Shown here piece after piece: positions 1 through 19,061 of a stretch of 19,061 nucleotides of DNA. The position numbers and the translations under genes are program-made. Positions within the stretch are counted from its first letter, which is position 1, and each line of letters begins with the position of its first letter. Source of the stretch: Gemmatimonadota bacterium (GTDB taxonomy: Bacteria > Gemmatimonadota > Gemmatimonadetes > Gemmatimonadales > Gemmatimonadaceae); the NCBI GenBank assembly GCA_031372565.1, contig JANMLN010000186.1, positions 1-19,061 on the forward strand, given 5' to 3'. The notes below the pieces were generated by a model, which saw nothing but the letters and a program-made list of their open reading frames with translations, had not been told where the DNA came from and ran no database searches.

Positions 1-2
1 CC

Positions 3-89
3 GTCGTCACCGAGCAGATGCGCACGATGTTCGGATGGGATCACAAGAAGCTCGAAGCTGCTGTGAAATCCGTTCCCGCCGGAGCCGAC
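3..89 (+). other. Fragment resembling an internal segment of an FGGY-family sugar kinase (xylulokinase-like), broken at about nt 90
   Basis: Frame 3 reads VVTEQMRTMFGWDHKKLEAAVKSVPAGAD with mostly G/C third positions. This resembles the segment before GLLFLPYLxGER in xylulokinases (from memory). The frame then loses similarity and stops at 138-140. Confidence 0.45.
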
Positions 90-91
90 GC

Positions 92-886
92 GGACCCGCG
101 GACCCGATCATCGAGCATCCGTCCGTGCGTGTCGGGCTGATGCGCATGAAGGCGCTCAACGAAGGGATGCGTGCGCTCGCCATCTGGATCGGCATCACGC
201 TCGACATCGAGGAGAAGCACCCCGATCCCGAGGTGCGCGCGGCGTCACTCGACCTGGTGGCGCTGATGACGCCCGTCATCAAGGCCTTCCTGACGGACAT
301 CGGTTTCGAGAACACGAACATCGCGTTGCAGACGCTCGGCGGTCACGGGTATGTGCGCGAGTACGGCATGGAGCAGTTCGTGCGTGATGCGCGCATCGGT
401 CAGATCTACGAAGGGACCAATGCGGTGCAGGCCATGGACCTGATCGGTCGCAAGCTGCCGGAGGGGATGGGGCGCCTGTTGCGACGGTTCTTCCACCCGG
501 TCAACGAGCTGCTCGAACAGTCGATGGCGGACGAGAGCCTCAAGGAGTTCGCCGAGCCGCTGCAGAAGGCGTTCGCCCGCCTGCAGCAGACCACGCAGCT
601 CGTCGCGACCAAGGCAATGGGCAATCCGGAAGAAGCGGGTGCCGCCGCCGAGGACTATCTCGCGATGATGGGCTACGTCGCGGTCGGCTACATGTGGCTG
701 CGCATGATCAAGCTCTCGAAGGAGAAGCTCGCCGCCGGCGCGAATGGCAAGGCGGCCTTCTACGAGACCAAGGTCACGACGGGCCACTTCTACATGGTGA
801 AGGTGCTGCCGCAGGTGCACACGCATGCGGCGCGCATCGCGGCTGGTTCGGCGTCGGTGATGGCGCTGTCCGCCGACGCCTTCTAG
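92..886 (+). CDS. Acyl-CoA dehydrogenase, C-terminal half only (long type with extra C-terminal domain); 5' part absent
   Basis: Motifs GPADPIIEHPSVR, TPVIKAFLTD, ALQTLGGHGYVREYGMEQFVRDARIGQIYEGTNAVQAMDLIGRK, then the typical C-terminal domain ending MALSADAF; TAG at 884-886. Residues upstream of nt 92 in this frame look non-homologous. Confidence 0.9.
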   Translation, partial: GPADPIIEHPSVRVGLMRMKALNEGMRALAIWIGITLDIEEKHPDPEVRAASLDLVALMTPVIKAFLTDIGFENTNIALQTLGGHGYVREYGMEQFVRDARIGQIYEGTNAVQAMDLIGRKLPEGMGRLLRRFFHPVNELLEQSMADESLKEFAEPLQKAFARLQQTTQLVATKAMGNPEEAGAAAEDYLAMMGYVAVGYMWLRMIKLSKEKLAAGANGKAAFYETKVTTGHFYMVKVLPQVHTHAARIAAGSASVMALSADAF

Positions 887-912
887 TCGTCCGTCGCCCG
901 CCGGGCGACATC

Positions 913-953
913 GGCGCTGGTGTTGCGCACGATGCGCAATGCCAGCGCCTTTT
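913..953 (+). terminator. Rho-independent terminator after the acyl-CoA dehydrogenase
   Basis: 17-bp stem GGCGCTGGTGTTGCGCA (913-929) / TGCGCAATGCCAGCGCC (933-949) with two G-U pairs, 3-nt loop, then TTTT (950-953). Confidence 0.7.
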
Positions 954-1017
954 GCGTGCCGGCAGCGCGCCCGGTCGGGCGCGACGCGTGACGGCGTTGC
1001 TGGGCGTGCGTGGACCC

Positions 1018-1046
1018 TTGCCGTGCGTGCATCCGGAGCGCATCGT
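1018..1046 (+). promoter_or_regulatory. Possible sigma70-type promoter of the FDH operon
   Basis: TTGCCG (1018-1023), 17-nt spacer, CATCGT (1041-1046), 36 nt before the ATG. Weak match to consensus. Confidence 0.25.
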
Positions 1047-1082
1047 CCAGTGCCGTCACCTCCCGTCGACTGGAGCCCCGCC

Positions 1083-3020
1083 ATGCGCCGCCGTCCCCCT
1101 GCCGAGCCCTACGCGCGACTGACCACGCCGCTGGTGCGCGACGATGGCGTCCTGCGACCCGCCAGCTGGGACGAAGCCATGGCGCGCGCCGCCGACGGCT
1201 TCCGACGCACGATCGACGCGCGTGGCGCGAACGCCGTCGGCATGTTCAGCTGTTCGAAGTCCACCAACGAGGTGAACTTCCTCGCGCAGAAGCTTGCAAG
1301 GCAAGTGTTCGGCAACAACAACATCGACAGCTGCAACCGAACGTGACACGCGCCCAGCGTCGTCGGTCTGGCGACGGTGTTCGGAGCGGGCGGCGGCACG
1401 AGCTCCTACGAGGAGGTCGAAGACGCCGACGTCGTCTTCCTGTGGGGATCGAACGCGCGCGAGGCGCATCCGATCTGGTTCCATCACCTGCTCAAGGGCA
1501 TCCGGCATCACGGGACGCGGCTGTACGTGATGGATCCGCGGCGGACCGCGAGCGCCCAGTGGGCCGACCAGTGGGTCGGGCTGCGGGTCGGGTCGGATAT
1601 CGCCCTCGCGAACGCGATGGCGCGCGAGATCATTCATGCCGGTCTGGCGAATCAGGCCTTCATCGCGAATGCGACGGAGCAGTTCGAGCAATATGCCGGC
1701 GCCGTCGAGTCGTACACGCTCGAGTGGGCGGAGCCGGTGACGGGGATTCCCGCGGACGTCATTCGCGAAGCCGCGCACGCCTTCGCCACGGCAGAGCGCG
1801 CGATGATCTGCTGGACCCTCGGCATCACCGAGCACCACAACGCCGTGGAGAACGTGCTGGCGCTCATCAACCTCACGCTCCTGTGCGGGCACGTCGGCCG
1901 ATGGGGCGCGGGGTGCAATCCGCTCCGTGGACAGAACAATGTGCAGGGGGGCGGCGACATGGGGGCGATCCCCAACAAGCTGCCCGGTTTCCAGGACATC
2001 GAGATCGATTTCCAGGCGCGCGCCCGCTTCGAGCAGGCGTGGGGACGACCGATCCAGCCGAAGGCCGGGTGGAACCTCACGCAGATGTTCCACGCGATGG
2101 AGCGCGGCGCGCTCTCGGCGCTCTACGTGATCGGCGAGAACCCGGCGCAGTCTGATGCCGATGCGCATCGCATCGGGGCGCTGCTCGAGGGACTCGAGCA
2201 CCTCGTCGTGCAGGAGATCTTCCTCACGAAGACCGCACAGTACGCGCACGTGGTCCTGCCGGCCGCCGCGACCTGGTGCGAGGGCGACGGAACGGTCACC
2301 AATAGCGAGCGGCGGGTGCAGCGGGTTCGACACGCGGTCGAGCCGCCTGCCGGCGCACGCGATGAACTCGCGATCCTCACGGAGATGGCGCGCCGCCTCG
2401 GGCACGACTGGGGCACGCCCACCGCTGAGTCAGTGTGGAACGAGTTCCGCGTGCTCGCGCCACACTTCGCTGGTGGCATGAGCTACGCCCGGCTCGAAGC
2501 GCTTGGTGGCATCCAGTGGCCATGCCCGGACGAGTCGCATCCCGGCACGACCTTTCTGCATGCGCGGCTCTGGGACACGCCGCGCGGCGGGCGCGCGGCA
2601 CCCTTCTCGATCGTGCATCATGACCCGCCCTGGGAAGCGCGCGATCCGCAGTATCCCTTCCTGCTCACGACGGGACGACGTCTCGAGTCGTACAACACCG
2701 GCGTGCAGTCCTCGGGCTACGCGTCACCGCTCCATCGTGGCGAGACGCTCGACATCTCGCCCGAGGACGCCCTGCAGCTCGGGCTGTCCGACGGCGATCT
2801 CGTGCGCGTGACCTCACGACGCGGCACGGTGGACGTCCCGTGCCGCATCGACACGGCGCTCCGTGCCAGCCTCGTCTTCATGACGCTGCACTTCCCGGAT
2901 GATGTTGCCACCAACCTGCTGACCATCGACGTCGCCGATCCGCGTTCGGGCACAGCCGAGTTCAAGGCGTGCGCCGTGCGCGTCGAGCCGATCGGCGTGG
3001 GCGCCGTGGCGGGGCGCTGA
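1083..3020 (+). CDS. fdhA: Selenocysteine-containing Mo/W-bisPGD formate dehydrogenase catalytic subunit (645 aa with UGA read as Sec), lacking the N-terminal 4Fe-4S domain
   Basis: GGAG RBS then ATG 1083. ORFs 939-1346 and 1377-3020 are in the same frame, separated by TGA 1344-1346 in NIDSCNRT-U-HAPSV, the Sec/Cys-His active-site position of FdhF. Also WGSNAREAHP, PLRGQNNVQG (catalytic Arg), EGDGTVTNSERRVQ, LTTGRRLESYNTG and AEFKACAV. Confidence 0.93.
1344..1376 (+). promoter_or_regulatory. Sec UGA codon and bacterial SECIS hairpin
   Basis: TGA, 11 nt, then stem CGTCGTC (1358-1364) / GGCGACG (1370-1376) closing loop GGTCT. Spacing and GGUC-containing apex resemble the E. coli fdhF SECIS. 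Confidence 0.85.
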
Positions 3021-4906
3021 TGGACGTCAAGCTGATGGACGCGCGCGCGACCGACGACGAGCAGCAGGCCGTCGACCGCGTCCTCGGTGCACCGCAGAGT
3101 CCGTGGGCGGGTGGCGCGCGCGGTGCGCACCGCGACTTTCACACGGCGACGGGCGGCGCGGCGCGTCGCCTCGAGCGCACGATGCTCTTGCCGGCCCTGC
3201 GCGCGCTGCAGGAGCGGGTCGGCTGGATCTCCGAAGGCGGCCTGAACTACGTGTGCGAGCGCCTCGATGTCCCCCCGGCCGAGGCGTGGGGGGTCGCGAC
3301 GTTCTACGCGCTGCTGAGCACCGCGCCACGGCCTGTGCGCATGCTGCATGTCTGTGATGACATCGGGTGTCGTCAGCGCGGCGCGCGGGATCTGTGCGAG
3401 GCGCTGCGATCGTCGCATGGAGAGCCGGTCGTGCATCACGCCGACGGGCATGTCGTGCTCGACGCTGCTCGCCCCGCGTGGATGACCTCGCCCTGTCTCG
3501 GGCTCTGCGATCAGGCACCGGCGGCGCTCGTGACCGATGCGGGCACGGTGCCCGACGAGCGGCTGATCGGCCACGTCAGCGTGGAGTCGGCGCGTGGTCT
3601 CATGGCGGGCGCGCCGCTGCCCGCACACGCGCCATCGTCGGCGGTGCATCCCGCTGCGGGCGATCCCGCTCGCGTGCTGCTCGCGCGCGTCGGGGTGGTG
3701 GATCCGGCGTCGTTGGACGCGTATCGTGCATCGGGCGGCTACACCGCGCTCGCGCGCGCCGTGACGCTCGGTGCGTCGGGCGTGATCGGTGAGGTGGTCC
3801 TGTCCCGACTGGCTGGGCGTGGCGGCGCGGCGTTTCCGACGGGCAAGAAGTGGGAGGCGGTTGCCGCACAGTCCGCCGGCATCAAGTATGTGGTGTGCAA
3901 TGCCGACGAGTCCGAGCCCGGCACGTTCAAGGATCGCGTGCTGCTGAGCGAGGATCCGTTTGCGATCATCGAGGCGATGACGATTGCCGGCTTCGCCACG
4001 GGTGCTACGCGCGGGTTCGTGTACATCCGCGGAGAGTATCCGCTGGCTGCCGAGCGGGTGACACGCGCCGTCGACGCGGCGCGCCAGGCCGGCTGTCTCG
4101 GCGCCAACGTTGCAGGGCACGGCTTCGCGTTCGATATCGAGGTACGGCGTGGCGCCGGTGCGTACATCTGTGGCGAGGAGACGGCGCTCTTCGAGTCCAT
4201 TGCCGGCCGACGCGGTGAACCGCGCAGCAAGCCCCCCTTCCCGGTGCACGCCGGGCTCTTCGGCAAGCCGACGGTGGTCAACAACGTCGAGACGTTGGCG
4301 AATGTGTTGCCGATCGTGCGCCATGGCGGCGCGGCGTTCGCCTCGGTCGGCAGTGGCATCTCGACGGGCACGCGACTCTGGTGCCTGAGCGGCGCCGTGC
4401 AGCGACCGGGGTTGTACGAGGCCCCGATGACGACGACGCTCCACGCGCTCATCGCACGGTCCGGCGGCGTGGCCCCGGGACGCACGCTGCGCGCCGTGCT
4501 GCTCGGTGGCGCCGCGTCCACCTTCGTGACACCGGAGCAGCTCGCGATGCCGCTCACGTTCGAAGCGGCGCGCAGTGCGGGTGCGTCGCTCGGCTCCGGT
4601 GTGGTGATGGTCTTCGATGATCAGGATGACATGGAGGATCACGTGCTGCGGATTGCGGCCTTCTTCCGCGACGAATCGTGTGGCCAGTGCGTCCCCTGCC
4701 GTGTGGGAACGGTACGACAGGAAGAGGCGCTGCACCGCTTGACGCACCGCCGGACCATCGGCTCCGTGGCGGACGAACATGCGCTCCTGGCCGAACTTGG
4801 GGCCGCGATGAAGGACGGCTCGATCTGTGGGCTGGGCCAGACGGCGTATGCCGCGGTCGAGTCGGCGATCACGACGCTGGGGCTCTTTGCCGGAGGGCGC
4901 GCATGA
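3020..4906 (+). CDS. NuoE-NuoF fusion diaphorase subunit (2Fe-2S, FMN/NADH, 4Fe-4S) of an NAD-dependent FDH, 628 aa
   Basis: ATG overlaps the upstream TGA (TGATG). NuoE part: GVATFYA, VCDDIGC...SPCLGLC. NuoF part: GRGGAAFPTGKKW, CNADESEPGTFKDR, GAGAYICGEETAL, NNVETL, ESCGQCVPCRVG...CGLG. Confidence 0.92.
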   Translation: MDVKLMDARATDDEQQAVDRVLGAPQSPWAGGARGAHRDFHTATGGAARRLERTMLLPALRALQERVGWISEGGLNYVCERLDVPPAEAWGVATFYALLSTAPRPVRMLHVCDDIGCRQRGARDLCEALRSSHGEPVVHHADGHVVLDAARPAWMTSPCLGLCDQAPAALVTDAGTVPDERLIGHVSVESARGLMAGAPLPAHAPSSAVHPAAGDPARVLLARVGVVDPASLDAYRASGGYTALARAVTLGASGVIGEVVLSRLAGRGGAAFPTGKKWEAVAAQSAGIKYVVCNADESEPGTFKDRVLLSEDPFAIIEAMTIAGFATGATRGFVYIRGEYPLAAERVTRAVDAARQAGCLGANVAGHGFAFDIEVRRGAGAYICGEETALFESIAGRRGEPRSKPPFPVHAGLFGKPTVVNNVETLANVLPIVRHGGAAFASVGSGISTGTRLWCLSGAVQRPGLYEAPMTTTLHALIARSGGVAPGRTLRAVLLGGAASTFVTPEQLAMPLTFEAARSAGASLGSGVVMVFDDQDDMEDHVLRIAAFFRDESCGQCVPCRVGTVRQEEALHRLTHRRTIGSVADEHALLAELGAAMKDGSICGLGQTAYAAVESAITTLGLFAGGRA

Positions 4907-5847
4907 CGCCGCTCGTCCAGCTCACCCGCCCCGACCGGCGACCGCGCACCGCCGTGACCTGCACCGTGAATGGGCGCGACGTCACGGTCCCCGAGGGGAC
5001 CACGATCCTCGCCGCTGCCGCGACGATCGGCGTGACGATACCGACGTTGTGCTGGCTCGAGACACTCACCCCGGTCAACGCCTGCCGACTGTGCGTGGCG
5101 GAGGTGAAGGGCGCGCGCGTGCTCGCGCCAGCCTGCGCGCGCGCCGTCGAACCCGGGATGGAGATCCTGACGGACTCGCCGCGCGTGCACCTGACGCGGA
5201 AGCTCGTGCTCGAGCTGCTGGCGTCGAGCGTGGACCTCTCGTGTGCACCCGAGCTGACGTCGCTCATGTCGGCGTACGGCGCGCGCCCTGAACGGTTTGG
5301 TCCGAGCGCTCCGGCAGGCGTTCGCCGCGGTGCGGTCACGGGGCATCATGCGCCCCCCGATCCCGCCTGCGCCGCGACGACGCTGGAACCGCCCAGGGTG
5401 GACAACGAACTCTACGTACGCGATTACGCCAAGTGCGTTCTCTGCTACAAGTGCGTCGAGGCCTGCGGCACGGACCACCAGAACACCTTCGCCATCGCCG
5501 TCGCCGGCCGCGGCTTCGATGCGCACATCTCGACCGAACTCGGCGTGCCGCTCACCGCGTCGGCCTGCGTCTACTGCGGCAACTGCGTTGCCGTCTGCCC
5601 CACGGGCGCGCTGATGGCGAAACGCGAGTTCGACTTGCGCGCGGAGGGCCGATGGGATGCTGCCGCGCAGCGCATGACCGATACGATCTGCCCCTACTGC
5701 GGTGTCGGATGCACGCTCACCCTGCATGTGCAGGATGGCGAGATCGTGAAGGCGACCTCTCCGCTCGACAACACGATCACGTTGGGCAACTTGTGCATCA
5801 AGGGACGCTTCGGTTGGCGTTTCGTCCAGAACACGGTCGGTCGATGA
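4903..5847 (+). CDS. Fe-S electron-transfer subunit (2Fe-2S + 2x4Fe-4S + molybdopterin-proximal 4Fe-4S domain), the detached N-terminal part of an FdsA/NuoG-like FDH alpha chain, 314 aa
   Basis: ATGA overlap at 4903-4906. Motifs IPTLC...ACRLC...PAC (2Fe-2S), CVLCYKCVEAC and CVYCGNCVAVCP (2x4Fe-4S), and C-terminal TICPYCGVGC...LCIKGRFGWRFV. Confidence 0.9.
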   Translation: MTPLVQLTRPDRRPRTAVTCTVNGRDVTVPEGTTILAAAATIGVTIPTLCWLETLTPVNACRLCVAEVKGARVLAPACARAVEPGMEILTDSPRVHLTRKLVLELLASSVDLSCAPELTSLMSAYGARPERFGPSAPAGVRRGAVTGHHAPPDPACAATTLEPPRVDNELYVRDYAKCVLCYKCVEACGTDHQNTFAIAVAGRGFDAHISTELGVPLTASACVYCGNCVAVCPTGALMAKREFDLRAEGRWDAAAQRMTDTICPYCGVGCTLTLHVQDGEIVKATSPLDNTITLGNLCIKGRFGWRFVQNTVGR

Positions 5848-6692
5848 GCGGACATCGCACGATGCCGCCACTCACGCGTGCGTCGCCCGTGGCGGCGCAT
5901 GCGTGGACCCGCCTCGATGGCACGGACGCCTTTCCGGCGGAGGGAGCGATCGTCGAGGAAGTGCCCGTCGCGCTCGTGTACGGAGGGCGGACCCACGTGG
6001 TCATCATGGCCACCCCCGCCGACCTCGAGGACCTGGCCGTCGGCTTCACGATCAGTGAAGGCATCGTGCAGCGCGCGCGCGAGATCACCGGGATCGCGGT
6101 CGAGCGGCATGCCGCGGGGATCGAGGTGCGCATCGGCGTGCCGGCTGCGGTCGCAGCGGCCCTCGCGTCGCGTGCGCGCGCGCTGCCGGCGCGCACGGGA
6201 TGCGGGCTGTGCGGCGTGGAGGCGATCACCGACGCGGTGCGTACGCCGCGCCTGGTCGAGTCACCGCTCGTCGTCGACGCCGCGGCGGTGTATGCCGCGG
6301 TACGCGCACTGGGTAACCGACAGGAGCTCAATCGCGACGCGCACGCGCTGCATGCCGCCGCATTCGCGCGCGCCTCGGGCGAACTGGTGTGCGTACGCGA
6401 GGACGTCGGTCGCCACAATGCGCTCGACAAGGTGCTCGGCGCCGTCATGCGCGCGGGCGGCGACTTCGCGAACGGCATGCTCGTCGTCACCAGCCGCGCC
6501 AGCGTCGAGATGGTGCAGAAAGCCGCTGCCGCCGGCGTGCCGGTGCTTGCGGCCGTCTCGCGTCCAACCGCGCTCGCCATCCGGATGGCCGACGCCTCGG
6601 GCCTCGCACTCCTCGGCCTGGTGCGGGGCGAGACCGCCAACCTGTACGCGGGCGCGCATCGCGTGCGCGCGGTCACTGTTCCCAAATGCTGA
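5844..6692 (+). CDS. fdhD: Formate dehydrogenase accessory sulfurtransferase FdhD, 282 aa
   Basis: ATGA overlap at 5844-5847. Motifs EEVPVAL, MATPADLEDLAVGF, GCGLCG, HAAA, REDVGRHNALDK, TSRASVEMVQK, SRPTALA. Confidence 0.95.
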   Translation: MSGHRTMPPLTRASPVAAHAWTRLDGTDAFPAEGAIVEEVPVALVYGGRTHVVIMATPADLEDLAVGFTISEGIVQRAREITGIAVERHAAGIEVRIGVPAAVAAALASRARALPARTGCGLCGVEAITDAVRTPRLVESPLVVDAAAVYAAVRALGNRQELNRDAHALHAAAFARASGELVCVREDVGRHNALDKVLGAVMRAGGDFANGMLVVTSRASVEMVQKAAAAGVPVLAAVSRPTALAIRMADASGLALLGLVRGETANLYAGAHRVRAVTVPKC

Positions 6693-6699
6693 CACACCC

Positions 6700-7779
6700 G
6701 TGAGCGTACTCATCAACCTGCAGGAGTACGAGGCACGCTCCACCGACCTGCTCGCGCCGATGGTGGCGGCGTACTATGCCGGCGGCGCCAACGACGAGGT
6801 GACGCTGCGTGAGGCGCCACGGGCGTGGGAGCAGCTGCGGCTCGTGCCGCGCATTCTGGTGGACGTGACTGCGCTCGACGTGGGCACCACGGTGCTCGGA
6901 CATCGCATCGCGATGCCGGTGATGACCGCACCGTGCGCACTCAACCGGATGGCGCACGCCGACGGCGAGTCGGGCGTCGCGCGCGCCGTGCACGCGGCCG
7001 GGGTCATCCAGGTCTTGAGCACGATGGCCAGCGAGTCGCTCGAGACGGTGGCGGCGGCATCGCCCGGACCCAAGTGGTTCCAGCTGTATTGCTACAAGGA
7101 GCGCGAGCTGACGGCCGATCTGGTGCGGCGTGCCGAGGCGGCAGGATACGTGGCGCTCTGTCTGACCGTGGACGTGCCGGTCCTGGGGCGCCGTGAGCGC
7201 GAGATCCGCACGGGCTTTCATGCGCCGCCCGGGATCTCGATCGCCAATCTCGAGCGGTACGGCAATGCGGCGGATACGATGGGCGGTGCGGCCGGGGCGT
7301 CCGGGCTGGCGAGTTACGTCGCCGCGCGCTGGGATGCGTCGCTCACGTGGGAGGCGATCGCCCGGCTCCGCTCGATCACGACGCTTCCGATCGTGCTCAA
7401 GGGGGTGCTGGCCGCGGATGATGCGCTCCGCGCGGTCGAGCACGGCGTGGATGGCCTCGTCGTGAGCACGCACGGCGGTCGCCAGCTCGACACCGTGGTG
7501 TCCACGGCCAGTGCGCTACCCCGCATCGTCGATGCGGTGGCCGGACGCGCCGAGGTGTACGTGGACGGCGGCATTCGTCGCGGCACGGACGTGCTGAAGG
7601 CGCTTGCGCTCGGTGCGCGGGCCGTCTGGATCGGGCGGCCGTACCTGTGGGGACTCGCCGTCAACGGGGAAGCCGGCGTTCGCCACGTGCTCGAGCTGCT
7701 GCGCGACGAACTCGCCCTCGCGATGGCGCTGAGTGGGCGCGCCAGCGTGGCGTCACTCGGGCGCGACCTCGTCGCATAA
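6700..7779 (+). CDS. FMN-dependent alpha-hydroxy-acid oxidase/dehydrogenase (glycolate/lactate oxidase family), 359 aa
   Basis: GTG 7 nt after the fdhD stop. Motifs YYAGGANDE, WFQLY, LTVD, PIVLKG, VSTHGGRQLD, VDGGIRRGTDVLKALALGA, GRPYLWGL. Confidence 0.93.
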   Translation: MSVLINLQEYEARSTDLLAPMVAAYYAGGANDEVTLREAPRAWEQLRLVPRILVDVTALDVGTTVLGHRIAMPVMTAPCALNRMAHADGESGVARAVHAAGVIQVLSTMASESLETVAAASPGPKWFQLYCYKERELTADLVRRAEAAGYVALCLTVDVPVLGRREREIRTGFHAPPGISIANLERYGNAADTMGGAAGASGLASYVAARWDASLTWEAIARLRSITTLPIVLKGVLAADDALRAVEHGVDGLVVSTHGGRQLDTVVSTASALPRIVDAVAGRAEVYVDGGIRRGTDVLKALALGARAVWIGRPYLWGLAVNGEAGVRHVLELLRDELALAMALSGRASVASLGRDLVA

Positions 7780-7791
7780 CGACACGCCCAA

Positions 7792-7824
7792 GTCGTCCTG
7801 AGCAAAGCGAAGGACCTGCTTCTC
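7792..7824 (+). repeat. REP-like palindromic element, single forward copy
   Basis: GTCGTCCTGAGCAAAGCGAAGGACCTGCTTCTC; same unit as at 8135-8329 and 12924-13136; internal arms GTCCT/AGGAC. Confidence 0.85.
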
Positions 7825-7901
7825 AGTCCTCGCACGCTGCATCGAAACCCCAGCGCGCGCGCTCCGTAGTGAGATCAGCCCTCACGCTCTGGAGCCCCGC
7901 C

Positions 7902-8135
7902 GTGATCGAATCCATTCTTCGACTCTTCGCACTTCGCCCGCTGTTCACCATCGCGATCATGGGGGTGCCGCTCCTCGTGCTGATCGTGCTCGGCCTTGCT
8001 GCGGTGCTGCTGTTCAAACTGCTGCTGTGGGTCGTGTTGCCGATCGCGATCGTGTGGTGGCTCGTGAGCAAGCTCAGACGGCCGCACAGCGCGCACACGC
8101 ACGCGTCGGAGCCGGAGCCCGTCGCGACCGTGTAG
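7902..8135 (+). CDS. Small hydrophobic membrane protein, 77 aa, unknown function
   Basis: GGAG RBS then GTG 7902. MIESILRLFALRPLFTIAIMGVPLLVLIVLGLAAVLLFKLLLWVVLPIAIVWWLVSKLRRP...: long hydrophobic hairpin followed by basic residues; G/C-rich third positions. Confidence 0.7.
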   Translation: MIESILRLFALRPLFTIAIMGVPLLVLIVLGLAAVLLFKLLLWVVLPIAIVWWLVSKLRRPHSAHTHASEPEPVATV

Positions 8136-8329
8136 TCGTCCTGAGCAAAGCGAAGGACCTGCTTTGCGCCGCCACGCGCGGTGAGAAGCAGGTCCTTCGA
8201 TGTGTTCAGGAGAAAGACGAGAGAAGCAGGTCCTTCGCTGCGCTCAGGTCGACGACGAGAGAAGCAGGTCCTTCGCTTCGCTCAGGACGACGAAGCGAGA
8301 AGCAGGTCCTTCGCTTCGCTCAGGACGAC
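8135..8329. repeat. REP-like cluster between convergent genes: one forward copy plus four reverse copies in tandem with 38-bp period
   Basis: Forward copy 8135-8164. Reverse copies of GAGAAGCAGGTCCTTCGCTTCGCTCAGGACGAC start at 8183, 8221, 8259 and 8297. Confidence 0.9.
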
Positions 8330-8331
8330 GG

Positions 8332-11300
8332 CTAGAACACCACCGGCTGTACCTTGCGCTGCCGGAGTCGCTCGTTGAAGGCGTCGAGCTCCTTCTTGAG
8401 CAGCTGGTCGATGCGTGCCTTGACCGCGACCAGCTGCTCGTGCAGCACACCGGCCACTTCCTGCTGCTGCCTCGTTGGCGGCTGGTCGGCGCCGTCGAGG
8501 CCGCTGCCGAGGTAGAGCAGCTGTTCGGTGATGCGCATCGGCCACCGGAGCTGGTCCTGCCCGCGCCCGGTCGAGCGCAGCTGCCGCAAGAACTCTTCCT
8601 GCGCCGTGAACTTCTTCTCCATCGAGTCGGTCGCCGCGCGCAGGTCGGCGGACTTCGCATCGTCCTTGAGCAGGTCGCGCAGCTGCGCGAGTTGTGCCCG
8701 CACCCCCTGCACGGTGTTGATCTGCTCCACGGCATCGTTCACATCGGCCATCACGGCCTTGGTCGCGGCAATCCCCTGTGCGATTTCGGTGTCGGTCGCC
8801 GGGTAGTTGGGGTCCTTGCGCACCTCGAGCGTCTCGGTCAGCTCCTGCGTCCCGACCTGCACCTTCACGGTGTACCGGCCCGGCGGCACCAGCATCGACC
8901 AGCGCCCGATCCACGGCGCCGGCTTCGCATCGTATCCGATCTGTGGCGCCGGCGAGTACAGCGGCGTGGTGCGCACCTTGGTCTCCTTGGTGCGATCGGA
9001 CTGCAGGTCCCACCACATGCGGTTCATCCCGGCCTTGCCCGCCGCCTTCATGGTCCGCCACGTCGCGCCCGCCGCATCCGTGAAGCTCACGGTGATCGAG
9101 TCCTTCGGCTCCGCCTTGAGCCAGAGGTGGAGCGACGCGCCGTACGGTGGATCATCACCCGCGTTCGGGTCCTCGTTGAAGGCGAAGCGCGACTCCATCG
9201 TCTTGAAGCGATAGGCCGCGCGTGGCGCGAACAGGTGTGCGTCCTTGGCGGCAACATCCACCGCGTTCCGGAGCGGTGTGATGTCGTCGAGAATCCAGAA
9301 GCCGCGTCCGTACGTCGCGACCACCAGGTCCGAGAAGTGCTCCTGCACCGTGATCCAGTAGACCGGTGCGTGCGGCAAGTTGTTCTGCAGCGGCTGCCAG
9401 TTGGCGCCGTCATCGAACGAGACGTAGAGCCCGTTCTCCGTGCCCGCGTACAGCAGCCCGCGCTTCACGGGGTCCTCACGCACCACGTGCGCGTACGACA
9501 GCGGCGACTTCGGGATGCCGTTCGTGATCTGCGTCCACGTCTTGCCGAAGTCGCTGGTCTTGTAGATCCATGGATCGCGATTGTTCACCTGATGGCCATC
9601 GACCGTCAGGTACGCGGTGCCGGCGTCGTACCGGGAAGGTTCGATGTTCGAGATGGTCCCCCACTCGAGCAGCCCCGGAATGTTCTTCGTGACGTTGGTC
9701 CACGACGTGCCGCCGTCGCGCGAGAGGTGCACGAGGCCGTCATTCGTGCCCGCCCAGATCAGCCCCTTCTGCAGTCGGGACTCCGCGATCGCGAACACGA
9801 CCCCCGCGTACTCGACGCCGATGTTGTCGGGGGTCAGGCCGCCCGAGCGGATCTGCTTCGTCTTGTCGTTGCGGGTGAGGTCCGGTCCCAGCTCCTGCCA
9901 GGAACGTCCACCGTCGGTGGTGGCCATCACATACTGCGACCCGACGTACACCTTGTTGTGGTCGTGCGGGCCGATGGTGAGCGGGAAGGTCCAGACGAAG
10001 CGGTACTTGAGCGAATCCGCCGCCCAACCGATCGTCGCCTGCGGCCAGACCTCCGCGTACGTCGCGATGCCCGTCTTCACGTCGTAGCGCGACACGATGC
10101 CGCCGACGGAGCCGAACCCCGACGCGCTCGACCAGATCAGGTCGTTGTTCTCGGGATCCGGCGTGGCCCAACCGCTCTCGCCGCCGCCCACCGTGAACCA
10201 ATGACCGCGCGTGATGTTGCCGGTACCGGGGAAGCCGAAATCATTCCGCGTCCGCGAGTTGCTCGGCCCGCAGGCACTCGGCCCGTCCTGACGGTTGCCG
10301 CACACCGTGTACGGAATGCGCGTATCGGTCGTCACGTGGTACATCTGCGCAACCGGCAGTTGCAAGCGGAACCAGCTCTTGCCGCGGTTCTGCGTGATCG
10401 AGATGCCGTCGTCGTGGCTGACGATGATCCGGTTGCCATTGGTCGGATCGAACCAGATGTCGTGATGATCGCCGGCCGGCGTTTCCACGACGGACGGATC
10501 GATCACCGTCTTGCCACCGTCGAGTGTCTTCGCCCAGTTCGCGCTGAGGAAGTAGGCCTCGTCCTGATTGTCCGGCGACACGCCCATGCGGTTGTAGTAG
10601 TGCGTGCGCCCGGCGAGCTGCCGGTCGTAGTTCACGAGCTCCCACGTCTCACCCGCGTTGTCGGAGCGCCAGAGGCGGCCGTTGTCGGGTTCGCGGATGT
10701 TCGTCGCCGGGACGCCGTCGCCCGTCTCGATGAGGGCGTAGATGCGGTTCGAGTTCGCCTTGGTCACGCCGAGGCCGATCTTGCCGACGAACTTCCGTGG
10801 CAATCCATGCTCCGTGAGGCGCTTCCACGTGGCACCGCCATCCGTCGACTTCCAGATGCCGGAGCCTGCACCACCCGAGGTGCGCCCCCACGTCTTGATC
10901 TCGACCTGCCACATGGCCGCGTAGACGATGCGCGAGTTGTTCGGGTCCATGACCACGTCGATGCCGCCCGTGGAGTCGTTCACGAACAGCGTCTTCTCCC
11001 AGCTCTTGCCGCCGTCCATCGTCTGGTAGATGCCGCGGTCCGGTGACGGACCGTAGGCAAAGCCGAGCACCGCGACGACCACGTGGTCCGTATTGCGCGG
11101 GTCGATGGCGATGCGAGCGATACGGCCCGAGTTCTCGAGTCCGGCCTTCTGCCACGACTTGCCGGCATCGATCGACTTGTACATGCCGACGCCGGCGGAG
11201 ATGTGCGACCGAATGAACGGCTCACCGGTGCCTGCCCAGACCACGTTGGCATCACCCGGCGCAACGGCGATCGAGCCGAACGACGACACCGGGAGATCAT

Positions 11301-11568
11301 CCGCGATCGCGGACCAATGGATGCCGCCATCGGTGGTCTTCCAGATGCCGCCGGACGCCGCACCGCCGTAGTACGTCATCGGGTCACCGGCGACACCGGC
11401 AATCGACGTGATGCGATTGCCGACCGGCCCGATGTGCCGGTACTTCATCGACGCGAGTTGCGCGCTTTCCACACGCGGCGCGGGGGTGGCCGCCGGGGTG
11501 CGGCGTTGGGCGGAGGCGCCGAGCGGTAGGCACACGCTGGCGACGAGGAGCAGACGGCGAGTCGACAT
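8332..11568 (-). CDS. Secreted BNR/Asp-box beta-propeller protein (VPS10/sortilin-like, often annotated glycosyl hydrolase/sialidase), about 1078 aa
   Basis: Signal peptide MSTRRLLLVASVCLPLGASA-Q. Many S/T-x-D-x-G-x-T/S-W Asp-boxes (TTDGGIHW, SIDAGKSW, STDGGATW, SRDGGTSW, SFDDGANW), plus DHHDIWFDP, LVVATYGRGFWILDD and a helical C-terminal tail. Confidence 0.9.
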   Translation of the reverse strand: MSTRRLLLVASVCLPLGASAQRRTPAATPAPRVESAQLASMKYRHIGPVGNRITSIAGVAGDPMTYYGGAASGGIWKTTDGGIHWSAIADDLPVSSFGSIAVAPGDANVVWAGTGEPFIRSHISAGVGMYKSIDAGKSWQKAGLENSGRIARIAIDPRNTDHVVVAVLGFAYGPSPDRGIYQTMDGGKSWEKTLFVNDSTGGIDVVMDPNNSRIVYAAMWQVEIKTWGRTSGGAGSGIWKSTDGGATWKRLTEHGLPRKFVGKIGLGVTKANSNRIYALIETGDGVPATNIREPDNGRLWRSDNAGETWELVNYDRQLAGRTHYYNRMGVSPDNQDEAYFLSANWAKTLDGGKTVIDPSVVETPAGDHHDIWFDPTNGNRIIVSHDDGISITQNRGKSWFRLQLPVAQMYHVTTDTRIPYTVCGNRQDGPSACGPSNSRTRNDFGFPGTGNITRGHWFTVGGGESGWATPDPENNDLIWSSASGFGSVGGIVSRYDVKTGIATYAEVWPQATIGWAADSLKYRFVWTFPLTIGPHDHNKVYVGSQYVMATTDGGRSWQELGPDLTRNDKTKQIRSGGLTPDNIGVEYAGVVFAIAESRLQKGLIWAGTNDGLVHLSRDGGTSWTNVTKNIPGLLEWGTISNIEPSRYDAGTAYLTVDGHQVNNRDPWIYKTSDFGKTWTQITNGIPKSPLSYAHVVREDPVKRGLLYAGTENGLYVSFDDGANWQPLQNNLPHAPVYWITVQEHFSDLVVATYGRGFWILDDITPLRNAVDVAAKDAHLFAPRAAYRFKTMESRFAFNEDPNAGDDPPYGASLHLWLKAEPKDSITVSFTDAAGATWRTMKAAGKAGMNRMWWDLQSDRTKETKVRTTPLYSPAPQIGYDAKPAPWIGRWSMLVPPGRYTVKVQVGTQELTETLEVRKDPNYPATDTEIAQGIAATKAVMADVNDAVEQINTVQGVRAQLAQLRDLLKDDAKSADLRAATDSMEKKFTAQEEFLRQLRSTGRGQDQLRWPMRITEQLLYLGSGLDGADQPPTRQQQEVAGVLHEQLVAVKARIDQLLKKELDAFNERLRQRKVQPVVF

Positions 11569-11628
11569 GCAGCACTCGGGGCGAATGTCAGGGAGCACCG
11601 TCCGGGCGTGGACGGCGCTGCGCGTTGA

Positions 11629-11820
11629 ATGTCCGGTCCGGAGCGACGGACAGCAAGGAGCGCGGGGACCTTACGCCGCCGGTCAAGTGCGGTCGGACCG
11701 AAGCTCACGCTGGCTGCGGAGACGTACCAGGTCCGCGCCGTCCCGGCGGGAACGATCGTGGCAGCCGACAACAACGTCGGTGGCGCGCCGCTGCGCTTCT
11801 TCGCCCTGACGGACCGCTAG
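11629..11820 (+). pseudogene. Possible gene remnant with a cupin-like C-terminus
   Basis: The 3' half reads KLTLAAETYQVRAVPAGTIVAADNNVGGAPLRFFALTDR* with coding-like third positions and resembles cupin motif 2 (vPaG...N.g..pl.f). The 5' half looks non-coding. Confidence 0.25.
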
Positions 11821-11854
11821 CCGAACGACACGAGCAGCCGCCCCTCGGGCGGCG

Positions 11855-12286
11855 TCACGACGCGGCGCGTGCCCCTGACCGGGCGCGCGCCGCGTCGAGC
11901 GTTTGGCCGTCGTCCGCCGCAAGCGCCCAGAGCAGCAGGACGGCACAGAAGAGCGGCAGCGACGAGAAGAACACGACGTTGCCTCCGGTCATCCACAGCG
12001 CCCACGGATCCACGACCGAACGCCAGACACCGAGCAGCGTCGCGCCGGTCATGAGCGCCAGCACGGGGTACGCCACGCGACGCCAGAGTCCGACGATCAC
12101 CAGCAGCGCGAGCACGACCTGCGCCACACCGATCAGCGGCATGAGGGATTCGCTGGACAGGAGGCCGGCGTAGAAGATCGAGGCCACCTTGGCCCCGTGC
12201 GCAGGGTGCACGAGCTTGTCGATGCCCCAGACCGCGGCAAAGCCGCCGAGTGAGATACGGAGAGCGGAGAGAGCATATGGGCGCAT
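11855..12286 (-). CDS. DoxX-family membrane protein (alternative start 12328)
   Basis: LRISLGGFAAVWGIDKL matches the DoxX N-terminal R...G..K pattern; GVAQVVLALLVIVGLWRR; four hydrophobic segments. Confidence 0.75.
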   Translation of the reverse strand: MRPYALSALRISLGGFAAVWGIDKLVHPAHGAKVASIFYAGLLSSESLMPLIGVAQVVLALLVIVGLWRRVAYPVLALMTGATLLGVWRSVVDPWALWMTGGNVVFFSSLPLFCAVLLLWALAADDGQTLDAARARSGARAAS

Positions 12287-12424
12287 CTCCAACCTAGGCG
12301 GCACCGGTCGGTCCGGTTCCGTGACCATCGCGCTCTTGCGGCCGCTCGCCGTCACGCTCAACTTGGGAGGCGCAGTAAACCCGAACAAACACCGACATCT
12401 TCTTCAACGTGCAGGAGTCGTCCC

Positions 12425-12922
12425 ATGTCCGGACCGATCGCGTCTTCCCTGATTCCAGAACTCCAGCACGAGGCCGTCTCGACGCGCAAGCTGTTCGAGC
12501 GACTTCCCGTGGACAAGCGTGACTGGACGCCCCACCCCAAGTCGTTCGCGCTCGGCAAGCTGGCGACGCACGTGGCGCAGCTGGTCGGGTGGATCTCCGT
12601 GACCTGTCAGACGACCGAGCTCGACATGTCACAGCCGTTTCCGCCGCCAGCGTGGGCATCCAACGCGGAGCTCGTCGCCTTCTTCGATGCACAGGTCGCG
12701 CAGGCGGTGAAGGCGCTCGGCGCGACGAGCGACGCGGACATGATGGTCCCGTGGACGCTCAAGATGGGCGACAAGGTGTTCTTCTCGATGCCGCGCATCC
12801 AGGTCATCCGCAGCATGGCATTCAACCACTTCGTGCACCATCGCGGGCAGCTGTCGCTCTACCTGCGCATGAACGACGTGCCGCTGCCGAACATGTACGG
12901 ACCGACGGCAGACGAGCAGTAG
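12425..12922 (+). CDS. DinB/YfiT-superfamily four-helix-bundle protein, 165 aa
   Basis: AGGAG RBS. WTPHPKSFALGKLATH and NHFVHHRGQLSLYLR give the His triad; C-terminal PNMYGPTADE. Confidence 0.9.
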   Translation: MSGPIASSLIPELQHEAVSTRKLFERLPVDKRDWTPHPKSFALGKLATHVAQLVGWISVTCQTTELDMSQPFPPPAWASNAELVAFFDAQVAQAVKALGATSDADMMVPWTLKMGDKVFFSMPRIQVIRSMAFNHFVHHRGQLSLYLRMNDVPLPNMYGPTADEQ

Positions 12923-12923
12923 C

Positions 12924-13136
12924 GTCGTCCTGAGCGAAGCGAAGGACCTGCTTGTCTTGCCTTCGCGGCGACAAGCAGGTCCTTCGACTTCGGGCCGCGC
13001 TGCGGCCCTGCGCTCAGGACGACATGACCACCACTGTCGTCCTGAGCGAAGCGAAGGACCTGCTTGTTGAGCCCGCCGCGGCAACAAGCAGGTCCTTCGA
13101 CTTCGGGCCGCGCTGCGGCCCTTCGCTCAGGACGAC
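12924..13136. repeat. Two tandem REPIN-like inverted doublets of the REP-like element
   Basis: Doublet 1 is 12924-13023 and doublet 2 is 13036-13136. Each is a forward copy, a short spacer and a reverse copy carrying a 21-nt insert with hairpin GGGCCGC-GCT-GCGGCCC. Confidence 0.9.
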
Positions 13137-13809
13137 TGAGGGATTGACCGTGACCGTCGCCGTGCCGGTGCCACTGGCGAACCGGAACGAGAGCCCACAG
13201 AATAGGAGCGCCGCCCATCGGCGGTGCCGAAGGCGAGTCCGTGGTGCAGCTCCACGATCCCCGTGCGCGCGCCGTCTGCCGCCAGCAGCGGCCGTGCGGC
13301 GGGAGAGCGAACCGTTTGCCGTACTGGTGCGCGAGGGTGACGGTGCGCCGCACCACTTGGCCGGGAGTTGCCCGAGAGTGAACAGCAGCACCGCGAGTGC
13401 GATTCCGACGCCGCTGGCGAGTTCACGAGCATGGCGCCGAGGCCGCCCCAAGCATCGTTCGCACGGTTGTTCGACGTGGCCGTGTGAGAACGTGCGCCCT
13501 GCCGACGGTGCGCGCCAGCAGGGAAACACCTCGCTCCAGAGTCAGCGCCTCTTCAACTGGATGTCCCATACCGTGAGCCTGCGGTTGTAGGGATGGGGCC
13601 CTTGGCCCTGCATGCAATGGCCGTGGCGGATGTCGAGGTCGAGCCGGTGGCGCCGCCGGGGACATCAGGCCAGGAGGCGCCGGGCTGTCGGATCCAACTC
13701 AACCACGCAAAGCCGCTCCAAGAAGACGCCGCGCAGGCGTGGCGATTTGCCACGACGGCCGCCGGCCGACGCGCGCGTCGCCGCTAAGGATCTTCAACCA
13801 ATTGGAACA

Positions 13810-15018
13810 TCACCGGCGGCGCAGGGCGTAGAACCCCGAGTCGCACGCCACATAGACGCGCTGGGCGTCGTACGCAGGTGGCGTCAGCACCCACGGCTCC
13901 GACGCCGGGTTGGTTTGCCAGATAACGGCGCCCGTGCGGGCGACAATCTCCTGGAGCAAGCCGTTCCCGTACATGGCCAAGAAGGTGGAGTCGGTCGGCG
14001 TGCCCTGATGACGCGGCGAGCCTTGGTTGCGCGCGCGCGACCAGAGTACGACGCCCGTCCGCGCGTCGATCCCCATCTGCTCGTCGAGCGCGGACCCGGC
14101 GATGATCACCGAGCCGACCACCGCGATCGGGCGATTGTCGAGGCGGTATGTGTTGCTCGGCACTCGCGGACTCGTCCAGGCAATCGAGCCCGAGTCGCGG
14201 TCGAACGCGTAGATGACGCCGTCCACGCCAGAAACGATCACGAGGTTCATGAAGCGATCAATGCCATCCAGCTGACCACCGCTCTGGTCAGTCGGCAACT
14301 CCCTCGCGAGCTCCTTCTGCCACAGAATCCGCCCCGAGGCGGCATCGACGGCCGCGACGCCTCCCGTCACAGGAAGCGACATGCGACGGTACGTGGCGAC
14401 GACCACGCCATTGGACGACACGCAGCCCCACACGATCGCCCGGTCCGGGTCTTGCGCCAGCACCACGCGCCATGCCTCGCGTCCGGTCGCGAGCTTCACC
14501 GCCACCAACGTGCCGTTCTGGGAGCCACCGAACACGCGCACGGAATCGGTGGCGAGCGTGTAGATCCCGGCCAATGGTTGATCGGGGTTCACCGAGTCCC
14601 GATATGTCCAGGCTGAGCGACCCGTGGCGACGTCGTACGCGAAGAGTTGGAAGTCGGGATACAGCACGAGCCCACCGACAACCAGGAGCCGCGATGCCCC
14701 CGGAAAGCCGACCCCCTTGCGTGGACTCGTCCAACGCACGCTACCATCCGACTTCCGGACCGCGTAGATTTGATGGTGGGCGCTGACGAAGTAGACGGTC
14801 GAGTCGTCCACGGCCGGCGCCGTGTAGTCCGCCGTTTCCCTGACGCGCCACAATGCCCGCGCGAAGGTGCCCGGGCCGACGCTCGGGAGGCCGCCAGAAC
14901 CGGTGGCCTCGTCACCGCATCCGGACACGAGTGCCAGCACGATACCCAACGCAAGCGCCAGCGCACGCCACTGGCCGCGCCGGGAGCCCGCGCTGCAGCC
15001 GTCAACCGTTCTACTCAC
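13810..15018 (-). CDS. PQQ-type (BamB-like) beta-propeller lipoprotein, about 400 aa; start uncertain (GTG 15018 or 15033)
   Basis: Lipoprotein signal RRGQWRALALALGIVLALVSG-C. Repeated AxDxxxGxxxW blades: AVRKSDGSVRW, AYDVATGRSAW, AVDAASGRILW, AFDRDSGSIAW, GIDARTGVVLW. Confidence 0.85.
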   Translation of the reverse strand: MSRTVDGCSAGSRRGQWRALALALGIVLALVSGCGDEATGSGGLPSVGPGTFARALWRVRETADYTAPAVDDSTVYFVSAHHQIYAVRKSDGSVRWTSPRKGVGFPGASRLLVVGGLVLYPDFQLFAYDVATGRSAWTYRDSVNPDQPLAGIYTLATDSVRVFGGSQNGTLVAVKLATGREAWRVVLAQDPDRAIVWGCVSSNGVVVATYRRMSLPVTGGVAAVDAASGRILWQKELARELPTDQSGGQLDGIDRFMNLVIVSGVDGVIYAFDRDSGSIAWTSPRVPSNTYRLDNRPIAVVGSVIIAGSALDEQMGIDARTGVVLWSRARNQGSPRHQGTPTDSTFLAMYGNGLLQEIVARTGAVIWQTNPASEPWVLTPPAYDAQRVYVACDSGFYALRRR

Positions 15019-16450
15019 AGGCGATGGGTCCACACGTGCCCACGGTGACGACCTTCGACCGCGTGACCAGCTCAGCCCCAGCGGTGACGGTGACGGAGAC
15101 CGTGAAGTCCGATGACCCGGCCACGTAGGTGAAGGATTCGGCTGCCCCCGATTGCATCAAGATGCCGTCCACGCGCCACGAGAAGTTCGGCAGCCCTATT
15201 CCGCCATAGGCGGACACGGAATACTCGCCCGAGTACCCAGGCTCCAAGTAGCCCGGCCCCGCGAGGCTACTGACTGTCAGGCTCTGCGGCGGAGCGAGAC
15301 GGAGCGGCGCGCCGGCGAGCTTCAGCGACTTCTCCAGTTCGTTCCTGGTGGTCCCATGCTGGGTCAACTCACCGTGTCCGATGTCGCCGAGCGCCACGTG
15401 CGGAAAGGCCCCCGTCCCTTGAATTCTGGTGCGCCATTCCTCAAACAGTCCGTCGCTCGTCGAGCACGAGCCGCCGGTGGCGTTGTTGGTCCAAGTGGCT
15501 CCAATGAGAATGCACCAGCGATAGTCGACATCCCGGAATTGCAACGCGCCCCCCAGCCAGAGCGGCGCCAGCGAATTGTAGGTGCCGTAGTAGAAGCTGT
15601 CCCACGGAGTGACGCCGCTGTATTGCAGATACTTCCACATATAAAACAGATCCAGCAGGATCGTCGTTGCGCTGCAGACCTGTGCAACCTGCGCTGTCCC
15701 CCCCGCCGCGCGGCAGTAACTGCCGCGACTGGATGAGATGTTGCCGGACATGGACTGACGATACGGGACCTGCGCCTCCTCGTTGATCACGCGCGTGGTG
15801 GATCGCAGATCCGTCATGAAAGGGCTGTCGGGGTCCCCATCGGGCAGCACGAGGGAGGACGCGTTCCCCACAAAGAGCGAAGTTGCAAGTTGAGCAACCT
15901 TGTCCAAAACGACGTCGTACGTGCCCTCCAGCATCATTTCCTCCCAGTCGTCCAACCGTCCTCGCGGGGCAATCCAAGGCAAGGTCGCGGCAAAGGTGAG
16001 GTTCGAGATCGTGTTGCTCGCAGTTCCGTTCACGATGGATTTCGCGATTGGAGCCCCTTCGTTCGGGGTCCCCACCGTGATCAGCGCCTTCCACCGCGAG
16101 CCCTGCCTCACCGCCTCGCGCCCGACGATCCCGCCGAAACTGTGACCGACCAGAAACGCCCGTGAAGGGCCTGGCGCGTAGCCGCGCCGAAGCGAGTCCG
16201 CCTGGTCAACGAACCTGCGCTGCCAACCGGTGTTCGCCCTCGCCATGTGCACGTTGAAGACTGGCGACAACTGCACCGCCATCGAATACCAGGTGCCATC
16301 ATCGCCCCCGAACCCGTGCTGCCAGACGATGGTGTCCTGTTGACCGAGCGCGGCGCCGAGCGGAACGGCGGCGATGAGAACCGCCGCCTGGATCGCGGCG
16401 CGGGTGCGATGCGGCAATAGGAACATGATCGGGCTCCGCGTGGAGGGCAT
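15011..16450 (-). CDS. Secreted alpha/beta-hydrolase (lipase/esterase, PGAP1/DUF676-like) with C-terminal Ig/PKD-like domain
   Basis: Signal peptide ending AALG-Q; IVWQHGFGG (oxyanion region), LVGHSFGG (nucleophile elbow), LITVGTPNEGAPIA, SDGL and IGHGE (candidate Asp/His). Beta-rich tail FSWRVDG...FTVSVTVT. Confidence 0.85.
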   Translation of the reverse strand: MPSTRSPIMFLLPHRTRAAIQAAVLIAAVPLGAALGQQDTIVWQHGFGGDDGTWYSMAVQLSPVFNVHMARANTGWQRRFVDQADSLRRGYAPGPSRAFLVGHSFGGIVGREAVRQGSRWKALITVGTPNEGAPIAKSIVNGTASNTISNLTFAATLPWIAPRGRLDDWEEMMLEGTYDVVLDKVAQLATSLFVGNASSLVLPDGDPDSPFMTDLRSTTRVINEEAQVPYRQSMSGNISSSRGSYCRAAGGTAQVAQVCSATTILLDLFYMWKYLQYSGVTPWDSFYYGTYNSLAPLWLGGALQFRDVDYRWCILIGATWTNNATGGSCSTSDGLFEEWRTRIQGTGAFPHVALGDIGHGELTQHGTTRNELEKSLKLAGAPLRLAPPQSLTVSSLAGPGYLEPGYSGEYSVSAYGGIGLPNFSWRVDGILMQSGAAESFTYVAGSSDFTVSVTVTAGAELVTRSKVVTVGTCGPIACE

Positions 16451-16453
16451 GAT

Positions 16454-17360
16454 CTATCGGGCCAGGATGTTGGAATAGCGCACGCTCACGACCTGCTGCG
16501 GAATGCTGGCCTCCTTGCTCCATACCGACATCGTGGAGCCCGTCCGAGCCAAGAGGCCTCCCGCAAGGGCTGCATACTCATGCACCACACGGAACCGCCC
16601 TCCATCAGGTCGATGCACCGTCTGCTCAAGCACGGCCCCGCTCATCGTGTCGACGAGAATCTCGTACGCATCGGGGCCACCACGCGACCGGTATCGTCGC
16701 GTCGTGGCGCCACCGTCAGGGGTGACGTCGTCAAGCGACGGCAAATGGCGCCTGACGCGCTCAGCATCTGCCCTGCGAATCAACACGACGGCGAGTGGAT
16801 CTCGCGAAGCAGGAAGGGACGGCGCCCCTGAACTCGTCGCGCCACCAGCTACGGGAGCCTGTGCGCGACGTCCCTCGGCGACGCGCCGCATCGAGTCGCG
16901 CCAATTGGAAGCGGTCCAACCTGGCACGATCGGTGACTGCGGGCTCGCGGGGCGCCCGAGGCCCTCGAAGCGCATGGCGTTACCGGTCAGCACGACGCGC
17001 GCATTGGCCAGCGCTGGCGCGACGTCTGGCGAGGACACACGAGTCTCCCAGTCACCCGACGCATTGCGGGAATGTTCGAGGTGCATCGTGCGGGCCGTCG
17101 GGCCGGCGCGGCCTCGACCTGCACCGTCCACCTCGATGCTGACATCCATCGCAACGAAGGTCAGCGACTCCGGAGCCGTGGCGAGGAGTGCGACAGACAG
17201 ACTTCGAGGCGCAACCCGAGGGAGAGGTGATTGCAGTGACTCACACGCGGCGAGGCTCGCGAGCAGCAGGGCCGCCGCGGCGACGCGTGTGCGCCAGCAA
17301 AGAGATGTTACCCGGGGGGGGGGGCGACACGGTCGCGTGCAGCATCAAGGTCTCACGCAT
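16454..17360 (-). pseudogene. Hypothetical lipoprotein (301 aa if the tract is C10), frameshifted by a C11 homopolymer at 17314-17324
   Basis: AAGGAG (17372-17367), 6 nt, ATG 17360. That frame stops at 17243-17241 after 39 aa. Removing one C joins it to the frame carrying WRTRVAAAALLASLAA-C (lipobox) and ORF 16454-17149. Confidence 0.75.
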
Positions 17361-17395
17361 CGGGCTCTCCTTGGGCGAATCGCTGGTCGTTGGTC

Positions 17396-17423
17396 GGATT
17401 GACCGTACCTGCACGGTCAATCC
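17396..17423. promoter_or_regulatory. Perfect 11-bp inverted repeat in the leader of the lipoprotein operon (operator or RNA hairpin)
   Basis: GGATTGACCGT-acctgc-ACGGTCAATCC. Confidence 0.5.
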
Positions 17424-17486
17424 ACGAAGGGATGCCTGGCACCGCCGTGCGACGCTGCGCGCGTCAGAAGCGGCAGAGACCTTTTA

Positions 17487-17515
17487 CTTCTATCGAATGA
17501 GCGACAACTTGTCAA
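17487..17515 (-). promoter_or_regulatory. Sigma70-like promoter for the minus-strand three-gene operon
   Basis: Minus strand TTGACA (17515-17510), 17 nt, TAGAAG (17492-17487), in a locally AT-rich patch about 125 nt upstream of ATG 17360. Confidence 0.55.
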
Positions 17516-17885
17516 CGGGAGGAACTCCAATGCGGTTGGTGGCGAGCTTCCCGAGTTCCCACGACGCTGCGCTCCTGTCGAAGTGACGGACGGGTTCGAG
17601 GAAGGAGAAGCGACTTGTCGTCGCACCAGTTGTCGTCGCACGCGTTTCCCTCGGGATGTTGGCGCTGCGGCGACTGGTCGAGGGACGGGCGTCAGGTCGG
17701 AGGGTGGCCGAAGTTGCACGAGGTGCAGGCCGACATGCACCACGATGCGTGCGGAACGGGGCGCAACACGGGCCCTGCGGCACGGTACGCCGGCACACCT
17801 GAAGCCGACAGGGCACCGGGTTCGTCCCACCGGTACGCGCTCCTTATGCGTTCGGGCCCGGCGGCCCGGGGACCACAGCCGACAG

Positions 17886-18725
17886 CTACCGCTGCGCGGG
17901 CGTCGGATAACGTGTGAGCTTCTGCACGCGACAGTTGACGATCTTGCCTACCCACAGTTCGTCTTCGCTCGGGCAGGCGATCTGCTGCACCCAGCCGAAC
18001 TCGCCCGCCTTCTTGCCGGCCTCGCCCATGACGCCGAGCACCTTGCCGTCGAGGGTGAGCTTGTAGATGCGCTCCGGCACGGCGCCGGCGCTGTCGAGGT
18101 ACTGCGTGGGCCGCGGCGTGATGCAGATGGCCCACGGCGCGCCGCTCGTGGCCAGCGGGTTGGCGCCGGCGCGCGGCATGGCGTTGAAGAGGACGTTGGG
18201 CTCCTTGGTGTACGGCACATCAATGGTCATCACGCGGAGCAGCTTGCCCGTGGGGTCGAACACCTGGATGCGCCGGTTGGTCCGGTCGCCCTCGTAGATG
18301 TTCCCCTGCGCGTCGCTCGCGATCGTGTGCAGGATGTTGAACTGCCATGGCTCCTTGCCGCGCTCTCCCCACGTGGTGATCCAGCGCCCCTCGGGGCTCA
18401 CTTTCACCACGCGGGAGTTGGTGTATCCGTCGGCCACGAAGATGTTGCCGGCCAAGTCCCAGGTGACGTCGGTCGGGCTCGCGAACCCTCCCCAGCGCGG
18501 CGGCGGTGTGGGCGCGCCCGGCACGTGGGGCTCCGCTTCTTCCACCGCCTCGTCTCGCCGGCCGAGCACCAGGAGGAAGATACCGGAGGGGGAAAACGTC
18601 ACGATCATGTTCGTGCCTTCGTCCGACGTCCAGATTTTGCCGACGCGGCCCACGCGCACCGTGTTCGCGAAGGAGAACCCGTACAGTTCCTTCCCCATCT
18701 CGCGGATGAACCTCCCATCAGGAAA
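17886..18725 (-). pseudogene. 5'-truncated, decaying NHL-repeat protein of the peptidyl-alpha-hydroxyglycine alpha-amidating lyase (PAL)-like family
   Basis: PTDVTWDLAGNIFVADGYTNSRVVK, GDRTNRRIQVFD, GAPWAICIT. Similarity extends upstream to FPDGRFIREMGK, then meets an in-frame TGA with no signal peptide or first blade. Several substitutions at usually conserved sites. Confidence 0.75.
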
Positions 18726-18760
18726 GGAACGTCAATCGTTCGATTGGGGTCGGTCGACTC

Positions 18761-18797
18761 TTCGTCGAACGTTCGTCGAACGTTCGTCGAGCGTTCG
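18761..18797. repeat. 11-bp tandem repeat, about 3.4 copies
   Basis: TTCGTCGAACG TTCGTCGAACG TTCGTCGAGCG TTCG. Confidence 0.7.
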
Positions 18798-18922
18798 GCG
18801 CGATCGCCGACCTCGCCAGCGCCGCGTGACGGGCGGCGGCGTGCCCGGCGTCTCACACGCGCGCCGCGCGCGCCGCACGAGCGGAGGTCCGCGTGCGCCG
18901 CGCGGGTGCGGTGGTGCGGGAC

Positions 18923-19061
18923 TGAAGTGGCTCCGGTCTTCTGAACAGCCGGCTATGTAGACAGCAGGGCTCCCCGGGCGTTACATCGCCCTATCCCCAA
19001 GGAGCACCCCATGTCCCGTCGTCCCCGTCGCAATCACGCCCCCGCCTTCAAGGCCAAGAAG
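18923..19061 (+). mobile_element. Left end of an IS3-family insertion sequence, cut by the window end
   Basis: Begins TG (TGAAGTGGCTCCGGTCTTCTGAACAG), as IS3-family ends do, and is followed by AAGGAG and an OrfA-like start. Confidence 0.75.
19011..19061 (+). CDS. IS3-family transposase OrfA, N-terminal 17 codons
   Basis: AAGGAG RBS; MSRRPRRNHAPAFKAK matches the typical OrfA start (RRxHSxxFKAKVAL). Confidence 0.8.
   Translation, partial: MSRRPRRNHAPAFKAKK

Follow-up and report, generated by a model that had tools for sequence, protein, structure and literature searches.

A predicted selenocysteine formate dehydrogenase operon with the proximal 4Fe-4S domain on the electron-transfer partner of the catalytic chain

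The window analysed here, a 19,061-nucleotide stretch of contig JANMLN010000186.1 from a Gemmatimonadota bacterium (GCA_031372565.1), carries an operon in which the alpha chain of a formate dehydrogenase (FDH) is cut immediately after its cofactor-proximal 4Fe-4S domain. The product, made up of three chains, is probably a soluble, cytoplasmic, NAD(H)-linked selenocysteine (Sec) FDH of the FdsABG/FDH1 kind in which the proximal cluster and its lysine would be supplied in trans. We infer NAD+ as the acceptor, formate oxidation as the direction and the choice of metal.

The operon and the cut through its alpha chain

The operon consists of four translationally coupled genes on the + strand (g1, g2, g3 and fdhD), whose start and stop codons overlap as ATGA at all three junctions in the window (g1/g2, g2/g3, g3/fdhD). 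Its 5' boundary is marked by a terminator-like hairpin with a T-run (913..959, + strand), which has a 17-pair stem at 913-949 followed by TTTTG. The last gene, fdhD (5844-6692, + strand), encodes a 282-aa FdhD/NarQ-family sulfurtransferase and cofactor-insertion chaperone (PF02634, E 1e-70). An FdhD gene was also found in the examined flank of 34 of the 80 related loci used for comparison, all of which come from metagenome-assembled genomes. An LldD-like gene 3' of the operon was rejected as a conserved member, since none of the 80 loci gave a match at E 1e-10.

The first gene, g1 (1083-3020, + strand), was assigned from its translation, Pfam and the NCBIfam Fdh-alpha profile TIGR01591 as the catalytic Mo/W-bisPGD subunit of an FDH, 645 aa long with Sec at position 88 and with the N-terminus MRRRPPAEPYARLTTPLVRDDG. 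Pfam places only Molybdopterin (12-437, PF00384, E 5e-67) and Molydop_binding (526-631, PF01568, E 5e-25) on this protein. No Fe-S domain was found in the Pfam scan of g1, which bears out the view, taken in an earlier sequence-only reading, that the Mo/W-Sec subunit is devoid of one. Its active-site motifs, U88-H89 and R282-G-Q, belong to the C/U-H and R-G-Q class described as canonical for FDHs (PMC8808070); C(U)88, H89 and R282 to G289 are invariant in 15 of 15 aligned g1 sequences. Among solved structures, the best relative of g1 is FdhF of the hydrogen-dependent CO2 reductase (HDCR; 7qv7_S, 504 bits), and FdsA scores 426-429 bits. Sixteen full-length fused FdsA-like relatives reach 467-527 bits, and a seventeenth (P0211) reaches 364 bits with a match limited to g1 residues 3-449. 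These scores speak neither for nor against a chimeric origin of g1, in which an FdhF-type subunit would have been recruited independently of g3.

In canonical enzymes, the Molybdop_Fe4S4 piece forms the N-terminus of the catalytic chain. Here this domain (FS0/A1; PF04879, E 9e-18) occupies residues 258-310 (5674..5832, + strand) of the 314-aa g3, a HoxU/NuoG-like Fe-S subunit by Pfam and NCBIfam, which is encoded at 4903-5847 (+ strand) with ATG 4903 as its true start. The g3 C-terminus, ...CPYCGVGC...LCIKGRFGWRFVQNTVGR, ends at 5847. Pfam, TIGR01591 and alignments to FdsA agree on the position of the cut, which is exactly where the sequence-only reading had put it. Positions 1-50 of TIGR01591 correspond to g3 residues 261-310 and positions 52-672 to g1 residues 11-634; thus, the cut loses nothing. 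On Rhodobacter capsulatus FdsA (6tg9_A), g3 covers residues 19-303 and g1 residues 308-932, and on the fused relative P0205 the corresponding stretches are 4-274 and 277-895. The score of g1 against TIGR01591 (645.6 bits) falls under the curated equivalog cutoff of 666.25, a deficit consistent with the absent first 51 positions. The domain scan that the same reading had proposed as a check separates the halves cleanly, with Fe4S4 on g3 and the catalytic domains on g1.

That reading had also named a frameshifted 4Fe-4S domain upstream of 1083 as one finding that would speak against it. None was found. The upstream ORF (2-886) encodes an acyl-CoA dehydrogenase (Pfam Acyl-CoA_dh_1 and Acyl-CoA_dh_C) with its stop at 886; it is followed by the hairpin and by a GGAG 8 nt 5' of the g1 ATG. 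A tblastn search of the window with the g3 Fe4S4 domain returned one copy, at 5653-5844 (E 5e-43), with the next best match at E 0.4, and the same kind of search detected no second copy in the 80 related loci (best secondary match E 0.51). The conserved lysine lies, as had been supposed, on the partner chain: C263, C266, C270, C298 and K300 of g3 are unchanged in all 14 homologues compared. The Cys-x-Lys pair (C298, K300) sits in LCIKGRFG and aligns with C293/K295 of R. capsulatus FdsA, counted back from residue 303. The domain content, the exact cut point and the conserved ligands are all directly observed.

The electron-transfer subunits and their closest known systems

Between the two halves lies g2 (3017-4906, + strand), a 629-aa protein in which, according to Pfam and NCBIfam, a NuoE-like [2Fe-2S] domain is fused to a NuoF-like FMN/NADH/[4Fe-4S] part. 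Translation, Pfam and NCBIfam together establish the order g1-g2-g3, that is, the swapped halves around a NuoE-NuoF fusion that had been described from the sequence. The Pfam domains of g2 are 2Fe-2S_thioredx (PF01257), Complex1_51K (PF01512), SLBB and NADH_4Fe-4S (PF10589); its motifs comprise the NuoE Cx4C...Cx3C, those of the NuoF FMN/NADH sites and that of the 4Fe-4S cluster, and its profile matches include TIGR01959 (E 1e-129) and the FdsG model PRK05988 (E 4e-15).

In g3, Fer2_4, two Fer4 and the Molybdop_Fe4S4 domain account for an N-terminal [2Fe-2S] cluster, two ferredoxin-type [4Fe-4S] clusters and the C-terminal one. The four Cys of each of these four clusters are, together with K300, invariant in the 14 homologues. 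The Pfam scan gave no PF10588 match for the His-Cys3 cluster (A4), and its site reads ELLASSVDLS in 14 of 14 g3 homologues where FdsA has H-x3-C-x2-C-x5-C. For R. capsulatus FDH, the A4 ligands are given as His117/Cys121/Cys124/Cys130, and PMC7171172 locates the cluster at the dimer interface, away from the path between bis-MGD and FMN. A single-chain AlphaFold model of g3 from a 14-row alignment was too poor to interpret: it reached a mean pLDDT of 52 and a pTM of 0.45, and both the ferredoxin and the Fe4S4 regions scored under 50.

The affinities of g2 bear on the acceptor. It is closer to HydB of electron-bifurcating hydrogenases (7q4v_B, 390 bits) than to FdsB (345 bits for 6vw7_B, 295 for 6tg9_B), and therefore a plain NAD+ acceptor is not certain. 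The same three-piece architecture could instead serve a bifurcating/confurcating or ferredoxin-linked FDH/CO2 reductase of the HydABC/HylABC-FdhF kind, a reading favoured by the fact that HydB and related chains (7q4v_B, 9bov_B, 8oh5_B, 8a6t_B, 9n5u_B, 7t2r_B) outscore FdsB for g2, that g3 finds its top NCBIfam match in the N-terminus of the NADH-dependent [FeFe] hydrogenase group A6, and that HDCR FdhF is the nearest solved relative of g1. Bifurcating HydB subunits, however, carry a C-terminal ferredoxin-type domain with its clusters, whereas g2 ends at NADH_4Fe-4S (543-619 of 629) without one; the operon lacks genes for a ferredoxin, a hydrogenase or an additional HydC-like protein, and the carriers among the 80 loci are, by name, mostly soil lineages, presumably aerobes. 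Such a reading is improbable.

The preferred reading, an NAD(H)-linked enzyme, finds a close counterpart in FdsABG(D) of R. capsulatus and Cupriavidus necator (6tg9, 6vw7), which has in common with the window operon the NuoG/HoxU-like region, FS0, the Mo-pterin domains, the NuoF-like FMN subunit, the NuoE-like 2Fe-2S domain and an operon FdhD (FdsC) gene. The alpha subunit of FdsABG(D) is nevertheless a single polypeptide, while here it is divided between g3 and g1 with g2 in between; its NuoE- and NuoF-like parts form two chains, whereas g2 joins them. The FdsABG gene order is fdsGBACD, unlike the window operon, in which the catalytic part comes first and no FdsD was noticed. Furthermore, FdsABG(D) has cluster A4 (His117/Cys3), lost in g3, and its metal ligand is reported as Cys386 (PMC7171172), in place of the Sec predicted here.

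Methylobacterium extorquens FDH1 (W, Fdh1AB; 7e5z, 7vw6) is soluble and encoded by two genes. Its beta subunit, 572 aa long in the PDB and taken here to be a NuoE-NuoF fusion, matches g2 across the NuoF part. Unlike g1 and g3, its alpha subunit (989-995 aa), which has a Cys ligand, is a single chain that holds FS0 together with the catalytic domains. In clostridial HylABC-FdhF2, as far as the account in PMC5736913 goes, the Sec-containing FdhF-type subunit is separate from HylA and from the NuoF- and NuoE-like subunits, so that a HoxU/NuoG-like Fe-S subunit (HylA) stands apart from the Sec catalytic chain as in the window operon. The cut in HylABC-FdhF2 and HDCR falls before FS0, whereas here FS0 has moved with the Fe-S subunit: residues 11-12 of g1 align with 61-62 of 7qv7_S and 1aa6_A, and those chains therefore carry about 60 further N-terminal residues. 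Formylmethanofuran dehydrogenase FwdB/FwdD is also a Mo/W-bisPGD enzyme with a naturally split catalytic chain, but there the C-terminal domain is split off, and in the window operon the N-terminal FS0 domain. To our knowledge, characterised Mo/W-bisPGD enzymes with a proximal cluster always hold the cluster and the lysine on the catalytic chain. Searches of open-access papers and preprints retrieved no description of the split layout and no biochemical characterisation of it; the sequence-only reading knew of none either.

Selenocysteine codon, distribution and origin

An in-frame TGA at codon 88 of g1 (1344-1346, + strand; context ...DSCNRT-U-HAPSV) is predicted to encode Sec as the metal ligand, and TGA stands at this codon in every one of the 69 related loci that cover the position, as in the window. 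It is followed by a SECIS-like stem-loop (1349..1388, + strand) with an inner 7-bp helix (1358-1364/1370-1376), a GGUCU loop and a flanking outer helix; the hairpin begins 14 nt past the UGA. In the inner helix, 96.5% of cells are paired over 66 distinct sequences, against 28-66% in slid controls. Two pairs show changes on both sides, and compensatory changes are few. No family reached threshold in an Rfam scan of the window, hence no curated SECIS family was matched; a tRNA scan of the window returned nothing, hence no tRNA-Sec, and selA, selB, selC and selD are absent from the window.

Confinement of Sec to the split form was considered and rejected. Fused Sec forms exist: P0385, P0393 and P0415 are fragments from the N-terminal side of one-chain enzymes and break off immediately ahead of the Sec position. 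Cys is the metal ligand in 17 of 17 full-length fused relatives, a sample biased against Sec forms because gene callers truncate them. A search among 50%-identity representatives yielded mostly fragments and little that was new beyond the Sec-truncated fused forms.

The layout is common in soil bacteria. Judged by name, the 80 loci include 33 from Acidobacteriota, 19 from Gemmatimonadota and 8 from Actinomycetota, and span at least seven phyla overall; no cultured carrier was identified among them. The sequence-only reading, which had pointed to a similar layout in actinobacterial genomes, was thus only partly right: the layout does occur there, in the 8 loci mentioned, but is not mainly actinobacterial. 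Genes g1, g2 and g3 are colinear in 71 of the 73 loci with enough upstream DNA, and because this order is kept the arrangement is not accidental. The two exceptions, L064 and L072, have g2-g3 without g1 within 3.6 and 6.1 kb upstream, respectively. Start and stop of g2 and g3 overlap in 56 of 77 loci, and the g1-to-g2 junction is no longer than 20 nt in 44 of 65. In 14 of these 65, the gap between g1 and g2 exceeds 100 nt, and some of these loci have unrelated genes inserted there (Ser/Thr kinase-like, transglycosylase-like, methyltransferase-like, PIN-like, or for a small Cys-rich protein), none of which is an extra subunit.

The loci with a distant or missing g1 could be taken to mean that the g3 Fe4S4 domain is an off-path vestige like N7 of NuoG, with the g1 pterin passing its electrons to another partner; DMSO/TMAO reductases are cluster-less and send electrons straight from pterin to partner. 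This is very unlikely. The domain's four Cys and its Lys do not vary, which is what a working FS0, not a relic, would show; the chain is divided precisely at the domain boundary without loss of a residue; g1 adjoins g2-g3 in 71 of 73 loci; and g1 falls in the FdhF/FdsA group, whose solved members among the listed matches to g1 all have residues ahead of the matched region, where FS0 sits. Likewise, at first sight an in-frame stop in a gene whose product lacks an expected domain suggests a broken gene, such as a pseudogene left by rearrangement and cut short by a premature stop in a decaying or misassembled locus. That explanation is already refuted by conservation: the order and the TGA recur across the phyla with a conserved hairpin, proteins from different phyla are 59-77% identical, the genes overlap at their start and stop codons, and a database search found at least 8000 g3-like proteins.

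The family also extends beyond the 80 loci. In species-representative genomes, 594 of 600 candidate stretches were confirmed. In 53 database clusters (893-991 aa) g2 and g3 are fused into a single protein whose C-terminus is again the Fe4S4 domain, in 2 clusters g3 is fused to FdhD, and none of the best 120 short relatives carries a Molybdopterin domain. By these sequence criteria, the Fe4S4 domain belongs to the electron module. In the phylogeny, the 91 rows with an Fe-S module ending after the Fe4S4 domain form one clade (SH-aLRT 100), the chain ending there in all except the g3-FdhD fusions P0128 and P0189. This split clade lies within the fused FDH alpha chains in which the off-path His-ligated cluster had already been lost. 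The conserved gene order, the conserved UGA with its hairpin and the single origin of the architecture are, like the cut itself, matters of direct observation.

Proposed mechanism and significance

In the proposed enzyme, g1 would bind a Mo- or W-bis-pyranopterin, and U88, His89 and Arg282 would form the formate site. The whole wire would reside in g3, with the proximal [4Fe-4S] cluster (FS0/A1) and its Cys-x-Lys, two ferredoxin-type [4Fe-4S] clusters and a [2Fe-2S] cluster, while g2 would contribute the NuoF [4Fe-4S] cluster, FMN and the NADH site along with the NuoE-like [2Fe-2S]. By homology to one-chain enzymes and by synteny, we infer that g3 docks on g1, its last ~55 residues presumably occupying the place that the N-terminus takes in a one-chain enzyme. 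Since the proximal cluster is on a partner chain, the step from pterin to FS0 would cross a subunit interface; from there electrons would run through g3 and g2 to FMN and NAD+. FdhD would sulfurate and deliver the cofactor.

A more speculative proposal, which we regard as unlikely, is that fission and gene-order swap together act as a selenium checkpoint. Failed Sec insertion at codon 88 would release only an 87-residue cofactor-free peptide, and the ribosome would never reach the overlapping stop/start signals that couple g2, g3 and fdhD to g1, so the flavin/Fe-S module would be made only alongside successful Sec decoding. The cell would be spared the cost of four Fe-S clusters in g3 and of two more plus FMN in g2, and no truncated Fe-S alpha fragment would compete for the diaphorase. 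A one-chain enzyme in the fdsGBACD order would have neither protection. If true, the Sec-metal subunit would be an Fe-S-free cartridge, exchangeable without rebuilding the wire.

The split enzyme represents a large natural family in which the proximal cluster and the lysine have shifted to the electron-transfer partner, and offers a natural test of how far the covalent link between pterin and FS0 matters. An Fe-S-free Sec-metal cartridge with a separable wire could also serve as a modular template for the engineering of FDHs and CO2 reductases. Current annotation conceals the enzyme: g3 homologues are named "2Fe-2S iron-sulfur cluster-binding protein" or "YjgC", and ordinary gene callers cut g1 at the UGA, so metabolic reconstructions from soil genomes likely miss it. 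The operon flags a predicted Sec-dependent formate enzyme that is widespread across Acidobacteriota, Gemmatimonadota, Chloroflexota, Actinomycetota and Planctomycetota.

The divided alpha chain and its operon

The alpha chain of this formate dehydrogenase (FDH) is divided between the first and third genes of a tightly packed operon. Translation places g1, the catalytic Mo/W-pterin part, at 1083-3020, the NuoE-NuoF fusion g2 at 3017-4906 and the HoxU/NuoG-like Fe-S protein g3 at 4903-5847, followed by fdhD at 5844-6692 (translation and junction sequence), all on the plus strand. Each start overlaps the preceding stop in an ATGA at all three junctions, and the g1 ATG is preceded by GGAG. Upstream, an acyl-CoA dehydrogenase gene (Pfam) ends at 886 and is followed by a terminator-like hairpin (913-949). 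The G+C content of the window is about 68%.

In Pfam, g1 contains only Molybdopterin and Molydop_binding domains, g2 combines NuoE-like and NuoF-like parts, and g3 carries Fer2_4 and two ferredoxin-type 4Fe-4S motifs before closing with 55 residues of Molybdop_Fe4S4, the domain of the proximal [4Fe-4S] cluster FS0. The curated Fdh-alpha model TIGR01591 is cleanly divided between g3 and g1, positions 1-50 matching g3 261-310 and positions 52-672 matching g1 11-634. The same cut appears against the solved structure of R. capsulatus FdsA (g3 to residues 19-303, g1 to 308-932) and against the fused one-chain relative P0205 (4-274 and 277-895). The motif LCIKGRFG, with C298 and K300, is located on g3 and is invariant among its homologues. 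The Fe4S4 domain occurs once in the window (next best match E 0.4), and no second copy was found in 80 related loci (best secondary match E 0.51). The sequence-only reading, in which the alpha chain is cut after its 4Fe-4S domain, the halves stand in swapped order around the NuoE-NuoF fusion and g1 lacks any Fe-S domain, is thus accurate, and the alternative of a 4Fe-4S domain encoded upstream of 1083 is excluded by these domain, cut-point, ligand and second-copy checks.

Directly after fdhD lies a plus-strand gene (6700-7779; PF01070, E 2e-132) whose product resembles LldD or glycolate oxidase and is an FMN-dependent alpha-hydroxy-acid dehydrogenase/oxidase. The gene is probably outside the FDH system, since a counterpart is missing from all 80 loci compared. 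The remaining products of the window are a 1088-aa BNR/Sortilin-Vps10 repeat protein (8332-11598, minus), a PQQ-like beta-propeller protein (13810-15033, minus), an alpha/beta hydrolase (15011-16450, minus), a DinB-family protein (12425-12922, plus) and a DoxX protein (11855-12388, minus). Several long ORFs, e.g., 17583-18944, have no Pfam match. No connection with the FDH operon is seen for any of these.

Distribution and origin of the split

The split arrangement marks a family and is no accident. Searching the database with g3 returned at least 8000 g3-like proteins, of which the best 120 are 310-356 aa long and 69-100% identical, with PF04879 at the end and no PF00384. At least 594 of 600 listed candidate stretches in species-representative genomes were confirmed. 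The 80 loci kept for comparison, all from metagenome-assembled genomes, are assigned by record title to Acidobacteriota (33), Gemmatimonadota (19), Chloroflexota (11), Actinomycetota (8), Planctomycetota (5), Eisenbacteria (2), Dormibacterota (1) and Saccharimonadales (1). The last is a 4 kb contig (L050) with a g2-g3-fdhD fragment whose g3 groups in the tree with one from Chloroflexota; the contig was probably mis-binned and does not reflect a genuine occurrence in reduced-genome Saccharimonadales.

The order g1-g2-g3 is found in 71 of the 80 loci, and seven of the nine exceptions are truncated by a contig end; the other two (L064, L072) have g2-g3 without g1 in the 3.6 and 6.1 kb upstream. 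Start and stop overlap at the g2-to-g3 junction in 56/77 loci. The g1-to-g2 junction spans at most 20 nt in 44/65 and more than 100 nt in 14/65, some loci carrying unrelated insertions (e.g., kinase-like, transglycosylase-like or PIN-like genes). Two Chloroflexota loci (L061, 5265-5912; L080, 4262-4783) encode a small conserved Cys-rich protein (...CSGCGL..EGGV.GCQ...) between g1 and g2.

The longer relatives of g3 comprise 53 clusters of 893-991 aa in which g2 and g3 are fused with Fe4S4 still C-terminal, two g3-FdhD fusions (P0128, 606 aa; P0189, 615 aa) and 33 classical one-chain alpha subunits (39-48% identity). Fusion chains of about 945 aa occur among database proteins P0124-P0199 and in loci L004, L008 and L009; a fused g2-g3 frame is present in three or four of 78 loci, L029 being doubtful. 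A g3-FdhD fusion would hold the cofactor-sulfurating chaperone near FS0, at the expected docking place of the catalytic subunit.

A quick maximum-likelihood tree of the g3 region (112 rows, SH-aLRT support only) was rooted on one-chain forms keeping the His-Cys3 [4Fe-4S] cluster (A4 in R. capsulatus FdsA), whose rows do not form one side of a branch. The split architecture has a single origin: the 91 rows in which Fe4S4 closes the Fe-S module (followed by FdhD in the two g3-FdhD fusions) form one clade (SH-aLRT 100), nested in a 102-row clade (SH-aLRT 100) whose one-chain members also lack the His-cluster motif. In the likely sequence of events, A4 was lost first; the chain then split behind FS0 and its catalytic part came to stand in front; later the Fe-S piece was repeatedly fused anew, to NuoEF (at least three times in the tree) or to FdhD. 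Phyla mainly cluster but are mixed in places, and the g3 of the window groups with Vicinamibacterales and Gemmatimonadaceae sequences. The g1 scores (467-527 bits against full-length one-chain relatives, 364 against P0211, a partial match, and 504 against stand-alone FdhF) do not discriminate a history shared with g3 from a separate one.

Selenocysteine, electron wire and proposed enzyme

Codon 88 of g1 is TGA (DSCNRT-U-HAPSV), as is its equivalent in all 69 loci covering the position. Starting 14 nt 3' of the TGA, a 7-bp hairpin encloses a GGUCU loop; its pairing holds in 96.5% of cells (66 distinct sequences), and slid controls give 28-66%. Changes on both strands of the stem are limited to two pairs, which fits a coding stretch under strong conservation. 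The hairpin presumably resembles the SECIS loop of E. coli fdhF; an Rfam scan gave no match for it. One-chain Sec forms exist as well, so selenocysteine is not confined to the split form. His89 of g1 is invariant in the g1 alignment, as is the Arg of RGQNNVQG, a His and R-G-Q pattern that PMC8808070 assigns to the canonical FDH motif class.

All Cys ligands of the [2Fe-2S], the two ferredoxin-type [4Fe-4S] clusters and FS0 are retained across the g3 homologue alignment. The His-Cys3 cluster is missing, its site reading ELLASSVDLS in 14/14 aligned sequences. PMC7171172 describes A4 of R. capsulatus FDH (His117, Cys121, Cys124, Cys130) as lying at the dimer interface, off the bis-MGD-to-FMN pathway. 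Its loss leaves the wire intact but suggests an oligomeric state differing from that of R. capsulatus FDH. In place of the cluster stands a conserved insert, about 25 residues long, in which G-H-H is invariant. The surrounding segment (g3 residues ~106-165, window 5218-5400) is Cys-free, with invariant Y125, P129, R131, G147-H148-H149, P152 and D167-N168, and exceeds by about 25 residues its counterpart in the nearest one-chain relatives also devoid of the His cluster; it may form a new interface or a metal site.

g2 has the NuoE Cys pairs and the FMN/NADH and 4Fe-4S motifs of NuoF, and Pfam detects no C-terminal ferredoxin domain. Its closest solved relatives are HydB proteins of bifurcating hydrogenases, ahead of FdsB. 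Since HydB residue 9 aligns at g2 residue 111, the 2Fe-2S domain in the N-terminal third (window 3017-3700) may occupy either the NuoE/FdsG position or the N-terminal thioredoxin-like position of HydB/FdsB.

The evidence best supports a three-chain, NAD(H)-linked Sec-FDH of the cytoplasm. Its anatomy, conservation and single origin are established by the sequences, and we infer g1-g3 docking, electron acceptor, reaction direction and metal. The C-terminal FS0 domain of g3 would complete g1 in trans, as the sequence-only reading had proposed; the structure model of g3 is of low confidence.

The nearest known splits are HylA/FdhF and FwdB/FwdD. With HylA and FdhF, the cut lies before FS0, whereas here it lies after it; in FwdB/FwdD, the C-terminal domain is separate, whereas here it is the N-terminal FS0 part. 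No description of the present layout was found within open-access papers and preprints, nor by term look-up in a 2026 review on metal-dependent FDHs (PMC13397495). Where names are given among the best 120 g3-like proteins, they are "(2Fe-2S)-binding protein" or "YjgC". The split FDH is both widespread and mis-annotated, and is relevant to molybdoenzyme and selenoprotein specialists.
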